DNA from: Acidimicrobiales bacterium
GTDB lineage: Bacteria > Actinomycetota > Acidimicrobiia > Acidimicrobiales > VFJN01
Reading direction: 5' to 3'
Assembly (NCBI GenBank): GCA_035265325.1
Contig: DATFOS010000172.1
Coordinates: forward strand, 5,653 to 69,652
Length of the DNA stretch: 64,000 nt
Part shown: positions 1 through 64,000 of the stretch, in pieces
How positions within the stretch are numbered: the first letter of the stretch is position 1
Layout: each line of letters opens with the position of its first letter
The notes under the pieces: generated by a model
What the model saw: the letters and a program-made list of their open reading frames with translations, nothing else
What the model was told of the DNA's origin: nothing
The model's database searches: none
Made by a program: the position numbers and the translations under genes

Positions 1-270
1 TGCATCGCCGCCTGCCCGCCGGACGTGCTCGTCATGTCCGAGGACGTCAACGCCATGGGCTACCGCTTCCCGCTGCTGCTCCCGGGCTGCACGGGGTGCC
101 GGGCGTGCCATGCGGTGTGCCCGGACTTCGTGTTCTCGGTCTTCAAGTACGTCGAGCCGGTGTGGCTGCCGACCGACGGGGTGGCCGACGACCAGGGTGA
201 CGACAGGGCCGCTGACACCGCGGACGACACGGCCGGTGACACGGCCGACGACCGGGAGGAGCCCGCGTGA
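1..270 (+). CDS. 4Fe-4S ferredoxin-type delta subunit of a 2-oxoacid:ferredoxin oxidoreductase (5' end cut by window edge)
   Basis: Frame 1 reads CIAACP from base 1 and CTGCRACHAVCP later, i.e. two CxxCxxCxxxCP cluster motifs. Acidic D/T/A-rich tail. GTGA overlap with the next gene. Confidence 0.8.
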   Translation, partial: CIAACPPDVLVMSEDVNAMGYRFPLLLPGCTGCRACHAVCPDFVFSVFKYVEPVWLPTDGVADDQGDDRAADTADDTAGDTADDREEPA

Positions 271-1361
271 CGGCGACCCTGCAGCAGGGCAGCGCGGCGG
301 TGGCCGAGGCGGCCGTCGTCGCCGGGTGCCGGTTCTTCGCCGGCTACCCGATGCTGCCCTTCACCGACCTGCTCGAGCACATGGCCCGCCGCCTGCCCCA
401 GGTGGGCGGCACGTGCATGAACGCCGAGACCGAGATCGAGGGCGTGAACATGGTGCTCGGCGCGGCCGCCGCCGGGGCCCGGGCCGCGACCGGCTCGTGC
501 GGCCAGGGCATCGCCCTGATGCAGGAGACGATCGCGGAGGCCGCCCTCAACGAGGTGCCGTTCGTGGTGTTCAACATGGCGCGGGGCCAGCAGGACTACT
601 TCCAGTGCACCCGGGGCGGCGGCTGGGGCGACTACCGCACGATCACGCTGGCCCCCAAGGACGTCACCGAGGCGGTCGAGCACACGCAGCTGCTGTTCCA
701 TCTCGCCGACCTGTACCGGGCGCCCACGGTCCTCTACGGCGACTACCTGGTGGCCCACACGTGGATGGGCGTCGAGGTGGCGCAGCGCGAGTTCGGCCCG
801 CTCCCGCCCAAGGACTGGGCGCTCGACGGCAGCCGGGGCGGCACCGGCCGGTCGCGCCAGGTCTGGACCTGGGCCATGGGCCGCGACGACGCCCCCGGGC
901 CCGGCCCGGACGCCCACTGGCGGGCGGTGGCCGAGAAGTTCGACGCCATCGCCGCCGCCGAGGCCCGCCACGAGGCCCACCTGACCGAGGACGCCGAGCA
1001 CCTCATCGTCTCCTTCGGCTCCTCGGCACCCTTCGTCGAGCACGTGGTGGACGAGCTGCGCGAGGAGGGCCACCGCGTCGGCGCCTTCCGCCCGGTCACG
1101 CTGTGGCCGTTCCCCGAGGCCGCGCTGGCCGAGGCCGCCGAGGGCTGCCGCTCGGTGCTCGTGTTCGAGGTCAACGCCGGGCAGATGATCGACGACGTCC
1201 GCCTCGCCCTCGCCGGCCGCTGCCCCGTCGTGCCGATCGGCGGCGTGAGCATCGACGACAGCGGCATGCGCCAGGGCTCGGTCCTCGGCGCGGCCTCGAT
1301 CCGCGAGCGCGCCCTGGCCGCCATGGCCCGCCACCCCGCCCCCGCAGGAGGCACCCGATGA
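267..1361 (+). CDS. 2-oxoacid:ferredoxin oxidoreductase alpha subunit
   Basis: 364-aa ORF with ordinary composition. N-terminal GSAAVAEAAVVAGCRFFAGYPMLP and EIEGVNMVLGAAAAGARA resemble POR/KOR alpha subunits. GGGAGGA lies upstream. Start and stop overlap both neighbours. Confidence 0.85.
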   Translation: MTATLQQGSAAVAEAAVVAGCRFFAGYPMLPFTDLLEHMARRLPQVGGTCMNAETEIEGVNMVLGAAAAGARAATGSCGQGIALMQETIAEAALNEVPFVVFNMARGQQDYFQCTRGGGWGDYRTITLAPKDVTEAVEHTQLLFHLADLYRAPTVLYGDYLVAHTWMGVEVAQREFGPLPPKDWALDGSRGGTGRSRQVWTWAMGRDDAPGPGPDAHWRAVAEKFDAIAAAEARHEAHLTEDAEHLIVSFGSSAPFVEHVVDELREEGHRVGAFRPVTLWPFPEAALAEAAEGCRSVLVFEVNAGQMIDDVRLALAGRCPVVPIGGVSIDDSGMRQGSVLGAASIRERALAAMARHPAPAGGTR

Positions 1362-2155
1362 CCGGCTTCGTCCCCACCGACGCCCCGCCGGAACGACCGT
1401 CGCTCCAGGTGGCGTCGACCTCGGCGCCGCTCCAGGTCAGCGAGGACCACCACCTCTGCCCGGGCTGCGGCCACCCGGTCGCCTGGCGCATCCTGCTGGA
1501 GGCGATCGACGAGCTGGCCATGGCCCAGCGGGCCATCGGCGTGGTCGGCCACGGCTGCTACACGAACATCGTCCGCCTCGCCGACATCGACTGGCTCCAG
1601 TGCCTGCACGGCCGGGCGCCGGCCGTCGCCACCGGCGTCAAGCGGGTGCACCCCGACGTGGGCGTGTTCACCCTGCAGGGCGACGGCGACATGGCGAGCG
1701 AGGGCCTGGCCGAGGTGCTGCACGCCGCCGCCCGCGGCGAGCGCATCACGGCGATCATGCTGAACAACGGGGTGTTCGGCGACACCGGCGGCCAGATGAC
1801 GGCGGCCAGCGTCGTCGGCCAGCGGACCAAGACCAGCCTGGAGGGCCGCGACCCCGCCGCCCACGGCTACCCCGTGCCCGTCGCCGACCTCGTCGCCCGC
1901 CTGCCCGGCACCGCCTACGTGGCCCGGGGCGCCGTCAACAACGCCGGCTCGGTGGCCAAGACCAAGCGCTACCTCAAGCGCGCCCTGGAGCTGCAGCTCG
2001 AGGGCGCCGGTTTCACGTTCGTGGAGGTCCTCACCATGTGCCCGACCGGCTGGTTCGTCCCCACCGCAGCGGGGCCGGACTACCTGTCCGAGACGTTCGA
2101 GCGGACGTTCCCCGTCGGCGAGCTGCACACGGACGCACCCGGGGCTGGTGGCTGA
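1358..2155 (+). CDS. 2-oxoacid:ferredoxin oxidoreductase beta subunit (TPP-binding)
   Basis: TPP motif GDGD...NNGVFGDTGGQ and Cys ligands CPGCGH, GCYT, MCPTGW. Internal ATG 1358 was chosen because the upstream part of ORF 110..2155 is Arg/Pro shadow. ATGA overlap with the alpha subunit. Confidence 0.85.
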   Translation: MTGFVPTDAPPERPSLQVASTSAPLQVSEDHHLCPGCGHPVAWRILLEAIDELAMAQRAIGVVGHGCYTNIVRLADIDWLQCLHGRAPAVATGVKRVHPDVGVFTLQGDGDMASEGLAEVLHAAARGERITAIMLNNGVFGDTGGQMTAASVVGQRTKTSLEGRDPAAHGYPVPVADLVARLPGTAYVARGAVNNAGSVAKTKRYLKRALELQLEGAGFTFVEVLTMCPTGWFVPTAAGPDYLSETFERTFPVGELHTDAPGAGG

Positions 2156-3092
2156 CGTGGCGTCCCCGCTGACCGGCGAGAAGATCCTCGTCACCGGCCT
2201 CACCGGCCAGGTGGCCCGGCCGATCGCCCTGGCCCTGGCCCGCGACAACGAGGTGTGGGGGGCGGCCCGCTTCCGCTCGCGCCGCACCCGCGCCGCCCTC
2301 GAGGACGCCGGCGTGCGCTGCGTCGCCGTCGATTTGGAGGAGGGCGACCTGTCCGCCATCCCCGACGACGTGACCGTGCTGCTCAACTTCGCGGTGGCCC
2401 ACACCCAGGACTGGGACCGCGACCTGGCGCTCAACGCCGAGGCCGCCGGCCTCCTGATGGCCCACTGCCGCGGCGCCCGGGCCATGCTCCACTGCTCGAG
2501 CACGGGCGTCTACGCCCCGGCCGGCGAGCACCTGCTGGTCGAGACCGACCCGCTGGGCGACAGCCACGCCTCCATCGGCCTCGTCACCTACAGCATCACG
2601 AAGATCGCCGCCGAGGCGGTGGTGCGCCAGGCCGCCCGGGCCTTCGGGCTGCCGACGACGATCGCCCGCCTCAACGTGCCCTATGGGGACGACCTCGGCT
2701 GGCCCGCCATGCACCTGGAGATGATGCTCGCCGGGCAGCCGGTCGACCTGCGCACCGAGGACCCGTGCTGCTACACGCCGATCCACGTCGACGACCTCGT
2801 CGCGCAGCTGCCGGCGCTGCTCGACGCCGCCTCGGTCCCGGCCACGGTCGTGAACTGGGCCGGCTCGGAGGTCGTGTCCGTCGAGGAGTGGTGCCGTTGG
2901 TTCGGCGAGCTGACCGGCGTCGAGCCCACGTTCACGCGCACCGACGCCGCGCTCCCGGGCGTGGCGGCCGACACCACCAAGCTGGCCGGCATCGCCGGGA
3001 CCAACGCCATCGGGTGGCGAGACGGGTTCCGGCGCATGGTCGCCACGATGCACCCCGAGCGGCTCGCCGCGGCCCCCGAGCCGGCGGGATGA
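2148..3092 (+). CDS. NAD-dependent epimerase/dehydratase family protein
   Basis: Rossmann motif VTGLTGQVA and YSITK (YxxxK). The start is GTG 2148 or GTG 2157. Confidence 0.8.
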   Translation: MADVASPLTGEKILVTGLTGQVARPIALALARDNEVWGAARFRSRRTRAALEDAGVRCVAVDLEEGDLSAIPDDVTVLLNFAVAHTQDWDRDLALNAEAAGLLMAHCRGARAMLHCSSTGVYAPAGEHLLVETDPLGDSHASIGLVTYSITKIAAEAVVRQAARAFGLPTTIARLNVPYGDDLGWPAMHLEMMLAGQPVDLRTEDPCCYTPIHVDDLVAQLPALLDAASVPATVVNWAGSEVVSVEEWCRWFGELTGVEPTFTRTDAALPGVAADTTKLAGIAGTNAIGWRDGFRRMVATMHPERLAAAPEPAG

Positions 3093-3105
3093 CTGCGGGA
3101 GCGCC

Positions 3106-3555
3106 GTGCTGAGCCTGCAGGAGGTCTCCGACCGGCTCGAGCTGGAGGACCTCGTGCACGCCTACAGCCACGCCGTCGACGCCCGGGACTGGGACGCGCT
3201 CGACGAGCTCTTCACCCCCGACGCCACCATCGATTACACCGAGATGGGCGGCCCCCGGGGCGACCTGGCCTCGACCAAGGCGTTCCTCGCCGAGGTCATG
3301 CCGCTGATGACCAGCACGCAGCACCTCGTCGCCACCAGCCGCTTCGTCGTCGACGGCGATTCGGCGACCGGCCGCAGCATCTGCTTCAACCCCATGGCGG
3401 TCGAGGTGGCGGGCGCGCCCCACACCTTCTTCTGCGGGCTCTGGTACCGCGACACGTTCGTGCGCACAGCCGCCGGCTGGCGCTTCGCCGACCGTTACGA
3501 GGAGCGCTCGTACGTCCACAACCCCCCGCCGGGGTTCCCGGCTGCCGAGGGGTGA
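3106..3555 (+). CDS. SnoaL-like (NTF2 superfamily) protein
   Basis: 149 aa. The pattern LEDLVHAYSHAVDARDWDALDELFTPDA is typical of SnoaL_4 / NTF2-like proteins. GGGAG RBS upstream. Confidence 0.75.
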   Translation: MLSLQEVSDRLELEDLVHAYSHAVDARDWDALDELFTPDATIDYTEMGGPRGDLASTKAFLAEVMPLMTSTQHLVATSRFVVDGDSATGRSICFNPMAVEVAGAPHTFFCGLWYRDTFVRTAAGWRFADRYEERSYVHNPPPGFPAAEG

Positions 3556-3637
3556 GGGCGCACGTGTCGACCAGTGGGACGGGGCGCGGGCGCGACGCCC
3601 GGCTCGCGAGCAAGGTGGGGCCCGGAAGGGGGCGCAC

Positions 3638-4135
3638 GTGGACGTCACGGACCTGGTCGAGCTCCGGGCCATCGAGCAGCTGAAGTACCGCTACCTGCGC
3701 TGCGTGGACCTGCGCCTCTGGGACGAGCTGGCCGACACGCTCACCGAGGACGCCACCGCCAGCTACGGCGGCGGCACGATGACGCCCGAGGGGCGCGACG
3801 AGATCGTGGAGTTCCTGCGCAGCCGGCTCCCCACGCAGATCGTCACCAGCCACACCTGCCACCACCCCGAGCTCGACCTCACCGGGGCGGGCGAGGCCAC
3901 CGGCAGGTGGGCGCTGAACGACGTCGTCATCGACCAGCGCTTCGACATCACGATCCGGGGCGCCGCCTACTACGAGGACCGCTACGTCAAGCAGGACGGC
4001 ACCTGGCGCATCGCCCACACCGCCTACAAGCGGGTGTACGAGGAGCTGGAGCCGCGCCGCAAGCCGGACGACGGCGGCCCGACGATGACGGCCCACTGGT
4101 GGGACACCGACGGCCGCTCGAGCATCCAGGCGTGA
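3638..4135 (+). CDS. SnoaL-like (NTF2 superfamily) protein
   Basis: 165 aa. IEQLKYRYLRCVDLRLWDELADTLTEDA; second NTF2/SnoaL-like protein after 3106..3555. GTGA overlap with the next SDR. Confidence 0.75.
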   Translation: MDVTDLVELRAIEQLKYRYLRCVDLRLWDELADTLTEDATASYGGGTMTPEGRDEIVEFLRSRLPTQIVTSHTCHHPELDLTGAGEATGRWALNDVVIDQRFDITIRGAAYYEDRYVKQDGTWRIAHTAYKRVYEELEPRRKPDDGGPTMTAHWWDTDGRSSIQA

Positions 4136-4905
4136 CGACCCCGTCGCTGGTACCCGAGCGCTTCGCCGGCCGGGTCGCGCTGGTCACGGGCGCCGCCTCC
4201 GGCATCGGGCGGGCGACCGCCCTGCGCCTTGCCGCCGAGGGGGCGGACGTGCTCGCCCACGACGTGGCCGCCGACGGGCTCGCCACGCTGGCGGACGAGG
4301 CGAAGGGCCTCGACGGCGCGGTCACGACGCGGGCGGGCGACCTGTCCGACCCGGCGGAGTGCCGGGCCGCCGTCGCCGCCTGCGTCGCCGCCCACGGCCG
4401 GCTCGACGTCCTCGCCAACGTGGCGGGCATCGCCCGCGCCGACCACCTCGCCGACGTCGAGGAGGCGGCGTACCGCCGGATGATGGCGGTCAACGTCGAC
4501 GCCCCGTTCTTCCTGTGCCAGGCCGCGCTCCCCCACCTGCGAGAGTCCGGCGGCAACGTCGTGAACATCGCCTCCAACGCCGGGCTCACCGGCACCGCCT
4601 ATACGGTCGTCTACTCGATGACGAAGGGCGCCGTGGTGCAGCTGACCCGCTCGCTGGCCATGGAGCTGCTCAAGACCCCGGTGCGGGTCAACGCCATCGC
4701 CCCGGGCATGGTCTCGACCGCCCTGGTGCACGGCTTCCAGATGCCGGCCGACGTCGACGGCGACCTGGTGGGCCGCTACATGAGCCCGCGCCCCATGGCC
4801 ACGCCCGACGACATCGCCGCCCTGCTCGCCTTCGTCGCGTCCGACGACGGGCGCAACGTCCACGGGGCGATCCTGTCCAGCGACGCCGGCCTCACCGCCG
4901 GCTGA
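4132..4905 (+). CDS. short-chain dehydrogenase/reductase (SDR)
   Basis: TGAASGIG cofactor motif, NVAG, YSMTK catalytic YxxxK. Internal GTG start of ORF 3574..4905. Confidence 0.85.
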   Translation: MTTPSLVPERFAGRVALVTGAASGIGRATALRLAAEGADVLAHDVAADGLATLADEAKGLDGAVTTRAGDLSDPAECRAAVAACVAAHGRLDVLANVAGIARADHLADVEEAAYRRMMAVNVDAPFFLCQAALPHLRESGGNVVNIASNAGLTGTAYTVVYSMTKGAVVQLTRSLAMELLKTPVRVNAIAPGMVSTALVHGFQMPADVDGDLVGRYMSPRPMATPDDIAALLAFVASDDGRNVHGAILSSDAGLTAG

Positions 4906-4916
4906 GGAGACGACGC

Positions 4917-5702
4917 ATGCTGCTCGACCGCTTCCGCCTCGACGGGAGGGCCGCCATCGTCACGGCGGCCAGCCGCGGCATCGGCGCCGCCAGCGCCCGG
5001 GGCCTCGCCGAGCTGGGTGCCGACGTGGTGATCGCCGCCCGCGGCGAGGAGGCGCTGGAGGCGGTCGCCGCCGACGTGCGGGCTCTCGGCCGCAAGGCCG
5101 AGGTGGTGGCGTGCGACCTCGCCGACCTCGACGCCATCGCCGGCCTGGTGGAGCGCTGCCGCGCCAGCTACGGCCGCGTCGACGTCGTCGTCAACAACCT
5201 CGGCGGCTCGTACCCCCGGCCGTTCCTCAACACCTCGCCCCGGTTCCTCGAGGAGGCCTTCCACTTCAACGTGTCGACGGCCCTCGCCCTCAGTCGGGCC
5301 GCCGTCCCCGTGATGCTCGACGGCGGGGGCGGGTCGATCGTCAACATCACGTCGGCGCTGGGCCGACTGCGCGAGCGGGGCTACCTCGCCTACGCCACCG
5401 CCAAGGGCGCGCTCGCCCACATGACCCGGCAGATGGCCGCCGACCTGGCGCCGCGCGTGCGGGTCAACGCGGTGGCGCCCGGCGCCGTCGAGACGGAGGC
5501 CCTCGGCACGATGCTGAACGACGACATGCGGGCCACGATGCTGGAGCTCACGCCCCTGCGCCGCCTGGGCACGCCGGAGGACATCGCCCTCGCCGTGGCC
5601 TACCTGGCCTCGGACGCCGGCAGCTACGTGACCGGCAAGGTGCTCGAGCTGGACGGCGGGATGGAGGCGGCCAACCTGCCGCTCGGGCTGCCCGACCTGT
5701 GA
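4917..5702 (+). CDS. short-chain dehydrogenase/reductase (SDR)
   Basis: TAASRGIG, NNLG, YATAK. GAGGAG RBS lies just upstream of ATG 4917. Confidence 0.85.
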   Translation: MLLDRFRLDGRAAIVTAASRGIGAASARGLAELGADVVIAARGEEALEAVAADVRALGRKAEVVACDLADLDAIAGLVERCRASYGRVDVVVNNLGGSYPRPFLNTSPRFLEEAFHFNVSTALALSRAAVPVMLDGGGGSIVNITSALGRLRERGYLAYATAKGALAHMTRQMAADLAPRVRVNAVAPGAVETEALGTMLNDDMRATMLELTPLRRLGTPEDIALAVAYLASDAGSYVTGKVLELDGGMEAANLPLGLPDL

Positions 5703-5745
5703 CCGCACGCCTGGACGACCGCACGGACGAGCGAGGAGGACGACG

Positions 5746-6624
5746 GTGAGGTTCGCCTACGCCGAGGCCATGGTCGACCCGTCGTTCTGGGCCCCGCTGG
5801 CCCGAGCGGCCGAGGACGCCGGCTACGACGCCATGACCGTGGCCGACAGCATCTGCTATCCGGAGGTCGGCGACTCCCGGTACCCCTACAACCCGGACGG
5901 CTCGCGCGAGTTCCTGGAGGACAAGCCCTTCATCGAGCCGTTCACGCTCATCGCCGCGCTCGGTGCGGTGACGACGCGGCTCGAGTTCGCCACGTTCGTG
6001 CTCAAGGCGCCGGTCCGGCACCCCCTCCTCATTGCCAAGGCCGCGGCCTCGACGGCGGTCATGAACGGCGGCCGCCTGCTCCTCGGCATGGGCGTGAGCC
6101 CCTGGCGGGAGGACTTCCTCGCCACGGGCGTCCCCTGGGAGCGCCGGGGCCGGCGCATGGACGAGACGGTCGAGATCGTGCGGGCCCTGCTGGCCGGCGG
6201 CTACGCGTCGTACCGCGGCGAGGCCTACGACCTGCCGTCGGTGAAGCTGTGCCCGGTGCCGGACGAGCCGGTCCCCCTCCTCATCGGTGGGCATTCCGAG
6301 GCCGCGCTGCGCCGGGCCGCCCGCCTGGGCGACGGGTGGATGCACGCGGGCGGCGGGCCCGAGGCGCTCCCCGACCTGCTGCGCCGCCTGGCCGAGCTGC
6401 GGGACGAGCACGGGCGCGCCGACCAGCCGTTCCGGGTGTTCGCCGCCTCGGTCGACGCGTACTCGGTCGACGGCCTGCGCGCCCTCGAGGAGCAGGGCGT
6501 CACCGACGTGATCGTCGGGTTCCGCTGGCCCTACCAGACCGGCCCCGACACCGAGCCGCTCCAGGCCAAGCTCGACGCCCTCCGCCGCTACGCCGACGAG
6601 GTCATCGCCAAGGCCCGCCCCTGA
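5746..6624 (+). CDS. luciferase-like (LLM) oxidoreductase, probably F420-dependent
   Basis: 292 aa with an LLM-type TIM-barrel pattern (GYDAMTVADS, GRLLLGMGVSPWREDF, LLIGGHSEAALRRAARLGDGW). GAGGAGGA RBS. Confidence 0.8.
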   Translation: MRFAYAEAMVDPSFWAPLARAAEDAGYDAMTVADSICYPEVGDSRYPYNPDGSREFLEDKPFIEPFTLIAALGAVTTRLEFATFVLKAPVRHPLLIAKAAASTAVMNGGRLLLGMGVSPWREDFLATGVPWERRGRRMDETVEIVRALLAGGYASYRGEAYDLPSVKLCPVPDEPVPLLIGGHSEAALRRAARLGDGWMHAGGGPEALPDLLRRLAELRDEHGRADQPFRVFAASVDAYSVDGLRALEEQGVTDVIVGFRWPYQTGPDTEPLQAKLDALRRYADEVIAKARP

Positions 6625-6696
6625 CGGCCGGGCGTCCCGGAGGGCGGGGCGGGGCCGCCGCGCCCCCTCGACAGCGTGGGGGGTGGCCGGTAGAAA

Positions 6697-6710
6697 GAGA
6701 ACGCGTTCCA
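6697..6710. promoter_or_regulatory. KstR-type operator upstream of the fadE26-fadE27-cyp125-echA-kstR operon
   Basis: GAGAACGCGTTCCA matches 13 of 14 positions of TnnAACnnGTTnnA. It sits in a local AT-rich patch (tagaaagagaacgcgttccaatttca). Confidence 0.6.
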
Positions 6711-6736
6711 ATTTCACGCGGGGGGTCGCCCGAGGC

Positions 6737-7918
6737 ATGCGCATCGCCTACACCGAGGAGCACGAGGCGCTCCGGCGCGAACTGCAGGCGTACTTCGCCG
6801 ACCTGATCACGGGCGACGTCGCGGCCGAGCTGGCCAGCGGCGAGGGCGAGTACGGCGGCGGCGACCTGTACCGGCGCCTCGTGAAGCAGATGGGCGACGA
6901 CGGCTGGCTGGGCATCGGCTGGCCGAAGGAGTACGGCGGCCAGGACCGCTCGATGCTCGAGCAGCTCATCTTCACCGACGAGGCCTCCGTGGCCGGCGCC
7001 CCGGTGCCGTTCCTGACCATCAACACTGTCGGGCCCACCCTGATGCACCACGGCACGCCCGAGCAGAAGGCGCGGTTCCTCCCCCGCATCCTGGCGGGCG
7101 ACCTCCACTTCGCGATCGGCTACTCCGAGCCCGACGCCGGCACCGACCTGGCCTCGCTGACCACCCGGGCCGTGCGCGACGGCGACGAGTGGGTCATCAA
7201 CGGCCGGAAGATGTGGACCAGCCTCATCCAGTACGCCGACTACGTGTGGCTGGCCGCCCGCACCGACCCCGAGGCGTCCCGGCACAAGGGGCTCTCGGTC
7301 TTCCTCGTCCCCACCGACGTCGAGGGCTTCTCGTGGACGCCGGTGCCCACGGTGACCGGCACGACCACGAGCCAGACCTTCTACGACGACGTGCGCGTGC
7401 CGGCCGACGCCCTCGTAGGGCCCCTGCACGGCGGCTGGCCCCTCATCACCGGCCAGCTCAACCGCGAGCGGGTGGCGCTGTGCTCGGCCGCCCCGATCCA
7501 GCGGGCGCTGGCCGAGGTCCTGCGCTGGGCCACGCAGACCAAGGCGTCCGACGGGCGCCGGGTCATCGACCACGAGTGGGTGCGGGTCAACCTGGCCAGG
7601 GTCCACGCGAAGGTGGAGTACCTCAAGCTCATCAACTGGAAGATCGCCTGGGGGGTCGACCGCGGCCTGAACCCCGCCGATGCCTCGGCCACCAAGGTCT
7701 TCGGCACCGAGTTCGCCATCGAGGCCTACCGCCTGCTCATGGAGTGCTTCGGTGACGAGGCCGCCGTCGTGGCGGGGTCGCCGGGCGCCGCGGTGCAGGG
7801 CCGCCTGGAGCGGATGTACCGCTCGGCGCTGATCCTCACCTTCGGCGGCGGGACGAACGAGGTGCAACGCGACATCATCTCCATGGTCGCCCTCGGCATG
7901 CCGCGGGCGCCCCGGTAG
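6737..7918 (+). CDS. fadE26: acyl-CoA dehydrogenase, FadE26/ChsE4-like subunit of a heteromeric steroid side-chain ACAD
   Basis: MRIAYTEEHEALRRELQAYF, GWPKEYGGQ, FTDEASVAGAPVPFLTIN, TFGGGTNEVQRDII. Close to my recollection of M. tuberculosis FadE26. A KstR-type operator lies about 26 nt upstream. Confidence 0.8.
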   Translation: MRIAYTEEHEALRRELQAYFADLITGDVAAELASGEGEYGGGDLYRRLVKQMGDDGWLGIGWPKEYGGQDRSMLEQLIFTDEASVAGAPVPFLTINTVGPTLMHHGTPEQKARFLPRILAGDLHFAIGYSEPDAGTDLASLTTRAVRDGDEWVINGRKMWTSLIQYADYVWLAARTDPEASRHKGLSVFLVPTDVEGFSWTPVPTVTGTTTSQTFYDDVRVPADALVGPLHGGWPLITGQLNRERVALCSAAPIQRALAEVLRWATQTKASDGRRVIDHEWVRVNLARVHAKVEYLKLINWKIAWGVDRGLNPADASATKVFGTEFAIEAYRLLMECFGDEAAVVAGSPGAAVQGRLERMYRSALILTFGGGTNEVQRDIISMVALGMPRAPR

Positions 7919-7935
7919 GGCGAGAGGGGACGGAC

Positions 7936-9069
7936 GTGGACTTCTCGTTCACCGAGGAGCAGCAGGAGGTGTCGGCGCTTGCGGCCCGCATCCTCCGCGA
8001 GCTGGTCACGGTCGACCGGCTGCGTGAGGTGGAGGCTGGCCCCGACCGGTTCGACCGGTCCGTGTGGCGGGCGCTGGCCGACGCCGGGCTGCTGGGCATC
8101 GGCCTGCCCGAGGACGTGGGCGGCGGGGGCTACGGGGTGATCGAGCAGTGCCTCGTCCTCGAGCAGGTGGGCCGCACCCTGGCGCCGGTGCCCGTGCTGG
8201 CCTCGATCGCCACGGCGGCCGCCACGATCGCCGAGCACGGCACGCCCGAGCAGCGCACGCTCTGGGCGGCGCCCGCCGCCGACGGCTCGACCGTGCTCAC
8301 CGCCGCCCTGGCCGAGCCGGTCGGCTACGACCCGACGGCGCCCGCCACGACGGCCACGCCCGACGGTGACTGGTGGCGCCTCACCGGCGTCAAGACGACC
8401 GTGCCGTCGGCCCCCGTCGCCGACGCCGTCCTCGTGCCGGCCGCCGTCGAGGGCCGGGCCGCGGTGTTCGTCGTCCCGCTCGACGCCCCCGGCCTGACGC
8501 TGTCGCGCCAGCGGACGACCAACGGCGAGACCGCCGGGCTCCTCGAGCTCGACGGGTGCGCCGTCGGGGCCGACGCCTTGGTGGGCTCGGTCGAGGCCGG
8601 CCCCGCCGTGCTGCGGACGCTGCTGCGCCGGGCGACCCTCGGCCTCTGCGCCCTCCAGCTCGGCGTGACCGCCGAGGCCTTGGCCATCACCTCCCGGTAC
8701 ACGATCGAGCGGGTGCAGTTCGGTCGCCCCATCGCCACGTTCCAGGCGGTCGGGCACCGCTGCGCCGACTGCTACATCGACGTCGAGGCCGTCCGTCTCA
8801 CCCTCTGGCAGGCGGCCTGGGCCATGGCCGAGGGCCTCCCCGCCGACGTCGAGGTCGAGGTGGCCAAGTTCTGGGCCGCCGACGCCGGCCACCGCGTGGC
8901 GCACGCCGCCGTCCACCTGCACGGGGGCATGGGCGTGGCCACCGAGTACCCCGTGCACCGCTACTTCACCTGGGCGAAGCAGGTCGAGCTGTCGCTCGGA
9001 GGAGCGACCGCCCAGCTGCTGCGCCTCGGCGCCGCCCTCGCCGCCGAGCCGGAGACGACATGGACCTGA
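7936..9069 (+). CDS. fadE27: acyl-CoA dehydrogenase family protein, FadE27/ChsE5-like partner subunit
   Basis: ACAD fold ([38 protein letters not shown]), immediately after the fadE26-like gene as in alpha2beta2 steroid ACAD pairs. Confidence 0.7.
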
Positions 9070-10310
9070 GCGACATCGACCTTCTGGACCGCGACCGCTA
9101 CGTCGAGGGGGTACCGCACGAGTGGTTCACCCACCTGCGGCGGCACGCCCCCATCTACAAGCACCCGGAGCCCAACGGGCCCGGCTTCTGGGTCTTCTCC
9201 AAGTACGACGACGTCGTGGCCATCGGCCGCGACGCCGCCACGTTCTCCTCCGCCGCCGAGCGGGGCGGCGTGGTCATGCTCGAGGAACCGCCGGAGCCGG
9301 TCGACATGAGCCTCGGCGCCAACCTCATGCTGATGATGGACCCACCCGAGCACACCCGCTACCGCAAGCTGGTGAACCGGGGCTTCACGCCCCGCATGGT
9401 GACGGCGCTCGAGCCCCACATCCACGAGCTGACCACCAAGATCCTCGACGAGGCCCTGGCCAAGGGCGAGATCGACTTCGTCGTCGACATCGCCGCGGAA
9501 CTGCCGCTCCAGGTCATCGCCGAGATGATGGGCGTCCCGCTCGAGGACCGGCACGAGATCTTCGACTGGAGCAACAAGCTCGTCGGCAGCGAGGACCCCG
9601 AGTACGCGGTCACCGACGAGGACACCCTCAATGCCCAGGTCGGCATGTTCATGTACGCCCAGTCGCTGGCCGAGAAGAAGCGCAGCGCCCTCCAGGACGA
9701 CATCCTCTCCAAGCTGCTGACGGCCGACATCGACGGCGACGCCATGTCGGAGATGGACTTCAACGTCTTCTTCCTGCTGCTCGCCGTGGCCGGGAACGAG
9801 ACGACGCGCAACGCCCTGTCGCACGGCATGAACGCGTTCCTCGAGAACCCGGACCAGTTCCAGCGGCTCCGGGAGCACCCCGAGCTCATCGACACCACGG
9901 TCGAGGAGACCGTGCGGTGGGCGTCGCCGGTCATGTACTTCCGCCGCAACGTCACGCGCGACGTCGAGTACAAGGGCCACCAGCTGCGCGAGGGCGACAA
10001 GGTCGGCGTCTGGTACGCCTCGGCCAACCGCGACGAGGACGTGTTCGACGACCCGTTCAGCTTCGACATCGGCCGCGACCCCAACCCGCAGATCGGCTTC
10101 GGCGGCGGAGGGCCCCACCACTGCCTCGGCGCCAACCTGGCTCGCCTCGAGATCAAGGTGTTCTGGCAGGAGATGGCCCGGCGATTCGAACGGATCGAGC
10201 TGGCCGGCGACGTGGCCCGCCTGCGGTCCATGTTCATCGGCGGCATCAAGCACCTGCCCGTCCGCCTCGACCCGGTCAAGGCCACGGCGAGCGCGGCGGA
10301 CGCCCGGTGA
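9060..10310 (+). CDS. cyp125: cytochrome P450, CYP125-like steroid C26-monooxygenase
   Basis: Heme loop [17 protein letters not shown]-helix [17 protein letters not shown] (ExxR), and DPEYA / ADIDGD segments as in CYP125. Internal ATG of ORF 8373..10310. Confidence 0.75.
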
Positions 10311-11149
10311 GCGAGCCGCACCTGCTGACCGAGCGCGTGGGCCATGCGCTCGTCGTCACCATGAACCGGCCGGAGGCGCGCAACGCCCTGTCGGGCGAGA
10401 TGCTCGCCGGCATGTCGGAGGCGTGGGACCGGGTCAACGAGGACCGCGACATCCGGGTGGCCGTCCTCACCGGCGCCGGCGGGGCGTTCTGCGCCGGCGC
10501 CGACCTCAAGGCGATGACGGAGATGCACCCGGGGGACTCGTTCAGGTCGGACCAGGAGGCCGCGGCCGCCGGCGACGGCGACGCGGTGGCGGCCAGCCGG
10601 ACCACCGGCATCGCCGACGGCGTGATCAAGCCGCTGCTCAAGGGCTTCCGCCTCACCAAGCCGCTGATCGCCGCGGTGGAGGGGGCGGCCGTGGCCGGTG
10701 GCACCGAGATCCTCCAGGCCACCGACATCCGGGTAGCCGGGGAGAGCGCCCGGTTCGGCGTGTCCGAGGTGCGCTGGTCGCTGTTCCCGCTCGGCGGCTC
10801 GACGGTGCGGCTGCGGCGGCAGGTGCCCTACACGCTGGCCGCCGACATCCTCCTCACCGGCCGGCACCTGCGGGCGCCGGAGGCCAAGGAGATCGGCCTC
10901 ATCGGCCACGTGGTGCCGGACGGCCAGGCGCTCGAACGGGCCCTGGAGATCGCCGAGACGATCTGCGCCAACGGCCCCGTGGCCGTGCAGGCCGTGCTGC
11001 GGGCGCTGCGCGAGACCGAGTCGCTGCCCGAGGACGAGGCCATGAAGGTCGAGAGCCGCATCGGCATGGAGGTCTTCATGAGCCAGGACGCCAAGGAGGG
11101 CCCGCGGGCCTTCATGGAGAAGCGCACGCCGGTCTTCGAGGGCCGGTGA
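10307..11149 (+). CDS. enoyl-CoA hydratase/isomerase (crotonase) family protein
   Basis: [47 protein letters not shown] overlap with the P450. Confidence 0.85.
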
Positions 11150-11170
11150 CGCAGATCGTACGCTGGTGAC

Positions 11171-11800
11171 GTGGTCAGGGCCGTCGACGGGTCCCCCCTG
11201 AGCGAGAAGCAGCTGGCGCGACGCCAGCGGGTGATCCGCGCCGCGCTGCTGCTGGCGGCCGAGGGCGGCTACGACGCCGTCCACATGCGCGACGTGGCCT
11301 CGGCGTCCGACGTGGCGCTGGGCACGATCTACCGCTACTTCTCCTCCAAGGACCACCTGCTCGCCGCCGCACTCGGCGAGTGGACCGCCGAACTGCGCCA
11401 GCGTGTCGCCCGCCAGCCGGCCCGGGGCGACACCCCCGCCGACCGGGTGGTCGACGTGCTGCGCCGGGCGTGCCGGGCCATCGAGCGCCACCCCACCCTG
11501 ACCAGCGCCCTCGTCCGGGCGCTCGGCACCAACGACGCCGGCGTGAGCGAGTCGGCCCACGAGGTGAGCGAGCAGATCCGCGGCATCACGGCCCCCCTGC
11601 TCGTCGACCTGTCGGCCGGCGAGCTCGACGACATCCTCGCCGTGCTCCAGCACGTCTGGTACTCGACGCTCATCAGCTGGGCCAACGGCCGCCGCGACGT
11701 ACGCACGATCGGCGAGGAGCTCGAGCGCGCCGCCCGTCTGCTCCTGGCCCCGTACTCCACCCTGAGCCCGGCGACGCCGGCCCGCAGCCGCGCCAGCTGA
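11171..11800 (+). CDS. kstR: TetR-family repressor, KstR ortholog
   Basis: HTH GGYDAVHMRDVASASDVALGTIYRYFSSKDHLL and C-terminal VWYSTLISWANGRRD resemble M. tuberculosis KstR. KstR-type operators are present in the window. Confidence 0.75.
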   Translation: MVRAVDGSPLSEKQLARRQRVIRAALLLAAEGGYDAVHMRDVASASDVALGTIYRYFSSKDHLLAAALGEWTAELRQRVARQPARGDTPADRVVDVLRRACRAIERHPTLTSALVRALGTNDAGVSESAHEVSEQIRGITAPLLVDLSAGELDDILAVLQHVWYSTLISWANGRRDVRTIGEELERAARLLLAPYSTLSPATPARSRAS

Positions 11801-11850
11801 GCCGTCCGTCGGTGCGCCGGAGCCCTCGGGGCCCTCGGGTCTCGGGCCGC

Positions 11851-13404
11851 TCAGATGGCCCGGTCGCGGCCCGCCCAGTAGGGGTCGCGCAACTTGCGCT
11901 TGAAGAGCTTGCCGCTCGGGTCGCGCGGCATCTCGTCCGTGTAGTCGATCGTGCGGGGGATCTTGAACTTCCCCAGGTGCTGCCGGCAGTGGGCCATCAG
12001 CTCCGCGGTGAGCTCCTCGCCGGGTTCGACGCGGGCCGCCGGCTCGACCACGGCCTTGATCTCCTCGCCCCAGTCCTCGTGGGGGATGCCGAACACCGCC
12101 ACGTCGCCGACCTTCGGGTGCGTCAGGAACGCCGCCTCGATCTCGGCCGGGTAGATGTTCACCCCGCCCGAGATGATCATGTCGGACTTGCGGTCCCGCA
12201 GGAACAGGTAGCCGTCGTCGTCCAGCTCGCCCATGTCGCCGACGGTAAAGAAGCCGTCGCGGCGGCTGCCCTCGGTCTTGGCCCGGTCCTTGTGGTACTC
12301 GAACCCGGCCGCCTCGGGCAGCTTCATGTAGACGGTGCCGATCCGACCCGGGGGCAGCTGGGCGCCCTCCTCGTCCAGGATGCGCACCTCGCTGCCGGGC
12401 CAGGCCTTCCCCACCGTCCCGGGCCGCTCGAGCCATTCCTCGGGCGTCACGATCGTGCCGCCGCCCTCGGTGGCGGCGTAGTACTCCCAGATCGTCGGCC
12501 CCCACCACGCCAGCATCCGGCGCTTGATCTCGGGCGGGCACGGGGCGGCGGCGTGCACCATGCAGCGCAGCGACGACACGTCGTAGCGGTCCTTGACCTC
12601 GTCGGGCAGCGCCAGCAGGCGGTGGAACTGCGTCGGCACCATGTGGGTCGTCGTGACCCGGTACCGGTCGATGAGCCGGAGCATCAGCTCGGGCTCCCAC
12701 CTGTCCATCAGCACGACCGGGTGGCCGAGGTGGAGCGACGTCGACGAGAACAGCAGGACGGCCGTGTGGTAGAGCGGCGAGCAGCAGATGTGGACGTGGC
12801 CGTCGCCCGGCTGGATGCCGAACATGCCGAGGAACATCGCGACGCCGGCGGCCTGCTGCTCGGGGGCGATGGGGTGCAGCGTGCGGCGCACGCCCTTGGG
12901 CCGGCCGGTCGTGCCCGACGTGTAGTGCATCGGCGCACCGGCGACGCGGTCGGCGGGCAGGTCGTCGGGCCGGCCGGCGGTCAGCTCGGCCAGGGGCCGG
13001 AAGCCGCGCACGTCGCCCACGGCGAAGCGTCCCGCGGCGTCGAGGTCGAGCTCCTTGGCGGCCGCCTCGGCGACCTCGGCGAAGCGCTCGTGCACGACGA
13101 GCGCCGTCGCCCCGCAGTCGTTCGTGATGTACGCCACCTCGGGCCCGGCCAGGTGGTGGTTGATCGGCGTGATGTACCAGCCGGCCTGGGTGGCGGCGAA
13201 GTAGAGGGCGTACATCTCGACGCTGTTCGGCAGCAGCGTCGCGATGCCGTCACCCGGCCGCAGGCCGAGGTCGCGGAGGCCGTGCACGAGGCGGTTCGCC
13301 TCGGCCAACAGCTCGCCGAACGTGACCTCCCGCCCGTCGGGATCGACGACGGCGAGGTCGTCCGGCCGCTGTTGCCCGTGCGTCCAGAACCCGATGTCGG
13401 TCAC
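11851..13404 (-). CDS. acyl-CoA synthetase (AMP-forming), FadD17/FadD19-like steroid side-chain ligase
   Basis: AMP motifs YTSGTTGRPKGV, YYAATEGGG, GDMGELDDDGYLFLRDRKSDMIISGGVNIYP. The start is GTG 13404 or ATG 13431, and the latter overlaps the operator. Confidence 0.8.
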   Translation of the reverse strand: MTDIGFWTHGQQRPDDLAVVDPDGREVTFGELLAEANRLVHGLRDLGLRPGDGIATLLPNSVEMYALYFAATQAGWYITPINHHLAGPEVAYITNDCGATALVVHERFAEVAEAAAKELDLDAAGRFAVGDVRGFRPLAELTAGRPDDLPADRVAGAPMHYTSGTTGRPKGVRRTLHPIAPEQQAAGVAMFLGMFGIQPGDGHVHICCSPLYHTAVLLFSSTSLHLGHPVVLMDRWEPELMLRLIDRYRVTTTHMVPTQFHRLLALPDEVKDRYDVSSLRCMVHAAAPCPPEIKRRMLAWWGPTIWEYYAATEGGGTIVTPEEWLERPGTVGKAWPGSEVRILDEEGAQLPPGRIGTVYMKLPEAAGFEYHKDRAKTEGSRRDGFFTVGDMGELDDDGYLFLRDRKSDMIISGGVNIYPAEIEAAFLTHPKVGDVAVFGIPHEDWGEEIKAVVEPAARVEPGEELTAELMAHCRQHLGKFKIPRTIDYTDEMPRDPSGKLFKRKLRDPYWAGRDRAI

Positions 13405-13415
13405 CCGGCCGACAC

Positions 13416-13429
13416 TAGAACCCGTTCTC
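13416..13429. promoter_or_regulatory. KstR-type operator upstream of the acyl-CoA synthetase gene
   Basis: TAGAACCCGTTCTC. It lies 12 nt from GTG 13404 and overlaps the alternative ATG 13431. Confidence 0.75.
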
Positions 13430-13440
13430 ATCACCGGCAA

Positions 13441-13464
13441 CGGGCCGGGCCGGCGGGCGGCCCG
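13441..13464 (-). terminator. GC-rich hairpin downstream of the LLM gene
   Basis: 7-bp stem CGGGCCG/CGGCCCG with a 10-nt loop, between the stop at 13485 and the KstR operator. No U-tract. Confidence 0.3.
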
Positions 13465-13484
13465 GTGGCCGGGACCGGTAGGGC

Positions 13485-14522
13485 TCAGGCGCCGAGGACG
13501 GCCTCGGCGATGCGCCGCAGGTCGGCACCGGGCGTGGCCATGACCACGAGCATCGTCACGCCCGCCTCCTCCCACATGGCCAGGTCGTCGCGGATCTTGG
13601 CGACCGGCCCCACGAGCGAGACGTCCTCGGCCAGCCGGGTCGGCACGGCGGCGATCGCCTCGTCGCGGCGCCCCTCGAGGAACAGCGACTGCACCTCCTC
13701 CACCTCGGCCTCGTAGCCCATGCGGGCGAAGACGTCCTTGTGGAAGTTCATGTCCTTGGCACCCATGCCGCCGATGTAGAAGCCGAGCGTCGGCCGCATC
13801 GCCTCGAGGGCGGGCGCCGCGTCGTCGGTCACGATCACCGCGCAGTTGGCCGCCACGTCGAAGCGCTCGGGGGCGCCGCCGGGCCGGCGGGCGAAGCCCT
13901 CCTCCAGCCAGCCGCGGTAGGTCCCGGCGACGCGGGGCGAGAAGTAGATCGGCAGCCAGCCGTCGGCGATCTCCCCCGTCAGGGCCACGTTCTTCGGGCC
14001 CTCGGCGCCGAGCCAGATGGGCACGTCCGCACGGAGCGGGTGCACGATCGACTTGAGCGGCTTGCCCAGCCCGAGCGACCCCGGCCCGTCGTAGGGCACC
14101 GGGTGGTGGGGCCCGTCGTTCGTCACCGGGCCCCGGCGCGCCAGCACCTGGCGGATGATGCCGACGTACTCCCGCGTGCGGGCCAGCGGCTTCGCGAAGG
14201 GCTGGCCGTACCAGCCCTCCACCACCTGCGGGCCCGACACGCCCATCCCGAGGATCAGCCGGCCGCCCGAGAGGTGGTCGAGGGTGAGCGCGGCCATGGC
14301 GGTGCCCGTGGGCGTGCGCGCCGACATCTGCACGATCGAGGTGCCGAGGCGGATGCGCTCGGTGTGCGACCCCCACCACGCCAGCGGCGAGAACGCGTCG
14401 GACCCGTAGGCCTCGGCGGTGAAGACGGCGTCGAAGCCGAGCCGCTCGGCCTCGAGGATCGTGTCGAGCACGCCCGACGGCGGCTGCGCCGGCCAGTAGC
14501 CGAGCTGGAGTCCGAGCTGCAT
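13485..14522 (-). CDS. LLM-class oxidoreductase, probably F420-dependent (Rv3520c-like position)
   Basis: 345 aa. LGFDAVFTAEAYGSDAF, GRLILGMGVSGPQVVEGWYG. Divergent from the DUF35-ltp genes, as recalled for Rv3520c/Rv3521. Confidence 0.8.
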   Translation of the reverse strand: MQLGLQLGYWPAQPPSGVLDTILEAERLGFDAVFTAEAYGSDAFSPLAWWGSHTERIRLGTSIVQMSARTPTGTAMAALTLDHLSGGRLILGMGVSGPQVVEGWYGQPFAKPLARTREYVGIIRQVLARRGPVTNDGPHHPVPYDGPGSLGLGKPLKSIVHPLRADVPIWLGAEGPKNVALTGEIADGWLPIYFSPRVAGTYRGWLEEGFARRPGGAPERFDVAANCAVIVTDDAAPALEAMRPTLGFYIGGMGAKDMNFHKDVFARMGYEAEVEEVQSLFLEGRRDEAIAAVPTRLAEDVSLVGPVAKIRDDLAMWEEAGVTMLVVMATPGADLRRIAEAVLGA

Positions 14523-14556
14523 GGACGCGAGCGTACCGATCGCTTGCCGCCGAAAC

Positions 14557-14570
14557 TAGAATGTGTTCTC
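14557..14570. promoter_or_regulatory. KstR-type operator in the divergent LLM / DUF35-ltp promoter region
   Basis: TAGAATGTGTTCTC inside a 56-nt divergent gap. Confidence 0.7.
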
Positions 14571-14578
14571 ATTCCGCG

Positions 14579-15019
14579 GTGAGCGAGCTGCGCACCACCG
14601 AGACCCGGCTCGAGTTCCCGTACACCCGCACGGTGGGCGCCGTCTTCGGCGGCTACCTGGCGGCCCTGCGGGAGCGGCGCCTGGTCGGTATCCGAGGCGG
14701 CGACGGGCGGGTGCTGGTGCCGCCGGTCGAGTACGACCCCGAGACGGGCGCCTCGCTCGGCACCGACCTCGTGGAGGTCGGTCCCGAGGGCACCGTGCTG
14801 TCGTGGACCTGGGTCCCCGAGCCCCGCCCGAAGCACCCACTCGACCGGCCCTTCGCCTTCGCCCTGGTCCGGCCGGACGGGGCCGACACCGCCATGGTCC
14901 ACGCCGTCGACGCCGGGTCGCCCGACGCCGTGTCGACCGGCATGCGGGTCCGCCCCCGCTGGCGGGACGAACCGACCGGCCTCGTCACCGACCTCGAGGC
15001 CTGGGAGCCGCTGCCGTGA
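14579..15019 (+). CDS. DUF35 OB-fold protein lacking the zinc ribbon
   Basis: OB-fold pattern (GTVLSWTWV, FAFALVRPDGADTAMVHAV, GMRVRPRW). No CxxC pairs. GTG 14579 is preferred over ATG 14561, which lies inside the operator. Confidence 0.7.
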   Translation: MSELRTTETRLEFPYTRTVGAVFGGYLAALRERRLVGIRGGDGRVLVPPVEYDPETGASLGTDLVEVGPEGTVLSWTWVPEPRPKHPLDRPFAFALVRPDGADTAMVHAVDAGSPDAVSTGMRVRPRWRDEPTGLVTDLEAWEPLP

Positions 15020-15555
15020 GCGTCGCCAAGGAAGACCTGGTCATGACCCACCTCGTGTCGCTGACCTACCGCGACACGCTGCCGCCGACGCTGAACCGCT
15101 TCGTCGACGGCCTCTTCGACGGCCGCATCGTCGGGCACCGCTGCCCGTCGTGCCGGCGGGTGTACGTGCCGCCGCGCGGCTACTGCCCGCTGTGCGTCGT
15201 GACGACCGGGCCCGACGACGAGGTCGAGGTGTCCGACCGCGGCATCCTCACCGGCTTCACGGTGATCACGCCCGTGGCGTACTACGGCCAGCAGGCCACC
15301 GACCCGTTCGTCCACGCCTCTGTCCGCCTCGACGGCGCCGACACGACGCTCGTGGGCGTCGACATCACCGGCGTCCCCCACGACCAGCTGCACATGGGCC
15401 TGCGGGTCCGGGCGGTGTGGAAGCCCGAGGAGGAGCGCACCGCCGAGGGCATCACGAGCCGCGGGTGGGGCGGCGTCACGACGTTCATCGACTCCTTCGA
15501 GGCGACCGGCGAGCCCGACGCGGACCCGAAGGACTACCAGGAGCACATGTTCTGA
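15016..15555 (+). CDS. DUF35 OB-fold protein with Zn ribbon
   Basis: CPSCRRVYVPPRGYCPLC zinc ribbon followed by an OB fold (GILTGFTVI, GLRVRAVW). GTGA overlap upstream and TGATG overlap downstream. ATG 15043 is an alternative start. Confidence 0.75.
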   Translation: MSVAKEDLVMTHLVSLTYRDTLPPTLNRFVDGLFDGRIVGHRCPSCRRVYVPPRGYCPLCVVTTGPDDEVEVSDRGILTGFTVITPVAYYGQQATDPFVHASVRLDGADTTLVGVDITGVPHDQLHMGLRVRAVWKPEEERTAEGITSRGWGGVTTFIDSFEATGEPDADPKDYQEHMF

Positions 15556-16625
15556 TGCCCGCCGACATCGGCTCCACCGACATCGCCGTCGTCGGGTTCG
15601 CCCAGATGCCGGCCGTGCGCCGGTCCATCGAGACCGAGGTCCAGATGCTGGTCCCGGTCATCACCGAGGCCATCACCATGGCCGGGATCGACCGCCGCGA
15701 GATCGGCTTCACCTGCTCGGGGAGCTGCGACTACCTGACCGGCGGCCCGTTCGCCTTCGTGCAGAACCTGGAGGCCGCCGGGGCGTGGCCGCCGATCGCC
15801 GAGTCGCACGTCGAGATGGACGGCGCCTGGGCGCTCTACGAGGCCTGGGTGCGCCTGCTGCACGGCGACATCGACACGGCCCTGGTGTTCGGCTCGGGCA
15901 AGTCGTCGGCATCCGAGCCCCTCGACCTGTGGCCCCAGCAGCTCGACCCGTACCACCTGGCGCCGCTCGGGGTGGACCCGGCGTCGCTCGCCGGCCTCCA
16001 GGCCCAGGCCGTGCTCGACACCGGTCGCGCCACCGAGCGCGACCTGGCCGAGGTGGTGGCCCGCAGCCGCCGCAACGCCCTGGCCAACCCCCACGCCCAG
16101 CTGCGGGGCGAGGTCGACGTCGACGCCCTGCTGGCCGAGCCCTACGTGCGCCAGCCGCTCCGCCGCCACGACCTCGGGCCCATCTCGGACGGAGCGGCCG
16201 CCCTGGTGCTGGCCCGTGGCGAGCGCGCCCGCCAGCTGTGCGAGCGGCCCGCCTGGATCCGGGGCATCGACCACCGCACCGAGCCGCACCTGCCCGGCCT
16301 GCGCGACCTCACGACGTCGGCCTCGACGGCGCTGGCCGCCCGCAAGGCGGGCTACGACGGCGGGCCGCTCGACGTGGCCGAGCTGCACGCCCCGTTCAGC
16401 GTGCAGGAGGTGGTGCTGGCCCAGTCCCTCGGCCTGCCCGAGGGGACCGACGTCAACCCGTCCGGCGGGGCGCTGGCCGCCAACATCGTCATGGCCGCCG
16501 GGCTCATCCGCATCATCGAGGCGTCCGCCCGGATCATGGACGGCTCCGCCTCCCGGGCGCTGGCCCACGCCACCAACGGCCAGCTGCTCCAGCACAACCT
16601 CGTCTGCCTCCTGGAGGGATCCTGA
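15555..16625 (+). CDS. ltp4: thiolase-like lipid-transfer protein (Ltp4-like)
   Basis: SCP-x/thiolase-like fold (VNPSGGALAANIVMAAGLIRIIEA). Size and order after DUF35 match Rv3522. Confidence 0.7.
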   Translation: MPADIGSTDIAVVGFAQMPAVRRSIETEVQMLVPVITEAITMAGIDRREIGFTCSGSCDYLTGGPFAFVQNLEAAGAWPPIAESHVEMDGAWALYEAWVRLLHGDIDTALVFGSGKSSASEPLDLWPQQLDPYHLAPLGVDPASLAGLQAQAVLDTGRATERDLAEVVARSRRNALANPHAQLRGEVDVDALLAEPYVRQPLRRHDLGPISDGAAALVLARGERARQLCERPAWIRGIDHRTEPHLPGLRDLTTSASTALAARKAGYDGGPLDVAELHAPFSVQEVVLAQSLGLPEGTDVNPSGGALAANIVMAAGLIRIIEASARIMDGSASRALAHATNGQLLQHNLVCLLEGS

Positions 16626-17770
16626 TGGCCGAGCGCTGCGCCGTCGTCGGCGTGGGACAGACCCACTTCGCCAAGCGACGAGACGACGTGTCGATGCCCG
16701 GCCTTTTGCGCGAGGCGATCGACCGGGCCCTCGAGGACGCCGAGCTCGCGCTGGCCGACATCGACGCCGTGGTCATCGGCAAGGCGCCCGACGCCTTCGA
16801 GGGCATCATCCAGCCCGAGCTGTTCCTGGCGGACGCACTGGGCGCCACCGGCAAGCCGCTGTTGCGGGTGCACACCGCGGGCAGCGTGGGCGGGTCGACG
16901 TTCATCGTCGGCGCCCACCTCGTGCAGTCGCGCATCCACCGGCGTGTGCTGGCCGTGGCGTGGGAGAAGCAGTCGGAGGGCAACGCCCAGTGGGGCCTGG
17001 CCGGCGGGCGCAGCAGCGGCATCGGCGCCGGCGGCGCCTTCGCCCCCTGGATCCGCGCCTACATCGAGCGCAGCGGCGCGCCCGAGCACGTCGGCTGGAT
17101 GGTGGCGGTGAAGGACCGCAAGAACGCCTGCAAGAACCCCTACGCCCACATCCGCCGCGACGACATCACGCTCGAGACGGTGCGCGAGTCCCCCATGCTG
17201 TGGGACCCGCTGCGCTTCCTCGAGTCCTGCCCGTCCTCCGACGGGGCGTGCGCCGTCGTGCTCACCGACGAGGCCGGCGGGCGGGCGGCGCCCCGGCCGG
17301 CGGCGTGGGTCGATGCGACCTCGGTGCGCAGCGAGCTGGGCCAGTTCCCCGGTCGCAACCCGGTGCGGCCCCAGGCCGGCGTCGAGTGCTCGGCCGACGT
17401 GTACCGCCTGGCCGGCATCACCGACCCGCGGGCGCAGATCGACGTGGCCGAGCTGTACGTGCCGTTCAGCTGGTACGAGCCCATGTGGCTCGAGGGCCAC
17501 GACATCGCCGGGCCGGGCGAGGGCTGGAAGATGGTCGACAGCGGCGAGACCGAGCTCGGCGGGGCGTTCCCGGTGAACCCGTCCGGCGGCGTGCTGTCGA
17601 CGAACGCCATCGGCGCCTCGGGGCTCGTCCGCTTCGCCGAGGCGGCGCTGCAGGTGCGGGGCCTCGCCGGCGAGCACCAGGTCGACGGCGCCCGCACGGC
17701 GCTGGCCCAGGCCTACGGCGGCGCCGCCCAGTACTTCGCCCTGGGCATCCTGCGCAGCGAGCCCACCTGA
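16625..17770 (+). CDS. ltp3: thiolase-like lipid-transfer protein (Ltp3-like)
   Basis: MAERCAVVGVGQTHF, VNPSGGVLSTNAIGASGLVRFAEA. TGATG coupling to the previous gene. Confidence 0.7.
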   Translation: MAERCAVVGVGQTHFAKRRDDVSMPGLLREAIDRALEDAELALADIDAVVIGKAPDAFEGIIQPELFLADALGATGKPLLRVHTAGSVGGSTFIVGAHLVQSRIHRRVLAVAWEKQSEGNAQWGLAGGRSSGIGAGGAFAPWIRAYIERSGAPEHVGWMVAVKDRKNACKNPYAHIRRDDITLETVRESPMLWDPLRFLESCPSSDGACAVVLTDEAGGRAAPRPAAWVDATSVRSELGQFPGRNPVRPQAGVECSADVYRLAGITDPRAQIDVAELYVPFSWYEPMWLEGHDIAGPGEGWKMVDSGETELGGAFPVNPSGGVLSTNAIGASGLVRFAEAALQVRGLAGEHQVDGARTALAQAYGGAAQYFALGILRSEPT

Positions 17771-17774
17771 TCAC

Positions 17775-17810
17775 CCGGGCGGCGCCGGCCTGGTCGGCGG
17801 CGCCGCCCGG
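17775..17810. terminator. strong GC hairpin in the convergent gap after ltp3
   Basis: 13-bp perfect stem CCGGGCGGCGCCG / CGGCGCCGCCCGG with a 10-nt loop, starting 5 nt after the stop at 17770. No U-tract. Confidence 0.5.
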
Positions 17811-17854
17811 TGCCCGGGGGGCGGCGGGCTCCCCGACCCGGACGCCGCCCGCGC

Positions 17855-19090
17855 TCAGGCCCGGGCCGGCGCTCCCTTGCGGAGCGCCTCGTTGGCGTCC
17901 GGCGGGAGAGCCAGCAGCGGCTCGGCCAGCTCGTCCACGGTCGGCCCGTACTCGGCCGCCAGCGGGGCCAGCGCGTCGAGGTCGAAGCCGTAGAGCTCGG
18001 CCACGTTGCGGCACAGGATGCGGTCGAGCTCGGCCGGCGGCAGGTCGTGGAAGAGCTGGCGCAGGTGCTCGCGAGTGAACGGGTGCGTGCCCTCGTCGTG
18101 GGGGTAGTCGCTGCCCCACATGAACCGGTCGGCGCGGATGCGGTCGCGGGCGGCGACGTCGTCGGGCCCGGGCTGGCTGACGCCCATCCACACGTTCTGG
18201 GCGAAGTACTCCGAGGCCAGGCGGGGCAGCTTCTGCTCGTCGCCGTAGCGCATCTCTCCCAGCGCCCCCGTGTTCACCCGCTGGATCGTCCGGTCGAGCG
18301 AGTCGAGCAGCGGCGGCACCCAGCTGCAGCCGGTCTCGGTGATGACGAGCTTGAGCCGGGGGAAGCGCTCGAGCACGCCGCTGAGGATCAGCTGGACGAG
18401 CGGGCGCTGCGAGTAGAACGGCACCTCGGTGATGAACAGCACCATCGACACGGCGTAGCGGCCGTAGTCGGGGGCGCCGGTGCCGCCGTGGACGTTGACC
18501 GGCACCTCGAGGTCCTGGCACACGGCCCAGAGCGGGTCGTAGTACGGGTCGTAGAGCGGCTTCACCCACTTCACGTCCGGGGCCACGTTGGGCAGCAGGA
18601 TGCCGCCGCGCAGGCCGTGCTCCTTGATCCAACGGACGTCCGCGATGGCGTCGTCCACGTCGTTCAGGAAGACCTGCCCGACCCCGGCGCGCCGCTCGGG
18701 GAAGCGGCCGCACCAGTCGGCCAGCCACCGGTTGTGTGCCCGGATGCCGGCGAGGCGGCGCTCGTAGTCCTCGGGCTTGGGCGGCTGGGCGAACAGCACG
18801 AAGCTCGGGAAGAACGGCGGGACGGTGTTGGGGTACACGACCTCGCCCACGACGCCGTCGGCCAGCTGCTGGCCGTTGCGCATGTCGTCGTCCCAGTTGC
18901 GGAGCCGGCGCGTGTCGCCGAGGTCCTTGAAGGGGTTCTTGTACTTGCCGCGCCAGGCGTCGAACTCGTCGCGGTAGGCGGGGTCGAGGTACTCGCGGTA
19001 GTGGGCGTGGCTGCCGCCGGCGTGGCAGTCCGCCGAGATGATCGTGTAGCGGCCGCCGGCCGCCGCCTGCAGCTCGGTCGGGGCGCTCAT
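17855..19090 (-). CDS. amidohydrolase-2 family metal-dependent hydrolase
   Basis: ISADCHAG, VYPNTVPPFF, MWGSDYPHDEGT. Paralog of 26528..27766. ATGA overlap with the upstream NMO gene. Confidence 0.8.
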   Translation of the reverse strand: MSAPTELQAAAGGRYTIISADCHAGGSHAHYREYLDPAYRDEFDAWRGKYKNPFKDLGDTRRLRNWDDDMRNGQQLADGVVGEVVYPNTVPPFFPSFVLFAQPPKPEDYERRLAGIRAHNRWLADWCGRFPERRAGVGQVFLNDVDDAIADVRWIKEHGLRGGILLPNVAPDVKWVKPLYDPYYDPLWAVCQDLEVPVNVHGGTGAPDYGRYAVSMVLFITEVPFYSQRPLVQLILSGVLERFPRLKLVITETGCSWVPPLLDSLDRTIQRVNTGALGEMRYGDEQKLPRLASEYFAQNVWMGVSQPGPDDVAARDRIRADRFMWGSDYPHDEGTHPFTREHLRQLFHDLPPAELDRILCRNVAELYGFDLDALAPLAAEYGPTVDELAEPLLALPPDANEALRKGAPARA

Positions 19091-20229
19091 GCCGGGGCCA
19101 CCTGCGTGGCCCGCGCCATGCGCTCGACCGTGTCGATGTACTCCGCCACCATCTCGAACACGACGTCCTTGCAGGAGCGGATGTTGTTCATGCGGCTCAC
19201 GACCTGCCCGACCGGCATGCCGGCGAGCTCCTCGTTGCCGGACCTCTGGATCCGGGCCATCGCCTCGCTGTTGAGGATGAACTGCAGCGGCATGGGCAGC
19301 GTGCCCGGCGACTCGGGCGCCTCCCACGCCTCGGTCCAGGCCGTGCGCAGCATGCGGGCGGGCTTGCCCGTGAGCGAGCGGGACCGGACCGTGTCGCTGG
19401 CGCCGGCCTTCAGCAGCTTCCGCATGGCGATCTCGGACGTGTCGGACTCGGCCGTCGTCAGCCAGATGGAGCCCGTCCACACGCCCTGGGCGCCGAGCGC
19501 CATGGACGCCGCCATCTGCCGGCCGGTCCCGATGCCGCCGGCGGCGAGCACGGGCACGTCGACGGCGTCGACCACGTCGGGGACGAGCACCATCGTGGCC
19601 ACCTCGCCCGTGTGGCCGCCGGCCTCGTAGCCCTGGGCGATCACGATGTCGACACCCTGCTGGACGTCGCGGACGGCCTGCTCGACGCGGCCGATGAGGG
19701 CGGCGACCTGCACGTCGAGGGCATGCGCCCGGTCGATGGCCTCCTTCGGCGGCGGGCCGAGGGCGCTGGCCAGCAGGGAGATCGGGTGGGCGAGCGCCAC
19801 GTCGATGAGCGGCGTGCCCGTCGACTCGGTCCAGCCGAGGACGCCCTCGCCGATCGGCGTGCCGTCGCCTTCGCGGGCGGTCGGCAGCGGCGGCACGTCG
19901 TGGTCGGCGAGGACCTTCTCGACGTAGTCCCAGTGCTGCTGCGGGATCATCTCGCGCAGCTGCTTGCCGAGGCCCTTGGCGTCGCCGTGCAGGCCCGCCT
20001 CGCGGTCGGCGCTCTTCACGGGCATCACGACGTCGACGCCGTAGGGCTTGCCGTCCACGTGCTCGTCGATCCACGACAGCTCGATATCGAGCTGGTCGGG
20101 GCTGAAGGCCAGCGCCCCCAGGACGCCCAGGCCGCCGGCCCGGCTCACCGCGGCGGCCACGTCGCGGCAGTGGGTGAAGGCGAAGATCGGGAACTCGATG
20201 CCGAGCTGCTCGCAGAGCTCGTTCTGCAT
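19087..20229 (-). CDS. nitronate monooxygenase / NAD(P)H-dependent flavin oxidoreductase (Rv3553-like)
   Basis: FPIFAFTHCRDVAAAVSRAGGLGVLG, AQGYEAGGHTG, AAGGIGTGRQMAASMALGAQGVWTGS. A perfect KstR operator lies 29 nt upstream. Confidence 0.85.
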   Translation of the reverse strand: MQNELCEQLGIEFPIFAFTHCRDVAAAVSRAGGLGVLGALAFSPDQLDIELSWIDEHVDGKPYGVDVVMPVKSADREAGLHGDAKGLGKQLREMIPQQHWDYVEKVLADHDVPPLPTAREGDGTPIGEGVLGWTESTGTPLIDVALAHPISLLASALGPPPKEAIDRAHALDVQVAALIGRVEQAVRDVQQGVDIVIAQGYEAGGHTGEVATMVLVPDVVDAVDVPVLAAGGIGTGRQMAASMALGAQGVWTGSIWLTTAESDTSEIAMRKLLKAGASDTVRSRSLTGKPARMLRTAWTEAWEAPESPGTLPMPLQFILNSEAMARIQRSGNEELAGMPVGQVVSRMNNIRSCKDVVFEMVAEYIDTVERMARATQVAPA

Positions 20230-20257
20230 GGCGGGTGCCTCCCCGTCAGCTGGAAAC

Positions 20258-20271
20258 TAGAACGTGTTCTA
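20258..20271. promoter_or_regulatory. KstR-type operator upstream of the NMO-amidohydrolase operon
   Basis: TAGAACGTGTTCTA has perfect palindromic arms and lies 29 nt upstream of ATG 20229. Confidence 0.8.
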
Positions 20272-20315
20272 AACCTAGCAGCGGCCCCCCGGGATGCGCC
20301 CGGGCGGGCCGTCGC

Positions 20316-21419
20316 TCAGGGCGCCACCGCGCCCCAGTCGGCGAAGCCGGTCGGGTCGTGGCGCCCCATCGAGGCGTGCTCGAACAGCCCGCGCCCCTCC
20401 TGGCCGTCGCAGTGGGCGACGGCGGCGTGGTCGATCACGCCGAACGGCACGAGCGCCGCCACGGCCGGGTCCGTCAGGTCGTACTCCACGCCCTCGACCC
20501 AGCCCCGGCCCCGCCACTGGCCGTGCCCCCAGTCGCCTGAGCCGCCGTAGCCGGCGCCGACGTGGAGGGCGACCCAGGCGCGCGGCTCGACCGCGACCTC
20601 GACGTCGCGGCCGCCCCGCGCCCGCATGTGGAGGACCGCCTTCTCGGGCTGCCGGGTCCCGGGCCGGTAGACGATGTCGACCTCGGGCCAGCCCAGCTGC
20701 TCGATTCGGCCGTCGCCGAAGACGCGGGCCGCCTCGTTGAGCGTGCGGTGGCCGTCGGGCTGCTCCTGCACGATGACGACGAGGGCGTGGTCCTCGAACC
20801 GGACGGGGACGTACAGCCACCAGAAGCCCTCGATCGGCTCGTCGGCGGCGCGGCCCTGCGGCACCGGCTCGCCCACCGGGCGGATACCCCACGACCGGTC
20901 GCGCGTCCCCGCCCAGGTGCCCGGCTCGACCACGGTGGTCTCGCCCGCCACCCGGACCTCGCCCGACCACGTGCCGACCTGGGCGAAACGCGACGCGTCG
21001 AGGAGCACCTGCGTCCCCGCCCGCAGCAGGTGGTGCGGCTCGTCGAGCGCCGGGAACGAGGCCTCCCACAGCAGGTCGAAGCCGAGCCCATGGTCGTCGG
21101 CGTCGCACACCAGGCGGACGCGGCGCAGCGGCTCGACGACCTCGACACGGTACGGCCCGACCCGCTGCTGCATCCGGTCCTCGCCCAGGGCGTCGGAGCA
21201 GCGCACGGCCCACTGGCGGTCGCCCCGGCGCACGACGGCGTAGGCGTCGATCACGCCGAGGTTGGGGTAGACGCCGAGCCCGGTGACCAGGAGGGTCTCG
21301 CCGGCCGGGTCGAAGGCGTTGAAGTACGACCGGTCGTAGAAGCTGCGGTCGCTGGTGGCGACGTGGCGCATCGACACTGGCGCCTGGTGGACCGGGAACT
21401 CGTCGAGCGGGACGGGCAT
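20316..21419 (-). CDS. conserved hypothetical protein (367 aa), function unknown
   Basis: Ordinary composition with high GC3 in this frame. Begins MPVPLDEFPVHQAPVSMRHVATSDRSFYDRSYFNAF. Lies 20 nt downstream of the kinase-like gene. Confidence 0.7.
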   Translation of the reverse strand: MPVPLDEFPVHQAPVSMRHVATSDRSFYDRSYFNAFDPAGETLLVTGLGVYPNLGVIDAYAVVRRGDRQWAVRCSDALGEDRMQQRVGPYRVEVVEPLRRVRLVCDADDHGLGFDLLWEASFPALDEPHHLLRAGTQVLLDASRFAQVGTWSGEVRVAGETTVVEPGTWAGTRDRSWGIRPVGEPVPQGRAADEPIEGFWWLYVPVRFEDHALVVIVQEQPDGHRTLNEAARVFGDGRIEQLGWPEVDIVYRPGTRQPEKAVLHMRARGGRDVEVAVEPRAWVALHVGAGYGGSGDWGHGQWRGRGWVEGVEYDLTDPAVAALVPFGVIDHAAVAHCDGQEGRGLFEHASMGRHDPTGFADWGAVAP

Positions 21420-21439
21420 CGTGCTCCTCGTTCGGGGGA

Positions 21440-22627
21440 TCAGCCCCAGGGGCGACCGTCGACCGCCCGGGCCAGGGTGTCCCGGTGGTGCAGTAGGTCG
21501 TCCCCGGCGTCGGGGGCCGCCACCTGGCCGTGGGCGACCTGGCGGTGCCCGGTGCGGAGGAAGACGATCCCCCACTGCAGGGCGGCGTAGGTGCCGTACC
21601 AGTCGAGCGCCCGGGGCGAGTGCCCGGTCAGCCGCTCGTACTGCCCCGCCACGTCGTCGACGCGCAGGAACGACGGGAGGCCGGGCAGGTCCCACTGGGC
21701 GGCGAGGTCCTGGAACACGCGGTGGGCCATCAGCAGCCAGGCCACGTCGAGCTCACGCGGGCCGACGCCCGCCATCTCCCAGTCGAGGACCGCCACGGGC
21801 CGGGACGCCCGGTAGATCACGTTGCCGATGCGGGCGTCGCCCCAGGACAGGACCGCCTCGCCGCCCTCGTCGGGCCAGGTCTCGTCGAGGCGGGCGAAGC
21901 CCTGCTCGACCAGCGCCGAGCGCATCCCGCTCGCCCGGACCGACCACTCGTACCAGGCCCGGGTGCGGGCGACGTGGCGTCGCAGGGCCGTGCCCCCGCC
22001 CGCCGACGGCCCCGACGGGTCGAGGAACGCGAACCGCGCCGCGGCGTCCTCGATGCCGTGGAGTTCGGCCAGCACGGCGACGGTGGCGTCCTGCAGCGCC
22101 CGCCGGTCCTCGGGCGGGGCGGCGAACAGCCAGTTGTCGCCGAACGTGTACGGCAGGACGTCGGGCGGCACCTCGCCGTCCACCCGGTCCATGACGAAGA
22201 ACGGGGCGCCCACCCACGACCGGTCGGGCTCCCACCACCGCACGGTGGGCACAGGCACGGACGTGAGCTCGGCGACGGCCCGCAGCAGCGCCGCCTGGTG
22301 CCCCAGCTCGTAGGACGGGAACACGGGCACGTCGTCGAGGTCGGGCTCGAGGCGCGCCACCAGGCGCTCGGCCACCGGGCCGTCCTCGCCGCGCCAGGTG
22401 GCGTCGAACAGGACCGTCTCGCTCGACATGCCGTTGGCGCTGCTGCGGTCGATGTCGACGACCTCGGGCGCCGCCTGCTCGCCCAGCTGCCCCACCAGCC
22501 AGCGCCGCAGGCCGGCCGCGAGCCGGTCCGGGTCGCGCCGGGCCTGCGTGACGGTGCTGGCGTCCGGCCCGTCCGGCGGCGCCGCGGGCGCGCCGGCGAC
22601 GGACTCCGGCCCTGCTGCCTCGACCAT
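21440..22627 (-). CDS. phosphotransferase family protein (APH/choline-kinase-like fold, FadE36-type)
   Basis: Catalytic-loop-like LSWGDARIGNVIY and VLDWEMAGVG. Internal ATG of the 798-aa ORF was chosen because the upstream part is shadow sequence. Confidence 0.75.
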   Translation of the reverse strand: MVEAAGPESVAGAPAAPPDGPDASTVTQARRDPDRLAAGLRRWLVGQLGEQAAPEVVDIDRSSANGMSSETVLFDATWRGEDGPVAERLVARLEPDLDDVPVFPSYELGHQAALLRAVAELTSVPVPTVRWWEPDRSWVGAPFFVMDRVDGEVPPDVLPYTFGDNWLFAAPPEDRRALQDATVAVLAELHGIEDAAARFAFLDPSGPSAGGGTALRRHVARTRAWYEWSVRASGMRSALVEQGFARLDETWPDEGGEAVLSWGDARIGNVIYRASRPVAVLDWEMAGVGPRELDVAWLLMAHRVFQDLAAQWDLPGLPSFLRVDDVAGQYERLTGHSPRALDWYGTYAALQWGIVFLRTGHRQVAHGQVAAPDAGDDLLHHRDTLARAVDGRPWG

Positions 22628-22638
22628 GGCGCCTCCCC

Positions 22639-22652
22639 CCGGGACGTCCCGG
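22639..22652. promoter_or_regulatory. perfect 14-bp palindrome in the divergent phosphotransferase / OYE-kstD promoter region
   Basis: CCGGGACGTCCCGG. Confidence 0.3.
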
Positions 22653-22659
22653 TGGGCGA

Positions 22660-22679
22660 GATCGTGGGCCCCCACGATC
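22660..22679. promoter_or_regulatory. 9-bp perfect inverted repeat with 2-bp spacer, candidate operator of the OYE-kstD-echA20 operon
   Basis: GATCGTGGG cc CCCACGATC. A 2-nt loop is too small for an RNA hairpin, which favours a protein-binding site. Confidence 0.4.
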
Positions 22680-22705
22680 GGGGCGGCAACGTTACGTTCC
22701 GCTGG

Positions 22706-23926
22706 ATGGCACCCCTGCCGGCCGGCCCGCCCGCGCTGCGGCCCTTCGAGAGCGCCCGGCTGGGGCCGCTCACCCTGCGCAACCGCATCGTCAAGGCGGC
22801 GACGTTCGAGGGGCGCACCCCGCGTGGGGTGGTGACCGACGACCTGGTCGAGTTCCACCGCCGGGTGGCCGCCGGCGGCGCGGCCCTGACCACCGTGGCG
22901 TATTGCGCCGTGTCGCCGGACGGGCGCGTCAACCGCCACGGGCTGGTCATGGACGACGAGGTGGTGCCCGGGCTGCGCAAGCTGACCGACGCCGTGCACG
23001 CCGAGGGCGCCGCGGCGGCCGCCCAGCTGGGCCACGCCGGGCTGGTCGCCAACGCCCGCTCGAACCGGGCGCCCGCCCTGGCGCCCTCGCGGCGCTTCAG
23101 CCACGTGTCGATGACGCTCGTGAAGGGGGCGACGACCGCGCAGCTGGCCCGCGTCGTCGAGGACTTCCGGCGGTCCGCCCGCGTCGCCGTCGAGTCCGGC
23201 TTCGACGCCCTCGAGGTGCACCTCGGGCACGGCTACCTGCTCAGCTCGTTCCTCAGCCCCAACCTCAACAAGCGCACCGACCGCTACGGCGGCAACCTCG
23301 AGGGCCGCAGCCGCTTCCCCCGCGAGGTGGTGCGGGCCGTGCGCGAGGAGGTCGGGGACCGCGTCGCCGTGCTCGCCAAGCTCAACATGGCCGACGGGGT
23401 GGCGGGGGGCCTGTGGCTCGACGAGGCGGTCGAGGTGGCGCGCCTGCTGGAGGCGGACGGCTGCCTCGACGCCATCGAGCTGACCGGCGGCAGCTCGTTC
23501 CTCAACGCCATGTACTTCTTCCGGGGCGAGGTCCCGCTGCGCGAGATCGCCGCCAGCCAGCCGGCCGCCCTGCGCCTCGGCGTGCGCCTTCTCGGGCCCC
23601 GGCTGTTCCCGAGCTACCCGTTCGAGGAGGCGTTCTTCCTGCCGTACGCCCGCCAGGTGCGCGCCGCGGTCGGCCTCCCACTGATCCTGCTCGGCGGCAT
23701 CAACCGGCTCGACACCGTCCAGCACGGCCTCGACGAGGGGTTCGAGCTGGTGGCCATGGCCCGGGCGCTGCTGCGCGAGCCCGACCTCGTGGAGCGCATG
23801 CGGGCCGGCGCCGCCACCGAGGGCCTGTGCGTCCACTGCAACAAGTGCACGCCGACGATCTACTCGGGGACCCGCTGCGTGCTGGTCCCCGAGCCTGCAC
23901 CGACGACCGCCGGGGGGCGCGCGTGA
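22706..23926 (+). CDS. NADH:flavin oxidoreductase (Old Yellow Enzyme family) with C-terminal Cys cluster
   Basis: GFDALEVHLGHGYLLSSFLSPNLNKRTDRYGG, and a CVHCNKCTPTIYSGTRC tail. Confidence 0.8.
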   Translation: MAPLPAGPPALRPFESARLGPLTLRNRIVKAATFEGRTPRGVVTDDLVEFHRRVAAGGAALTTVAYCAVSPDGRVNRHGLVMDDEVVPGLRKLTDAVHAEGAAAAAQLGHAGLVANARSNRAPALAPSRRFSHVSMTLVKGATTAQLARVVEDFRRSARVAVESGFDALEVHLGHGYLLSSFLSPNLNKRTDRYGGNLEGRSRFPREVVRAVREEVGDRVAVLAKLNMADGVAGGLWLDEAVEVARLLEADGCLDAIELTGGSSFLNAMYFFRGEVPLREIAASQPAALRLGVRLLGPRLFPSYPFEEAFFLPYARQVRAAVGLPLILLGGINRLDTVQHGLDEGFELVAMARALLREPDLVERMRAGAATEGLCVHCNKCTPTIYSGTRCVLVPEPAPTTAGGRA

Positions 23927-25668
23927 GCGACGGAGAGAGCCGGGCCGAGGGCGCCCGCTGGGACCACGAGGTCGACGTCGTCGTCGTCGGCTCGGGCTTC
24001 GGGGGGATGACCGCGGCGCTGCGGGCCGCCCACCGCGGCCTCGACGTCGTCGTGATCGAGAAGATGCCGAGCTACGGCGGTTCCAGCGCGCTGTCGGGCG
24101 GCGGGGTGTGGATCCCCAACAACCCGGTCAACGTGCGCGCCGGCCTGCAGGACTCGGTCGAGCGGGCCCGCTCCTACATGGCGGCGATCGTCGGGGACGC
24201 GGTGCCGCAGGCCCGCATCGACGCCTTCCTCGCCGCCGGGCCCGACGCCATGGCCTTCCTCGAGCGCGAGACGCGCTGGGTCCGCTTCATGCGGGTGGCC
24301 GGCTACGCCGACTACCACCCCGAGGAACCGGGCGGCGAGCCCACCGGCCGGACCGTCGAGCCCGTCCCGATCGACGCCCGCAAGCTCGGCGCGGACGAGG
24401 ACGCCCTGCTCCGCAACCGGATGATGAAGGCGCCGGCCGGCATGTACGTCACGCAGGCCGAGTACCGGAAGCTCACGCAGGTCCTGACCACGTGGCAGGG
24501 CCGGGCGGCGGCGATGAGGATCGGCGTCCGCACGGCCGTCGGCAAGCTGCTGCGCCGGCGTGTGATCGCGCTCGGCGCCGCCGGAGTCGCCCGCTTCCGC
24601 CTGGCGCTGCGCGACGCCGGCATCCCGCTGTGGCTGGAGACGCCGATGGACGAGCTCGTGGTCGAGGACGGCCGCGTCCTCGGGGTGCGGGCCACGCGCG
24701 ACGGCGCCGAGTGCGCGATCCGGGCCCGGCGCGGCGTCGTGCTGGCGGCCGGCGGCTTCGAGCGCAACGAGGCGATGCGCAAGCAGTACCAGCGGGAGCC
24801 CATCAATGGCGTGTGGACGTCGGGCGCCGAGGGCAACACCGGCGACGCCATCCAGGCCGGCCTCGGCCTCGGCGCCGCCGTCGACCTCATGGACGACGCC
24901 TGGTGGGGCCCGTCGATCGACACCGGCGGGCCCGGGCTCTTCATCCTCGCCGAGCGGGCCCTGCCCGGCGCCATCGTCGTGAACTCGCGGGGCGAGCGCT
25001 ACGTCAACGAGGCCAGCCCCTACGTCGATTTCGTCCACCGCATGTACGAGGTGCACGACGAAGACGGCGTGAGCACGATCCCGTCACACCTGATCATCGA
25101 CCAGCGCTACCGCAACCGGTACCCGTTCGTGCAGGCGCCGCCCCGCGCCCCGCTCCCCCGCTGGATGACCAAGTACGGCATCGTCACGACCGCCGACTCG
25201 CTCGACGAGCTGGCCGGCAAGATCGGCGTGCCGCCCGAGGGCCTCGCCGCCACCGTGCGGCGCGTCAACGAGTTGGCCGCCACGGGCCACGACGACGACT
25301 TCGGCAAGGGCGACAGCGCCTACGACCGCTACTACGGCGACCCGGCCAACACGCCCAACCCGTGCCTGGCCCCGATCGGGGAGCCGCCCTTCTACGCCTT
25401 CCGGCTCATCCCGGGCGACCTGGGCACCAAGGGCGGGCTGGTGACCGACGAGCGGGCCCGCGTGCTGCGCGAGGACGGCACGGCAATCCCCGGCCTCTAC
25501 GCCATCGGCAACACGTCCGCCTCGGTCATGGGCCGCGACTACGCCGGCGCGGGCGCCACGATCGGCCCCGCCATCGCGTTCGGCTACGTGGCCGCCGACG
25601 ACCTCGCCGAGCCGGCGGCGGCGAGGCCGGCGGCCGGCGACGCGCCCGAGCCCGAGGCCGCCTCGTGA
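23923..25668 (+). CDS. kstD: 3-oxosteroid 1-dehydrogenase
   Basis: VDVVVVGSGFGGMTAAL FAD motif, SGGGVWIPNN, DDAWWGP, GDLGTKGGLVTD. Strong resemblance to recalled KstD (Rv3537). GTGA overlap upstream. Confidence 0.85.
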   Translation: MSDGESRAEGARWDHEVDVVVVGSGFGGMTAALRAAHRGLDVVVIEKMPSYGGSSALSGGGVWIPNNPVNVRAGLQDSVERARSYMAAIVGDAVPQARIDAFLAAGPDAMAFLERETRWVRFMRVAGYADYHPEEPGGEPTGRTVEPVPIDARKLGADEDALLRNRMMKAPAGMYVTQAEYRKLTQVLTTWQGRAAAMRIGVRTAVGKLLRRRVIALGAAGVARFRLALRDAGIPLWLETPMDELVVEDGRVLGVRATRDGAECAIRARRGVVLAAGGFERNEAMRKQYQREPINGVWTSGAEGNTGDAIQAGLGLGAAVDLMDDAWWGPSIDTGGPGLFILAERALPGAIVVNSRGERYVNEASPYVDFVHRMYEVHDEDGVSTIPSHLIIDQRYRNRYPFVQAPPRAPLPRWMTKYGIVTTADSLDELAGKIGVPPEGLAATVRRVNELAATGHDDDFGKGDSAYDRYYGDPANTPNPCLAPIGEPPFYAFRLIPGDLGTKGGLVTDERARVLREDGTAIPGLYAIGNTSASVMGRDYAGAGATIGPAIAFGYVAADDLAEPAAARPAAGDAPEPEAAS

Positions 25669-26465
25669 CCGGGCGCACGCACCCATCGGTCACCACCACG
25701 GTCCACGGGGGTGGCGTCGCCGAGGTCGTGGTCGACAACCCGCCGGTCAACGCCCTGCCGGTCGCGGGCTGGTTCGCGCTGGCCGACGCCCTGCGGGCCG
25801 CGGGCGCCGACGAGGCCGTGCGGGCCGTGGTGCTCCGCGCCGAGGGCCGCGGGTTCAACGCCGGCGTCGACATCAAGGAGATGCAGGCGACGGAGGGCTT
25901 CGCCGCCCTCGTCGGCGCCAACCGGGGCTGCTACGAGGCGTTCGGCGCCGTCTACGACTGCCCGGTCCCCGTGATCGCCGCCGTGCAGGGCTACTGCCTG
26001 GGCGGCGGCATCGGCCTGGTCGGCAACGCCGACGTGATCGTGGCGTCCGAGGACGCCACGTTCGGCCTGCCGGAGGTCGACCGGGGCGCGCTGGGCGCCG
26101 CCACGCACCTGGCCCGCCTCGTCCCCCAGCACAAGATGCGGGCGATGGTCTACACGTCGGCCACCGCCACGGCGGCCGAGCTGGCCGCCTACGGGTCGGT
26201 GCTCCGGGTGGTACCGCGCGACGGGCTGCGGGCGGCGGCGTTCGAGGTCGCCGAGTCCATCGCCGCCAAGTCGTCCACCGTCATACGGGCGGCCAAGGCG
26301 TCGCTCAACGGGATCGACCCCGTCGACGTCCACCGCTCGTACCGCTTCGAGCAGGGCTTCACGTTCGAGCTCAACCTGCTGGGCGCCGGCGACGAGGCGC
26401 GGGACGCCTTCGTAGCCGACAAGCGCCGCGATCCCGGTCAGCGGACCACGCCCCCGGGGTCCTGA
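25665..26465 (+). CDS. echA20: enoyl-CoA hydratase, EchA20-like
   Basis: VVLRAEGRGFNAGVDIKEMQATEGF, GGGIGLVGNADVIVASEDATFGLPEVDRGALGAATHL. Very close to recalled Rv3550. Confidence 0.75.
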   Translation: MTGRTHPSVTTTVHGGGVAEVVVDNPPVNALPVAGWFALADALRAAGADEAVRAVVLRAEGRGFNAGVDIKEMQATEGFAALVGANRGCYEAFGAVYDCPVPVIAAVQGYCLGGGIGLVGNADVIVASEDATFGLPEVDRGALGAATHLARLVPQHKMRAMVYTSATATAAELAAYGSVLRVVPRDGLRAAAFEVAESIAAKSSTVIRAAKASLNGIDPVDVHRSYRFEQGFTFELNLLGAGDEARDAFVADKRRDPGQRTTPPGS

Positions 26466-26527
26466 GGCGCCCCGGGGCGGCCCGCCGTACCGTCGCATCC
26501 GGACGCGACAAGGGGAGCGCACCCGCC

Positions 26528-27766
26528 ATGGCCCAGACCTGGGACAGCCTCGACCGATACGTGGTCATCTCGGCCGACACGCACGCCGGCGCCGACCTGC
26601 GCCAGTACCGCGACTACCTCCCCCGCCGGTGGCACGAGGAGTTCGACGCCTGGGCCGAGGGCTACTCGAGCCCCTACGACGACCTGGTGACCGCCACCGC
26701 CGCGCTGAACTGGGACAGCGACGCCCGCGTCAAGGCACTCGCCGACGACGGCGTCGCCGCCGAGATCGTGTTCCCGAACACGGTCCCGCCGTTCTTCGAG
26801 ACGATCGGCAACTTCGCCTCGATGCCCTGGACCCGCGAGGACTACGAGCGGCGGGCGGCCGGCATCCAGGCCCACAACCGCTGGGTCGTCGACTTCTGCC
26901 GGCGCGAGCCGGTGCGCCGCCGGGGGCTCGTCCAGATCTTCCCGCACGACATCGAGGCCGCCGTCGCCGAGGTCCGCTGGGCGGCCGAGACCGGCGTCGT
27001 CGGGGGCATCCTCGCCCCGGCCATCCCGGCCAACCACGCCGTCGAGCCGTGGTTCCACACCCGCTACGAGCCGCTGTGGGCCGCCCTCGAGGAGACGGAG
27101 CTGTCGTTCGGGCAGCACCCCGGCACGGGCACCCCCGACGTGGGCAAGGACCAGCCCGCCGCCGCCGCCGTGATGCTCGTCGAGTTCACGTGGTGGACCC
27201 GCCGCACGCTGTCGCACCTGATCCTGGCCGGCGTGTTCGAGCGCTACCCCGACCTCAAGGCGGTGTGGACGGAGCAGGGCGTGACGTGGGCGCTCCAGGA
27301 CCTGGGCCTGCTCGACTACACGGTCGCCGACATGAAGTCGACGGCGGACAACCGCACCACCACGCTCTTCGGCGCCGACGTGATCGACAGCCTGTCGCTG
27401 ACGCCGAGCGAGTACTTCGCCCGCAACTGCTACCTCGGCGCCAGCTTCATGTCCCGGGGCGAGATGAAGTACGCGCAGTACGTCGTCGACCGGATCATGT
27501 GGGGCACCGACTTCCCGCACGAGGAGGGCACGACGCCCTACACCCGCGAGGCGCTGCGGGCCGCGTTCTCCCGGACGCCCGAGGCCGACCTGCGCAAGAT
27601 CCTGGCCGGCACGGCCGCCGAGGTGTACGGGTTCGACCTCGAGGCCCTCGCCCCCATCGCCGCCGAGATCGGGCCGACCGTCGAGGAGGTGGCGGTCCCG
27701 CTGACCGAGGTCCCGCCCTCGAAGTCGCCTGCGTTCATCGGCGCCGTCAAGCAGCCGGCGGCCTGA
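26528..27766 (+). CDS. amidohydrolase-2 family metal-dependent hydrolase
   Basis: ISADTHAG, VFPNTVPPFF, MWGTDFPHEEGT. Paralog of 17855..19090. Confidence 0.8.
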   Translation: MAQTWDSLDRYVVISADTHAGADLRQYRDYLPRRWHEEFDAWAEGYSSPYDDLVTATAALNWDSDARVKALADDGVAAEIVFPNTVPPFFETIGNFASMPWTREDYERRAAGIQAHNRWVVDFCRREPVRRRGLVQIFPHDIEAAVAEVRWAAETGVVGGILAPAIPANHAVEPWFHTRYEPLWAALEETELSFGQHPGTGTPDVGKDQPAAAAVMLVEFTWWTRRTLSHLILAGVFERYPDLKAVWTEQGVTWALQDLGLLDYTVADMKSTADNRTTTLFGADVIDSLSLTPSEYFARNCYLGASFMSRGEMKYAQYVVDRIMWGTDFPHEEGTTPYTREALRAAFSRTPEADLRKILAGTAAEVYGFDLEALAPIAAEIGPTVEEVAVPLTEVPPSKSPAFIGAVKQPAA

Positions 27767-27794
27767 GGGGACGCCCGTCCCGCCACCGATCGCC

Positions 27795-28577
27795 ATGGGC
27801 CCCGCCGACCTCGCCGCCGCCGCCGAGGCGCTGTTCCGGGCGCAGGAGGACCGCGTCCCCATCGCCCCGCTCACCGGCACGTGGGAGGGCGTCGACGTCA
27901 CCGCCGCCTACGAGGTCCAGCTGGCGAACATCGCCCGCCGGGTCGACGCCGGGGACTCGGTCCAAGGGCACAAGGTCGGGCTGTCGGCCAAGGCCATGCA
28001 GCAGATGCTCGGCGTCGACGAGCCCGACTACGGCCACCTGCTGGAGAGCATGTTCCTGTGGGAGTCGGACGCCGTCGAGGTGGGCCGGTTCCTGCAGCCG
28101 CGGGCGGAGATCGAGGTGGCGTTCGTGCTGGGACGGACGCTGGAGGGGCCGGGCGTGACCGTGGCCGACGCCATCCGGGCGACGGACTTCGTCCTCCCCT
28201 CGATCGAGATCGTCGACAGCCGCGTGGCGGACTGGAACATCAGGCTGCCCGACACCGTCGCCGACAACGCCTCGTCGGGCGCCGTGGTGCTCGGGGGCTC
28301 GCCCACCAAGCTCACCGAGCTCGACGTCCGCCTCATCGGCGCCACACTGCGCTCGAACGGCGAGTTGCGCGAGACGGGCGCCTCCGGGGCGGTGCTGGGA
28401 AACCCCGCGGTGGCGGTGGCCTGGCTCGCCAACAAGGTCGCGGCCTTCGGGGTCACCCTCGAGGCGGGCCACGTGATCATGCCCGGCAGTTGCACCCGGA
28501 TGATCCCCGTCGCCGCCGGCGACGTGGTCACCGCGGAGTTCGACCGGCTGGGCAGCGTCAGCGTCAGCTTCACCTAG
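27795..28577 (+). CDS. hsaE: 2-hydroxypentadienoate (2-keto-4-pentenoate) hydratase
   Basis: MhpD/BphH-type pattern: [38 protein letters not shown] (metal-binding Glu residues). Confidence 0.85.
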
Positions 28578-28599
28578 GAACGGAAGGTCTGGGAGCGTC

Positions 28600-29499
28600 A
28601 TGGCCACTACCACGGCCGCCATCGTGGGGTCGGGCAACATCGGCACCGACCTCATGTTCAAGCTGCTGCGCTCGCCCTCGCTCGAGCTGCGGTACATGAT
28701 CGGGGTCGACCCGGCGAGCGAGGGGCTGGCGCTGGCCCGCCAGCACGGCGTCGAGGCCTCGCACGAGGGCGTCGACTGGCTGCTCGACCGGGCGGAGCGG
28801 CCCGAGATCGTGTTCGAGGCAACGTCGGCCCACGTGCACGCCGGCAACGCTGCCCGCTACGCCGACGCCGGGGTCCGGGCCGTCGACCTCACGCCGGCGG
28901 CGCTCGGCCCCTACGTCATCCCGCCGGTGAACCTCACCGAGCACCTCGATGCCCCGAACGTGAACATGGTGACGTGCGGCGGCCAGGCCACGATCCCGAT
29001 GGTCCACGCCGTGGCCCGGGTCGTGCCGGTGCCCTACGCCGAGATCGTGGCCACCGTGTCGTCACGCTCGGCCGGCCCCGGCACCCGCACCAACATCGAC
29101 GAGTTCACCCGCACGACCTCGTCCGCGGTCGAGGTGCTGGGCGGCGCCGAACGCGGCAAGGCGATCATCATCCTGAACCCGGCCGACCCGCCGCTCATCA
29201 TGCGGGACACGATCTTCTGCGCGCTTCCCGACGACGCCGACCAGGCCGCCGTCGAGACGTCGATCGACCGGATGATCGACGAGGTGCAGTCGTACGTGCC
29301 GGGCTACCGGCTGACCCAGCGCCCGCAGTTCGACCAGGCTCCATCCACCGGCGGCTGGGCCCGGGTGGCGATCTTCGTCGAGGTCGAGGGCGCCGGCGAC
29401 TACCTGCCGCCGTACTCAGGCAACCTCGACATCATGACGGCGGCGGCCACGAAGGTCGGCGAGGAGATCGCCGGCCACCTGACGAAGGTGGGTGCCTGA
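28600..29499 (+). CDS. hsaG: acetaldehyde dehydrogenase (acylating)
   Basis: [29 protein letters not shown] (catalytic Cys), NLDIMT. Confidence 0.9.
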
Positions 29500-30572
29500 T
29501 GCCCTACTCCGACCAGCTCGACATCCGCGTCACCGACTCGTCCCTGCGCGACGGGTCCCACGCCAAGGGCCACCAGTTCACCGAGCGGATGGTGCGCGAC
29601 GTGGTCCGGGCGCTCGACGGCGCCGGCGTGCCGGTCATCGAGGTGACGCACGGCGACGGCCTCGGTGGGTCGTCCTTCAACTACGGGTTCTCGCTCACCG
29701 ACGAGCGGGTGCTCATCCGCGCCGCCGTCGAGGAGGCGCAGCGGGCGAAGATCGCCTCCCTGATGCTCCCCGGCGTGGGCACCAAGGACGACATCGCCTT
29801 CCTGGCCGACTCGGGCGTCGGCGTGGTGCGCATCGCCACCCACTGCACCGAGGCCGACGTCTCGATCCAGCACTTCGGCCTCGCCCGCGACCTGGGGCTC
29901 GAGACCGTGGGCTTCCTGATGATGGCCCACACGCAGCCGCCCGAGCGCCTGGCCGAACAGGCGCGCATCATGGCCGACGCCGGGTGCCAGTGCGTCTACG
30001 TCGTGGACTCGGCCGGGGCGCTCGTGCTGGAGCAGGTCACCGACCGGGTGGCCGCACTGGTGGCCGAGTTGGGCGACGACGCCCAGGTCGGTTTCCACGG
30101 TCACGAGAACCTTGCCCTGGGTGTGGCGAACTCGATCCTCGCCGTCCGCGCCGGGGCGGTGCAGGTCGACGGGTCGACCCGCCGGTTCGGCGCCGGGGCC
30201 GGCAACACGCCGGTGGAGGCGCTGGCCGCGGTGTGCGAGAAGCTCGGTATCCGCACCGGCATCGACGTGCTGGCCGCCATCGACGCCGCCGAGGACGTGG
30301 TCCGCCCGGTGATGGACGGCGAGTGCGCCCTCGACCGACTCTCGCTGACCATGGGCTACGCCGGCGTGTACTCGTCGTTCCTGCGCCACGCCTACCGGGC
30401 CGCCGAGCGCTACGGCGTGTCGGGCGCCGACATCCTCCTGGAGTGCGGCGCCCGCAACCTCGTCGGCGGGCAGGAGGACCAGATCATCGACATCGCCGTG
30501 GGCCTGGCCGCCGCCAGGGAGGTCGCCGGCGCCGGCACCCCCGTCGGCGCCTCCGCCGGCGGCGGGGCCTGA
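29499..30572 (+). CDS. hsaF: 4-hydroxy-2-oxovalerate aldolase
   Basis: [44 protein letters not shown] coupling to hsaG. Confidence 0.9.
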
Positions 30573-30580
30573 GGCCGGCC

Positions 30581-31186
30581 ATGGCCGCGGGCCCGGCCGG
30601 GACGGTGGTGGCCGCGGCGCTCGCCCCCGTGGTGGTGGCCGGCGCCGGCGCGGGGCCGGGCGCCGACGCCTCGTCCGCCCGGGCGTCGGTGGCGCTGCTC
30701 GACGCGGCGGCGCTGCACCCGCCGGAGTCGCCGCTGACCGTCGGGGGCGGGTCGGCGCAGGTGGCGCCGGGCATCATCCTCGCCCTCGGCGCGCCGGTGG
30801 CCGGCCCGGGGGCGACGCCCGCCGCCGCGCTGGCGGCTACGGCGACCGTGCACGGCGGGCTGGCCGTGCACCAGGGCGGGGCGGTGACGCGCCTGGTCGT
30901 CGGCCGGACGGGTGCGGCCCCGGCCGGCCTCGACCTGGGGCTGGTCGGCGTGCTGTTCGAACGCGACGGCGTGCAGCTCGGCACGGCGGCCGGCGCAGCG
31001 TCGTTCGGCCACCCGGCGGCGGCCGCCGCGGCGGCGGCCGACGCCCTCGCCCTGGACGAGGCCCGGCTCGAGGCCGGGTGGCTCGTGTGGTGCGGCGCCC
31101 TGCTCCCGCCGGCCGAGGTGCCCGCCGGCTCCCACGCCCGGGCCGCCTTCGGCCACCTCGGCGTCGTCACGCTCCGCTGCACCTGA
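30581..31186 (+). CDS. Ala/Gly-rich truncated paralog of 2-keto-4-pentenoate hydratase, probably non-catalytic
   Basis: The C-terminal half aligns by eye with HsaE: SFGHPAAAAAAAADALALDEARLEAGWLV...FGHLGVVTLRCT against [29 protein letters not shown]...[12 protein letters not shown]. High GC3 in this frame. The Glu-containing metal motifs are absent. Confidence 0.5.
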   Translation: MAAGPAGTVVAAALAPVVVAGAGAGPGADASSARASVALLDAAALHPPESPLTVGGGSAQVAPGIILALGAPVAGPGATPAAALAATATVHGGLAVHQGGAVTRLVVGRTGAAPAGLDLGLVGVLFERDGVQLGTAAGAASFGHPAAAAAAAADALALDEARLEAGWLVWCGALLPPAEVPAGSHARAAFGHLGVVTLRCT

Positions 31187-31260
31187 CGCCCCCATCGCCG
31201 CCGGCGGAGCCAGGTTCATCGGGTCGACGGTCGGGACGCAACGGACGAGGGGGATGTGAC

Positions 31261-31821
31261 ATGGCCGAGGGGACGCCGCTGCCGAGGATCGGGGCGCCGG
31301 CGACGCGAGCGCTGGCCCACATGGGCGTGACGACGCTGGAGGACATATCCGGCCACCGGGCCGACGAGCTGCTCGAACGTCACGGCGTCGGGCCGACGGC
31401 CATCCGGCTGCTGGAGGAGGCGATGGCGGAGCACGGCCTGGCCTTCGCCGGCGGCGAGCGCGGTCACGCGGGCCCGCAGCCGCTGAGCGACGAGGTCCGG
31501 CACTATGTCGAGGGCCTGCCGGCCTCCCACCGGCCTCTGTTCGACCGGCTGCACGCCCTGATCCTCGACGAGGTGCCCGACGCCGAGGTCGTCATCTCGT
31601 ACCGGATCCCCCTCTACCGGGTGGGCCGCCGCCACGTCGGCCTCAACCCGCGGCGGGCCGACGGCATCACGCTCACCGCGACGTCGCCGGACCACATCGC
31701 CGAGTTCCGGCGCCGCCACCCCGAGGTGCGGACGGGCAAGGCGAGCATCCAGCTGCGCCTCGACGGGGACGTGCCCGAGGACGACCTGCGCGACGTGATC
31801 CGCAAGGCCGTGCGCACCTAG
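31261..31821 (+). CDS. DUF1801 (YdhG-like) domain protein with N-terminal helix-hairpin-helix-like segment
   Basis: LPASHRPLFDRLHALILDEVPDAEVVISYRIPLYRV matches the DUF1801 pattern. The N-terminus reads GVTTLEDISGHRADELLERHGVGPTAIRLLEEAM. Confidence 0.6.
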   Translation: MAEGTPLPRIGAPATRALAHMGVTTLEDISGHRADELLERHGVGPTAIRLLEEAMAEHGLAFAGGERGHAGPQPLSDEVRHYVEGLPASHRPLFDRLHALILDEVPDAEVVISYRIPLYRVGRRHVGLNPRRADGITLTATSPDHIAEFRRRHPEVRTGKASIQLRLDGDVPEDDLRDVIRKAVRT

Positions 31822-31853
31822 GCGGGCCGGCGCGCCGGCACTCCGGGACGCGG

Positions 31854-32597
31854 TCAGGCGAGGACGAAGCGGCTCGTGGGTAGGACGTCGAGGTCGGCGT
31901 CGTCGATGAAGGTCGACGTGGAGGCGGCCATCGCCTCCATCCGCCGGCGCAGCTCCCCGTCGTCGCCGCCCGAGCCGAAGAAGGCGTGCAGGTCGCCGAG
32001 CGCCTCGAGCGGGAACAGCTCCTCGACCACGGCGTCCACGGGCGGCCACTGGGGCAGCGGGACCAGCGTCCGGGCGACGAGGTGCTGGGCGTAGCCGAAC
32101 GTCGCCTGGGTGGCGATCGCCACCGACGTCTGCCCGCCGAGCCAGCGCGCCGCCCACTCGTCCCGGCCGAGTCCCGCCGGGACGCGTAGGAACGCGACCT
32201 GGGCGTAGCCGGGCGTGCGCCCGGCGGCCGGGCCGCGCCGGCGGCGGCGCCGGCCGCCTCGCCGGCCGCCGGCGCCGTCGGGCGGCACGAGCGGCACCGA
32301 CTCCGTGACCAGCAGCGCGCCCCAGCGGGGCGTCGCGCCGGCCACCACGGCGTCGAGCGGCGCCCGCCGGTCGTCGACGGCCGAGTCCACCCACACGCCC
32401 AGCACCGCGCCGGGCAGCGGCGGGTGGGCGGTGATGAGCATGACTGCGCCGTCGACCGTGCCGTCCGCCACGTCGGCCTCGACGCGGTGAGCGCCGCGTG
32501 CCAATAGCGCCTCCCCCACCGGGCCGACGAGCTCGTCGCGCCAGGCGTCGGGCGCCTCCGTCGTCGGGCGCCACAAGACGTAGAGGACCTTCTCCAC
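31854..32597 (-). CDS. hypothetical protein, possibly tandem EthD-like domains, with an Arg-run insertion
   Basis: GTG start chosen at VEKVLYVLWRPTTEAPDAWRDEL, with shadow sequence upstream. Contains [13 protein letters not shown] encoded by a GCCGGC-type low-complexity tract. Confidence 0.5.
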   Translation of the reverse strand: MEKVLYVLWRPTTEAPDAWRDELVGPVGEALLARGAHRVEADVADGTVDGAVMLITAHPPLPGAVLGVWVDSAVDDRRAPLDAVVAGATPRWGALLVTESVPLVPPDGAGGRRGGRRRRRRGPAAGRTPGYAQVAFLRVPAGLGRDEWAARWLGGQTSVAIATQATFGYAQHLVARTLVPLPQWPPVDAVVEELFPLEALGDLHAFFGSGGDDGELRRRMEAMAASTSTFIDDADLDVLPTSRFVLA

Positions 32598-32697
32598 GCG
32601 CGCAGCCTGGCACCACCGCCCGCGCCAGCGCGGCGTCCGTCTCGCTCCCCGGCACGGCGGCTGCCGGGACGGCGACGACCGTGCCACGATCGTCGCC

Positions 32698-33609
32698 GTG
32701 CCAGGGATCTGCGACGGCCGCGTCGCCATCGTCACCGGCGCGGGCGGGGGGTTGGGCCGCGCCCACGCCCTCGAGCTCGCCCGCCAGGGAGCCCGCGTCG
32801 TCGTCAACGACCTCGGCGCCGCGATCGACGGCGAGGGCCGGTCAGCCACGCCCGCCGAGCGGGTCGTGGAGGAGGTCACCGCCGCCCGCGGCACCGCCGT
32901 GGCGAACGCCGACGACGTCGGCGACTGGGAGGGCGCCGGCCGCCTCGTGCAGGACGCGCTGGACGCCTTCGGGCGGGTGGACGTCGTGGTGAACAACGCC
33001 GGCGTCCTGCGCGACCGCATGTTCGCCAACTCCTCGGCCGCCGAATGGGAGGCCGTGCTGCGGGCCCACGTCCACGGCCACGCCGCCGTGGCCCGCCACG
33101 CCGCCGCCCACTGGCGCGACCGGGCGAAGGTCGGCGAGGCGGTCGACGCCCGCATCGTCAACACCAGCTCGGGGGCGGGGCTGCTCGGGTCGGTGGGGCA
33201 GGCCGCCTACTCGGCGGCCAAGGCGGCGATCCTCGGCCTCACGCTCGTGCAGGCGGCCGAGCTGGCCCGTTACGGCGTCACCGCCAACGCCATCGCCCCC
33301 GCCGCCCGCACACGGATGACCGAGGGGGCGTTCGCCGCCACCATGGCGCCCCCGGCCGCCGGCGAGTTCGACGCCATGGCCCCCGAGAACGTGTCGCCGC
33401 TCGTCGTCTGGCTCGCGTCCGGCGAGGCGCGCGATGTCACGGGCCGCGTGTTCGAGGTCGAGGGCGGCAAGGTGGTGGTGATGGAGGGCTGGCAGCGCGG
33501 CCCGCACGTCGACAAGGGCGCGCGGTGGGACCCGGCCGAGCTGGGGCCGGTCGTCGCCGACCTGCTGGCCAAGGCCGCCCCGGCGCTGCCGGTGTACGGG
33601 GCGAGCTGA
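32698..33609 (+). CDS. SDR family oxidoreductase (Rv3548c / Hsd4A N-domain-like)
   Basis: TGAGGGLG, NNAG, YSAAK; the 303-aa long-SDR form typical of steroid clusters. Confidence 0.8.
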   Translation: MPGICDGRVAIVTGAGGGLGRAHALELARQGARVVVNDLGAAIDGEGRSATPAERVVEEVTAARGTAVANADDVGDWEGAGRLVQDALDAFGRVDVVVNNAGVLRDRMFANSSAAEWEAVLRAHVHGHAAVARHAAAHWRDRAKVGEAVDARIVNTSSGAGLLGSVGQAAYSAAKAAILGLTLVQAAELARYGVTANAIAPAARTRMTEGAFAATMAPPAAGEFDAMAPENVSPLVVWLASGEARDVTGRVFEVEGGKVVVMEGWQRGPHVDKGARWDPAELGPVVADLLAKAAPALPVYGAS

Positions 33610-35222
33610 TGCCGATGGCGCCGGCGACGATCCCCGCCCTCGTCCGGGCCGCGGCCGCCCGGTACGCGGACGTCGAGGCGGTCGTCGACGGCGACGCCCG
33701 CGTCACCTACGCCGACCTCGGCCACCTCGTCGACGCCGCCGCCCGCGCCCACCTCGCCGCCGGCGTCGAGCCGGGCGACCGGGTGGCGCTGTGGGCGCCG
33801 AACGGGCTCGACTGGGTGGTCGCCGCCCTCGGCGCCCAGGCGGCGGGGGCCGTCCTCGTGCCGCTCAGCACCCGGCTCAAGGGCACCGAGGCCGCGTACG
33901 TCCTCGGCCGCAGCCGGGCCCGGGTGCTCGTCGTCGTCGGCGACTTCCTGGGCACCCGCTACCCGGCCATGCTCGACGGCCGGGACCTCCCGGACCTGCG
34001 GGCGGTGGCCGTGCTCGACGGCCCCGAGGGTGGCGCCGACGCCGTGGTGGCGGCCGACGCCCGCCCGGGCACGACGACGTGGCCGGCGTTCGTGGCGGCA
34101 GGTGCGACCGTGAACGACGCCGACGCCGAGGCACGCGCCCGGAGCGTCCGTCCGGACGACCCCGCCGACCTCATGTTCACCTCGGGGACGACCGGCCGGC
34201 CGAAGGGCGTCCTGTGCAGCCACGCCCAGGACCTGCGCGTCTTCGAGGTGTGGGCGAGCACGGTCGGCCTGCGGGTCGGCGACCGCTACCTCCTCGTCAA
34301 CCCGATGTCGCACTCGTTCGGCTACAAGGCGGGCATCCTCGCCTGCCTGCTCGCCGGGGCGACAATGCTGCCGCTGCCGGCCTTCGACGTCGACGCCGTC
34401 GTGGACCTCGTCGCACGCGAACGGGCCACGGTCCTGCCCGGCCCGCCGACGCTCTACCAGGCGATGCTGCACCACCCGCGGCGGGCCGACGCCGACCTGT
34501 CCAGCCTGCGGCTGGCGGTGACCGGCGCCGCCGCCGTGCCCACGTCCCTCGTCGAGCGGATGCGCGCCGACCTGGGCTTCACCACCGTGGTGACGGCCTA
34601 CGGGCTGACCGAGTCGACCGGCATGGTGACGATCTGCCGGCCCGACGACGACGCCGAGACCATCGCCACCACGTCGGGACGCGCCATCCCCGGCGTCGAG
34701 GTGCGGGTCGTGGACGACGCCGGCCGCGAGGTGACACGCGGCGAGCCAGGCGAGATCGTGTGCCGGGGGCACAACGTCATGCAGGGCTACTTCGAGGACA
34801 CCGAGGCCACCGCCGAGGCGATCGACGCCGACGGCTGGCTGCACACCGGCGACATCGGGACCATGGACGAGCGCGGCTACGTCCGCATCACCGACCGCAA
34901 GAAGGACATGTTCATCGTCGGGGGGTTCAACGCCTACCCGGCCGAGATCGAGGACCTGCTGCTGAGCCACCCCGACATCGCCCAGGTAGCGGTGGTCGGG
35001 GTGCCCGACGAGCGCCTCGGTGAGGTGGGCGTGGCCTACGTCGTGGCGGCCCCGGGCACCGACCCGTCGCCGGACGACATCATGGCGTGGGCGCGCGCCA
35101 CCATGGCCAACTACAAGGTGCCGCGCCGGGTCGTCGTGGTCGACGCCCTGCCGCTGAACGCCAGCGGCAAGGTCCTGAAGTACGAGCTGCGGCAGCGGGC
35201 CACCGCCGGCGCCACCACCTGA
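33609..35222 (+). CDS. fadD3: acyl-CoA synthetase (AMP-forming), FadD3-like
   Basis: FTSGTTGRPKGV, YGLTESTG, GDIGTMDERGYVRITDRKKDMFIVGGFNAYP. TGATG coupling to the SDR. The FadD3 assignment rests on context only. Confidence 0.6.
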   Translation: MPMAPATIPALVRAAAARYADVEAVVDGDARVTYADLGHLVDAAARAHLAAGVEPGDRVALWAPNGLDWVVAALGAQAAGAVLVPLSTRLKGTEAAYVLGRSRARVLVVVGDFLGTRYPAMLDGRDLPDLRAVAVLDGPEGGADAVVAADARPGTTTWPAFVAAGATVNDADAEARARSVRPDDPADLMFTSGTTGRPKGVLCSHAQDLRVFEVWASTVGLRVGDRYLLVNPMSHSFGYKAGILACLLAGATMLPLPAFDVDAVVDLVARERATVLPGPPTLYQAMLHHPRRADADLSSLRLAVTGAAAVPTSLVERMRADLGFTTVVTAYGLTESTGMVTICRPDDDAETIATTSGRAIPGVEVRVVDDAGREVTRGEPGEIVCRGHNVMQGYFEDTEATAEAIDADGWLHTGDIGTMDERGYVRITDRKKDMFIVGGFNAYPAEIEDLLLSHPDIAQVAVVGVPDERLGEVGVAYVVAAPGTDPSPDDIMAWARATMANYKVPRRVVVVDALPLNASGKVLKYELRQRATAGATT

Positions 35223-35237
35223 ACGCGAGGGGGAGTC

Positions 35238-35996
35238 GTGGAGCGGTTCGAGGGGAAACGGTGCCTGATCACCGGGGGCGGCAGCGGCATGGGGCAGGCG
35301 ACCGTCGTGCGTCTGCTGCGCGAGGCCGGCACGGTCGTCGCCGTCGACGTGAGCGGCAAGGGGCTGGCCGACACGACCGACCGGGCCGAGGCGGAGGGCA
35401 TCGCCGGGCGGCTGACCACGATCGAGGCCGACGTAGCGAGCGAGCCGGGCGTGGCGGAGATGGTCGCCGCGGCGGCCGGCACGCTGGGCGGCCTCGACGT
35501 GCTCATCAACGCCGCGGGGATCCTGCGCTCGGCGCACACGCACGAGTGCTCGCTCGACCTGTGGGAACAGGTCATCGGCGTGAACCTCACCGGCACGTTC
35601 CTGGTGACGCGCGCCGCGCTCCCCCACCTGCTCGACGGCGGCGGCGTGATCGTCAACTTCGCGTCGACGTCCGCGTTCCACGCCCACCCGTACATGGCCG
35701 CCTACTCGGCCAGCAAGGCCGGCGTCGCGGCGTTCACGCAAACGATCGCGCTCGAGTACTGCAAGCGGAACGTGCGGGCCGTGTGCGTGGCGCCGGGCGG
35801 CGTCGCCACCCCGCTGGTCCTCGAGATCACGCTTCCCGAGGACGCCGACCCGAGCTTCTTCCGCCGCCTCATGCCCAACGGCCGGGGCTTCGCGGAGCCG
35901 CACGAAGTGGCCGGCATGGTGGCGGCCCTCGCCTCCGACGACGGCTCCTTCGTCAACGGCACGACCCTCCTCATCGACGGCGCCACCCACGCGTGA
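35238..35996 (+). CDS. short-chain dehydrogenase/reductase (SDR)
   Basis: TGGGSGMG, NAAG, YSASK. Confidence 0.85.
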   Translation: MERFEGKRCLITGGGSGMGQATVVRLLREAGTVVAVDVSGKGLADTTDRAEAEGIAGRLTTIEADVASEPGVAEMVAAAAGTLGGLDVLINAAGILRSAHTHECSLDLWEQVIGVNLTGTFLVTRAALPHLLDGGGVIVNFASTSAFHAHPYMAAYSASKAGVAAFTQTIALEYCKRNVRAVCVAPGGVATPLVLEITLPEDADPSFFRRLMPNGRGFAEPHEVAGMVAALASDDGSFVNGTTLLIDGATHA

Positions 35997-36108
35997 GCCG
36001 GCCATCCTCCCTGGAACCCGGTCAGCGGAACAGGGGTCGGGTGGGTGCGGGTGGGGTGACGTACCGTCCCTGCGTAGGCCGCCGGTCGCGCCGGCACCGA
36101 GGGGGACG

Positions 36109-36963
36109 ATGACCGCGACGCTCGACTTCGACGCCACCAGCAGGGTCGTGCAGGGGCGCTTCACGCTCCACTACCACGACGCCGGCGAGGGGGCGGCGCT
36201 GGTGCTGCTCCACGGGTCCGGTCCCGGGGTGAGCGGCTGGTCGAACTTCAAGGGCAACCTCGCCACGCTCGCCGCCGGCTTCCGCACCGTGCTCCTGGAC
36301 ATGCCCGGCTTCGGGCGCAGCCCGTCCGTGGAGCTCGACCGGGCCTACCCGCGGGTCGCCGCCGACGCCGTGGTCGACCTGCTCGACACGCTCGGCATCG
36401 AGAAGGCGCACCTGCTCGGCAACTCGATGGGCGGCTACGTGGCGGCCGAGGCCGCGCTGGCCCACCCGGACCGGGTCGACCGGCTCGTGCTCATGGGTCC
36501 CGGCGGCCTGGCGGTCAACCCGTTCGGCCCCGAGCAGAGCGAGGGCGCCCGCCGCCTCAGCGAGTTCATGCTGTCGCCGAGCCGCGAGGGCATGGTCGCC
36601 TGGGTCGACTGCATGGTGGCCAACAAGAAGGTCGTCGACGACGCCCTGATCGACGAGCGCATGGCGAACGCCCTGGCGCCCGGCGCGCTCGAGTCGGCCA
36701 TGGCGATCTTCATGAGCCTCCTGCAGCACCCGGAGGAGGTGCCGCTGTGGGCCCGGGCCGACCGCATCCGCCATCCGGCCCTCATCACCTGGGGCCGCGA
36801 CGACCGGATGCTGCCGTTCGAGGGCGCCCTCCTCCCCTTCCGCCGCATGCCCCGCGCCGAACTGCACGTGTTCTCGCGCTGCGGGCACTGGGCCCAGGTC
36901 GAGCGCAAGGACGAGTTCGAGCGCGTCGTGACCGAGTTCCTCACCCGTCCGGCCCGGGCGTAG
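36109..36963 (+). CDS. hsaD: meta-cleavage product (4,9-DSHA) hydrolase, alpha/beta hydrolase
   Basis: LLHGSGPGVSGWSNF, nucleophile elbow GNSMGG, CGHWAQ. BphD/HsaD pattern. Confidence 0.85.
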   Translation: MTATLDFDATSRVVQGRFTLHYHDAGEGAALVLLHGSGPGVSGWSNFKGNLATLAAGFRTVLLDMPGFGRSPSVELDRAYPRVAADAVVDLLDTLGIEKAHLLGNSMGGYVAAEAALAHPDRVDRLVLMGPGGLAVNPFGPEQSEGARRLSEFMLSPSREGMVAWVDCMVANKKVVDDALIDERMANALAPGALESAMAIFMSLLQHPEEVPLWARADRIRHPALITWGRDDRMLPFEGALLPFRRMPRAELHVFSRCGHWAQVERKDEFERVVTEFLTRPARA

Positions 36964-36994
36964 CGACCACCACCCGTCGAGGGAGCGCAAGACC

Positions 36995-37873
36995 ATGCCC
37001 ATTCGCAGCCTCGGTTACCTCCTCTGGCAGACGCCGCAGGCGGACACCTGGCGGGAGTTCGGCACCGAGGTCCTCGGGATGATGGCCGTCGACGGGCCCG
37101 ACCCCGACGCCACGTACTTCCGCACCGACGACCGTCCCTTCCGCTTCGTGGCCGTGCCGGGCGACGAGCCACAGGTGACACTCGGCTTCGAGGTGGACGA
37201 CGACCTCGACCTCGAGGATGTCGTCCGGGCGCTGGAGGACGGCGGCACCAAGGTCGAGCTGGCCACCGACGAGGAGGCCCGCCGGCGCCTCGTCACCGGG
37301 CTGGCCCGCTTCGAGGACCCGGCCGGCGTGCCCGTCGAGCTGTACCACGGCCCGGTCCTCGACCACGAGCCCGTGCAGACGCCGCTGGTCAGCCGGTTCG
37401 TCACCGGAGAGCAGGGCATGGGCCACGTCGTGGTCGGCACCGAGCGGGTGACGGCCACGGTCGAGCTCTACCGCCGCGTGCTGGGCTTCCGCCGGCGCAA
37501 CACGATGCGCCTCGCCATGCCCGACCCCGACGGCACGCCGTACTCGGTCCTGCACTTCCTCGGCTGCAACCCGCGGCACCACACGCTGGGCGTCGTGGCC
37601 ATGCCGTTCCCCGGGAACCTCGTGCACTTCATGCTCGAGGCCGCCGAGCTCGACGACGTGGGCCGCGCCTACGACCGGGTGCACGACCGGAAGGTGCCGA
37701 TCGCCATGACGCTCGGGCGCCACAGCAACGACCGGATGGTGTCGTTCTACTGCATGGCCCCCGACGGGGCGATGGTCGAGTTCGGCTGGGGCGGCCTGGC
37801 CGTCGACGAGCCCGAGACGACCTACGAGATCACGAAGACGAGCTTCTGGGGCCACCGGCCGCCGAGGCGATGA
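36995..37873 (+). CDS. hsaC: extradiol dioxygenase (3,4-DHSA 4,5-dioxygenase)
   Basis: Type I extradiol pattern: two vicinal-oxygen-chelate domains, GMGHVV, HHTLGV, MVEFGWGG. Confidence 0.85.
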   Translation: MPIRSLGYLLWQTPQADTWREFGTEVLGMMAVDGPDPDATYFRTDDRPFRFVAVPGDEPQVTLGFEVDDDLDLEDVVRALEDGGTKVELATDEEARRRLVTGLARFEDPAGVPVELYHGPVLDHEPVQTPLVSRFVTGEQGMGHVVVGTERVTATVELYRRVLGFRRRNTMRLAMPDPDGTPYSVLHFLGCNPRHHTLGVVAMPFPGNLVHFMLEAAELDDVGRAYDRVHDRKVPIAMTLGRHSNDRMVSFYCMAPDGAMVEFGWGGLAVDEPETTYEITKTSFWGHRPPRR

Positions 37874-37903
37874 GCTGCATCGCAGCACGAGGAGGAGCGA
37901 GCC

Positions 37904-39067
37904 GTGGTTGGTGACGACGTCGTCGAGAAAGTGCGTGGCCTGCTCCCGATGCTGCGCGAGCGTTCGCCGGAGGGTGAGGAGCTGCGCCGCCTGCCCGACG
38001 ACGTGGTCAAGCAGGTGAAGGACACCGGGCTCGTGCGGCTGCTGCAGCCCACGCGCTACGGGGGCCTCGAGGCCCATCCGCGCACGTTCTACGAGGCCGT
38101 CCTCGACATCGCCGCCGCCTGCGGGTCGGCCGGCTGGGTGTCGTCCGTCGTGGGCGTGCACCCGTGGCAGGTCGGGCAGTGGCCCGACCAGGCCCAGGCC
38201 GAGGTGTGGGGCGACGACCCCGACACCTGGGTCTCGTCCTCGTACATGCCGGGCGGCACGCTCACGCCCTGCGAGGGCGGCTACCGCCTCACCGGGCGGT
38301 GGGGCTTCTCCTCGGGCAGCGACCACTGCCAGTGGGTCATCCTCGGCACGCCGGTCGACAACGGCGAGGGCCAGCCCGGCGAGTACCGCAACACGCTGCT
38401 GCGCCGGGGCGAGTACGTCATCGAGGACGTGTGGGACACCGTCGGCCTGCGCGGCACGGGCAGCAACGACATCGTCGTCGAGGACCTGTTCGTCCCCGAG
38501 TACCGCACGCTCGACCTCATCGCCATGTTCTCCACCAAGGCGCCGGGCCTCGAGGTGAACGAGGCGCCGCTGTACAAGATGCCGTTCGCCACCCTGTTCT
38601 CGTACGCAATCACGGGCCCGATCATCGGCATGGCCGAGGGGATGCTGGCAGAGGGTGTCGAGCTCACCCGCAAGCGGGTCTCGAAGAACTGGGGCAAGGC
38701 CTCCGACGACCCGTTCACGGTGTCGGCGCTGGGCGAGTCGGCGTGCGAGATCGACGCCTGCCGGCTGCAGATGTTCCGCAACCTCGACGAGATGATGGCC
38801 ACGGTCGAGAGCGGCGAGCGCATCTCGGTCCAGCAGCGGTCGCAGGCACGCCGCGACCAGGTGATGGCCACCCAGCGGGCCATCGCCGCCCTCGACGACG
38901 TCTTCGACCGGTCCGGGGCCCCGGTGATCATGAAGGCCAATCCCATGCAGCGGATCTGGCGGGACGCGCACGCCGCCCGCCACCACACGATCAACACCTA
39001 CGAGAAGTCGCTGCTCAGCTGGGGCCACGTAACGCTGGGCGGCAACCCGACCGACATGATGGTCTGA
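37904..39067 (+). CDS. hsaA: flavin-dependent 3-HSA hydroxylase, oxygenase component
   Basis: ACAD-fold two-component monooxygenase: RLLQPTRYGG, WGFSSGSDHCQW, GLRGTGSNDIVV, RIWRDAHAARHH. GAGGAGGAG RBS. Confidence 0.85.
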   Translation: MVGDDVVEKVRGLLPMLRERSPEGEELRRLPDDVVKQVKDTGLVRLLQPTRYGGLEAHPRTFYEAVLDIAAACGSAGWVSSVVGVHPWQVGQWPDQAQAEVWGDDPDTWVSSSYMPGGTLTPCEGGYRLTGRWGFSSGSDHCQWVILGTPVDNGEGQPGEYRNTLLRRGEYVIEDVWDTVGLRGTGSNDIVVEDLFVPEYRTLDLIAMFSTKAPGLEVNEAPLYKMPFATLFSYAITGPIIGMAEGMLAEGVELTRKRVSKNWGKASDDPFTVSALGESACEIDACRLQMFRNLDEMMATVESGERISVQQRSQARRDQVMATQRAIAALDDVFDRSGAPVIMKANPMQRIWRDAHAARHHTINTYEKSLLSWGHVTLGGNPTDMMV

Positions 39068-39090
39068 GGACCAAAATGGTTGCACCGACA

Positions 39091-39109
39091 TAGTTTCGGT
39101 GGGAAACTA
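39091..39109. promoter_or_regulatory. AT-rich 7-bp inverted repeat between hsaA and marR, candidate MarR/IclR operator
   Basis: TAGTTTC ggtgg GAAACTA. It overlaps a second repeat CACCGA-N7-TCGGTG (39083-39101). Confidence 0.5.
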
Positions 39110-39140
39110 CCTTCGGTCGGGGGGCCGGAGGGTGTTCGTC

Positions 39141-39737
39141 ATGAAGCAGTCGCATCGGGGGGAGGCCGACGGGGGTGGTCGCACCCCCGTCGCCGAGCTG
39201 TACGACTCCACGTTCCGCCTCGTCTCCTCGTGGACGACCCGCACCGTGACCCAGTTGCTGTACGCCCGGGCCGGTATCGGGATCGGGCCGATCCAGCACG
39301 TCGTCCTCCGCCAGGCCCAGGCGGCCGGCCCGCTGAAGCTGGGCCGGCTGGCGGCGCTGACGGGCATGACGGCGTCGAACGCCAGCAAGGTCGTCACCGA
39401 CCTCGTCGACGCGGGAATGCTCCGGCGGGAGGTCCCCGACGACGACCGGCGCGTCACGCTGCTCCAGGTCACCGCCAAGGGCCGGGGCGCGCTGGTCGCG
39501 CTGGAGCGGGTGGGCGGCGAGATGCTGGGCGAGCGGCTGGCGTCGTTCACACCGGTCGAGGTCGACGACCTGCGCCGCCTCCTGAGCCGCCTCGCCGACG
39601 AGGTGGAGTCGTGGGGGGCACAGCTGGTCGAGGGCGGGGATGGCGGCATCGTCGACGACCCCGGCGACGAGCAGGGCGACCGTCGGCGGTCGCGCACCCG
39701 GGGCGGCACCGCCGCCCTAACCGTGGAGGAGAGCTGA
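39141..39737 (+). CDS. MarR-family transcriptional regulator
   Basis: Winged helix LGRLAALTGMTASNASKVVTDLVDAGMLRREVPDDDRRVTLLQVTAKGR. ATG 39141 is preferred (GGAG about 10 nt upstream). The AT-rich inverted repeat lies just upstream. Confidence 0.8.
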   Translation: MKQSHRGEADGGGRTPVAELYDSTFRLVSSWTTRTVTQLLYARAGIGIGPIQHVVLRQAQAAGPLKLGRLAALTGMTASNASKVVTDLVDAGMLRREVPDDDRRVTLLQVTAKGRGALVALERVGGEMLGERLASFTPVEVDDLRRLLSRLADEVESWGAQLVEGGDGGIVDDPGDEQGDRRRSRTRGGTAALTVEES

Positions 39738-40546
39738 TGCTGGTCGTAGCCCAACCCACGCCCGACGCACACGAGCGAGACGAACGCGAGGGGAAGGCGA
39801 CCTCCGTGCTGGCCCGGGCGGCCATGATCCTCGACGCCTTCGACGGCACCACGCCGTCGCTCAGCCTGAGCGTGCTGAGCAGCCGGGCCGGCCTGCCCAA
39901 GTCGACCGTCCACCGCTTCGCCGAGCAGCTGCTCGAGCTCGGCTGGCTCGAGCGCGCCAACGGTGGCTACCGGGTCGGCATGCGCCTGTTCGAGGTCGGG
40001 GGCCTGGCCGAGCGCCGCAACCGCATGCGCGACAAGGCGCTGCCCATCCTGCAGCAGCTCTCGGCGGCCACGCACTGCGCCGTCCACCTGGCCGTGCTCG
40101 ACCGCTCCGAGGTCGTCTACCTCGACAAGCTGCCGATCCGGGGTCTCGAGGTGCCCACCCGCGAGGGCGGGCGCATGCCCGCCCACTGCACCTCGCTCGG
40201 CAAGGCGCTGCTGGCCTTCGCCGACGACAAGGAGGTCGAGCGGGTGATCGCCCGCGGGCTCCCCCGGCGCACCCCCACCACCATCACCACGGCCGACGGG
40301 CTGCGGGCCGAACTCGCCGCGATCCGCAAGGCCGGCGTGTCCTACGACCGCGAGGAGGGCTGCGAGGGCATCTCGTGCGTCGCCGCCCCCATCCGGGGGT
40401 CGGGCCGGGCCATCGGCGCCGTGTCGGTCGCCAACTTCACCGGCCAGATCGACCTGCGGGCCGTGTCGGGGTCGGTGCAGCGGGCGGCCGGCGGCATCTG
40501 GCACGAGCTGTTCGGCAGCCGCGCCGCCTGCGGGACCGCCCGCTGA
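39737..40546 (+). CDS. IclR-family transcriptional regulator
   Basis: LSSRAGLPKSTVHRFAEQLLELGWL HTH and an effector domain (HCTSLGKALLAF, YDREEGCEGISCVAAPI). TGATG overlap with marR. Confidence 0.85.
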   Translation: MLVVAQPTPDAHERDEREGKATSVLARAAMILDAFDGTTPSLSLSVLSSRAGLPKSTVHRFAEQLLELGWLERANGGYRVGMRLFEVGGLAERRNRMRDKALPILQQLSAATHCAVHLAVLDRSEVVYLDKLPIRGLEVPTREGGRMPAHCTSLGKALLAFADDKEVERVIARGLPRRTPTTITTADGLRAELAAIRKAGVSYDREEGCEGISCVAAPIRGSGRAIGAVSVANFTGQIDLRAVSGSVQRAAGGIWHELFGSRAACGTAR

Positions 40547-40554
40547 GGGCGGAC

Positions 40555-40573
40555 GGGGCCGCACGGCGGCCCC
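40555..40573. terminator. GC hairpin in the convergent gap between iclR and fadA6
   Basis: 7-bp stem GGGGCCG / CGGCCCC with a 5-nt loop, followed by a second GGGGC-cggc-GCCCC hairpin. Confidence 0.35.
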
Positions 40574-40609
40574 CGCGCCCGGGACCCGGGGCCGGCGCCC
40601 CGGCGAGGC

Positions 40610-41761
40610 TCAGCCCAGCCGCTCGACGATCGTGACGTTGGCCTGGCCGCCCCCCTCGCACATGGTCTGGAGGCCGTAACGGCCGCCCGTGCGGTCGAGC
40701 TCGTGCAGCAGCGTCGTCATCAGCCGGGCGCCGGTGGCGCCCAGCGGGTGGCCGAGGGCGATGGCGCCGCCGTTGGCGTTGACCCGGTCCGGGTCGGCGC
40801 GGGTCTCGTGCAGCCACGCCAGCACGACCGAGGCGAAGGCCTCGTTGACCTCGAACCGGTCGATCTCGTCGACCGCCAGGCCCGTCCTGGCCAGCGCCCG
40901 CGCCGTGGCCGGGATCGGGGCGGTGAGCATCCGCACCGGGTCCTCGCCCAGCACCGAGAGGTGGTGCACCCGGGCCCGCGGCGTGAGCCCGTGGTCCCGC
41001 AGGGCCCGGTCGTTGACGACCAGCAGCGCAGCGGCGGCGTCGGAGATCTGCGAGGCCACCGCCGCCGTGACGCGCCCGCCGTCGATCAGCGGCCGCAGCG
41101 AGCGGATCTTGTCGAGGTCGGGCGGCCGGGGCCCCTCGTCGAGCGCCGCCTCGCCCAGCGGGGCGATCTCGGCCTCGAAGCGGCCCTCGGCCCGGGCGGC
41201 CAGCGCCCGCTCGTGCGAGCGCACGGCGTAGGCCTCCATGTCGTCGCGGCCGATGCCCCACTGCTCGGCGATCATCTCGGCCGACCGGAACTGGTCGAGC
41301 GGGCCGGGCCCGTAGCGGGCCACCCAGCCGGGGGAGCCGGTGAACGGGTCGTCGAAGCCGTACTCGGCGCCGACGAGCATCGCCGACGAGATGGGGATGC
41401 GCGACATCTGCTGCACCCCGCCGGCGATCACGACGTCCTGGGTGCCCGACATGACCGCCTGGGCGGCGAAGTGGATGGCCTGCTGCGCCGAACCGCACTG
41501 CCGGTCGACCGTGGTCCCGGGCACCGTCTCCGGTAGCCCTGCCACGAGGGCGCAGGTCCGGGCGATGTCGCCGGCCTGGCCGCCGATCGTGTCGACGCAA
41601 CCGAACACCACGTCGTCGACCGCCGCGGGGTCGATCCCGGTGCGCTCCACCAGGGCACCCACGGCGTGGGCGCCGAGGTCGGCCGGGTGCAGGTGCGACA
41701 GGGCGCCGTTGCGCCGGCCCACCGGCGTGCGCACGGCCTCGACGAGGTACGCCTCGGGCAT
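40610..41761 (-). CDS. fadA6: acetyl-CoA acyltransferase (thiolase), FadA6-like
   Basis: [12 protein letters not shown] (nucleophile Cys), [26 protein letters not shown]. Very close to recalled Rv3556c. Confidence 0.8.
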
Positions 41762-41884
41762 GGCGGCACGGTACCGACGGCCCGGCGGCCGCCCGCCCGT
41801 GCGGTCGGCCGCGGTGCCGGTCACCGGGATGAGGGGCTCCGCACCGGGCGGTCCGGTCGCGGCGAACGCGGGAGGGTGGGCGGG

Positions 41885-42664
41885 ATGACCGACGCGCTCG
41901 ACATGACCGGCCGGGTCGTGCTCGTCACGGGCGGCACCAAGGGTGTCGGCCGCGGGATCGTCGACCGCTTCGCCGCGGCCGGCGCCACGGTGGTGACCTG
42001 CGCCCGGCGCCCCCCGGCGGCGCCGATCCCGGGCGCCGACGTGCTGGCGTGCGATGTCCGCGAGGCGGAGCAGGTCCAGGCGCTCGTCGACGAGGTCGTG
42101 GCCCGCCACGGCCGGCTCGACGTCGCCGTCAACAACGCCGGCGGGTCGCCGCCGGTCCCCGCCGCCGACGCCTCGCCCCGCTTCGCCGAGTCGATCATCC
42201 GGCTCAACCTGATCGGCGCCCTGCACGTCTGCCACGCCGCCCACGCCGTGATGCGCACCCAGCCCGAGGGCGGTTCGATCGTCAACCTCACCAGCCTCAG
42301 CGGGCTGCGCCCCTCCCCCGACACCCACGCCTACGGCGCCGCCAAGGCCGGGCTGCTCAACCTCACCCAGACGCTCGCCATGGAGTGGGCGCCCGCGGTG
42401 CGGGTCAACGCCGTCTGCCCCGGCCCGGTGCTGACCGAGCAGGCCGCGCTGTTCTACGGCGACGAGGCGGGCGTCGCCCGGGTGGCCGCGACGATCCCCA
42501 TGGGCCGGCTGGCCACGCCCCGCGACGTCGGCGACGCCTGCCTGTACCTGGCCTCGCCCCTGTCCGCCTACGTCACCGGCACGAACCTGCTCGTCCACGG
42601 CGGCGGCGAGCGGCCGCCCTACCTCGACGCCTCGGGGCGGGACCGGCCGGAGGGCGCGGGCTGA
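41885..42664 (+). CDS. short-chain dehydrogenase/reductase (SDR)
   Basis: TGGTKGVG, NNAG, YGAAK. Confidence 0.85.
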   Translation: MTDALDMTGRVVLVTGGTKGVGRGIVDRFAAAGATVVTCARRPPAAPIPGADVLACDVREAEQVQALVDEVVARHGRLDVAVNNAGGSPPVPAADASPRFAESIIRLNLIGALHVCHAAHAVMRTQPEGGSIVNLTSLSGLRPSPDTHAYGAAKAGLLNLTQTLAMEWAPAVRVNAVCPGPVLTEQAALFYGDEAGVARVAATIPMGRLATPRDVGDACLYLASPLSAYVTGTNLLVHGGGERPPYLDASGRDRPEGAG

Positions 42665-43438
42665 TCAGGCGTGCTGGCTGGAGACGCTGACGACCTCGCC
42701 GGTCATGTACGAGGACAGGTCGCTGGCGAGGAAGGCGATGACGTTGGCGACCTCCCACGGCTCGGCGGCCCGGCCGAACGCCTCGCGGCGGGTGAGGTCG
42801 TCGAGCACTTCATCCGTGGTGACCTTGGCGAGGAACGGGTGCATGGCCAGCGACGGCGCCACCGCGTTGACCCGCACGCCGTACGCCGCCGCCTCGACCG
42901 CAGCGCAGCGGGTGAGCGCCATCACGCCGGCCTTGGCCGCGGCGTAGTGGGCCTGGCCCGCCTGGGCCCGCCACCCGAGCACCGAGGCGTTGTTGACGAT
43001 CGTGCCGCCGCCCCGGTCCCGCAGGTGGCGCAGGGCGGCGCGCGTGCAGCGGAACGTGCCGTTGAGCGTCACGTCCAGCACCGTCGACCACTGCTCGTCG
43101 GTCATGTCGACGAGGTCGGCCGTCCCGCCGAGGCCGGCGTTGTTCACCACGACGTCGGCCCCGCCGAGCTCGCGTTCGGCGGCGGCGAACAGGGCCTGCA
43201 CCTGGTCCTCGTCGGTGACGTCGCACACCTGGGCCGGGGCGCCGAGCCGCTCGGCCGCCTGGCCCAGGCGCCGCTCGTGGGCGTCGCTGACGAGCACGCG
43301 GGCGCCCTCGGCGAGGAAGCGCTCGGCCGTGGCGAAGCCGATGCCGGTCCCGGCCGCCGCGGTGATGATCGCCGTGCGGCCGGCCAGCAGGCCGCGCCCG
43401 GGCGGCGGCTCGGGGGGCGTGGTCGTGGGGGTCGTCAC
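42665..43438 (-). CDS. short-chain dehydrogenase/reductase (Rv3559c-like)
   Basis: TAAAGTGIG, NNAG, YAAAK. GTGA overlap with the upstream ACAD. Its stop abuts the convergent SDR stop (TGATCA). Confidence 0.8.
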   Translation of the reverse strand: MTTPTTTPPEPPPGRGLLAGRTAIITAAAGTGIGFATAERFLAEGARVLVSDAHERRLGQAAERLGAPAQVCDVTDEDQVQALFAAAERELGGADVVVNNAGLGGTADLVDMTDEQWSTVLDVTLNGTFRCTRAALRHLRDRGGGTIVNNASVLGWRAQAGQAHYAAAKAGVMALTRCAAVEAAAYGVRVNAVAPSLAMHPFLAKVTTDEVLDDLTRREAFGRAAEPWEVANVIAFLASDLSSYMTGEVVSVSSQHA

Positions 43439-44601
43439 CGCGGCTCCTTGGGGAGGCCCAGCGCCCGCTCGCCGATGACGTTGCGCTGGACCTGGTTGCT
43501 GCCGCCGTAGATCGTGTCGGCGCGGGAGAACAGGAAGAGGCGCCGCAGGGCGGCGTGGCGGCCGTCGTCGACCGTGCCGGCCATGCCGAGCACGTCGGCG
43601 GCCAGCTCGCCCATGTCGCGGTGCAGGGTCGCCCAGTAGAGCTTGGTCACCATGGCCGCGCCGGTGAGCTCGGGCCGGTCGGAGGCCAGGAAGCGCACGG
43701 CGTTCCACCGCATGATGCGCAGGCGGCCCCGCACGTCGGCCAGGCGCTGGCGGACACGTGGGTCGCCGACGGTCCCGTTGGCGCGGGCGGCGTCCACGAT
43801 CATGGCCAGCTCGTGCTCGAAGTAGAGGACCTGGCCCAGCGTCGAGGCGCCGCGCTCGAAGGCGAGCGTCCCCATGGCCACCCGCCAGCCCTCCCCCACC
43901 GGGCCCACGACGTTGCCCGCCGCCGTGCGGGCGCCGTCGAAGAACACCTCGTTGAATTCCGACGACCCCGTGAGTTGCACGATGGGCCGGACGTCGACGC
44001 CGGGCTGGTCGAGCGGCACCAGCAGGTAGGACAGCCCGCGGTGGCGGGTCGAGGCGGGGTCCGTCCGGGCCACGACGAAGCACCAGTCGCTGACGTGGGC
44101 GAGCGAGGTCCACACCTTCTGGCCGGTCACGACCCACTCGTCGCCGTCCCGCTCCGCCCGGGTGGCGACGTTGGCCAGGTCGGAGCCGGCGTCGGGTTCG
44201 GAGTAGCCCTGGCACCACAGCTCGTCGCCGCACAGGATCGGCGGCAGGAAGCGGCCCTGCTGCTCGGGCGTGCCGAAGGCGATGATCGTCGGGCCGGCGA
44301 GCGTCTCGCCGATGTGCCCGAGCCGGCCCGGGGCGTCGGCGCGCACGTACTCCTCGTTGAAGACGACCTGCCGGTCGAGCGGCAGCGCCCGCCCCCCGAA
44401 GCCGGGCGCCCAGCCGATGCCGGTCCAGCCGTGGGCGCCCAGGTGGCGCTCCCACGCCCGTCGCTCGTCGATGGCCTCGTCCTCATGGCCCGGGCCGCCG
44501 CGGCCGCGCAGCTCCTTGAAGTCGCCGTCGAGCGACTCGGCGAGGAAGGCGCGTACGTCCGCCCGGAACGCCTGGTCCTCCGCCGTGGGCCGCAGGTCCA
44601 T
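43435..44601 (-). CDS. fadE30: acyl-CoA dehydrogenase, FadE30-like
   Basis: ELWCQGYSEPDAGSDLA, GQKVWTSLAH, LSYLLVPLDQPGVDVRPI, IYGGSNQVQRN. Close to recalled Rv3560c. Confidence 0.8.
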   Translation of the reverse strand: MDLRPTAEDQAFRADVRAFLAESLDGDFKELRGRGGPGHEDEAIDERRAWERHLGAHGWTGIGWAPGFGGRALPLDRQVVFNEEYVRADAPGRLGHIGETLAGPTIIAFGTPEQQGRFLPPILCGDELWCQGYSEPDAGSDLANVATRAERDGDEWVVTGQKVWTSLAHVSDWCFVVARTDPASTRHRGLSYLLVPLDQPGVDVRPIVQLTGSSEFNEVFFDGARTAAGNVVGPVGEGWRVAMGTLAFERGASTLGQVLYFEHELAMIVDAARANGTVGDPRVRQRLADVRGRLRIMRWNAVRFLASDRPELTGAAMVTKLYWATLHRDMGELAADVLGMAGTVDDGRHAALRRLFLFSRADTIYGGSNQVQRNVIGERALGLPKEPR

Positions 44602-45668
44602 CAGGCGCCCTCGCCCGTCGTTCCGGCGCCGCACAGCCGGCGCAGCACCGCGTCCGCCTCCGCCACGACCCCTTCGACGACCTCGGCCACCGACGGAAGG
44701 GCGTCGATGGTCCCCGCCACCTGGCCGGTGGGCAGGATGCCCGCCTCCAGGTGGCCCTCGACCAGCGCGGCGCGGGTGAGCATCGGCGCGTTGGCGGCCA
44801 TGGCCACCTGCGCCCAGGTCAGTTCGCTCGACCGCCGCATGCCGACACCCTCGCGCACGAGGTCGGCGGCGCCCGTGCCGGTGAGGCGGCGGAGCCGGAA
44901 CGCGTTGCGGACCGCCCGGACCAGGACGGCGGCGCGGGGCCCCCGCTCGAGCCGGTCCACCAGGTCCGTGCGGATGACCCGCTGGGGCTGCCCGTCCACG
45001 GCCGTGGTGACGACCGTGTCGGCCGGCCCAGCGGCCAGGTAGCGCTGCTTCACGGCGTCGGGCACCGTGCTCTCCCGGGTGAGGAGGAAACGCGTGCCCA
45101 TGGCGATCCCGGCCGCGCCCCAGGCGAGGGCGGCGGCCAGGCCCCGCCCGTCCTTGAACCCGCCGGCGGCGAGGACCGGGATGTCCACGGCCGCCGTGAC
45201 CTCGGGCAGCAGCAGGACCGTGGGGATCGCGCCGGTGTGCCCGCCGCCCTCGTGGCCCTGGGCGATGACGGCGTCGACGCCCCAGGCCGCCACCTTCTCG
45301 GCGTGGCGCCGGGCGGCGATCGTGGGCATGGTCCGCACGCCGCCGTCGCGCAGGGACTTGATCAGCCGCTCGTTCGGCGCCGCCGCGAACGACGCCAGCG
45401 CCACGTGCCGGTCGATCAGCAGGTCGGCGATCCGGTCGACCTCGCCGTGGTCGGCCCGCAGGTTGACCCCGAACGGGGCGTCGGTGCGGTCCTTGACCTC
45501 GCCGATGGCCCGGACCAGCTCGTCGAACGTCATCGTGGCCGAGGCGAGGATGCCGAGCCCGCCGGCGGCGGAGGTGGCCGCGGTCAGGCGGGCTCCGGCC
45601 ACCCACCCCATGCCTGTCTGCACCACGGGGTGGCGGATACCGAGCAGGCGGCAGAACGCCGTGTCCAG
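44601..45668 (-). CDS. nitronate monooxygenase family flavoprotein (start codon uncertain)
   Basis: LLGIRHPVVQTGMGW, AQGHEGGGHTG, AAGGFKDGRGLAAALAWGAAGIAMGTRF. No ATG/GTG/TTG lies between the conserved N-terminus and the shadow sequence, so CTG 45668 is given provisionally. Confidence 0.7.
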   Translation of the reverse strand: MDTAFCRLLGIRHPVVQTGMGWVAGARLTAATSAAGGLGILASATMTFDELVRAIGEVKDRTDAPFGVNLRADHGEVDRIADLLIDRHVALASFAAAPNERLIKSLRDGGVRTMPTIAARRHAEKVAAWGVDAVIAQGHEGGGHTGAIPTVLLLPEVTAAVDIPVLAAGGFKDGRGLAAALAWGAAGIAMGTRFLLTRESTVPDAVKQRYLAAGPADTVVTTAVDGQPQRVIRTDLVDRLERGPRAAVLVRAVRNAFRLRRLTGTGAADLVREGVGMRRSSELTWAQVAMAANAPMLTRAALVEGHLEAGILPTGQVAGTIDALPSVAEVVEGVVAEADAVLRRLCGAGTTGEGA

Positions 45669-45746
45669 CGCCGGGTGTGCCGGCGGCCGGGACGGTGGGG
45701 CCTCCTCGCCGGGTGCCCGGCGCCCCGCGTCCGTACGCTCGCCCCC

Positions 45747-46160
45747 GTGCGTGTGTTCGACGGCGCCGACGACCTGCGAGCGGCGGTGGGCCGGCACCTC
45801 GGCCACAGTGGCTGGCTGACGGTGGACCGGGCGCGCGTCGACCGCTTCACCGGCGCCACCGGGGATGGGGCGTCCGGGGACGGCCTCGCCCCCGGCTTCC
45901 TCGTCCTGTCCCTGGTCAACAGCTTCCTGCCCGAGGTCGTGGACGTGCGGGGCTTCGCCATGGGCGTCAACTACGGCGCCGACGGGGTGCGCTTCCCCGC
46001 GCCCGTGCCCATCGGCGCCCGCCTGCGGGGCGGCGTCGAGCTGGCGGCCGTCGACGACGTCCGCGGCGGCGTGCAGGCCACCTGGGTCGTCACGGTCGAG
46101 CGGGACGGCAGCCCCGAGCCGGCCTGCGTCGTCTCGTCCCTCGCCCGCTACCTCGTCTGA
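45747..46160 (+). CDS. MaoC-like (R)-hydratase hotdog-fold protein
   Basis: 137 aa. LTVDRARVDRFTGATGD, FLVLSLV, GVNYGADGVRFPAPVPIGARL. GTG 45747 or 45753. Confidence 0.75.
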   Translation: MRVFDGADDLRAAVGRHLGHSGWLTVDRARVDRFTGATGDGASGDGLAPGFLVLSLVNSFLPEVVDVRGFAMGVNYGADGVRFPAPVPIGARLRGGVELAAVDDVRGGVQATWVVTVERDGSPEPACVVSSLARYLV

Positions 46161-46210
46161 GCCCGCCCGCTCGTCCGGGCGCGGGGCTCCGGCGTCCCGG
46201 TCCGCCGGGC

Positions 46211-47662
46211 TCACGACCCGGCGCCGGCGCCCACGCCGGCGGCGTGACGTCCGGCGCGCCGGCCGAAGAACGTCCCGTCACCCAGCGAGATGCCGCTCAC
46301 GTAGCCCCGCGCGGGGATGCCCGACGTGGTGCGGCCGGCGGCGTAGAGGCCCTCGACCGGACCGCCGTCGAGGTCCAGCACCTGGCCGGTCGGGAGCGTG
46401 TGCAGGCCCCCGAGCGTGAACACGCCGTAGATGCCGCCCCGCAGGTCGATGGCGCCGAACGGCGGCTCGAGCGGCCGGGCCCACTCGGGCGCCTTGTGGA
46501 ACAGCGGGTCCTCGCCCTTCACCGCGTGGCGGTTGTAGAGCTCGACCGTGGCCTGGAGCGACCCCTCCGGGAGGCCCATGTCGTCCTCGAGCTCCGCCAC
46601 CGTCTCCGCGGCCCAGGTGATCTTGAGGAACGAGGGGTTGGCCTCGTAGGTGGCCAGGTCGAGCACGAGGAAGACGTCCTTGTCCTGGCGGAACACCGCG
46701 GCCTGGCCGGCGCGCCCGTGGTACACGTCCTCGTTGATGAAGCGCTGGCCGGCGGCGTTGACCAGCAGCGACGGCATGAGCACGTGGGGCGGCGCCGGGC
46801 AGGACACCTCGGCCGAGTCCATGTGGCGGACGGCGGCGCCGACGGCTTGGGCCATGCGGATGCCGCGCCCGTCGTCGCCGTCGGTGCCGAGCTTGAAGCA
46901 CCGGGGGTCGTCGAGCCACGGCGCGTGCTGCCGGACCATCTCGTCGTTGAAGGAGAAGCCGCCGGCCGTGAGCACGACACCGCCCCGGGCCCGGATCGCC
47001 AGCTCGTCGCCGTAGTGGCGGGCGACCACGCCGACCACGCGGCGGTCGGCGTCCACCACCAGGCGCTGGACCGTGGTGTCGGTGCAGGTGCGGGCGTCGG
47101 TGGCGGCCAGTGCGTCGATCAGCGCCTCCATCAGCTTGACGCCCGAGCGCTGCTCGACCTGGGGGCAGTGCCCGCGCGGCACCGGCGGGGCGACGGTGGA
47201 GAACGGCCAGGCCGTCTCGCCGCCCGAGAGCTGCAGCCCGTCGTCGGTGAGGACCTCGTAGACGGGCGCCTCGTGGTAGCTGCCCTTGAAGGGGACGCCG
47301 TGGGCCACCAGCCAATCGAAGTGCTCGAGGCTGCCGTCGCAGTACTCCCGCACCTTTACCTCGTCGGCGTCGGGGCCGCAGGCGGCCATGAGGAAGCGGA
47401 ACATGTCCTCGGCCGTGTCGGTGAAGCCGCAGGCCTCCTGCACGGGGGTGCCGCCGCCCAGGTAGATGGACCCGCCGGCCATCGCCGACGCCCCTCCCCC
47501 GGCGCTCGCCCGCTCCAGCACGACCACCCGGGCGCCCGCCTCGGCCGCCTCGAGGGCGGCGCTGGCGCCGGCGCAGCCGAGGCCCACGACGACGACGTCG
47601 GCCTCGTCGTCCCAGCGGCCCACCTCCGCGGCGGGGACGGGCCGGACCGAGTCGGCGCTCAC
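46211..47662 (-). CDS. FAD-dependent 3-oxosteroid dehydrogenase, delta4(5alpha)-type (Kst4D/TesI-like)
   Basis: DVVVVGLGCAGASAALEAA FAD motif, GGSIYLGGGTPVQEACGF, VVLTAGGFSFN, FTLGGL. Resembles recalled Rhodococcus Kst4D. GTGA overlap with the upstream gene. Confidence 0.7.
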   Translation of the reverse strand: MSADSVRPVPAAEVGRWDDEADVVVVGLGCAGASAALEAAEAGARVVVLERASAGGGASAMAGGSIYLGGGTPVQEACGFTDTAEDMFRFLMAACGPDADEVKVREYCDGSLEHFDWLVAHGVPFKGSYHEAPVYEVLTDDGLQLSGGETAWPFSTVAPPVPRGHCPQVEQRSGVKLMEALIDALAATDARTCTDTTVQRLVVDADRRVVGVVARHYGDELAIRARGGVVLTAGGFSFNDEMVRQHAPWLDDPRCFKLGTDGDDGRGIRMAQAVGAAVRHMDSAEVSCPAPPHVLMPSLLVNAAGQRFINEDVYHGRAGQAAVFRQDKDVFLVLDLATYEANPSFLKITWAAETVAELEDDMGLPEGSLQATVELYNRHAVKGEDPLFHKAPEWARPLEPPFGAIDLRGGIYGVFTLGGLHTLPTGQVLDLDGGPVEGLYAAGRTTSGIPARGYVSGISLGDGTFFGRRAGRHAAGVGAGAGS

Positions 47663-48066
47663 CCCACGACCCGGGCGTCGTCGAACTGCCAGAACGCCCG
47701 CAGGGCGGCCAGGCGCCCGTCGTCGGCGATCCGGTAGGTGTAGACGCCCTCCACCGCCACGTCGGTGCCGTCGGGCAGCGTGGTGGTGATCGTGCCGACG
47801 TTCGCGCACTCGGGGCCTGCCGCGTACGACTCGCGGATCGTGAAGCGGATGGTGTTGCCGGCGATCACCGTGTCCCAGAAGGCGGCGATGGCCTCGGGCC
47901 CCTGGTGGCCGTGGCCCTCGGGGTCGAAGGGCGACGGCCCGATCGGGTCGGCGACCACGGCGTCGTCGGCGAAGCCGGCCAACCAGGCGGCGCGGTCGCC
48001 GGCCTCGGCGGCCGTCATCGAGTGGATCGACGCCGCCCGGGCCGGGTGCTCGGCGTAGCCCTCCAT
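47659..48066 (-). CDS. NTF2/SnoaL-fold ketosteroid-isomerase-like protein
   Basis: FADDAVVADPIGPSP...PEAIAAFW resembles the KSI ADDATVEDPFG...IAAFY segment and the Asp is conserved. The oxyanion Tyr is not obvious. ATG 48066 or 48018. Confidence 0.65.
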   Translation of the reverse strand: MEGYAEHPARAASIHSMTAAEAGDRAAWLAGFADDAVVADPIGPSPFDPEGHGHQGPEAIAAFWDTVIAGNTIRFTIRESYAAGPECANVGTITTTLPDGTDVAVEGVYTYRIADDGRLAALRAFWQFDDARVVG

Positions 48067-48215
48067 GCCCTCCACGTGCGGACCTCCCCGTCCCTGCCGG
48101 GCCCCGGGCCCGGCTCGGGCCGACGGTAAACCGCCCCCGGTGTCGCGTCGCCGCCCGCCACCACGCCCGGACCGCCAGGTGGGACGCGCCTGACCCCGCC
48201 GGGGCGGCCTCGTGC

Positions 48216-48229
48216 GGGACATGGTTCCC
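48216..48229. promoter_or_regulatory. weak distal DosR-type box
   Basis: GGGACATGGTTCCC matches 11 of 14 positions of the local consensus. Confidence 0.25.
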
Positions 48230-48329
48230 ACCTCTCGCGAGCGCGGCACCGAACCCGCCGGTACCGTGCATTCCGCCAGCGTTGATCGCCCCACGTGCGG
48301 CCCGGCAGGGTCGTTGCGACGAGCGAACC

Positions 48330-48343
48330 GGGACCAAGGTCCC
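48330..48343. promoter_or_regulatory. DosR/DevR-type box upstream of the GNAT-USP gene
   Basis: GGGACCAAGGTCCC matches the GGGAC-N4-GTCCC core of the DosR consensus. It lies 59 nt upstream of ATG 48403. Confidence 0.6.
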
Positions 48344-48402
48344 TGTCGCGGCCGCCGTGCCCGCCCCACGCTGGGGGCGATCGCGATGTAGGAGGTGCAA
48401 CG

Positions 48403-49761
48403 ATGCCGACGACGTTCGGGACGCCCGCCGGTTCCCGCCAACTCGAGGTGCGGCCGCTCGACGACGAGGACGTCGGGCAACTGGACGCCCTGTGCCAGCG
48501 CCAGTCGTCCGACAGCCTCCGGCGGCAGTTCTTCGACCCCGCGCCGCCGACGCGCGACCGCCTCGACCGCCTCACGGCGCATGACGACGGTCGCGGGGTT
48601 GCCATCGTCGCCCTCGCCGGCGGCACGCTCGTCGGTGCCGCCCGCTACGACCGCGTCGATGCCGGCGACAGCGCCGAAGCCTGGGTGTTCGTCGACGAGG
48701 CCGTCGCCGACCCGGAGGTCGACGTCCGGCTCCTGACCGAACTCGCCCGCATCGCCCGGGAGGCCGGTATCCGCCGCCTGCTCGTCGAGGTGCACCCGCT
48801 GGACCGCGAGCTGCTCGAGACGCTCGACGCCACCCCGCTCCACACCGAGCGGCACCTCCACTGCGGCATCGTCACGGTCACCGTCCACCTGGACCCGGCG
48901 GCGTCTCGCGCCCGCCCCCAGGGTGGGGACCCGGCGGCCCTGCTCTGTCGCAGCGTCCTGGTCCCCGTCGACTGTTCGCCGTTCGCCGAGAAGGCCGTCG
49001 CCGCCGGCGACTGGCTCGCCCGCCGGCTCGGCGCCGAGCTGCACGTCGCCACCGGCGTGCTCGCCCACGACCCCTGGTGGGACGACCGCTACCTGGCCCG
49101 CATCCGGTCCACCTACCGGCGGGCGCAGACCCACCTGTGGACGCACTCGGACATCGCGGGCGGCGTCGCCCGCCTCGCCGACGACATCGGCCCCACCGTG
49201 CTCTGCGCCGCCACCCACGGCCGCTCCCGGAGCGCGTCGGTCGTCGGCTCGACCTTCCTCGCCATGGCCCGGGCGACCGACGTCCCGGTCGTCGCCGTGG
49301 GCCAGGAGGCCCGCCCGCCCCAGGCAGCCGACCTCCCGATCGTGGCCTGCGTCGACGGCAGCCTCGCGTCGGAGTCCGTCCTGCCCGGGGCCGCCACCTG
49401 GGCCCGCCGCCTCGGCGTGCCGCTGGACCTCGTCACGGTGGCCGACGCGGACGGCGGCCCGGACGCCGAGCCGGTCCGCTTCGGCGGCGCCCGGCGGGAC
49501 GCGGCGGAGTACCTGGAGGAGCTGCTCGCCGGCCCCGAGCTCGCCGGGCTGACCGCCAAGTCCGAGGTGCTCTCCGACCGTGTGGCGCCGCACCACGCCA
49601 TCGCCGACCGGCTCGCCCGCCGGCCGGCCACACTCGTCGCCCTGGCATCGCGCGCCCGCACGGGCCTGGGGCGCATGCTCGTCGGCAGCGAGGCGGCCCG
49701 CATCATCCAGGCCAGCCCCGTGCCCGTCCTGGTGCACCGGGTCGTCGGCGGCGGCGCCTGA
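48403..49761 (+). CDS. Pat-type GNAT domain fused to two universal stress protein (USP) domains
   Basis: N-terminal LEVRPLDDEDV...LRRQFF...VGAARYDRV...AEAWVFV (Pat-like GNAT), then two USP-like units (VLVPVDCSP...VPVVAVG and IVACVDGS...VPVLVHR). GGAGGTG RBS. DosR-type box 59 nt upstream. Confidence 0.75.
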   Translation: MPTTFGTPAGSRQLEVRPLDDEDVGQLDALCQRQSSDSLRRQFFDPAPPTRDRLDRLTAHDDGRGVAIVALAGGTLVGAARYDRVDAGDSAEAWVFVDEAVADPEVDVRLLTELARIAREAGIRRLLVEVHPLDRELLETLDATPLHTERHLHCGIVTVTVHLDPAASRARPQGGDPAALLCRSVLVPVDCSPFAEKAVAAGDWLARRLGAELHVATGVLAHDPWWDDRYLARIRSTYRRAQTHLWTHSDIAGGVARLADDIGPTVLCAATHGRSRSASVVGSTFLAMARATDVPVVAVGQEARPPQAADLPIVACVDGSLASESVLPGAATWARRLGVPLDLVTVADADGGPDAEPVRFGGARRDAAEYLEELLAGPELAGLTAKSEVLSDRVAPHHAIADRLARRPATLVALASRARTGLGRMLVGSEAARIIQASPVPVLVHRVVGGGA

Positions 49762-49798
49762 CCGGGCCACGGCGTCGGCCGCGACGATCGGCAGCGCC

Positions 49799-50860
49799 AT
49801 GGACGTCCGCAGCCGCCGCGTCGCCTGGGCGCTCGGCGCCCTCGCGCTCGTCGTCCCGCTCGGCGTCGTCCTCGCCCGGGGCGGAGGCGGGGACGACGGC
49901 GAGGGAGGGCCGACGGACGGGCCGCCATCCACCGGCGCTTCGCTCACGACGTTCCCCCTGCTCGGCACGGCCGGGGACGCGCCGGACCGGCCGGCCCTGG
50001 CCGTCAAGCTCGACAACACGTCCAGCGGGCGGCCGCAGTCGGGGCTGGACGGCGCCGACGTCGTGGTCGAGGAGGTCGTCGAGGGCGGGCTGACGCGTCT
50101 CCTCGCCGTCTTCCACTCGCAGGTCCCCGACACGGTCGGCCCGGTCCGGTCGGCCCGCTCGACCGACATCCCGCTGCTGGCCGAGCTGGGGCGGCCCCTG
50201 TTCGCCTGGTCCGGCGCCAACCCGACCTTCGCCGCCGCCGTGCACGCCGCCGACCTGGTCGACGTGGGCGCCGCCGCGGCGCCCGACGCCTATCGGCGAA
50301 GTGACGACCGCAGCGCCCCGTACAACCTGTACGCGTCGCCCGAGCTCCTGTGGGCCGCAGGCGAGGCGAGTGACCCCGACGCCGGCCCGCCGGACGCCCT
50401 GTTCACCTACCGGGCGGCGGGGGCGGCGCTCCCGCCCGACGCCGAGCCCGCCGGCGGGTTCGCCGCGAACGGCGGGGACGGCCTCGCCACGGACGTCCGC
50501 TGGACGTGGGACGGCACCAGCGACCAGTGGGCCCGGGCCCAGGACGGCACGGCCCACGTGGACGCTGACGGCACGCAGGCCCACGCCACCAACGTCGTGG
50601 TCCGCTTCACGCCCTACCGAGACAGCGGTGTCCGGGACTCCACCGGCGCCGTCGTCCCCGAGGCCGCCAGCGTCGGCGAGGGCGACGCCTGGCTGCTCAC
50701 CGACGGGCACCTCCGGCGCGGTCGCTGGCACAAGGCCGACGCCGAGGCCCCCACCACCTACACCGCCCTCGACGGATCGGCGCTCGAGCTCACGCCCGGC
50801 CCGACGTGGGTCGAGATCCTCCCTCCGGGCTCCGGCGACGTCGTCGCCAGCGAGCCGTGA
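49799..50860 (+). CDS. DUF3048 domain protein with N-terminal signal/anchor
   Basis: RPQSGLDGADVVVEEVVEGGLTRLLAVFHSQ hallmark. Hydrophobic N-terminus WALGALALVVPLGVVLA. Confidence 0.75.
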   Translation: MDVRSRRVAWALGALALVVPLGVVLARGGGGDDGEGGPTDGPPSTGASLTTFPLLGTAGDAPDRPALAVKLDNTSSGRPQSGLDGADVVVEEVVEGGLTRLLAVFHSQVPDTVGPVRSARSTDIPLLAELGRPLFAWSGANPTFAAAVHAADLVDVGAAAAPDAYRRSDDRSAPYNLYASPELLWAAGEASDPDAGPPDALFTYRAAGAALPPDAEPAGGFAANGGDGLATDVRWTWDGTSDQWARAQDGTAHVDADGTQAHATNVVVRFTPYRDSGVRDSTGAVVPEAASVGEGDAWLLTDGHLRRGRWHKADAEAPTTYTALDGSALELTPGPTWVEILPPGSGDVVASEP

Positions 50861-51014
50861 CCCGCTCACAGGATGCCAGGTGATGTCGCCTTAACTCGGC
50901 GCCGACATGGTCGTCTGGTCGGGGGCGCCGGCCTGACCGGGGCCGAGGGAGGGCGGGCGCCTGGGCGGGGGGGACCCGGGCGCCGGGTCGCCCGCGGCGT
51001 ACGATCGGCGGCCC

Positions 51015-52316
51015 ATGGCCGGCCGGTACCCGAATCGCGTCCCCGACCACGACGTCCGGCTCGCCCGACTGCGGGAGTGGCTGAACACGGGCCTGTGGTT
51101 CCTGCCCATGGTGTGGGCGTTCGCCTCGATGGCGGCCGCCCTGGCGCTGGTGGCGGTGGACCGGCGGCTGGGCGGCGACGACCCCAGCTGGCTCGTATTC
51201 GGGCGGGGCGTCGACAGCGCCCGCCAGGTCCTCGCCGTCATCTCCGGCTCGACGATCGCCTTCACCGGGACCGTCTTCTCCATCACGATCGTCGCCCTCC
51301 AGCTGGCCAGCACGCAGTTCTCGCCGCGGGTGCTGCGCACGTTCCTGCGGGACCGGGCCACCCAGCACTGCTTCGGCACCTTCGTCGCCACCGCCCTGTA
51401 CTCGCTGATGGTCCTGCGCGAGGTCGGCACGCCTGGCCTCGAGGTGCCCGGGCTCGCCATCTCGGGCGCCTTCGTGCTGATCGTCGGCAGCGTCTTCGCC
51501 TTCGTGTTCCTGGTCCACCACGTCGCCCAGTCGGTGCGGGCGGTGTCGATCATCGACGCCGTGGCCTCCGAGACCCGGGCCTCGGTCGAGGCGAATCATC
51601 CGGCCGCGGCGGCCGACCCGTTCGCCGGCGCCGCGGCGCCCGCCGCGCCGCCCCGCCAGGTGATCGGCCTGGACCACGGGCCCGGCGTCCTGCTCGGCGT
51701 GGACGAGGACAACCTGGTCGCCGTGGCGCGCCGCCACGACTGCGTGCTTCAGGTCGTTCCCACGGTCGGCGACTTCGTGCCGACCGGAGCGCCGGTGGTC
51801 CGCGTCCACGGCTACACCGACGTCCCCCCCGGCGCGGTGCTCGACCACGTCGGGATCGGGCCCGAGCGCACGCTCTACCAGGACACGGCCTTCGGCATCC
51901 GCCAGCTCGTCGACATGGCCGAGAAGGCGCTCTCCCCCGCCGTCAATGACCCGACCACGGCCGTGCAGTGCCTCGACCGCATCCACGACATCCTCCGCCG
52001 CCTCGCCCCACGGCCGCTCGCCTCCGGCCGCTACGGCGACGAGGACGGCCGCCTGCGCCTCGTCGTCCCCCAGGCGAGCTGGGACGACTACGTCCACCTG
52101 GGCTTCGACGAGATCCGGCACTTCGGCATCGGCTCGATCCAGGTGCCGCGGCGCATGCGGGCCGCCCTCGACGACCTCCTCACCGTCGTCCCGCCCGACC
52201 GCCGGGCGGTGGTGGAGAGCCAGCTCGCGGCGCTCGACCGGGCCGTCGACCGCACCTACGCCGAGCCCGACGAGCGCGCCCGGGCCATGGCATCCGACCT
52301 GCAGGGCATCCGCTGA
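51015..52316 (+). CDS. DUF2254 domain membrane protein
   Basis: Four predicted TM segments and the hallmark QLASTQFSPRVLRTFLRD. Confidence 0.8.
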   Translation: MAGRYPNRVPDHDVRLARLREWLNTGLWFLPMVWAFASMAAALALVAVDRRLGGDDPSWLVFGRGVDSARQVLAVISGSTIAFTGTVFSITIVALQLASTQFSPRVLRTFLRDRATQHCFGTFVATALYSLMVLREVGTPGLEVPGLAISGAFVLIVGSVFAFVFLVHHVAQSVRAVSIIDAVASETRASVEANHPAAAADPFAGAAAPAAPPRQVIGLDHGPGVLLGVDEDNLVAVARRHDCVLQVVPTVGDFVPTGAPVVRVHGYTDVPPGAVLDHVGIGPERTLYQDTAFGIRQLVDMAEKALSPAVNDPTTAVQCLDRIHDILRRLAPRPLASGRYGDEDGRLRLVVPQASWDDYVHLGFDEIRHFGIGSIQVPRRMRAALDDLLTVVPPDRRAVVESQLAALDRAVDRTYAEPDERARAMASDLQGIR

Positions 52317-52350
52317 CCGGCGCCGGCGCCGGCTGCGGTCTGGCCAGGCC

Positions 52351-53298
52351 TCAGGCGCCGACGGCGGTGCAGGCCGCGCGGATGGCGTCGGCGGACGCGC
52401 GGAGGGCGGCGTGCTCCGCCGCGTCGACGGGGAGGTCGAGATGGGCCTCGACCCCGTTGCGCCCGACGATCGTCGGCACCGACATGCAGACGTCGCCGAT
52501 GCCGAGCCAGTCGGTCAGGTACGACGTGACGGGGAGGACCCGGCGCTCGTTGCGGGCGACCGCCTCGATGACGCGGGCGGCGACCACGCCGATGGCGAAG
52601 TTGGTGGCGCCCTTCCCGGCGATGATGGCGTAGGCGGCCCGGCGGACGTCGTCGAGCATCCGGCGCCGCTCGTCCTGGTCGGGCGCGCCGCCGAGGGCGT
52701 CGCCCCACCGGTCCAGGGGGACGCCGCCGATCGTGGCGGTCGACCACAGCGCCACCTCGCTGTCGCCGTGCTCGCCCAGCACGTAGGCGTGGACGTTCTG
52801 CACGGCGACCCCGCAGCGACGGGCCAGGAGCTCGCGCAGGCGGCTGCTGTCGAGGACGGTGCCGGTGCCGATGACGAGCGCTGGGTCGAGGCCGCTGCAG
52901 CCCAGCGTCGCCCGGGCGACCACGTCGACCGGGTTGGTGACCACCAGGAGCAGGGCGCCGGGCGAGCCCGCCACCAGCTCGGGGACCAGTTCCCGGCACA
53001 TGCGGGCGTTGTCGGCGGCGAGGTCCATCCGGGTCTGGCCGGGTCGCTGCCGGGCGCCCGCCGCCAGCACGATGACGTCGGACCCGGCGCAGTCGCCCAG
53101 GGCCAGGGCGGGGTGCACGGTCGCCATCTGGGCGAACTGGACGCCGTGGGCGAGGTCGAGGGCCTGCGCCGTCGCCTTGGCCGCGTCGACGTCGTAGAGG
53201 ACCATGTCGTCGGCGGCCCCGCGCAGCAGGCAGGCGTAGGCGACCGTCGCCCCCACGCTCCCGGCCCCGACGACGGCGATCCGCACGGCCCCGAGCAT
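52351..53298 (-). CDS. ldh: L-lactate dehydrogenase
   Basis: VVGAGSVGATVAY, VTNPVDV, LGEHGDSEV signature. Confidence 0.85.
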   Translation of the reverse strand: MLGAVRIAVVGAGSVGATVAYACLLRGAADDMVLYDVDAAKATAQALDLAHGVQFAQMATVHPALALGDCAGSDVIVLAAGARQRPGQTRMDLAADNARMCRELVPELVAGSPGALLLVVTNPVDVVARATLGCSGLDPALVIGTGTVLDSSRLRELLARRCGVAVQNVHAYVLGEHGDSEVALWSTATIGGVPLDRWGDALGGAPDQDERRRMLDDVRRAAYAIIAGKGATNFAIGVVAARVIEAVARNERRVLPVTSYLTDWLGIGDVCMSVPTIVGRNGVEAHLDLPVDAAEHAALRASADAIRAACTAVGA

Positions 53299-53370
53299 GC
53301 CCCACGCCGGCGGTGCCGTGACGCATGCGGGGGTACCGCAACGGGGCCGGACCGGGCAGGCTGGGCGGTG

Positions 53371-53847
53371 ATGGGAACGAAGGACCCGCACCGCGACGTC
53401 GAGTACCTCGGCCGGGCCGAGTGCTGGGCACTCCTCGAGCAGGCCAAGGTCGGCCGCCTGGCTGTGATCCTCGACGACACGCCCGTCATCTTCCCGGTGA
53501 ACCACGTGGTCGAGTGGGACGCCGTCCTGGTGCGCTGCGACCCGGGCGGGAAGCTGGCGGGCCTCTACGAGGGCGCCCCGGTCAGCTACGAGATCGACGA
53601 GCTCGACCCCGACGGCCGCGGCGGCTGGAGCGTCCAGGCCAAGGGCCGGGCGCACCCGATGCACGACCCGTGGGACCGCGACGCCACGCCCGACCCGGTC
53701 GCCGACCGCCGGCCCCGCTGGGTCCGCATCGCCGTGACCGACCTGACCGGGCGCCGGCTGCGCCGCTCCGCCGCCGAGGCCTGGGTCGACGACACCGGTG
53801 ACTTCGTCGTCGAGGCCAAGCTCGGCCCCGACTGGGCCGGCGACTGA
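53371..53847 (+). CDS. pyridoxamine 5'-phosphate oxidase (PPOX) family FMN/F420-binding protein
   Basis: ECWALLEQAKVGRLAVILDDTPVIFPVNHVV, GGWSVQAKGRA. PPOX class pattern. Confidence 0.75.
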   Translation: MGTKDPHRDVEYLGRAECWALLEQAKVGRLAVILDDTPVIFPVNHVVEWDAVLVRCDPGGKLAGLYEGAPVSYEIDELDPDGRGGWSVQAKGRAHPMHDPWDRDATPDPVADRRPRWVRIAVTDLTGRRLRRSAAEAWVDDTGDFVVEAKLGPDWAGD

Positions 53848-54065
53848 CGGCCGGCACGCCCCTCCCCACCGAGGCGTCGCCCGAGGGCCCGTCCGGGCAG
53901 TGCCGAACGGCCCTACCGGCACCGGGCGGTCGGGCAGATCCTGGAGGCGGAAAGCGACCTGCCATGGCCACGATCCCGGCCGACGCGCCCACCGCTATCG
54001 ATGACTGACCACGCCGGGCCGGGAGACCGCCAGGTGCCCGGCCTCACCGGACCGAAAGGCCTGCC

Positions 54066-54719
54066 GTGACCATCCGTGTGTTCCTGCTCGACGACCACGA
54101 GCTCGTCCGAGCCGGCGTGCGTGACCTGATCGAGACCGACGGCGACATCGAGGTCGTCGGCGAGGCCGGCACCGTGGACGAGGCCATCCGCCGCGTGCCC
54201 GCCACGAGGCCCGACGTCGCCATCCTCGACGTGCGGCTGCCCGACGGCAACGGCGTCGAGGCGTGCCGCGACATCCGCTCGTCGCACCCCGAGGTGCGGT
54301 GCCTGATGCTCACGTCGTACTCCGACGACGACGCCCTGTTCGACGCCATCATGGCCGGCGCCTCCGGCTACCTCCTCAAGCAGGTGCGCTCGAATGACCT
54401 GATCGAGAGCGTCCGCCGGGTCGCCGCCGGCCAGTCCCTGCTCGACCCCGCCCTCACCGCCACGGTGCTGGAACGCATGCGGAACCCCCCGCAGCAGGAC
54501 GAGCAGCTCAAGCGCCTCACCGAGCAGGAGCGCCGCATCCTCGACCTGCTTGCCGAGGGCCTGACCAACCGCCAGATCGGCGAGCGGCTGTTCCTCGCCG
54601 AGAAGACCGTCAAGAACTACGTGTCCAACCTGCTGCTCAAGCTGGGCATGCACCGGCGCACCGAGGCGGCCGTCTACGCCGCCCGCATCGCCGAGCGCCG
54701 CGACCGCCACGCCACCTGA
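54066..54719 (+). CDS. devR: NarL/LuxR-family response regulator, DevR/DosR ortholog
   Basis: VFLLDDHELVR, PDVAILDVRLPDGNG (phospho-Asp), LTEQERRILDLLAEGLTNRQIGERLFLAEKTVKNYVSNLLLKLG. About 60 percent identical by eye to recalled DosR. Confidence 0.8.
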   Translation: MTIRVFLLDDHELVRAGVRDLIETDGDIEVVGEAGTVDEAIRRVPATRPDVAILDVRLPDGNGVEACRDIRSSHPEVRCLMLTSYSDDDALFDAIMAGASGYLLKQVRSNDLIESVRRVAAGQSLLDPALTATVLERMRNPPQQDEQLKRLTEQERRILDLLAEGLTNRQIGERLFLAEKTVKNYVSNLLLKLGMHRRTEAAVYAARIAERRDRHAT

Positions 54720-54833
54720 CCGGCCGGGTGCCGCCCCCGGGGCGCCGCTACGGCGGCGGGCTGGTCGGCCGAGGGCGGGAGCCGGGGCGGGCCGGCCGGG
54801 CGTCCGGGCCGGGCCGCGGCGGCGCGAGGAGGT

Positions 54834-55286
54834 TCATCCGGACCACTCCATGTGGCCGTCGGCTCGCTGCGGGACCGGCTCGCCGGCCCGGGTGCGCCGG
54901 CCGGAGACGACGTGGGTGGTGATGCCGACGAAGCGCCCGTCCGTCCCGGACGCCCACGCGGCCAGGCGATCCCGATCGTGGGCCGGGACGTCGCTCGCCG
55001 GCACGTCGACGGCGAGGCCGGTGACCACGACGCTCCAGCCGCTGCGGTCGTGACGGTCGATGTCGTCGGCCTCGAACGCTACGACCGTGTCGCGGGTGGC
55101 GAGGTCGAGAAGCGTGCCGCGGGCGGTGTGGAGGACGATCCGGTCGCCCACGACGGCGAAGTCGACCGGAACGACGAGCGGCAACGCCCCGGACGACAGG
55201 CCGATGCGCCCGACGTGGGCGCAACGGAGCAGGTCCAGGCACTGCGTGCGGTCGAGGACCTCCAGGCCGTTGCGGTCGATCTCCAT
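54834..55286 (-). CDS. PPOX family FMN/F420-binding protein
   Basis: QCLDLLRCAHVGRIGLSSGALPLVVPVDFAV, SGWSVVVTGLA. DosR-type box 37 nt upstream. Confidence 0.75.
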   Translation of the reverse strand: MEIDRNGLEVLDRTQCLDLLRCAHVGRIGLSSGALPLVVPVDFAVVGDRIVLHTARGTLLDLATRDTVVAFEADDIDRHDRSGWSVVVTGLAVDVPASDVPAHDRDRLAAWASGTDGRFVGITTHVVSGRRTRAGEPVPQRADGHMEWSG

Positions 55287-55323
55287 GGGCCCCAGCGTGC
55301 GCCGGGCGCCGGGCGGCCGATCA

Positions 55324-55337
55324 GGGCCGAAGGTCCC
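55324..55337. promoter_or_regulatory. DosR/DevR-type box upstream of the PPOX gene 54834..55286
   Basis: The minus strand reads GGGACCTTCGGCCC, 37 nt upstream of the start. The 14-mer is identical to the box at 62149. Confidence 0.5.
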
Positions 55338-55349
55338 AAGGCCTGATGG

Positions 55350-56630
55350 TCACAGGTAACCGAGCCGCTGGGCGTCGCCGGTGAGCTCGTCCCGGAACGC
55401 CGGGTGGGCGATGGCGATCAGCGCGCGGGACCGCTGGGCGATGGAGCGGCCCCGCATGTCCGCCACGCCGTACTCGGTGACGATGTGGTCGACCGTGTTC
55501 TTCAGGGTCGTGACCATGGAGCCCTGGGTGAGCGTCGCCCGGATGCGCGACACCTTGCCGCCCGCCGCCGTCGAGGGCAGGACCACGAAGGCCCGGCCGT
55601 CCCGCGAGTACATCGCGCCGCGGGCGAAATCGGCCTGCCCTCCGCTCGACGACCAGTAGCGCCCCGCCACGGTCTCGGACGCGCACTGCCCGACGAGGTC
55701 GACCTCGGTGGTGGCGTTGATCGAGACGAAGCAGTCCTCCTCGGCGATCACCCGCGGGTCGTTGACGAAGTCCACCGGCAGCAGCTCGACCGCCGGGTTC
55801 TCGTGGAGGAAGTCGTAGAGGCGCTCCGTGCCGAGCGCGAACGTCGTCACCACCTTCCCCGGCGCCAGCGTCTTGCGGGTGCCGTTCACCACGCCCTTCT
55901 CGACCAGGTCGATCATCCCGTCCGACAGCAGCTCGGTGTGGACGCCCAGGTCGCGGTGGCCGGCCAGGCCCGCCAGCAGGGCATTCGGGATCGACCCGAT
56001 CCCGGCCTGGATGGTCGCCCCGTCCGGGATGCGCTCCACCACGTGGCCGGCGATGCGACGGTCGACGGCGGACGGCTCGGCGGGCGGCACCTCGACCAGC
56101 GGCCGGTCGACCGCCGTCCAGCCCGCCACCTGGCTGACGTGAAGCTGGTTGCGCCCGAACGTCCGGGGCATCCGGGCGTTGACCTCGAGGAAGAACGGCA
56201 CCTTCCCCACGAACGGCGCCACGTAGTCGCAGTTCGTCCCGAGCGAGAAGTAGCCGTGGCGGTCCATGCGCGACGCCGCCGCCACGACCAGCGAGCACGA
56301 CGTCGTCTCCCGCAGGAGCCGGGGCACCTCGCTGAAGTTGTTGGGCACCAGCTCCAGCTGGCGGGCGTGGAAGGCCGGCCGGGTCACCGGCGACAGGAAG
56401 TACGAGACGTGCGTCAGCCGGCCCGGGTAGGCGCCGTGCAGGTAGGGCCGGTCGTACAGGGCGTGCATCTGGTGCACCCGCACGTGCGCGAACCGACCGG
56501 CGGCGGCCCCGGCCTCGAGGGCGTCGAGCACCGAGACCGGCTCGCCGTTCGCCAGCGGGACGATCACGTCCGCCCCGTCGGTCACCAGCTCGAGGACGGT
56601 GTCCGGTGTCGTCGGGGTACCTCCGGTCAT
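55350..56630 (-). CDS. acetyl-CoA hydrolase/transferase family protein (4-hydroxybutyrate CoA-transferase-like)
   Basis: GATIQAGIGSIPNALL, HTELLSDG, INATTEVDLVGQ, SSSGGQADF. Confidence 0.8.
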   Translation of the reverse strand: MTGGTPTTPDTVLELVTDGADVIVPLANGEPVSVLDALEAGAAAGRFAHVRVHQMHALYDRPYLHGAYPGRLTHVSYFLSPVTRPAFHARQLELVPNNFSEVPRLLRETTSCSLVVAAASRMDRHGYFSLGTNCDYVAPFVGKVPFFLEVNARMPRTFGRNQLHVSQVAGWTAVDRPLVEVPPAEPSAVDRRIAGHVVERIPDGATIQAGIGSIPNALLAGLAGHRDLGVHTELLSDGMIDLVEKGVVNGTRKTLAPGKVVTTFALGTERLYDFLHENPAVELLPVDFVNDPRVIAEEDCFVSINATTEVDLVGQCASETVAGRYWSSSGGQADFARGAMYSRDGRAFVVLPSTAAGGKVSRIRATLTQGSMVTTLKNTVDHIVTEYGVADMRGRSIAQRSRALIAIAHPAFRDELTGDAQRLGYL

Positions 56631-57346
56631 CCCGCCATCTTGGCGCCCGTCGCCCCGTCCGGCGCAGCCGTCGCCTCGGCCCGGGCCTTCAGGTTGAGCA
56701 GCATCCGGCGCTCCATCAGGAAAGCACCGGGGTCGGCGAGCAGCCCCCACACGACGGCGCCGAGCGAGCGCGGGGGCGGCAGACGGAAGCGACTGAGCAG
56801 CCGGCTGCGGCCCCGGCCGGTCGCGGTGAGGCGCAGGCACCAGGTCGTGCCGTCGGGGGCCTGGCTTAGCATGAGCTCCCCGGGCACGACGAGCCGGATC
56901 GTGAAGCCCATGTCCGGCGTCATCAGGATCGTGTCGCCCACCGCCAGGCGCTGCAGGCGGGGATCGAGGTCGTCGGCGCTCGGATGGCCGTCGTTGTCGA
57001 TCCAGTCGTAGCTGTACCAACCGCCACGGCCCCACCCCAGCTGGACCAGCCACGGCCACACGTCGGTGGGCAGGGCGTCGATCGTGACCGCCCGGTCGCT
57101 CTGGTGGGCGGTCCCCGGCAGGAGCTCGTCGCCCGGCAGGCTGTGGCGGGCCTCGTCGAGCGTCGACCCCCAGCGGCGGTGCCACGGCCCGACATAGAGC
57201 CGGTAGCCGTTGAGGACGACGATCAGGCCGATGAGGAGGGCCCAGCCGCCGGCGTCGCCGCCGAGCACGACGAGCAGCGCGCCGGCCGCGAGCGCGGCGG
57301 CGAGGCCGGCCAGCACGATCAGGACGATGGTGCGTCGGGTGTGCAC
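56627..57346 (-). CDS. membrane-anchored SRPBCC (polyketide-cyclase-like) family protein
   Basis: Two N-terminal hydrophobic helices, then VWPWLVQLGWGRGGWYSYDWID. GGAGGAG RBS before GTG 57346. ATGA overlap with the downstream gene. Confidence 0.7.
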   Translation of the reverse strand: MHTRRTIVLIVLAGLAAALAAGALLVVLGGDAGGWALLIGLIVVLNGYRLYVGPWHRRWGSTLDEARHSLPGDELLPGTAHQSDRAVTIDALPTDVWPWLVQLGWGRGGWYSYDWIDNDGHPSADDLDPRLQRLAVGDTILMTPDMGFTIRLVVPGELMLSQAPDGTTWCLRLTATGRGRSRLLSRFRLPPPRSLGAVVWGLLADPGAFLMERRMLLNLKARAEATAAPDGATGAKMAG

Positions 57347-57362
57347 CGTGGGCTCCTCCCGC

Positions 57363-58145
57363 TCAGCCGGGGGCCGGGACGACGAGGACGGGGTGCGGCG
57401 CGTGCCGGACCACGGCGCGTGCGACGGCGCCGAGCGGCGGGTGGCCCGGGCCGGCCCGGTGCGCCGGCCCGCCACCGCCGACCACGACCAGGGGGGCGTC
57501 CATCTCGGCCGCTGCCACGAGGATGCCCTCGGCCGCGTCGTCGCCCTCCATCAGGTCCCAGTGGGCGTCGATGCCGTCCGCCTGCAGGGCCGCCCAGGCC
57601 GCAGCCGCCGGCCGGCCCGCCGCCCGGTCCTCGGCGGCGTCGACGACCTGCAGGACGCGCACCTTCACGTCGAGGGCGGCGGCCCAGGCACAGGCTGCCG
57701 CGGCAACGCCGGCGGACGACGGCGAGTCGTCGACGCAGGCCAGGAGGCTGGCGACGTGGGGTCGGGCGCGGCGCACCTCGGGCCCGACGAGCACGATCGG
57801 CCCGTCGCGGCGGAGCAGCTCGTTGGCGACGCTGTGGAAGACCAGGTCGGCGGCCGGGCCGCGCACATGGGTGGCGACGCAGAGTGTGGCGTCCCGGGCC
57901 GTCGCCTCGGCGAGGATGCCGGCGGCGACGTGGTCGTCGGCGGTGACGTGGATGGCGTCGAGTCGCACGCCCGCGTGGCGGGCGTGCCACAGGAGCTCCT
58001 CGGCGTCGTCGTCGGCCGAGGCGGCGCCGGAGACGACGACCCCCTCGAGGCGGGCACCGGTGGCGTCCGCGAGGGAGCGGCCGACCGGCAGGGCCCGGTC
58101 GGCCTCCTCGCCGAAGTCCAGCGGGACGAGGATGGTGCGGGTCAT
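57363..58145 (-). CDS. tandem universal stress protein
   Basis: TILVPLDFGEEADRAL and LLACVDDSPSS units, each ending in PxVLVxP-type strands. ATG 58145 forms ATGA with the CBS stop. GTG 58154 is an alternative. Confidence 0.75.
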   Translation of the reverse strand: MTRTILVPLDFGEEADRALPVGRSLADATGARLEGVVVSGAASADDDAEELLWHARHAGVRLDAIHVTADDHVAAGILAEATARDATLCVATHVRGPAADLVFHSVANELLRRDGPIVLVGPEVRRARPHVASLLACVDDSPSSAGVAAAACAWAAALDVKVRVLQVVDAAEDRAAGRPAAAAWAALQADGIDAHWDLMEGDDAAEGILVAAAEMDAPLVVVGGGGPAHRAGPGHPPLGAVARAVVRHAPHPVLVVPAPG

Positions 58146-58591
58146 CGTGGCCACCTCACGCGCTCTCCGAAGCCGCCGACCAGGAGGAGCACGCCTTCCG
58201 GAGGGAAGGCCTGGAGCAGGACGGCGAGGAGGTCCCGGATCGAGACGACGCCCACCGCCCGGCCGCCCTGGACCACCACCAGGTGGCGGACGCCCTCGTC
58301 CAGCATGCGGGCGGCGGCGGCCACGACCGTGGCGTCGCGGTCGACCGTGGCCGGGCGGGGCGTGGCGAGCTCGGCCGTCAGCGTGTCGGGGGCCCGCCCG
58401 TCGGCGACCGCCGCCGTCACGTCCCGCTCGGTGAGGATGGTCACGAGTGCTCCGGGCGTCCCGACCACCAGGGCCGACACGCCCTCCTGCCGCATGGTCC
58501 GGGCGGCGATGCGGAGCGACGCCTCGGGCTCGATCGTGACGAGCGGCCGGAACGGCAGGTCCCGCACCAGCGGCACGTCGGTGGCGGTCAT
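58142..58591 (-). CDS. CBS-pair domain protein (Hrp1/Rv2626c-like)
   Basis: Two CBS repeats (GVSALVV...TERDV and GVRHLVVV...SIRDLL). ATG 58591 is preferred because GAGGAGGA lies 7-8 nt upstream. Confidence 0.75.
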   Translation of the reverse strand: MTATDVPLVRDLPFRPLVTIEPEASLRIAARTMRQEGVSALVVGTPGALVTILTERDVTAAVADGRAPDTLTAELATPRPATVDRDATVVAAAARMLDEGVRHLVVVQGGRAVGVVSIRDLLAVLLQAFPPEGVLLLVGGFGERVRWPR

Positions 58592-58628
58592 GGTGGTTCC
58601 TCCTCGTTGCGTCATTCCGGCGGGCCTG

Positions 58629-60116
58629 TCACCCGGCCGGCTCGACCACGACCGCGGTGACCATGCCGAACATGCCGGTCTCCCGCTCGACGTGGTTCAG
58701 GATGTGGCAGTGCCAGACCCAGGTGCCGGGCCTGTCCAGGTGGACGAGCACCGAGTACCGCTCCCCCGGCGCCACGTTGACCGTGTCGGCCACGTAGGGG
58801 TTGTCCAGGGGGTACCCGTCCTTGGCCACGACCACCTGGTCGAACTGGTGGAGGTGCATGGGATGGATCTGGCTGCCCTCGTTCATGTAGTGGACGAGGA
58901 CCCAGTCGCCCTCGTCGGCGACGATCGGCGTGGTGGCCGGGAAGCTCTTGCCGTTGAGCGACAAGCCGATGACCCCGCTGTCGTTGAGCACGAGCGGCAT
59001 CTCCTGGCTCACGCGCAGGTCGGCGGGGATGGCCTCGTCGCCGATGGTCTGGCCGCGGTGCAGGTCCATCCGGCCCACGAGCAGGGTGCCGAGCAGCCCG
59101 TTCGGGACCTGCATCTGGCCGTGGTGGTGGGCGTGGTACATCGCCACCGCGGCCTCGTCGGCGGTGAAATCGTAGGTGAACGACTCACCGGGCTCGATCG
59201 ACGGCTGGGTCAGCGGGGCGACGCCGTCCATGTCGTTCTCCACGTTGATGCCGTGGAGGTGCAGGTCGGTCGCCATGGGGAGGTCGTTCTGCAGCTCGAT
59301 GCGCACCCGGTCGCCGACGTCCACCGCGATCTGGGGGCCGGGGACCATGCCGTTGTACGTCCAGGCGTCGACCGTGGTGCCCGGCTCGACCTCCCACGGC
59401 GTGATCTCGGCAGTGAGCTCGAAAACCTTGGTGCCGTCGGCCTCGACCCGGGGCTCGAGGACCTGGTTGCCGACGCCCTCGGTCTCGGCCGGGTAGGCCA
59501 GGATCGACTCGTCCATCGCCGCGCTCATCTCGGCGTACTGCTCCTCCGTCATCGTGTCGCCGCCGGCGGCCGACGAGCCGCTGTCGGACATGGCCGACAT
59601 GTCGTGGCCGGCGGAGGACATCGAGGCGCCGTCGCCGCCGGCTGCGCCGCCGATCGTGAGCGTGCCGGTCATGCCCGAGTCGGCGTGGCCGGCGATCGTG
59701 CACAGCACGTCGTAGTCACCGGGTGCCAGGCCCGACAGGTCGAGCGTCTCGCTCTCGCCGCCGGCCAGGTCGGCCGTGACGACGTCGGTGCCTTCGACCG
59801 AGAAGTTGTGGGCGGCGGTCCCGCCGTTCGTCACGGTCAGGCTGCCGCCCTCCGGCACGGTGATGGCGGCCGGGCTGATGGCGAACTCGCTCAGCGACAC
59901 GGTCACGGGGGTGCCGGCGCCGCCGGCCGTCCCGCCGTCGTCGTCGCCGCCCAGCAGCGCCACGACCGTGGCGATGAGCAGGGCCAGCACGGCGAGGACC
60001 ACGGCGAACCCGGCGAGCCCGAGGTTGCCCTCGTTCTCCGGCGCCGTCCGGGGGGAGGGCCGGGGCGGGTCACCGCTGCCATCGCCTGCCGTGACGGGGG
60101 GCTCGATCGTCTGCAC
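58629..60116 (-). CDS. membrane-anchored cupredoxin fused to a two-domain multicopper oxidase via a Met/Ser/Gly-rich linker
   Basis: TM helix. Type-1 Cu site HNF...CTIAGHADSGM. Linker MSSAGHDMSAMSDSG. MCO motifs HLHG, YHAHHH, HPMHLH, WHCHILNHVERETGM. GAGGAG RBS before GTG 60116. Confidence 0.75.
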   Translation of the reverse strand: MQTIEPPVTAGDGSGDPPRPSPRTAPENEGNLGLAGFAVVLAVLALLIATVVALLGGDDDGGTAGGAGTPVTVSLSEFAISPAAITVPEGGSLTVTNGGTAAHNFSVEGTDVVTADLAGGESETLDLSGLAPGDYDVLCTIAGHADSGMTGTLTIGGAAGGDGASMSSAGHDMSAMSDSGSSAAGGDTMTEEQYAEMSAAMDESILAYPAETEGVGNQVLEPRVEADGTKVFELTAEITPWEVEPGTTVDAWTYNGMVPGPQIAVDVGDRVRIELQNDLPMATDLHLHGINVENDMDGVAPLTQPSIEPGESFTYDFTADEAAVAMYHAHHHGQMQVPNGLLGTLLVGRMDLHRGQTIGDEAIPADLRVSQEMPLVLNDSGVIGLSLNGKSFPATTPIVADEGDWVLVHYMNEGSQIHPMHLHQFDQVVVAKDGYPLDNPYVADTVNVAPGERYSVLVHLDRPGTWVWHCHILNHVERETGMFGMVTAVVVEPAG

Positions 60117-60222
60117 GGGGGGGTTTCTCCTCGTCTCGGTCCCGCCGGGGGCGGCGGGAGGGCTGTTCTCACGGTGCGCCGACGGTGGGGCCGGCCGGCA
60201 GGGGCAGCCGGCCCGCCGGATC

Positions 60223-60236
60223 GGGACCTTGGTCCC
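60223..60236. promoter_or_regulatory. DosR/DevR-type box upstream of the multicopper oxidase operon
   Basis: GGGACCTTGGTCCC is the exact reverse complement of the box at 48330, so it has the same orientation relative to its gene. Confidence 0.6.
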
Positions 60237-60243
60237 GGCGCGA

Positions 60244-61422
60244 TCAGGGACGGACGGCCTCGGCCGCGGCCTGGTGGGCAACGCAGAAGCGGGCGGCCGG
60301 GACGGCCACGAGGCGCTCGTCCGGGATGACGACGTTGCAGGCCTCGCAGCGGCCGTAGGCGCCGCGGGCCAGGCGGAGCAGGGCGTCGCGCACGGCGGCG
60401 ACCTCGCCGTCCACCTCGTGGAGCAGCGAGAGGTCCCGCGTGCGCTCGAACGTCTCCGTGCCCAGGTCGGCCGGGTGCTGGTCGGCGCCGCTCAGCTCCC
60501 CGACGTCCTGGCACTCGGTCATGGCGTCGAGGCCCTCGCCCCACAGTGTCCGCTGCACCGCCCGGAGGCGGTGCAACTCCGCCACCAGGCGCCGGCGGGC
60601 GATCGACGGTTCGGCGAGCGACGGCGGGGCGTCGACCGGCACCACGACGCCGTGGCCGCCGTCCCAGCGCCGGTACACGACCATCGCCCGATCGGTCGTG
60701 GGGTCCACCACGACGACGAAGGGCTCGCCGCTCAGCTCCAGGCGTTCGGCGGCCGCCGCCGGGTCGAGGACGGGCGGCGGCGGCTCGATCACGACCTCCT
60801 CGTCGACGCACCGCACGGCCTCGGCGGCCGGCGCCCGGCCGTCGTGGCGGACGAGGCCCAGTCGGCCGTCGCCGCGGTGGTGCACGACGGCGTCGGCGCC
60901 GGTCCCGAGCTCGCGGAACAGCAGGAACTCGCCGTCGAGCATCTCGAGGTCGAAGACGGCCTCGTCCAGCGTGGACTCCGCCGGCGACAGGGTCCGGCGG
61001 CGCACGACGGGCCGCTCGGGCGGCTCTCGCTCGGCCCGGGCGGCGGCGTGGGCCGGCGCCCCCCACGACCGCGCCGGCCGGCGCCCGCTCCGGTGCCGCT
61101 CGCCGAGACGGACCAGCTGGTCGTGGAGCCGTGCCTGGGCGACATCGACGGCCGCCAGGGCGGTGGCGCCCAGGGCGTGCGCCCGGACGACCCGGCCGTC
61201 GACGTCCATGGTCGCCCGCGCCGTCCACCGGTGGTCGTCCGACGGGTCGTCCGACCGGGCCACGCGCAGCCCGACGTGGATGACGGGCGCGGGGGCGACC
61301 CGGACGAGCCGCCGCAACTTGGTCGTGGCGTACGCCTCCACGATGGACGGCGTCCCGACGCCGAGTCGAAGCTCGACGGGCGGCGGCGGTGGCGGCCGGT
61401 CGCGGCGTGAGGTGATCGTCAT
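60244..61422 (-). CDS. Rv0079-like ribosome-hibernation-factor homolog with C-terminal TraR/DksA-type zinc finger
   Basis: N-terminal HPF-like fold and two S30AE-C-like repeats (FLLFRELGTGADAVVHHRGDGRLGLV and FVVVVDPTTDRAMVVYRRWDGGHGVV), then GAYGRCEACNVVIPDERLVAVPAARFCVAH. AGGAGGG RBS before ATG 61422. Confidence 0.7.
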   Translation of the reverse strand: MTITSRRDRPPPPPPVELRLGVGTPSIVEAYATTKLRRLVRVAPAPVIHVGLRVARSDDPSDDHRWTARATMDVDGRVVRAHALGATALAAVDVAQARLHDQLVRLGERHRSGRRPARSWGAPAHAAARAEREPPERPVVRRRTLSPAESTLDEAVFDLEMLDGEFLLFRELGTGADAVVHHRGDGRLGLVRHDGRAPAAEAVRCVDEEVVIEPPPPVLDPAAAAERLELSGEPFVVVVDPTTDRAMVVYRRWDGGHGVVVPVDAPPSLAEPSIARRRLVAELHRLRAVQRTLWGEGLDAMTECQDVGELSGADQHPADLGTETFERTRDLSLLHEVDGEVAAVRDALLRLARGAYGRCEACNVVIPDERLVAVPAARFCVAHQAAAEAVRP

Positions 61423-61481
61423 GTAACCCTCCTGAGGTCGAGCGGATCGGTGGAGGTCGGGGCCGGGTGGGCGACGGGCCG

Positions 61482-62090
61482 TCAGGCCACGCACGAGATC
61501 GAGATGGACTCGTCGTCGACGCCGGCGGCGCGGAAGGCTTGGTGGATCCGGGCGGCGATGGCGCCGTCCGACGTCGACGCCGCCGCAGGGCGGTGCACCA
61601 CGACCCGCAGGTCCCGCCCGCGCCGGTCGACCGCGGCCCGCACGTCGCCGCCCGCCCCCTGCAGGCCGTCGTCGACGACGCGCCGGGTGACGATGGCGGC
61701 GGTGGCGGCCAGGTCGTTGAGGTGCCGGCGGACCGCGTCCTCGCAGGCGTCCACGACGTCGCCGTCGCTCACGGCCACGGTGGTCCAGCGGGCGAAGGGG
61801 TTGGGCCAGCCGGCGCCGTGGACGACGAGGGGCACGTGCCGGCGGACGGCGCACGTCGTGCCCTGCTCATGGACCACCGGGTGCGGCTCGTCCTCGGACC
61901 GGACGTCGACCGCGACGTCGACGCCGCCGGGCAGGTCGAGCGGGCAGGCATCCCGGTCGAGCCCGACGCAGGGGCGGGACGGCCCGGCGTCGCGGTCGAA
62001 GCACCGCACGACCTCGTGGCCGGCGGCTCCCAGGCGGGCGGCCGTGGCGTCGGCGAGGCCCGGCGTCGTCTCGATGCAGAGTATGCGCAT
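61482..62090 (-). CDS. hypothetical Cys-rich protein (202 aa)
   Basis: High GC3 in frame and ordinary composition. Begins MRILCIETTPGLADATAARLGAAGHEVVRCF. Seven Cys residues. No family recognised. Confidence 0.55.
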   Translation of the reverse strand: MRILCIETTPGLADATAARLGAAGHEVVRCFDRDAGPSRPCVGLDRDACPLDLPGGVDVAVDVRSEDEPHPVVHEQGTTCAVRRHVPLVVHGAGWPNPFARWTTVAVSDGDVVDACEDAVRRHLNDLAATAAIVTRRVVDDGLQGAGGDVRAAVDRRGRDLRVVVHRPAAASTSDGAIAARIHQAFRAAGVDDESISISCVA

Positions 62091-62148
62091 GCCGGCACGG
62101 TGGGCCACCGATGGGGTGCAGCGGCAGGGCACAGCTTCCGCGCCCGCC

Positions 62149-62162
62149 GGGACCTTCGGCCC
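62149..62162. promoter_or_regulatory. DosR/DevR-type box in the divergent region between 61482..62090 and the zinc-finger-USP gene
   Basis: GGGACCTTCGGCCC lies 35 nt upstream of ATG 62198. Confidence 0.5.
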
Positions 62163-62197
62163 TGCCGCGCCGGGCCCTTCGGAGGGAGGATCGACGC

Positions 62198-63184
62198 ATG
62201 GCACACGACACCGTCCACCAGTGCCCGTACTGCGAGCTCCGCTTCGCGTACCGGCCGGAGCTGGCCGATCACGTCGCCGCCGACCACCCCCGGCCGGTCG
62301 ACGATGACCTGCCGGCCGCCACCGCACCCGCCGGGACCATCACCGTCCCGCTCGACCCCGCCCACCCGCCGACCGTCGCCCTGCCGGTCGCCATCGCTCT
62401 GGCCCGCCCGACGGGCCTGGCCGTCGAGATCGTGGCCGCCCCCGCCGTCGGCCTGCCGACCGCGCCCTACCTCGCCGCGGCCCGCCGGCGGGTCGTCGAG
62501 GCCGGCGTCGTCGCCGTCCGAGCCGTCGAGCTGATGGGCGACGCCGCCGCGGCGATCGTCGCCCATGCCGCCACCGGCCGCACCCGGCTCCTCTGCCTGT
62601 CCACCCACGCCTGGGGCGTGGTCGGCAAGGGGGCGCTGGGCAGCGTCAGCGACCGGATCGTCCGCAGCTCTCCCGTCCCGGTCGTCCTCGTCGGCCCCGC
62701 CGTCCTGCACCCCGGGCAACCGATCCGTCGGGTGCTGGCCGGCGTGGACGGCTCGACGCTGTCCCGCCAGGCGGTCGACGTCGCCGCGGCCTTGGCCGGC
62801 CGGTTGGGCGCCCGGTTCGACCTCGCCTACGTCGTCCGGCCCAACGACCCCTACGACGACGCGCCCGACGCCGCCCTGCTCTGGGGCGAGCAGCACCTGC
62901 AGCCCCCGTGGGACTACGAGGTCGTCCACGGCGACGACCCGGCCCGCACGCTGGCCGACTTGGCGGGCCAGGCCGGCGACACGCTGGTGGCGGTCGGCAC
63001 GCACGGCCGCACCGGCCTGCCCCTCGCCGTCCTCGGCAGCGTGGCCGTCGGCCTCGCCGACCAGTGCACCGGGCCGGTCCTCGTCCTGCCGGCGACGGCG
63101 GCCCCCGGCGCCGGCACCACCGGCACCACCGACATGGCCACAGCCACCCCACGGCGCGCCGCTCCCGTGGAGGGAGAGCAGTGA
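62198..63184 (+). CDS. C2H2 zinc finger fused to tandem USP domains
   Basis: CPYCELRFAYRPELADHVAADH fits C-x2-C-x3-F-x5-L-x2-H-x4-H. It is followed by two USP-like units. GGAGGGAGGA RBS. DosR-type box 35 nt upstream. Confidence 0.7.
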   Translation: MAHDTVHQCPYCELRFAYRPELADHVAADHPRPVDDDLPAATAPAGTITVPLDPAHPPTVALPVAIALARPTGLAVEIVAAPAVGLPTAPYLAAARRRVVEAGVVAVRAVELMGDAAAAIVAHAATGRTRLLCLSTHAWGVVGKGALGSVSDRIVRSSPVPVVLVGPAVLHPGQPIRRVLAGVDGSTLSRQAVDVAAALAGRLGARFDLAYVVRPNDPYDDAPDAALLWGEQHLQPPWDYEVVHGDDPARTLADLAGQAGDTLVAVGTHGRTGLPLAVLGSVAVGLADQCTGPVLVLPATAAPGAGTTGTTDMATATPRRAAPVEGEQ

Positions 63185-64000
63185 TGGCCCCGGCCGGCCG
63201 GCACCAGGTCGTCGTCGGGGTGGACGGGTCGCCGCACGCCCGCCTCGCCATGCGATGGGCCTCGCGCTTCGCCCTCCTCCTCGACGCCGACGTCACCGCG
63301 GTCCACGGCACCGGCCTCCTCGACCACGTGGACGGGCGACTCGTCCCCGCCCACGCCCACATCGACGAGATCCGTCGGGCCCTCGAGGAGGAGTGGTGCG
63401 GCCGCCTGGACCGCACGCACCTCCCGCACCGCGTCGAGGTCGTCGAGCGGCCGGCCGTCGACGCCCTGCTGGCCGCCGCCCACGAGGGGCCCACCGATCT
63501 GGTCGTCGTCGGCACCCGAGGGCGCGGCATCCCCCGCGCCCAGGCCCTCGGCAGCACGGCACTGCAACTGCTCCGGCAGGCGACGGTGCCCGTGCTCGTC
63601 GTCCCGGGGCCCTCCGGCGACCGCTCGGTCGAGCTGCGCCGGCTCGTGATCGGGGTCGACGGGTCCGTGGCGGCCCAGGCCGCCCTCCTCTGGGCCTCGG
63701 GCCTGGCCTGCCTCACCGGCGCCCGCTGCGAGGTGGTGGCCGTCGCCGAGGACGACCCGGTCTTCCCGCTGGGCACGGCCGCCACCGTGACCGCCGCCGG
63801 CGAGGAGGACGCCCCCGACCGCCTGCGGGCGATTGCGGAGCAGGCCTGCGAGTCCCTGCGTGACCTGGGAGTGACCTGCGAGGTGACGGTCCGCCGCGGC
63901 ACGGCCGCCGACGCCCTGCTCGGCGTGGCCCGCGACCGGCACGCCGACCTCGTCGTTGTGGGCAGCTCCGGCGAGGGCTCGGCCGGCAACCCGCTGCTCG
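63184..64000 (+). CDS. tandem universal stress protein (3' end cut by window edge)
   Basis: My own translation from ATG 63184 (TGATG overlap) reads MAPAGRHQVVVGVDGSPHARLAMRWA...DLVVVGTRGRG...VPVLVVP, then a second unit LVIGVDGSVAAQAAL...DLVVVGSSGEG. No stop before base 64000. Confidence 0.8.
   Translation, partial: MAPAGRHQVVVGVDGSPHARLAMRWASRFALLLDADVTAVHGTGLLDHVDGRLVPAHAHIDEIRRALEEEWCGRLDRTHLPHRVEVVERPAVDALLAAAHEGPTDLVVVGTRGRGIPRAQALGSTALQLLRQATVPVLVVPGPSGDRSVELRRLVIGVDGSVAAQAALLWASGLACLTGARCEVVAVAEDDPVFPLGTAATVTAAGEEDAPDRLRAIAEQACESLRDLGVTCEVTVRRGTAADALLGVARDRHADLVVVGSSGEGSAGNPLL

What the first reader, a model, noticed from the sequence alone, without database searches (positions are those of the whole stretch)
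48403..49761. Pat-type GNAT with a degenerate acetyl-CoA loop fused to two USP domains
The N-terminal roughly 170 aa match the protein-lysine acetyltransferase (Pat) type of GNAT (LRRQFF, VGAARYDRV, AEAWVFV). The position of the Q/R-x-x-G-x-G/A pyrophosphate-binding loop reads ADPEVDV, with no glycine. The rest of the protein is two USP domains. In mycobacteria a cAMP-regulated Pat-type GNAT is known to acetylate a USP. This protein therefore joins an enzyme-like domain to its known class of substrate, possibly as an inactive sensor or decoy. It is driven by the best DosR-type box in the window.
Basis: partly seen in the sequence, partly recalled or inferred. Interest (0 to 1): 0.6.

Follow-up and report, generated by a model that had tools for sequence, protein, structure and literature searches.

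The report
Dead Pat-type acetyltransferase fused to stress-protein domains
This gene from an uncultured soil actinobacterium joins a probably inactive copy of a protein-acetylating enzyme domain to two universal-stress-protein domains; it belongs to a previously unnoticed clade of such degenerate domains, all preceded by binding sites of the type used by the low-oxygen dormancy regulator DosR.

Summary
ORF 48403-49761 (+) encodes 452 aa. Residues ~12-165 form a PatA/Pat-type GNAT domain (4NXY E=1e-12; Foldseek TM 0.75-0.80). A flexible linker and an Rv2623-like tandem USP follow.

In every alignment the acetyl-CoA diphosphate loop is replaced by A-D-P-E-V-D (PatZ P-loop G822-L-G824 = E105-V-D107). 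The near-invariant α4 Asn is Asp134 and the acceptor-pocket Arg is Gln42.

This is not a one-off. The 13 closest relatives form one clade among 144 PatA-type GNATs, and all have degenerate loops. They occur standalone, overlapping a tandem-USP gene by 4 nt, fused to CBS, or next to dosR/dosS-like genes. The domain is under purifying selection (dN/dS 0.36-0.60).

Every clade gene with readable upstream DNA carries a DosR-type palindrome 64-116 bp before its start. In the window this is a perfect GGGACCAAGGTCCC centred at -66. A DevR/DosR ortholog with an identical recognition helix lies 4.3 kb downstream.

The fusion family has no conserved lysine, so the USP part is not a conserved acetylation substrate in cis.

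Best reading: a non-catalytic, DosR-controlled "pseudo-Pat" binding module coupled to USP domains, which in relatives bind nucleotides. The decoy mechanism is inferred, not shown. I rate it a new variant of a known kind.

The parts
48216..48229 (.). Imperfect palindrome GGGACATGGTTCCC, 114 bp upstream of the main box. It is a possible secondary box, or it may serve the divergent SnoaL/FAD operon.
   Evidence: 1 mismatch to GGGACNNNNGTCCC. It is conserved only in close relatives L010/L012, so the conservation is uninformative.
48330..48343 (.). DosR/DevR-type box, the perfect palindrome GGGACCAAGGTCCC, centred 66 bp upstream of the ATG.
   Evidence: GGGMCNWWNGKCCC matches 4 times against 0.18 expected, with 0/100 shuffles reaching 4; an equivalent box lies upstream of every clade gene with readable upstream DNA.
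48390..48395 (+). Shine-Dalgarno AGGAGG, 7 nt before the ATG.
   Evidence: sequence
48403..49761 (+). ORF of 452 aa plus stop: pseudo-Pat GNAT, linker, tandem USP.
48436..48897 (+). GNAT-like domain (aa 12-165) of PatA/Pat type.
48526..48528 (+). Gln42, at the position of the acceptor-pocket Arg (PatZ R754; Arg in 138/139 canonical PatA GNATs).
   Evidence: PatZ mutagenesis in PMC12184503
48676..48678 (+). Glu92, equivalent to the catalytic Glu (SlPatA E123, PatZ E809). It is retained here but variable in the clade.
48706..48723 (+). Degenerate motif A, A102-D-P-E-V-D107, in place of Q/R-x-x-G-x-G/A. E105-V-D107 corresponds to the PatZ P-loop G822-L-G824.
48802..48804 (+). Asp134, replacing the near-invariant Asn at the start of α4.
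   Evidence: canonical N in 132/139; clade D in 14/15
48853..48867 (+). Clade-specific H151-L-H153-C154-G155 on β6. Canonical proteins have x-x-E/D-D-G here.
48898..48942 (+). Low-confidence linker (aa 166-180).
   Evidence: pLDDT <50 for residues 166-178
48943..49317 (+). USP domain 1. Nucleotide-loop motif is A-TH-G-x8-GS (aa 270-284).
49333..49743 (+). USP domain 2. Nucleotide-loop motif is A-SR-A-x9-GS (aa 415-429).
54066..54719 (+). DevR/DosR ortholog, the likely regulator acting on the box. Its recognition helix FLAEKTVKNYVS is identical to Mtb DosR, including K179, K182 and N183.
   Evidence: E=2e-77 to 3C3W over the full length
53900..53913 (.). One-mismatch box GTGCCGAACGGCCC upstream of dosR.
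55324..55337 (.). DosR-type box GGGCCGAAGGTCCC upstream of the Pyridox_ox_2 gene (- strand).
60223..60236 (.). Second perfect palindrome GGGACCTTGGTCCC, upstream of the NirK-like multicopper oxidase gene (- strand).
62149..62162 (.). DosR-type box GGGACCTTCGGCCC between the divergent unknown 201-aa gene and a tandem USP gene.

Best explanation
The gene encodes a DosR-regulon protein of an uncultured Acidimicrobiales-like actinobacterium.

Its N-terminal domain descends from the lysine-acetyltransferase GNAT domain of actinobacterial PatA. It belongs to a distinct clade that has lost the acetyl-CoA diphosphate-binding loop and the α4 Asn. In the fusion subgroup the acceptor-pocket Arg is lost as well. 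The domain is therefore most likely unable to bind acetyl-CoA or transfer acetyl groups.

It is kept by selection as a non-catalytic module that works with a USP pair of the Rv2623 type, which binds ATP. The pairing is in cis in this protein. In relatives it is in trans with a translationally coupled USP, or with a CBS pair.

Expression is driven by the DevR/DosR ortholog through the palindrome centred at -66, so the protein would be made under hypoxia or redox stress together with USPs, LDH, a NirK-like oxidase, HPF and PNPOx-like proteins.

The most likely mode of action is binding rather than catalysis. The dead Pat domain would hold a partner, either the USP pair itself or a client of active Pat enzymes such as USPs, DosR K182 or acyl-CoA synthetases. 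This would relay the USP state or shield the client from acetylation.

Shown: homology, motif losses, clade structure, selection, regulon membership by conserved boxes, gene neighbourhoods.

Inferred: loss of acetyl-CoA binding, the binding function, and any decoy effect.
For: Domain identity:
- 4NXY E=1e-12.
- Foldseek to 4NXY/4U5Y at TM 0.75-0.80, and to Rv2623 for the C-terminal half.

Losses at the cofactor and acceptor sites:
- E105-V-D107 sits where PatZ has its P-loop G822-G824 (PMC12184503).
- Canonical PatA GNATs have G at position 105 in 134/139, G/A at 107 in 137/139, N at 134 in 132/139 and R at 42 in 138/139.
- The fusions have E/Q, D/E/G, D and Q at these positions.
- No alternative motif exists in the domain.

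Clade: 13 degenerate sequences are monophyletic among 144 in a neighbour-joining tree.

Selection:
- The loop VDEAVADPxV is identical in homologs down to 67% identity.
- dN/dS is 0.36-0.60 for the N-domain and 0.30-0.35 for the USP part.

Coupling to USP and CBS domains:
- The fusion is seen in 4 clusters.
- The standalone gene overlaps a tandem USP gene by 4 nt in L002-L005. That USP is of a different subfamily.
- A CBS fusion exists, P0037.
- An independent USP-USP-GNAT fusion with an intact motif exists, P0157.

DosR link:
- A DevR ortholog with an identical recognition helix is in the window.
- The box motif matches 4 times against 0.18 expected.
- All 14 clade genes with usable upstream sequence, about 8 independent lineages, have a box at -64 to -116. 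Background is 0.08-0.37 per kb.
- Standalone members sit next to NarL-type response-regulator and GAF-HisKA_3 kinase genes.

No conserved Lys in the fusion family.

Literature: Rv0998 acetylates DosR K182 and lowers its DNA binding (PMC5861037). Ms/MtPatA acetylate the USP MSMEG_4207 (PMC6640162).
Against: - No biochemical data exist.
- The diphosphate of acetyl-CoA is held largely by main-chain amides, so side-chain changes alone do not prove loss of binding.
- The window protein keeps the catalytic-Glu equivalent E92.
- Some standalone clade members keep R-x-x-G (GRAEGVE) and may still bind CoA.
- The acceptor-pocket Arg is also lost in the fusions. This weakens the idea that they still dock lysine-bearing clients.
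- The AF2 pTM of 0.57 gives no confident GNAT-USP interface.
- Several standalone members have no adjacent USP.
- The USP nucleotide motifs deviate from G-2x-G-9x-G(S/T), so ATP sensing is uncertain.
- dN/dS is inflated and noisy at GC3 around 0.95.
- No active PatA gene is seen in the window.
Confidence: 0.55

Rival explanations
1. The former acetyl-CoA cleft has been rebuilt into a new ligand, metal or redox site. The candidate residues are clade-specific Asp134, His151, His153 and Cys154, plus Glu92. The domain would then be a sensor that controls the attached USP pair, rather than a protein-binding decoy.
For: - The clade-specific replacements are directional and conserved: N134 to D in 14/15, E/D153 to H in 14/15, D154 to C/S in 13/15, Y40 to R.
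- The regulon context is hypoxia and redox (hemerythrin, NirK-like oxidase, LDH, PNPOx-like proteins).
- Other Pat relatives pair the GNAT domain with ligand sensors (PMC6434083; PMC12184503).
Against:
- His151 and Cys154 are not invariant.
- No known metal-site or ligand-site pattern was matched.
Confidence: 0.2
2. The domain is still an active acyltransferase. It would bind its donor in a non-canonical way, or use a different acyl donor, and modify a partner in trans.
For: - Glu92 is retained.
- The GNAT fold and the β4/β5 region are predicted with good confidence.
- P-loop contacts are partly through main-chain atoms (general knowledge of GNATs).
- Some clade members keep R-x-x-G.
Against: - Three independent functional positions are changed together in the fusions: the P-loop (with a Pro and two or three acidic residues), Asn134 and Arg42.
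- The catalytic Glu is not conserved across the clade: E in 5-6, D in 5, others in 4.
- Canonical relatives conserve all of these positions at more than 95%.
Confidence: 0.12
3. The N-terminal domain is a decaying remnant without function. The protein is simply one more DosR-regulated tandem USP.
For: - Pfam barely detects the GNAT domain (21.0 against a 20.7-bit cut-off).
- Databases annotate the protein only as a USP.
- The closest USP relatives are plain tandem USPs of about 290 aa.
Against: - The domain is intact and well folded in AF2.
- dN/dS is below 1 and similar to the USP part.
- The degenerate loop is itself conserved down to 67% identity.
- Homologous domains persist as independent genes with their own DosR boxes in about 8 lineages.
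Confidence: 0.08

Closest known systems
Actinobacterial PatA (S. lividans SlPatA; PDB 4NXY, 4U5Y): an N-terminal GNAT domain followed by an NDP-forming acyl-CoA-synthetase-like regulatory domain.
   Same: It is the closest sequence and structure match for aa 12-165 (E=1e-12; TM 0.75-0.80; 30% identity). The GNAT domain is likewise N-terminal. The RFF segment, the AE(V/A) β4 strand and the IRR(L/F) β5 strand are shared.
   Different: SlPatA has an intact HQGRGxA motif, the α4 Asn and the acceptor Arg. Here these read ADPEVD, Asp134 and Gln42. The roughly 700-aa ACS-like domain is replaced by a tandem USP.
Mycobacterial cAMP-regulated Pat (Rv0998/MtPatA, MSMEG_5458/MsPatA; PDB 4AVB).
   Same: It has a Pat-type GNAT fold (Foldseek E=3e-9). 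It has functional links to the same partners: it acetylates the USP MSMEG_4207 at K104 and DosR at K182. It also has a sensor-domain-plus-GNAT architecture.
   Different: It is an active enzyme with a cNMP-binding domain at the N-terminus. It is not known to be DosR-regulated. The window protein lacks the cofactor motif and has no conserved lysine that could be a target.
Rv2623, the DosR-regulated ATP-binding tandem USP of M. tuberculosis (PDB 2JAX, 3CIS).
   Same: It is the best structural match for aa 181-447 (E=2e-12, TM 0.65-0.70). It has a tandem USP architecture and is DosR-regulated.
   Different: Rv2623 has no N-terminal extension. It has G-2x-G-9x-GS in both domains, whereas the window protein has A-x2-G-x8-GS and A-x2-A-x9-GS.
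USP-USP-GNAT proteins with an intact motif (P0157 cluster, uncharacterised, metagenomic).
   Same: They are an independent fusion of a tandem USP with a Pat-type GNAT.
   Different: The domain order is reversed. Motif A (YQGKGIG), the Glu and the Asn are intact. The proteins are lysine-rich and come from a lower-GC organism. They are presumably active, USP-regulated Pats.
Catalytically inactive GNAT domains in multidomain proteins, for example the N-terminal GNAT domain of mycothiol synthase MshD (from my own knowledge, not tested here).
   Same: A GNAT fold is retained for a structural or binding role without catalysis.
   Different: Those are internal duplications within an active enzyme. 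Here no active GNAT is present in the protein, and the dead domain also exists as a standalone, separately regulated gene.

Membership tests
GNAT superfamily (fold) | β1-α1-α2-β2-β3-β4-α3-β5-α4-β6-β7 topology and structural similarity to solved GNATs. | tested here: met
   The AF2 secondary-structure order matches. Foldseek hits to 4NXY, 4U5Y, 4AVB, 9IT0, 2VI7, 1VHS and others have E values from 2e-12 to 1e-7.
Pat/PatA-type protein lysine acetyltransferase GNAT subfamily (ancestry) | The closest sequence relatives are Pat-type GNAT domains. | tested here: met
   The best PDB hits are SlPatA, then PatZ. The exhaustive search returns mainly 800-900 aa GNAT+ACS-like PatA proteins.
Active Pat-type acetyltransferase | Motif A Q/R-x-x-G-x-G/A, the P-loop that binds the acetyl-CoA diphosphate. 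| tested here: not met
   The aligned position reads A-D-P-E-V-D. No alternative motif exists in the domain. The P-loop role is taken from PMC12184503.
Active Pat-type acetyltransferase | Catalytic Glu on β4 (SlPatA E123, PatZ E809). | tested here: inconclusive
   Glu92 is present in the window protein. In the clade the position is E in 5-6, D in 5 and other residues in 4.
Active Pat-type acetyltransferase | Conserved acceptor-pocket Arg (PatZ R754) and α4 Asn. | tested here: not met
   The window has Gln42 where canonical proteins have R in 138/139. It has Asp134 where canonical proteins have N in 132/139.
Active Pat-type acetyltransferase | Binds acetyl-CoA and acetylates a protein lysine. 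| not testable with these tools
   This needs ITC or DSF and in vitro acetylation assays.
Universal stress protein family (tandem type, Rv2623-like) | Two Usp (PF00582) domains with the USP α/β fold. | tested here: met
   Pfam Usp at 7e-23. Foldseek to 2JAX, 3CIS and 3AB8 at E around 1e-12.
ATP-binding USP subclass (UspFG/MJ0577 type) | G-2x-G-9x-G(S/T) nucleotide-binding motif. | tested here: inconclusive
   Domain 1 has A-TH-G-x8-GS and domain 2 has A-SR-A-x9-GS. The GS is kept, while the first Gly in both domains and the second Gly in domain 2 are Ala. Binding itself was not tested.
DosR/DevR regulon member | A DosR-type palindrome upstream and a DosR ortholog in the genome. | tested here: met
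   A perfect GGGACCAAGGTCCC is centred at -66. The motif is enriched at 4 against 0.18 expected. A DevR ortholog scores E=2e-77 with an identical recognition helix. The box is conserved upstream of clade genes in about 8 lineages.
DosR/DevR regulon member | Induction by hypoxia, NO or CO in a DosR-dependent way. | not testable with these tools
   This needs expression data, EMSA or ChIP.

The most novel reading that the evidence does not exclude
The degenerate clade would be a family of DosR-induced 'anti-acetylase' pseudoenzymes. These are dead Pat domains made under hypoxia that occupy Pat clients (DosR K182, USPs, acyl-CoA synthetases) or an active PatA. They would keep those clients unacetylated and so reinforce the dormancy programme as a positive-feedback element. 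USP or CBS domains would tune this according to adenine-nucleotide status.
Probability: 0.15. Interest if true: 0.8.

Novelty: new variant of a known kind. Interest (0 to 1): 0.55.

Why it matters
In mycobacteria, acetylation by Pat enzymes restrains the DosR dormancy response and modifies USPs. A conserved, DosR-controlled Pat paralog that has lost its cofactor site points to a non-catalytic layer in this circuit, acting as a pseudoenzyme partner, decoy or sensor. That layer has not been described.

The finding yields a defined protein family that can be tested directly. Its members occur standalone, fused to USP domains, or fused to CBS domains.

It also shows that current annotation misses the domain entirely. 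Database records call these proteins 'universal stress protein' or 'hypothetical protein'.

The limits are that the family is so far seen only in uncultured Acidimicrobiales-like metagenome sequences, and its function is inferred.

Tried and rejected
- NCBIfam gave only sub-threshold UspF/UspG hits.
- Two scans of GTDB species-representative genomes found nothing: one with the fusion N-domain patterns and one with standalone-clade patterns. An attempt with the broad alignment A3 failed for lack of conserved stretches. No cultured or named genome could therefore be tied to the family.
- The JGI metagenome scan returned a single locus, 100% identical (L013).
- A 39-sequence MAFFT alignment (A7) misaligned the standalone GNATs onto the USP region. 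I discarded it and used A9 for AF2 instead.
- The full 20-nt M. tuberculosis DosR consensus gave almost no hits. The 14-nt core palindrome, relaxed to GGGMCNWWNGKCCC, was the informative pattern.
- The plain pattern GGGACNNNNGTCCC with one mismatch is not enriched: 10 matches against 12 expected.
- The sigma-70 promoter and intrinsic-terminator scan found nothing, as expected at 77% GC.
- Rfam found nothing credible in 47900-50000.
- The context of the closest plain tandem USP (P0006) was uninformative, because the gene lies at a contig end.
- tblastn found no GAF-HisKA_3 kinase, AAA_33 protein or canonical PatA in the window.
- The reading 'USP as acetylation substrate in cis' was rejected for lack of any conserved lysine.
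- The T. thermophilus CoA-transferase/pseudoenzyme preprint turned out to be unrelated.
Full report
**1. What is there.**
The window is about 75% GC. The ORF 48403-49761 (+) has the codon-position GC signature of a real gene, with GC3 of 0.94. An AGGAGG lies 7 nt before the ATG. Four full-length homologs begin at the same Met. An alternative GTG at 48295 would place the regulatory palindrome inside the coding region, so I reject it.

Pfam reports Usp at 7e-23 and a borderline Acetyltransf_1 at 21.0 against a 20.7-bit cut-off. NCBIfam has nothing above threshold.

**2. The N-terminal domain is a Pat-type GNAT.**
- phmmer against PDB sequences gives the GNAT domain of S. lividans PatA (4NXY/4U5Y) at E=1e-12 over residues 15-158.
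- A profile of the four fusion N-domains gives 5e-13. It also picks up, weakly, the GNAT domain of E. coli PatZ (9IT0, residues 725-880).
- An exhaustive HMMER search of 1.84 billion representatives gives 1679 hits, 153 of them at <=1e-10. Most are 800-900 aa proteins with the GNAT domain at the N-terminus.
- Pfam confirms that examples of these are GNAT + CoA_binding + Succ_CoA_lig + ATP-grasp, which is the actinobacterial PatA architecture.
- AlphaFold2 gives the full GNAT topology (20-row alignment A9, mean pLDDT 75.9, pTM 0.57).
- Foldseek ranks 4NXY/4U5Y (TM 0.75-0.80, rmsd 2.3-2.5, 30% identity) with Rv2623 at the top. Rv0998 (4AVB) and PatZ (9IT0) come further down.

**3. The cofactor loop is degenerate, and other sites are changed too.**
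All alignments place canonical HQGRG(V/L)(A/G) onto V101-A-D-P-E-V-D107. This is the junction between β4 (90-97) and α3 (104-120) in the model.

Counting along the PatZ alignment, E105-V106-D107 correspond to G822-L823-G824. The PatZ structure paper names these residues as the phosphate-coordinating P-loop, and E809 as the catalytic Glu (PMC12184503). E809 aligns with Glu92.

Conservation among about 139 canonical family members:

| Position | Canonical | Fusions |
|---|---|---|
| 105 | G in 134 | E/Q |
| 107 | G/A in 137 | D/E/G |
| 134 | N in 132 | D |
| 42 (PatZ R754; its Ala mutant loses activity) | R in 138 | Q |

No [QR]xxGx[GA] match occurs anywhere in the domain.

**4. It is a clade, not an accident.**
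The closest relatives of the N-domain are small proteins of 130-194 aa (P0034-36, 38, 39, 45, 183-188), plus a 326-aa protein with a C-terminal CBS domain (P0037). All have degenerate loops: PTPRLDL, PRPDVDL, CDQDVDV, RGADVEA, RDDDLEV, REDDIEV, or the milder GRAEGVE.

In a neighbour-joining tree of 144 domains, the 13 degenerate sequences form one clade. Shared derived states are N134 to D, E/D153 to H, D154 to C/S and Y40 to R. The catalytic Glu varies across the clade.

The loop VDEAVADPxV is identical in fusion homologs down to 67% identity. dN/dS is 0.36-0.60 for the N-domain and 0.30-0.35 for the USP part. The domain is therefore maintained by selection. The absolute values are inflated by the extreme GC3.

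**5. The C-terminal half.**
Residues 181-447 are two USP domains, closest to the DosR-regulated tandem USP Rv2623. The nucleotide-loop motifs read A-TH-G-x8-GS and A-SR-A-x9-GS, against G-2x-G-9x-GS in Rv2623. ATP binding is therefore uncertain. These loops are also the low-confidence parts of the model (273-281 and 417-427).

The fusion family has no conserved lysine. The window protein has K197 and K386, neither conserved, and P0003 has no lysine at all. This argues against the USP part being a conserved acetylation substrate in cis.

**6. Regulation.**
The palindrome GGGACCAAGGTCCC (48330-48343) is centred 66 bp upstream of the ATG. The relaxed pattern GGGMCNWWNGKCCC matches four times in 64 kb against 0.18 expected, and 0/100 shuffles reach four. 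All four matches lie beside gene starts in the 48-63 kb segment. A fifth, one-mismatch site lies upstream of the response-regulator gene.

That regulator (54066-54719) is a DevR/DosR ortholog. It scores E=2e-77 to 3C3W over its full length. Its recognition helix FLAEKTVKNYVS is identical to M. tuberculosis DosR, including K179, K182 and N183.

The neighbouring genes are typical of dormancy regulons:
- L-lactate dehydrogenase
- two Pyridox_ox_2 proteins
- an acetyl-CoA hydrolase/transferase
- two further tandem USPs
- a CBS protein
- a NirK-like multicopper oxidase
- an HPF-like protein

A 0-1 mismatch box lies 64-116 bp upstream of the start codon in every clade gene for which upstream DNA is available. 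That is 14 loci, representing about 8 independent lineages. The background rate is 0.08-0.37 sites per kb.

**7. Neighbourhoods of relatives.**
- The standalone gene P0184 overlaps a downstream tandem-USP gene by 4 nt in four contigs. That USP belongs to a different, canonical-motif subfamily, so the GNAT-USP pairing arose more than once.
- P0183, P0185, P0186 and P0045 lie immediately beside a NarL-type response regulator and a convergent GAF-GAF-HisKA_3-HATPase kinase, a DosS/T-like architecture. Pyridox_ox_2, acetyl-CoA hydrolase/transferase, USP and a roughly 495-aa AAA_33 gene are nearby. The response regulator next to P0045 is 81% identical to the one in the window.
- P0328 lies near hemerythrin and P-type cation ATPase genes, and P0187 lies next to a P-type cation ATPase gene.
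- Fusion homologs P0001 and P0002 are syntenic with the window. P0003 sits among CBS, LDH, an unknown 202-aa gene and a tandem USP.
- Separately, P0157 is a USP-USP-GNAT protein with an intact motif A.

**8. Origin.**
Named relatives of the adjacent DUF2254 protein come from Acidimicrobiales and Acidimicrobiia MAGs. One member of the 90% cluster of the fusion is NCBI HKH05949.1, from an Acidimicrobiales MAG and annotated only as 'universal stress protein'. Scans of GTDB species representatives found no member of the fusion or of the standalone group.

**9. Interpretation.**
The evidence supports a non-catalytic, Pat-derived domain that is a standing member of DosR-type regulons and is repeatedly coupled to USP or CBS domains, families whose members typically bind adenine nucleotides.

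In M. tuberculosis, Rv0998 acetylates DosR K182 and lowers its DNA binding, and deacetylation accompanies hypoxia (PMC5861037). Ms/MtPatA acetylate a USP (PMC6640162). Active Pats commonly carry ligand-binding regulatory domains (PMC6434083; PMC12184503).

I therefore favour a binding-only role. The domain would partner the USP pair, or act as a decoy for Pat clients, and would be produced under DosR control.

The specific decoy step is inference. The loss of the acceptor Arg in the fusions and the lack of a confident interdomain interface (pTM 0.57) count against a simple version of it.

The rivals are a rebuilt ligand, metal or redox site (D134/H151/H153/C154), residual non-canonical catalysis, and a vestigial domain. 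I rank them in that order.

**10. Verdict.**
- Novelty: a new variant of a known kind, namely a pseudoenzyme clade derived from PatA GNATs.
- I found no paper combining the terms 'USP domain' and 'GNAT domain'. That search covers only the held open-access library.

Noticed in passing
P0157 (protein cluster, metagenomic; not in the window): A 485-aa protein with two N-terminal USP domains and a C-terminal Pat-type GNAT. Its motif A (YQGKGIG), Glu and Asn are intact. It is an apparently active USP-regulated Pat in the reverse domain order, seen in 9 cluster members.
   Followed up: partly
P0037 (326 aa, JGI metagenome): A degenerate-loop Pat-like GNAT fused to a CBS domain. This is a second kind of fusion of the clade to a domain type that commonly binds adenine nucleotides.
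   Followed up: partly
window 60244-61434 (-): A hibernation-promoting-factor-like protein (Ribosomal_S30AE + S30AE_C) carrying a C-terminal DksA/TraR C4 zinc finger, directly upstream of the DosR-box-controlled NirK-like gene (same gene in L010).
   Followed up: partly
window 61488-62090 (-); L011:1947-2555; L002:4050-4661: A roughly 201-aa protein with no Pfam hit recurs next to pseudo-GNAT/USP genes and behind DosR-type boxes. It is 90% identical in L011 and 56% in L002. It is an uncharacterised conserved regulon member.
   Followed up: partly
L001:5985-6000, L002:1697-1712, L007, L008, L009 (just 5' of the start codons): The leader sequence GAAGACGAAAGGAG is conserved immediately upstream of standalone pseudo-GNAT genes, although the proteins are only 35-57% identical and the rest of the intergenic DNA differs.
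   Followed up: no
window 56627-58630 vs L010: The window carries three genes between the acetyl-CoA hydrolase/transferase gene and the NirK-like gene: an unknown 264-aa gene, a tandem USP and a CBS-pair protein. The relative L010, whose fusion protein is 98% identical, lacks them. This is a strain-level indel inside the DosR island.
   Followed up: no
window 1-64000: tblastn finds no GAF-HisKA_3 sensor kinase and no AAA_33 protein in the window. In relatives these lie next to the pseudo-GNAT gene. The DosR ortholog is therefore an orphan within these 64 kb.
   Followed up: partly
window ~11800-47700: A large block of lipid/steroid-type catabolic genes. It includes two AMP-binding acyl-CoA ligases, a thiolase, an acyl-CoA dehydrogenase, two KstD-like FAD_binding_2 proteins, a SnoaL-like protein, NMO, amidohydrolase_2, a luciferase-like monooxygenase, SDRs and an IclR regulator. 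Acyl-CoA ligases are classical Pat substrates.
   Followed up: no
window 49748-52316 (+): A DUF3048 protein and a DUF2254 membrane protein follow the fusion gene on the same strand. No terminator-like site was detected, and the order is conserved in L010 and L012. They are possibly co-transcribed.
   Followed up: no
window 53900-53913: A one-mismatch DosR-type box (GTGCCGAACGGCCC) lies about 160 bp upstream of the dosR ortholog, suggesting autoregulation.
   Followed up: no
NCBI HKH05949.1 (Acidimicrobiales MAG) and JGI records: Public annotations call the fusion 'universal stress protein' and call the standalone clade members 'hypothetical protein'. The GNAT-derived domain is not recognised by precomputed Pfam.
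   Followed up: yes

Follow-up and report, generated by a model that had tools for sequence, protein, structure and literature searches.

RafH, a dormancy factor studied in the tuberculosis field and of solved structure (MSMEG_3935; Rv0079 or DATIN; PDB 8WHX and 8WI7), is regulated by DosR, attaches to the 70S ribosome and acts as an inhibitor of translation (PMC10799931). Its HPF-type N-terminal domain is followed by a basic linker, which contacts the anti-Shine-Dalgarno region, and by a duplicated S30AE_C domain, and the intramolecular pseudo-dimer described for this duplication separates RafH from long HPF (PMC10799931). A second group of hibernation proteins, the chimeric HPF isoforms, consists of fusions in which HPF carries a Csp, SigE or CBS domain (bioRxiv 10.1101/2025.11.04.686544). 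The DksA/TraR family (E. coli DksA, 1TJL and 5VSW; P. aeruginosa DksA2, 4IJJ) comprises secondary-channel factors of RNA polymerase. For DksA as defined in E. coli, P. aeruginosa and R. sphaeroides, the coiled-coil tip motif DxxDxA is an indicator of function, with its second Asp and the neighbouring Ala being critical (PMC4010833). Among the more distant members of the family, single knock-outs of yteA, yocK and ylyA in B. subtilis left rRNA promoters unaffected (PMC3113569), and in E. coli a dksA mutant was not complemented by Chlamydia trachomatis DksA (6PTG; PMC9126822).

The 64-kb window described here (the whole stretch of DNA that was analysed) comes from an uncultured high-GC actinobacterium and holds a gene in which a RafH-type protein continues into a DksA-like one. 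The order of HPF N-domain, basic linker and duplicated S30AE_C pseudo-dimer is that of RafH/Rv0079, and so is the setting in a DosR-type island. RafH ends at about residue 258, whereas the window protein goes on through a proline-rich junction of 9 residues into a DksA-like module of 121 aa, and its relatives occur in Acidimicrobiales MAGs rather than in Mycobacterium. The chimeric HPFs are similar in that they are joined to a stress-protein domain and lie away from the canonical hpf operon, beside stress genes, but the partners which that preprint names do not include DksA/TraR. They also lose the C-domain, whereas the window protein retains the full duplicated C-domain, so that HPF chimeras gain a new partner as well as a new topology, in which the partner follows an intact C-domain. 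The reading that we favour, at a probability of roughly 45%, is that a single DosR-induced polypeptide may jointly deliver one module for ribosome hibernation and another directed at RNA polymerase.

The fusion gene and its reading frame

The gene and its ribosome-binding site are placed as follows.

60244..61422, reverse strand: RafH-DksA-like fusion CDS, a single ORF of 392 aa ending in a TGA stop codon at 60244-60246
61428..61433, reverse strand: Shine-Dalgarno sequence AGGAGG, read from the sequence, with a 5-nt spacer to the ATG at 61420-61422

The ATG at 61420-61422 is also where the N-termini of short-form relatives fall in the family alignment. The original prediction had described one uninterrupted frame and had asked for a check on a lost stop or frameshift. 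That the single ORF is a sequencing or assembly error confined to this one window is extremely improbable: nothing was found in favour of an error beyond the general observation that in high-GC DNA long ORFs arise spuriously on other strands and frames, and several results stand against it. One frame alone has coding character (GC3 0.87-1.0) across the entire ORF, the junction included; an identical protein, P0001, is encoded on a separate ENA metagenome contig by a gene that differs by one synonymous base; and the same architecture is found in about 45 divergent clusters and at 8 loci in 7 GTDB species-representative MAGs. We exclude a frameshift or lost stop because these clusters, down to 41% identity, share the in-frame fusion. 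The claim of a single in-frame ORF therefore holds, and the fusion of a RafH-type factor to a DksA-like protein is real and conserved.

Pfam searches gave S30AE_C and zf-dskA_traR matches in one ORF, as had been expected, with Ribosomal_S30AE (PF02482, residues 29-110) at 22.1 bits falling slightly below its cut-off of 23.7, and every peptide quoted in the original prediction was found in the translation. The suggestion that an internal start might yield a separate DksA-like protein gained no support, as not one of the six in-frame GTG, TTG or ATG codons (residues 260, 261, 280, 283, 289 and 301) is preceded by a proper Shine-Dalgarno sequence or conserved in the family. No second copy of RafH or of the DksA-like module occurs elsewhere in the 64-kb window. 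Scans for sigma-70 promoters and intrinsic terminators around the fusion gene, which are uninformative at 77% GC, found nothing.

The RafH-type part

Residues 1-265 divide into three segments.

61081..61377, reverse strand: HPF/RaiA-type N-terminal domain, residues 16-114 (AF2 model, Foldseek, Pfam and RafH alignment)
61015..61080, reverse strand: disordered basic linker, residues 115-136 (pLDDT 37-53; aligned to the RafH linker)
60637..61014, reverse strand: duplicated S30AE_C domain, residues 137-262, a RafH-type pseudo-dimeric C-terminal domain (Pfam, RafH alignment, model pLDDT 82-94)

The AF2 model of the whole protein (pLDDT 83) contains three folded modules. In the N-domain the modelled elements run beta1-alpha1-beta2-beta3-beta4-alpha2 (strand 16-20, helix 27-42, strands 47-56, 66-74 and 77-85, helix 88-114; pLDDT 86-97), and Foldseek matched the domain to HPF/YfiA structures with TM scores of 0.8-0.86, normalised by target. 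Several relatives score above the Ribosomal_S30AE cut-off that the window protein narrowly misses (P0015, 28.2; P0048, 33.5; P0173, 41.2). In the linker W120 is kept and the remainder is degenerate in the window protein. The Pfam family Ribosom_S30AE_C (PF16321) matched two stretches (E 2.3e-20), and the AF2 model folds this region, residues 141-262, as two alpha plus 4-strand units.

Comparison with the solved M. smegmatis protein bears out the earlier identification with Rv0079. Residues 30-265, comprising N-domain, linker and two S30AE_C repeats, aligned with residues 16-258 of RafH in 8whx_w (E 8.6e-37), and a Foldseek search with the AF2 model matched 8wi7_w over 256 aligned columns at 37% identity (E 2.3e-24). 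Aligned to 8whx_w, the window protein keeps equivalents of the RafH residues that contact rRNA, uS9 and the anti-Shine-Dalgarno region at K21, R24, H35, R39, D59, R66, R84, R91 and W111. The equivalents of R28, R37, R75, R88 and W96 and of the linker residues R120, P121 and F124 are not kept, which we count against the favoured reading; by the family consensus, several of these contact residues persist in other family members.

The DksA-like module

The junction and the module that follows it have these features.

60610..60636, reverse strand: proline-rich junction PVDAPPSLAE, residues 263-271, linking the RafH body to the DksA-like module
60247..60609, reverse strand: DksA/YteA-like module, residues 272-392 (helices 272-298 and 317-352 flanking a tip loop at 299-316, then zinc knuckle and C-terminal helix)
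60442..60483, reverse strand: near-invariant tip motif D314-QHPADLGTETFE-R327 (family and profile alignments)
60274..60348, reverse strand: putative zinc knuckle C359-x2-C362-x17-C380-x2-H383 (PF01258; C359, C362 and C380 invariant)

Judged by alignment, the C-terminal module is an entire stand-alone DksA/YteA-like protein: homologues of 120-140 aa, common in Acidimicrobiia, cover 94-98% of the module and start directly after the proline-rich junction. Its assignment to the TraR/DksA family with His as fourth ligand, made in the original prediction, is upheld by the Pfam match to zf-dskA_traR (PF01258), which at residues 354-382 scored 29.3 bits and so passed its cut-off of 24.9, by the yteA match and by the DksA-like fold of the model. 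The best NCBIfam match was TIGR02890 yteA (E 2.4e-23; model positions 31-122 of 159), which with 83 bits stayed below its cut-off of 134.4; the dksA equivalogs fell far under theirs (NF033459, 35.7 against 105; TIGR02420, 24.7 against 115.5). When the window protein was compared with solved structures, residues 302-385 matched Chlamydia DksA (6ptg, E 6e-8), and a profile of the module matched 6ptg over the whole module (4.5e-22), 4ijj (6.5e-13) and 1tjl (8.6e-10). The significant matches of this PDB profile search were all DksA/TraR-family chains, which are RNA-polymerase factors where characterised, and none was a ribosome-bound chain. The module model (pLDDT 82) is a coiled coil with a globular knuckle, its helices lying at 2-27 and 46-82 in module numbering, and it superposes on DksA2 4ijj with a TM score of 0.72 (normalised by query) and on DksA in the RNA polymerase complex 5vsw_M with one of 0.58.

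These comparisons place the module nearest to YteA-like and Chlamydia-type DksA relatives rather than to canonical DksA or TraR. It shares with E. coli DksA and DksA2 a predicted coiled coil and knuckle, the spacing C-x2-C-x17-C-x2-X and the equivalent of DksA Asp74 (D319, invariant in the profile alignment), and it differs from them in a fourth ligand that is His or Asp, an HxxDxG tip, a short C-terminal helix and having nothing N-terminal of the first helix. With the YteA-like proteins (TIGR02890; B. subtilis YteA, YocK and YlyA) and Chlamydia DksA it shares the tip [DN]-x-H-[PQ]-A-D-x-G-[ST]-[ED]-x-F-[ED]-R, and the sequence DQH[PQ]ADxGTETFER is near-invariant among fused proteins, stand-alone proteins, the Firmicute YteA-like protein P0051 and Chlamydia DksA. 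The long C-terminal tail of YteA is missing from the window module, which keeps three cysteines, whereas Chlamydia DksA has lost its cysteines.

The canonical Cys4 finger, CxxC-x17-CxxC, is absent, as are its zinc-free C2/C1 variants, and CxxC-x17-CxxH stands in its place. The fourth position is H in 41 and D in 6 of the fused proteins, and H in 96 and D in 20 of the stand-alone relatives (n=116); it is never Cys. The Cys3-His motif that had been singled out is thus present, but it is not peculiar to this protein, and a special adaptation to the fusion is rejected, since Cys3-His/Asp is the norm of the whole actinobacterial clade, fused or not. Such a Cys3 plus His/Asp knuckle could bind zinc.

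The tip bears on the partner of the module. H316-P-A-D319-L-G321 aligns with D-E-A-D-L-A of DksA2, so that the second Asp alone is kept and DxxDxA is not intact, and we count this HxxDxG tip, the failure of Chlamydia DksA to complement and the unaffected rRNA promoters of the B. subtilis knock-outs against the favoured reading. Departure from DxxDxA and the complementation result for Chlamydia DksA, the nearest solved relative (PMC9126822), would suit instead a module that serves the hibernation factor and not RNA polymerase, either as a zinc- or redox/NO-sensitive switch gating ribosome binding and release or as an extra arm on the platform, bS1 or the mRNA exit region. A switch of this kind would accord with the link between DksA zinc and cysteine content and the sensing of reactive oxygen and nitrogen species in work cited within PMC9126822, and with the known response of mycobacterial ribosome hibernation to zinc. 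The short junction would hold the module beside the platform-bound C-domain, and in the short forms described below the module stands in place of S30AE_C, as if it had taken a ribosome-side role. Against a purely ribosomal role, the fused module retains all invariant residues of the stand-alone family, tip included, and therefore probably keeps that family's own partner; the "housekeeping" stand-alone copies, among them that beside the ABC1 kinase, lie in unrelated, non-ribosomal neighbourhoods; and the PDB matches were confined to DksA/TraR-family chains. We consider this alternative somewhat unlikely.

Conservation of the fusion and other architectures

The search for the same fusion in other genomes, proposed at the outset, recovered the roughly 45 clusters (90% identity clustering; 41-78% identity to the window protein) and the MAG loci already mentioned, far more than chance would give. 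The distribution is narrow, amounting to three clusters at 50% identity, in uncultured Acidimicrobiales. At the junction, P266 and P272 hardly vary, if at all, across the family alignments. A four-cluster offshoot (P0048, P0049, P0173 and P0318) has lost S30AE_C and consists of the HPF N-domain and the DksA-like module; these short forms fit the chimeric-HPF pattern fully, with the C-domain lost and a stress domain in its place. Taken together, the number of in-frame clusters, the conserved junction and the short form that keeps both modules are evidence, drawn from comparison of sequences, that the fusion is under selection.

The joined form might nevertheless be a neutral by-product without a special role, in which adjacent, co-regulated dormancy genes lost the intervening stop, or in which one of the six internal start codons gives a separate DksA-like protein. 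RafH relatives are fused to many island genes, with CBS, SnoaL_2, F420H2 reductase-like and baeRF domains among the partners, so the fusing of co-regulated neighbours may be common and need not mean mechanistic coupling. In a neighbor-joining tree of the DksA modules, a topology without bootstrap support, DksA-only proteins are nested inside the fused clade and found in USP/CBS islands, P0059, for example, lying between USP genes; the module can therefore work detached. Neutrality is, however, hard to square with an in-frame fusion that persists at identities as low as 41% and whose junction residues are conserved, with a derived form that drops the middle domain yet keeps the N-domain and the DksA-like module joined, and with internal start codons that lack both a proper Shine-Dalgarno sequence and family-wide conservation. 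We hold this explanation to be distinctly unlikely.

Some relatives, of 470-620 aa, carry an N-terminal extension that by eye had seemed cold-shock/OB-like; the assignment was rejected, there being no Pfam match and no meaningful PDB sequence match, and the SnoaL_2 part alone is supported.

Genomic setting and probable DosR control

The following features of the surrounding island concern the expression of the fusion gene.

54066..54719, forward strand: DevR/DosR orthologue, a 217-aa response regulator and the presumed island regulator (Pfam Response_reg and GerE)
62149..62162, unstranded: DosR-box-like palindrome GGGACCTTCGGCCC, within the spacer that separates the 202-aa ORF from a divergently oriented tandem-USP gene (forward strand, start 62198)
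61482..62090, reverse strand: 202-aa upstream ORF, 59 nt before the fusion gene
60223..60236, unstranded: perfect palindrome GGGACCTTGGTCCC, 7 nt past the fusion stop, in the 127-nt spacer before a multicopper oxidase gene

The DosR orthologue matched 3c3w_A over its full length (E 1.6e-77), with VraR next best (1.4e-44). The DosR consensus is TTSGGGACTWWAGTCCCSAA (PMC2275270). Palindromes of the form GGGVCNWWNGBCCC number 4 in the window against 0.48 expected, and one of the four falls within the divergent promoter region that lies upstream of the fusion gene; enrichment is limited to this stricter palindrome with an A/T centre, and a loose search for the DosR core allowing 2 mismatches gave fewer matches than chance. 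The earlier claim of a dormancy setting behind a DosR-type box agrees with the orthologue and the palindromes, and the fusion gene may be placed under DosR control on these sequence features. The palindrome at 62149..62162 is a probable operator of the transcription unit that includes the fusion gene. That at 60223..60236 is likely a DosR-type operator of the next unit, which would make the fusion gene the last in its own.

The 202-aa ORF, which has no Pfam family match, is probably co-transcribed with the fusion gene. As a conserved partner it was rejected, being absent beside other fusion loci save for one weak match 5 kb off in locus L002. Other neighbours in the window island include USP, CBS, Pyridox_ox_2 and LDH genes, and those of the other fusion loci include USP, Rv2632c-like, HSP20, NiFe hydrogenase, alanine dehydrogenase and RNR genes. 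The responsiveness of DosR islands to hypoxia and NO also speaks for the zinc or redox switch considered above.

Proposed function

What is directly observed is the protein's anatomy, its homologies, the fact that the fusion is conserved and its place in a dormancy island; around these observations the favoured reading, of one DosR-induced protein directed at both machines, can be set out stepwise. By analogy with the solved M. smegmatis complex, the RafH N-domain would plug the 30S decoding cleft and the pseudo-dimeric C-domain would sit on the 30S platform, and the two together would hold ribosomes as inert, protected 70S monosomes. The DksA-like module, whose antiparallel coiled coil carries a near-invariant acidic tip, most likely retains the activity of its stand-alone relatives, which we infer to be insertion into RNA polymerase's secondary channel. 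Translation and transcription could then be damped together, at a fixed 1:1 ratio, by a single DosR-induced protein, and the short, conserved proline-rich junction would keep the polymerase-directed module near the ribosome platform. In this scheme the binding of ribosomes, of zinc and of RNA polymerase by the fusion protein is predicted from its relatives.

A more ambitious version makes the protein a physical coupler. With the RafH part on the 30S platform, the coiled coil would plug an RNA polymerase, docked by the mRNA exit site, at its secondary channel, and ribosome and polymerase would be stored as one inert, protected particle in hypoxic dormancy; or ribosome binding would sequester a polymerase regulator that is freed on wake-up. 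We regard this version as a long shot. If it were true, the protein would be the first single one to hibernate both machines, and the YteA-like DksA branch of Gram-positive bacteria would gain a function.

Gene fusions are classic "Rosetta stone" evidence for two proteins acting in one process. Here a tuberculosis-field dormancy factor of solved structure is joined to a DksA-family member, and this raises the hypotheses of DksA-like action on RNA polymerase in actinobacteria and of a physical coordination of transcription and translation shutdown in dormancy. The YteA-like DksA branch seems to be part of the hypoxia/dormancy programme and to have a functional tie to ribosome silencing, a view to which the fusion, the short form derived from it and the stand-alone copies residing in islands all point. 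The original prediction had called the architecture unrecognised, and this stands in part: the literature searched holds no description of a RafH/S30AE-DksA fusion, but the arrangement is not unique to the window, and relatives already bear the label "DksA / RaiA" in IMG.

A conserved single-frame fusion

The RafH-type hibernation factor and the DksA-like module are encoded in one reading frame, in a region of 76 to 80% G+C:

60244-61422, minus strand: fusion ORF, 392 codons, TGA stop

A Shine-Dalgarno sequence (AGGAGG, 5-nt spacer) precedes the ATG. The stop-to-stop ORF in this frame extends up to 61854; we preferred the ATG of the 392-codon ORF because the starts of all short-form relatives coincide with it in the alignment and because the stretch 5' of it overlaps another gene. 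GC3 was 0.87 to 1.0 in one frame in every 30-codon block, including the junction-spanning blocks 241-270 and 271-300, and showed no sign of a frame change anywhere in the ORF; the frame is uninterrupted in every aligned family member as well. The lost stop or frameshift raised in the original prediction as a way in which two genes could appear as one finds no counterpart in these data, and we consider it extremely improbable that the single ORF is an artefact.

The fusion is genuine and has been conserved: among 5.8 billion proteins searched, 51 relatives were recovered, sharing between 41% and 78% identity with the window protein. When these and the window protein were scanned with sub-profiles, all three modules were present in 45 sequences (44 clusters plus the window copy), and a further 4 relatives were N-terminally cut fragments spanning the junction, where P266, P272, and A275-R-R-R-L279 are conserved. 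With one genome taken per GTDB species, the fusion occurs at eight loci, seven of which (six MAGs) are labelled Acidimicrobiales or Acidimicrobiia; the eighth lies on a 1.8-kb contig binned as Micromonosporaceae. Recurrence in other genomes, a check proposed with the original prediction, is thereby established by the 44 clusters and the eight loci. An ENA contig approximately 99.8% identical to the window encodes an identical fusion protein with one synonymous difference.

The RafH part

As predicted, Pfam matched Ribosom_S30AE_C twice (E 2.3e-20) and zf-dskA_traR above its cut-off (residues 354-382, 29.3 bits versus 24.9); the Ribosomal_S30AE match expected alongside them (residues 29-110) fell just short, at 22.1 bits against a cut-off of 23.7. 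The likeness to Rv0079 held up: in a PDB sequence search, residues 30-265 aligned with residues 16-258 of Mycobacterium smegmatis RafH (8whx chain w; E 8.6e-37), which is MSMEG_3935, the Rv0079 orthologue under DosR regulation (PMC10799931). An AlphaFold2 model built from 44 family sequences (mean pLDDT 83) comprised the following segments.

Segments of the modelled window protein
Residues 16-114: HPF N-domain, beta-alpha-beta-beta-beta-alpha
Residues 115-136: basic linker, disordered
Residues 141-262: two alpha-plus-four-strand units
Residues 272-298: long helix 1 of the DksA-like module
Residues 299-316: tip, poorly defined
Residues 317-352: long helix 2
Residues 354-390: knuckle and short C-terminal helix

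The two units at 141-262 are arranged as in the published description of the RafH C-domain pseudo-dimer (PMC10799931). RafH was also the top Foldseek match in the PDB (8wi7_w, 256 aligned columns, E 2.3e-24), HPF/YfiA N-domains matched with TM 0.8-0.86 (target-normalised), and the whole model additionally matched Pseudomonas aeruginosa DksA2 and RNA polymerase-bound Escherichia coli DksA. When the alignment was mapped onto published contacts, about half of the listed RafH contact residues were kept; the linker motif is degenerate, with W120 alone retained.

In RafH, the N-domain fills the decoding cleft, the linker rests on the anti-Shine-Dalgarno sequence, and the pseudo-dimeric C-domain sits on the platform between uS11 and bS1, keeping ribosomes as 70S monosomes (PMC10799931). 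Given the strong homology to a protein whose complex has been solved, the window protein likely binds the ribosome, and its N-domain and C-domain would be expected at these sites, keeping 70S monosomes; details may differ.

The DksA-like module

In NCBIfam, residues 301-390 were nearest the YteA subfamily TIGR02890 (E 2.4e-23, 83 bits, under cut-off), the dksA and traR models matching far more weakly, and a PDB sequence search aligned residues 302-385 with Chlamydia trachomatis DksA (6ptg; E 6e-8). Modelled alone (pLDDT 82), the module matched DksA2 over 116-118 of its 121 residues (TM 0.72, query-normalised) and RNA polymerase-bound DksA with TM 0.58. Stand-alone homologues of 120-140 aa, found at about 70 GTDB loci and in more than 100 database clusters, align to residues 272-392 over 94-98% of their length with 50-67% identity and begin (MDxDxARxRL...) exactly where the junction ends; judged by these alignments, the module corresponds to a whole protein in its own right.

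The zinc knuckle, C-x2-C-x17-C-x2-[H/D], is common to fused and stand-alone members. Its fourth position is His in 41 fused proteins and 96 stand-alone ones, and Asp in 6 and 20, respectively; a fourth Cys was found only in a Firmicute YteA-like outgroup protein (P0051). The Cys3-His variant originally described is thus correct for the window protein but is a trait of the clade rather than a peculiarity of the fusion.

The most conserved stretch of the module, DQH[PQ]ADxGTETFER (residues 314-327), recurs in the same outgroup protein and, as SQHQADQGTDTFDR, in Chlamydia DksA, where the equivalent stretch lies mostly within the disordered coiled-coil tip of the 6PTG crystal (PMC9126822). The module profile alignment places HPADLG opposite DEADLA, the DxxDxA tip of DksA2, making D319 the equivalent of DksA Asp74, whereas His316 replaces the first Asp and Gly321 the Ala. 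Asp74 and Ala76 are functionally critical tip residues of DksA, and an intact DxxDxA has been put forward as a marker of DksA-like function (PMC4010833). The module keeps the DksA fold and the key Asp but matches the family-defining DxxDxA only in part.

Architectural variants and history

Among 1.84 billion 50%-identity representatives, the full fusion forms three clusters (P0172, 607 aa; P0001, identical to the window protein, 392 aa; P0045, 385 aa). Beyond these, most listed matches reach no further than the RafH part of the profile; their lengths cluster around 255-290 and 465-490 aa, and the DksA module was absent from those checked by Pfam. Matches with E <= 1e-30 number 460 in total, and the fusion is therefore a narrow branch within a large RafH family. 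Also abundant in this library is a SnoaL_2-RafH form that lacks DksA and is about 470 aa long (e.g., P0175).

In a neighbour-joining tree of the module, calculated without bootstrap, one clade held all fused modules and 11 DksA-only proteins, and 32 stand-alone "housekeeping" proteins, whose genes adjoin those for an ABC1 kinase, a hydrolase, and a MaoC dehydratase, fell outside it. Within the fused clade, the gene for the DksA-only protein P0059 is flanked by two tandem-USP genes with CBS genes nearby, and in two others (P0052 and P0053) the junction motif is immediately preceded by PAVEVVARG, which is strand 1 of the RafH N-domain; these two look like internal deletions of a fusion that lost the RafH body. 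We read this as a single fusion involving a dormancy-island paralogue of the DksA-like gene, after which domains were gained and lost.

Many relatives are lengthened to 470-620 aa by an N-terminal extension, consisting in some of a roughly 75-aa segment with no Pfam match and in others of this segment followed by a SnoaL_2 domain. One Acidimicrobiales MAG (SMAG_U1022) has two paralogous fusion genes (L004 and L005), one with the extension (478 aa) and the other without it (about 364-395 aa). In four clusters (P0048, P0049, P0173, and P0318) the HPF N-domain is joined directly to the DksA-like module without S30AE_C, so that, in our reading, the link between these two domains is kept in two architectures. 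P0048 and P0049 nest beside a CxxD subclade of full fusions in the module tree, and HSP20 and USP genes lie near P0318.

Other RafH relatives have different partners: two CBS domains (P0312), an F420H2 quinone reductase-like domain (P0252), or a baeRF release-factor-like domain (P0207). RafH is therefore a hub for fusions, and any claim of a special RafH-DksA coupling has to be moderated accordingly. We regard a neutral fusion, and/or separate expression of its parts, as improbable.

Genomic setting

On the near-identical ENA contig, gene prediction placed the fusion gene among four USP genes, a CBS protein, two Pyridox_ox_2 proteins, a lactate dehydrogenase, a multicopper oxidase with a cupredoxin domain, and a NarL-type response regulator. 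About 1 kb past the window end, the same contig encodes a GAF-GAF-HisKA_3 kinase, the putative partner of the island's DevR/DosR orthologue.

Features of the island
48295-49758, plus strand: ORF with a weak GNAT match and C-terminal USP, DosR-like palindrome at its 5' end
48330-48343: palindrome, at the 5' end of the GNAT-USP ORF
54066-54719, plus strand: response regulator, DevR/DosR orthologue (M. tuberculosis DevR/DosR 3c3w, E 1.6e-77, full length)
55324-55337: palindrome, 38 nt upstream of a Pyridox_ox_2 gene
58629-60116, minus strand: multicopper oxidase immediately downstream of the fusion gene, with N-terminal Cupredoxin_1 and a signal/TM-like segment
60223-60236: perfect palindrome, GGGACCTTGGTCCC, 7 nt past the fusion-gene stop, in the spacer leading to the multicopper oxidase gene
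61482-62090, minus strand: Cys-rich 202-aa ORF upstream of the fusion gene, no Pfam family match
62149-62162: palindrome, between the 202-aa ORF and a divergently oriented USP gene
62198-63181, plus strand: tandem-USP protein, N-terminus MAHDTVHQCPYCELRFAYRPELADHVAADH

The next best match of the regulator was VraR (1.4e-44). The palindrome GGGVCNWWNGBCCC occurs four times in the window against 0.48 expected, a count reached in 0 of 100 shuffles, and its core resembles the mycobacterial DosR box TTSGGGACTWWAGTCCCSAA (PMC2275270). With its DevR/DosR orthologue and four palindromes, all a short way ahead of USP, Pyridox_ox_2, or multicopper oxidase genes, the window contains a putative DosR-type regulon island. 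Because the fusion gene follows the 202-aa ORF by 59 nt, with no DosR-like box of its own, it probably closes a two-gene unit that is expressed from the 62149 region. This supports, at the level of inference, the dormancy operon behind a DosR-type box that the original prediction envisaged.

Dormancy-type neighbours recur at other fusion loci: tandem USPs, Rv2632c-like proteins, HSP20, NiFe hydrogenase, alanine dehydrogenase, class II-type ribonucleotide reductase, ferritin/rubrerythrin, and RtcB/archease. No counterpart of the 202-aa ORF adjoins those loci. For a hypoxia island, the multicopper oxidase is an unusual constituent, and a SnoaL_2 gene lies divergent to the GNAT-USP ORF on the opposite strand. 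The tandem-USP protein at 62198-63181 begins with C-x2-C-x12-H-x5-H, a C2H2-like knuckle ahead of its USP domains; Pfam matched the USP domains only.

Proposed function

The DksA fold, the Asp74 equivalent, and the almost invariant tip suggest that the module may act on RNA polymerase, and the near invariance of the tip from Firmicutes to Chlamydia implies a very conserved target. We tentatively propose a dual-target model in which a single protein, induced by DosR, both silences ribosomes and acts on RNA polymerase; we assign it a probability of roughly 45%, since the tip departs from DxxDxA, an E. coli dksA mutant is not complemented by Chlamydia DksA (PMC9126822), and rRNA promoter activity in Bacillus subtilis was unchanged in single yteA, yocK, and ylyA knock-outs (PMC3113569). 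The module might instead serve the hibernation factor itself, either providing a zinc/redox switch or adding a further ribosome contact, which we think somewhat unlikely. A further, quite improbable reading is a physical particle in which ribosome and RNA polymerase hibernate together.

Among the papers searched, none treats S30AE or RafH together with DksA. Chimeras with Csp, SigE, and CBS domains, but not with DksA, are reported in a preprint from 2025 that deals with the evolution of HPF (bioRxiv 10.1101/2025.11.04.686544). We read the fusion as a variant of these chimeric hibernation factors, with a partner that is unusual and informative. The proteins themselves are already publicly deposited, with names that are either generic or double: many relatives are labelled [quoted passage not shown] in IMG, and MAG copies [quoted passage not shown] at NCBI.

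What the first reader, a model, noticed from the sequence alone, without database searches (positions are those of the whole stretch)
62198..63184. Textbook C2H2 zinc finger at the N-terminus of a bacterial tandem-USP protein
Residues 9-30, CPYCELRFAYRPELADHVAADH, fit the eukaryotic-type consensus C-x2-C-x3-F-x5-L-x2-H-x4-H at every conserved position. This differs from the Ros/MucR bacterial variant. The finger is followed by a Pro/Ala linker and two USP-like domains. The gene has a strong RBS and a DosR-type box 35 nt upstream. It overlaps (TGATG) a second tandem-USP gene. A nucleic-acid-binding finger on a nucleotide-sensing stress module suggests a direct link between USP signalling and DNA or RNA.
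Basis: partly seen in the sequence, partly recalled or inferred. Interest (0 to 1): 0.65.

Follow-up and report, generated by a model that had tools for sequence, protein, structure and literature searches.

The report
Zinc-finger microprotein fused to stress protein
A soil actinobacterium (Acidimicrobiales) has fused a eukaryote-style C2H2 zinc finger, which normally exists in this bacterial class as a free 40-50-residue protein, to the front of a hypoxia/dormancy-regulated tandem universal stress protein. The finger is real and conserved, but it looks more like a docking module than a DNA reader.

Summary
Gene 62198-63184 (+) encodes a 328-aa protein. Residues 9-30 fit C-x2-C-x3-F-x5-L-x2-H-x4-H exactly, and two USP domains follow.

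- **Finger is genuine.** All 11 first-search orthologs (42-96% identity) keep the ligands. The finger is the most conserved segment (68% vs 45-50% for the USP domains). AlphaFold predicts a beta-beta-alpha fold, and a family profile hits solved classical fingers (ZFY, E 2e-7).
The finger belongs to a large family of stand-alone 35-75-aa proteins, found here only in Acidimicrobiia. The same module is also fused N-terminally to AhpD-like, flavodoxin-like and unknown domains.
- **Regulation.** The gene lies in a DosR/DevR-type dormancy island containing a DevR ortholog (E 1.6e-77). A DosR/OsdR-type palindrome sits at -49..-36 from the ATG, and a -10-like hexamer at -12..-7. Seventeen fused and free finger genes share this spacing, which implies a leaderless mRNA. 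The "strong RBS" is then probably promoter sequence.
- **Function.** Nucleic-acid binding is not supported: the finger and linker are acidic (net -5) and lack basic flanks. I favour a zinc-stabilised docking module that tethers a dormancy USP to a conserved partner. This is inferred, not shown.

The case is a new domain architecture and an uncharacterised bacterial C2H2 family.

The parts
62149..62162 (.). DosR/DevR (OsdR)-type palindromic box GGGACCTTCGGCCC, at -49..-36 from the start codon
   Evidence: 5 matches to GGGACCWWGGTCCC at up to 2 mismatches in the window against 1.72 expected. The same position relative to the start codon recurs in 17 finger genes. It resembles the OsdR consensus AGGGCCGATCGGCCCT (PMC5069765). 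A DevR ortholog lies in the window.
62186..62191 (+). -10-like hexamer GAGGAT at -12..-7, implying transcription starts at the A of the ATG (leaderless mRNA). It overlaps the Shine-Dalgarno-like run GGAGGGAGG at 62181-62189.
   Evidence: ANNNT sits at -11..-7 in 14 of 17 aligned finger-gene upstream regions, against 2% at other offsets. No transcription start site data exist, so this is an inference.
62198..63184 (+). Coding sequence of the 328-aa zinc-finger / tandem-USP protein
62216..62287 (+). Classical C2H2 zinc finger, residues 7-30 (ligands C9, C12, H25, H30; core F16, L22)
   Evidence: Invariant in the orthologs. AlphaFold predicts beta-beta-alpha with pLDDT 90-93. All top-50 Foldseek hits are classical C2H2 fingers. 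The family profile hits the ZFY finger at E 2.1e-7.
62288..62335 (+). Acidic Pro/Ala-rich linker, residues 31-46, with a conserved DDD-(L/I/V)-P motif
   Evidence: pLDDT is about 62. D37 and P39 are nearly invariant. The same DDD tail occurs in the free microproteins.
62336..62707 (+). USP domain 1, residues 47-170, with a degenerate nucleotide motif (STHA-x9-GS)
62723..63097 (+). USP domain 2, residues 176-300. An intact ATP-type motif G-x2-G-x9-G-S lies at residues 267-281 (nt 62996-63040).
   Evidence: The fold matches the tandem USPs TTHA0350 (3ab8, E 3.8e-14) and Rv2623 (3cis, E 7.5e-13).
63184..64000 (+). Second tandem-USP gene, overlapping by one base (TGATG) and cut by the window end. 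On a contig whose match to this gene is 100% identical, it is 314 aa and a third USP gene follows.
   Evidence: L088.
61482..62090 (-). Divergent 202-aa protein of unknown family that shares the intergenic region. A homolog sits directly downstream of the zinc-finger USP gene in two other loci.
   Evidence: No Pfam hit. About 57 homologs were found; the named ones are Acidimicrobiales, or Actinomycetes in one case. It neighbours the gene in L068 and L007.
54066..54719 (+). NarL/LuxR-type response regulator, ortholog of M. tuberculosis DevR/DosR. It is the likely regulator acting on the box.
   Evidence: Best solved-structure hit is 3c3w DevR, E 1.6e-77 (263 bits). The next hit, VraR, scores 155 bits. 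Pfam gives Response_reg plus GerE.

Best explanation
**What it is (shown by sequence, structure prediction and comparison).** The gene encodes a tandem universal stress protein of the Rv2623/TTHA0350 type. Its N-terminus carries a complete copy of a C2H2 zinc-finger microprotein found here only in Acidimicrobiia: a classical beta-beta-alpha finger plus an acidic DDD/Pro linker. Only the second USP domain keeps the ATP-type G-x2-G-x9-G-S motif.

**How it is expressed (inferred from conserved geometry).**
- The gene belongs to a DosR/DevR-type dormancy regulon.
- The DevR ortholog encoded 8 kb upstream would bind the palindrome at -49..-36.
- A -10-like hexamer at -12..-7 would then start transcription at the A of the ATG, giving a leaderless mRNA.
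- This mRNA would also cover the two USP genes that follow.

**How the finger works (inferred, my preferred mechanism).** The finger is a zinc-stabilised docking module, not a DNA reader. The free microproteins are little more than this finger and its acidic tail, and nearly all of their surface residues are conserved. That pattern points to one conserved partner, most likely a protein or a basic surface of a large complex. Fusing the module to a USP tethers a stress effector to that partner when DosR is active. The same would apply where the module is fused to an AhpD-like or a flavodoxin-like domain. The ATP-binding second USP domain would supply the nucleotide-dependent regulatory function known for Rv2623.
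For: **Finger is real, classical and under selection**
- Ligands and core residues are invariant in the orthologs.
- The finger is the most conserved segment: 68% mean pairwise identity, against 50% and 45% for the USP domains and 37% for the linker.
- AlphaFold gives beta-beta-alpha with pLDDT 90-93.
- The top 50 PDB fold hits are all classical fingers, with rmsd 0.3-2 A.
- The family profile hits ZFY at 2.1e-7, ZNF524 at 1.2e-5 and CTCF at 3.8e-5.

**Microprotein family**
- The finger profile gave 421 hits. The best 120 are all 33-76 aa.
- 136 loci were found in one-genome-per-species bacterial and archaeal assemblies. Every title that names a class or lower taxon is Acidimicrobiia, including cultured Desertimonas flava with two copies.

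**Modular N-terminal use**
- Fusions to tandem USP occur in about 15 distinct orthologs in all: P0002-P0011 and loci L067/L068 and L089-L096. Some of these overlap.
- Other fusions are to a CMD/AhpD-like domain (L031), a flavodoxin domain (L102), and an unknown 130-aa domain in 7 loci.

**Link to dormancy islands without fusion**
- The closest free relatives (P0049, P0071) sit beside tandem USP, Rv2632c-like, WS/DGAT and CBS genes.
- Several free copies lie within 5 kb of DosR, USP and Pyridox_ox_2 genes.

**Regulation**
- A DevR ortholog is present.
- Boxes lie upstream of finger genes at 0.25 per kb, against 0.04 per kb elsewhere.
- Box and -10 hexamer sit at fixed distances from the start codon in 17 genes.
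- Where mapped in M. tuberculosis, the proximal Dev box lies 33-34 nt from the transcription start. That matches this geometry (PMC3177182).
- Leaderless ATG/GTG initiation is common in mycobacteria (PMC4633059).

**USP part**
-.
- Rv2623 is DosR-induced, binds ATP and acts through a protein partner (PMC2682197, PMC5549992).

**Against DNA reading**
- The charge data.
Against: - There is no direct evidence for zinc binding, for any partner, or for DosR control. All of it is sequence inference.
- R15 and R19 are near-invariant basic residues and could contact phosphate. About 17% of fingers in multi-finger proteins are equally acidic, so charge alone cannot exclude RNA or DNA binding.
- The AlphaFold output gives no inter-domain error map. 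I cannot say whether the finger docks onto its own USP domains instead of an external partner.
- The window's box has two mismatches to the palindrome.
- I did not look for a DosS/DosT-type kinase in the window.
- A few fused orthologs lack a recognisable box: L096, and L067 where the gene follows another USP.
- The 17 upstream regions are evolutionarily related, so the p-value for the -10 hexamer overstates independence.
- The window has a good Shine-Dalgarno-like run, so a leadered transcript from a more distal promoter is not excluded.
Confidence: 0.5

Rival explanations
1. The finger binds nucleic acid. It would recognise a DNA or RNA target, placing a nucleotide-sensing USP on the chromosome, on an mRNA or on rRNA.
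For: - The fold and profile are those of classical fingers, and most solved examples of those bind DNA.
- R15 aligns with the basic residue before the core Phe that often touches phosphate. R19 is near-invariant.
- H-x4-H fingers also occur in RNA-binding proteins (my own knowledge).
- Small single-C2H2 proteins appear as chains of archaeal ribosome structures (9qf4/9qf5 Bk, 6skg Bo). Their matches are not significant, with E 0.036-0.15.
- A ribosome hibernation factor gene lies next door.
Against: - There is a single finger with no basic flank. Ros and single-finger eukaryotic binders need basic flanks (PMC9779718).
- Net charge is -5 over residues 1-44, and the family mean from 8 residues before the first Cys to the C-terminus is -6.1.
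- The helix positions that normally read bases are Y, P, E and D here. Positions -1 and +2 vary among the fused orthologs.
- The fusion partners (USP, AhpD-like, flavodoxin) are not DNA-associated domains.
Confidence: 0.2
2. The finger is a redox-, NO- or zinc-sensitive switch. Oxidation or nitrosylation of C9/C12, or zinc limitation, would release zinc and unfold the finger. That would change the activity or oligomeric state of the attached USP or redox domain during the stresses that trigger DosR.
For: - The gene sits in a DosR-type regulon, which in M. tuberculosis responds to hypoxia, NO and CO (PMC2914252, PMC5069765).
- The other fusion partners are redox proteins: a CMD/AhpD-like domain and a flavodoxin domain.
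- The finger is linked by a flexible tether.
Against: - Nearly every surface residue of the finger is conserved across hundreds of free copies. That fits partner recognition better than a simple metal switch.
- Cys2His2 sites are generally less redox-labile than Cys4 or Cys3His sites (my own knowledge).
- Many free copies lie in a housekeeping-like synteny with no stress genes nearby.
Confidence: 0.15
3. The finger acts within the protein. It would dock on the first, ATP-motif-less USP domain as a lid or dimerisation element, with no external target.
For: - The first USP domain has lost the G-x2-G motif and could have gained another interface.
- The linker length and the DDD-x-P motif are conserved.
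Against: - The same finger exists free and on unrelated domains, so a USP-specific intramolecular role cannot be its ancestral function.
- Finger-less orthologs of the same tandem USP exist (P0012, P0013).
Confidence: 0.1
4. The motif is a chance match or an annotation artefact, with the true start downstream of the finger.
For: The Pfam C2H2 hits are below the gathering thresholds.
Against: - The motif is absent from 200 shuffles.
- The coding signal starts at 62198.
- All finger-bearing orthologs conserve the finger better than the rest of the protein.
- The promoter geometry is fixed to this start codon.
Confidence: 0.01

Closest known systems
Classical (eukaryote-type) C2H2 zinc fingers, e.g. 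ZFY even fingers, CTCF and ZNF524 fingers (Pfam zf-C2H2 PF00096, zf-C2H2_4 PF13894)
   Same: - Spacing is C-x2-C-x12-H-x4-H.
- The Phe/Leu core is present.
- The predicted fold is beta-beta-alpha, with rmsd 0.3-0.9 A to ZNF524 and ZFY fingers.
- The family profile hits them significantly.
   Different: - It is bacterial and a single copy, always N-terminal or free.
- It is acidic, has no TGEKP-type linker and no basic flank.
- Almost all surface residues are conserved, rather than a variable recognition helix.
- Individual members fall below the Pfam gathering scores.
Ros/MucR prokaryotic zinc-finger family
   Same: It is a bacterial Cys2His2 zinc site with a beta-hairpin followed by a helix.
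   Different: [quoted passage not shown] It occurs mainly in alpha-proteobacteria (PMC9779718).
- This finger has the 12-residue spacer and the minimal beta-beta-alpha fold of about 25 residues, and it is acidic.
M. tuberculosis Rv2623 and T. thermophilus TTHA0350 (tandem-type universal stress proteins)
   Same: - The two-USP-domain fold matches (Foldseek E 1e-13 to 1e-14).
- An ATP-type motif is present.
- Like Rv2623, it appears to be under DosR-type control in a dormancy gene cluster (PMC2682197, PMC2914252).
   Different: - It carries an N-terminal zinc finger and an acidic linker.
- The first USP domain lacks the G-x2-G motif.
- Sequence identity to these proteins is only 22-28%.
One-domain zinc-finger microproteins of Haloferax volcanii (C(P)XCG proteins)
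   Same: They are very small (under 70 aa) prokaryotic proteins that consist of little more than one zinc-binding domain. Some are linked to stress adaptation (PMC6562870, PMC11241148).
   Different: Those are archaeal, mostly Cys4 zinc-ribbon or knuckle types with C(P)XCG motifs. They are not classical Cys2His2 beta-beta-alpha fingers, and no sequence relationship was seen here.
DevR/DosR and OsdR regulons of Mycobacterium and Streptomyces
   Same: - A DevR ortholog is present.
- The gene cluster contains USPs, Pyridox_ox_2 proteins, a CBS protein, a hibernation factor and a lactate dehydrogenase.
- A GGGnCC-n2-GGnCCC palindrome lies upstream of the genes (PMC5069765).
   Different: - The organism is an Acidimicrobiales bacterium.
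- The box consensus is GGGACCwwGGTCCC / GGGCCGAACGGCCC.
- A zinc-finger microprotein, free or fused, is a member of the regulon. This has not been described for Mycobacterium or Streptomyces as far as my searches show.

Membership tests
Classical C2H2 zinc finger (Pfam clan of zf-C2H2) | Ligand spacing C-x2-4-C-x12-H-x3-5-H with a conserved aromatic and a Leu in the core | tested here: met
   C9-x2-C12-x12-H25-x4-H30, with F16 and L22. All are invariant in the fused orthologs, and the ligands and F16 are invariant in 132 short family members.
Classical C2H2 zinc finger (Pfam clan of zf-C2H2) | Score above the curated Pfam gathering threshold | tested here: not met
   zf-C2H2_4 scores 20.1 bits against 27, and zf-C2H2 scores 18.6 against 25.2, for residues 1-47. 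A few free family members do carry precomputed PF13894 or PF00096 hits.
Classical C2H2 zinc finger (Pfam clan of zf-C2H2) | Statistically significant sequence similarity to fingers of solved structure | tested here: met
   The family profile against PDB sequences gives ZFY 2.1e-7, ZNF524 1.2e-5 and CTCF 3.8e-5. Multi-finger proteins top the search of 1.84 billion proteins.
Classical C2H2 zinc finger (Pfam clan of zf-C2H2) | Beta-beta-alpha fold | tested here: met
   This rests on a predicted model only. Strands lie at residues 7-8 and 15-16, and a helix at 19-29, with pLDDT 90-93. All top 50 Foldseek PDB hits are classical fingers, but E is only 0.05-0.7 because the domain is tiny.
Classical C2H2 zinc finger (Pfam clan of zf-C2H2) | Binds one Zn(II) tetrahedrally | not testable with these tools
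   This needs metal analysis of purified protein.
Ros/MucR prokaryotic zinc finger | [quoted passage not shown] | tested here: not met
   The spacer is 12 residues, the predicted domain is a minimal beta-beta-alpha, and the flanks are acidic. Family features are taken from PMC9779718.
Universal stress protein family (PF00582), tandem type | Two USP domains above the Pfam threshold with the fold of tandem USPs | tested here: met
   Usp scores 98.2 bits against 24, with two stretches. Foldseek hits 3ab8 at 3.8e-14 and 3cis (Rv2623) at 7.5e-13.
Universal stress protein family (PF00582), tandem type | ATP-binding motif G-x2-G-x9-G-(S/T) | tested here: inconclusive
   The motif is present in domain 2 (GTHGRTGLPLAVLGS, residues 267-281). 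It is degenerate in domain 1 (STHAWGVVGKGALGS). Actual nucleotide binding was not tested.
DosR/DevR (OsdR) regulon member | Palindromic Dev-box-like site at activator distance upstream, with a DevR ortholog in the genome | tested here: met
   The box lies at -49..-36. The DevR ortholog scores E 1.6e-77. The same box and spacing occur in orthologs and free paralogs. The geometry matches mapped M. tuberculosis promoters.
DosR/DevR (OsdR) regulon member | Induction by hypoxia, NO or CO that depends on the regulator | not testable with these tools
   This needs expression data from a cultured relative.
Leaderless actinobacterial gene | A -10 hexamer (ANNNT) ending about 6 nt before an ATG/GTG that is the transcription start | tested here: met
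   GAGGAT lies at -12..-7. ANNNT is at -11..-7 in 14 of 17 related genes, against 2% background. The criterion is taken from PMC4633059. The transcription start itself is not mapped.

The most novel reading that the evidence does not exclude
The C2H2 microproteins found here only in Acidimicrobiia are a previously unrecognised bacterial adaptor family. They would bind one conserved cellular machine, for example the ribosome, RNA polymerase or a nucleoid protein. A DosR-controlled subset, free or fused to USP, AhpD-like or flavodoxin domains, would recruit stress effectors to that machine during dormancy. This would be the first functional classical beta-beta-alpha C2H2 finger system native to bacteria, and independent of Ros/MucR.
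Probability: 0.25. Interest if true: 0.75.

Novelty: new variant of a known kind. Interest (0 to 1): 0.55.

Why it matters
**For zinc-finger biology.** Reviews of prokaryotic zinc fingers centre on Ros/MucR, whose fold differs from the eukaryotic finger. This is a well-conserved, class-wide bacterial family with the minimal eukaryote-type fold and spacing. It is used as a free microprotein and as a portable N-terminal module. That bears on the origin and functional range of C2H2 fingers.

**For USP biology.** How USPs find their targets is largely unknown. A USP with a built-in docking domain whose free paralogs can serve as bait offers a direct experimental route to a USP partner.

**For dormancy regulation.** It extends the DosR/OsdR dormancy regulon, with a precise leaderless promoter geometry, to Acidimicrobiia. 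This is an abundant but little-studied soil and water lineage.

Tried and rejected
1. **NCBIfam** on the protein and on residues 1-47 gave only a weak UspE hit and nothing for the finger.
2. **Split-gene hypothesis.** I asked whether finger-less orthologs (P0012, P0013) have a separate finger gene next door. The one locus available, L006, has none on its 8-kb contig.
3. **General USP linkage of the free microproteins.** This was rejected for the largest subtype (acidic DDD tail). That subtype sits in a conserved MaoC / short-chain dehydrogenase | finger | VanW / FAD-oxidoreductase synteny. It has no dormancy markers within 5 kb.
4. **E. coli-type promoter and terminator scan** of 61900-62400 found nothing, as expected for 74% GC DNA.
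5. **The AlphaFold-database fold library** was not available. I therefore could not look for UniProt entries with the same architecture.
6. **The search of 1.84 billion representative proteins** was dominated by multi-finger proteins. Its top 150 listed no single-stretch hit longer than 80 aa, so it did not help to list further bacterial architectures.
7. **Literature searches** for C2H2 with USP/Actinobacteria, C2H2 with Acidimicrobiia, and classical C2H2 bacterial small proteins found no description of this family.
8. **Second Dev box.** I considered a second box at 62172-62185 (GGGCCCTTCGGAGG). I did not claim it, because its 23-bp spacing and its sequence are not conserved in the orthologs.
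9. **Archaeal ribosome-bound C2H2 proteins** (9qf4 Bk, 6skg Bo) match only at E 0.04-0.15. I treat them as an analogy, not as homologs.
Full report
**1. The observation**

The window is 74% G+C. The ORF at 62198-63184 (+) is a real gene.
- The third-codon-position GC signal moves into its frame at about 62200.
- A composition-based gene caller chooses exactly these coordinates.
- NCBI annotates the identical 328-aa product, HKH05963.1, as "universal stress protein [Acidimicrobiales bacterium]".

Residues 9-30, CPYCELRFAYRPELADHVAADH, fit C-x2-C-x3-F-x5-L-x2-H-x4-H at every position. The strict motif occurs once in all six frames of the window and never in 200 trinucleotide shuffles.

Pfam finds two USP stretches (E 8e-28). 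The C2H2 hits are all below threshold: for residues 1-47, zf-C2H2_4 gives 20.1 bits against 27 and zf-C2H2 gives 18.6 against 25.2. NCBIfam has nothing for the finger.

The stop codon overlaps the ATG of a second tandem-USP gene, as TGATG at 63182-63186.

**2. Is the finger real?**

A search of 5.8 billion proteins gave 45 relatives. The eleven closest (42-96% identity) all begin 6-8 residues before the first Cys. All of them keep C9, C12, L14, R15, F16, E21, L22, H25 and H30.

Among these orthologs the finger is the best conserved part of the protein:

| Segment | Mean pairwise identity |
|---|---|
| Finger (7-31) | 68% |
| USP domain 1 | 50% |
| USP domain 2 | 45% |
| Linker | 37% |

- AlphaFold on the full protein (mean pLDDT 83.7) and on the finger alone predicts two short strands (7-8, 15-16) and a helix (19-29), with pLDDT 90-93.
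- The top 50 Foldseek hits in the PDB are all classical C2H2 fingers. Examples are ZNF524 (0.3 A over 25 columns) and ZFY (0.9 A over 28). E-values are weak because the domain is tiny.
- A profile of the family hits solved fingers significantly by sequence: ZFY 2.1e-7, ZNF524 1.2e-5, CTCF 3.8e-5.
- In a search of 1.84 billion representative proteins, multi-finger proteins score highest.
- The 12-residue Cys-His spacer and the minimal fold separate it from Ros/MucR. [quoted passage not shown]

**3.

Searching with the finger alone found 421 proteins. The best 120 are all 33-76 residues long. Several are named "C2H2-type zinc finger protein" by NCBI's pipeline.

A scan of one genome per bacterial and archaeal species found 136 loci. 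Every title that names a class or lower taxon is Acidimicrobiia: Acidimicrobiales, Ilumatobacteraceae, Acidimicrobiaceae, and cultured Desertimonas flava with two copies. The scan used a family-specific peptide pattern, so "found only in Acidimicrobiia" applies to this family as defined by that pattern.

Of the 80 loci returned, about 73 encode free proteins of 38-50 residues, in several tail subtypes. The window's N-terminus is therefore a copy of a free microprotein, including its acidic "DDD-x-P" tail.

The module is portable and always N-terminal. Fusion partners include:
- tandem USPs, about 15 distinct orthologs in all;
- a CMD/AhpD-like domain (L031);
- a flavodoxin domain (L102);
- an unknown domain of about 130 residues, in seven loci.

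Finger-less orthologs of the same tandem USP also exist (P0012, P0013).

**4. Genomic setting**

The gene lies in a dormancy-type island, which contains:
- a response regulator at 54066-54719, whose best solved relative by far is M. tuberculosis DevR/DosR (E 1.6e-77; the next hit is 108 bits lower);
- two Pyridox_ox_2 proteins;
- an acetyl-CoA hydrolase/transferase;
- a CBS-pair protein;
- a multicopper oxidase;
- a ribosome hibernation factor fused to a DksA/TraR zinc finger;
- a lactate dehydrogenase;
- a GNAT-USP fusion;
- a further tandem USP at 57363-58154.

A contig whose match to this gene is 100% identical shows two more USP genes after the zinc-finger USP gene.

Orthologs sit in similar islands, with a GAF-HisKA_3 kinase, HSP20, Rv2632c-like, WS/DGAT and CBS genes.

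The free fingers closest to the fused type (P0049, P0071) also lie next to tandem USP genes in such islands. So do several free copies in reference genomes (L055, L059, L069, L075, L083).

The largest free subtype is different. It has a housekeeping-like synteny of MaoC / short-chain dehydrogenase | finger | VanW / FAD-oxidoreductase, with no dormancy markers.

**5. Regulation**

The palindrome GGGACCwwGGTCCC occurs five times in the window at up to two mismatches, against 1.7 expected. Exact copies lie at 48330 and 60223.
- It resembles the Streptomyces OsdR consensus AGGGCCGATCGGCCCT. That consensus is reported to conform to the M. tuberculosis DevR site (PMC5069765).
- Upstream of finger genes in reference genomes the box is six-fold enriched, at 0.25 against 0.04 per kb.

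I aligned 17 fused and free finger genes on their start codons. Their N-termini differ in length.
- The box falls at -49..-36, or one base further upstream.
- A hexamer of the form GAnGAT falls at -12..-7.
- ANNNT occupies -11..-7 in 14 of 17 genes, against 2% at other offsets.

A -10 element ending six bases before an ATG/GTG is the signature of a leaderless gene in mycobacteria. [quoted passage not shown]

Extending the box to the 18-bp Dev-box size puts its proximal edge 33-34 nt from the ATG. That equals the distance from the transcription start mapped at M. tuberculosis DevR promoters (PMC3177182, Table 1).

I therefore infer a DosR-activated, leaderless transcript. In the window the "strong RBS" GGAGGGAGG (62181-62189) overlaps the -10 hexamer GAGGAT (62186-62191). 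It is probably not used as a ribosome-binding site. This is inference: no transcription start data exist, and the 17 sequences are related.

**6. The USP body**

The model matches the tandem USPs TTHA0350 and Rv2623 (Foldseek E 1e-13 to 1e-14). Only the second domain has the ATP-type motif G-x2-G-x9-G-S, at residues 267-281. The first domain has STHA in place of G-x2-G.

Rv2623 is DosR-induced, binds ATP and acts through a protein partner, the FHA domain of Rv1747 (PMC2682197, PMC5549992).

**7. How the finger most likely works**

The case against base-reading:
- Residues 1-44 have net charge -5.
- In 132 free members, the finger core averages -2.4. Counted from 8 residues before the first Cys to the C-terminus, the proteins average -6.1.
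- The 950 fingers of the multi-finger proteins found by the same profile average +1.4. Only 17% are at -2 or below.
- There is one finger, with no basic flank and no TGEKP-type linker.
- The canonical base-contact positions are Y18, P20, E21 and D24. Positions 18 and 20 vary among the fused orthologs.

The case for partner recognition:
- In the free proteins almost every surface residue is conserved: H7, Q8, P10, E13, R15, R19, N20, E21, D24, D/E29 and P31.
- That pattern suits a small protein that fits one conserved partner.
- The finger's fusion to three unrelated stress or redox domains suits an adaptor role.

I therefore favour a zinc-stabilised docking module that tethers a DosR-induced, ATP-binding USP to the partner recognised by the free microproteins. 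My confidence in this overall account is about 0.5. The identity of the parts is secure; the mechanism is not.

The rivals are nucleic-acid (possibly ribosomal RNA) binding at 0.2, a redox, NO or zinc switch at 0.15, and an intramolecular lid on USP domain 1 at 0.1. A chance motif or a wrong start is effectively excluded.

**8. Novelty**

The databases hold these sequences, named "universal stress protein", "hypothetical protein" or "C2H2-type zinc finger protein". I found no paper describing the family, the architecture or a zinc finger in a DosR-type regulon.

This is a new domain architecture of a known protein kind. It also reveals an uncharacterised, class-wide bacterial family of classical C2H2 fingers. 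The finding is of moderate to good interest. It would matter most if the free microproteins prove to be adaptors for a central cellular machine.

Noticed in passing
window 60244-61341 (-): A ribosome hibernation factor (Ribosomal_S30AE plus S30AE_C) carries a C-terminal DksA/TraR-type C4 zinc finger in one 365-aa ORF. In the ortholog island L004 a separate 51-aa DksA/TraR finger gene occurs instead. This looks like an unusual fusion in the same dormancy island.
   Followed up: partly
window 61482-62090 (-): A 202-aa protein with no Pfam family is divergently transcribed from the zinc-finger USP gene. A homolog lies 69 nt downstream of the zinc-finger USP gene in L068, and a homolog also follows it in L007. 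About 57 homologs were found; the named ones are Acidimicrobiales, or Actinomycetes in one case. It may be a functional partner.
   Followed up: partly
window 48216-48343 and 48295-49761 (+): Two DosR-type boxes, one exact (GGGACCAAGGTCCC at 48330), lie in front of a gene that encodes a GNAT acetyltransferase fused to USP domains. This gene appears to have a leader with a Shine-Dalgarno sequence, unlike the finger genes.
   Followed up: partly
window 60223-60236 and 58629-60116 (-): An exact DosR-type palindrome, GGGACCTTGGTCCC, lies between the hibernation-factor gene and a multicopper oxidase with an N-terminal cupredoxin domain. In L059 a close homolog of this oxidase (E 1e-103) lies 287 nt upstream of a free finger gene.
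   Followed up: no
window 55324-55337 and 54834-55286 (-): A DosR-type box sits at -51..-38 from the ATG of a Pyridox_ox_2 gene. A -10-like CACGCT follows, shifted by one base from the finger-gene geometry, so this transcript may be nearly leaderless.
   Followed up: no
loci L001-L003, L008-L030 and others: The commonest free finger subtype (acidic DDD tail) has a strongly conserved synteny in about 30 species: MaoC dehydratase (-), short-chain dehydrogenase (-), finger (+), VanW / PG_binding_4 (+), FAD-dependent oxidoreductase (+), with NucS nearby. Its function is unknown.
   Followed up: partly
loci L122-L133 (metagenome contigs): A distinct subfamily of about 165-aa proteins was found in seven loci. 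Each has the N-terminal finger (HQCPKCELRFALKTELDDHCWHDHPEFRHEYP) and a conserved C-terminal domain of about 130 aa with no Pfam match.
   Followed up: partly
loci L072, L087: These are 102-aa finger proteins with a conserved C-terminal extension (…PRTW..A….FEALLRKY.G.YQ.AVDA…MSNPM) of unknown nature.
   Followed up: no
PDB 9qf4/9qf5 chain Bk, 6skg chain Bo: Small (47-65 aa) single-C2H2 proteins are chains in archaeal 70S ribosome structures. They match the family profile only weakly (E 0.036-0.15) and the model at rmsd 0.6 A over 24 columns. I take this as an analogy only.
   Followed up: no
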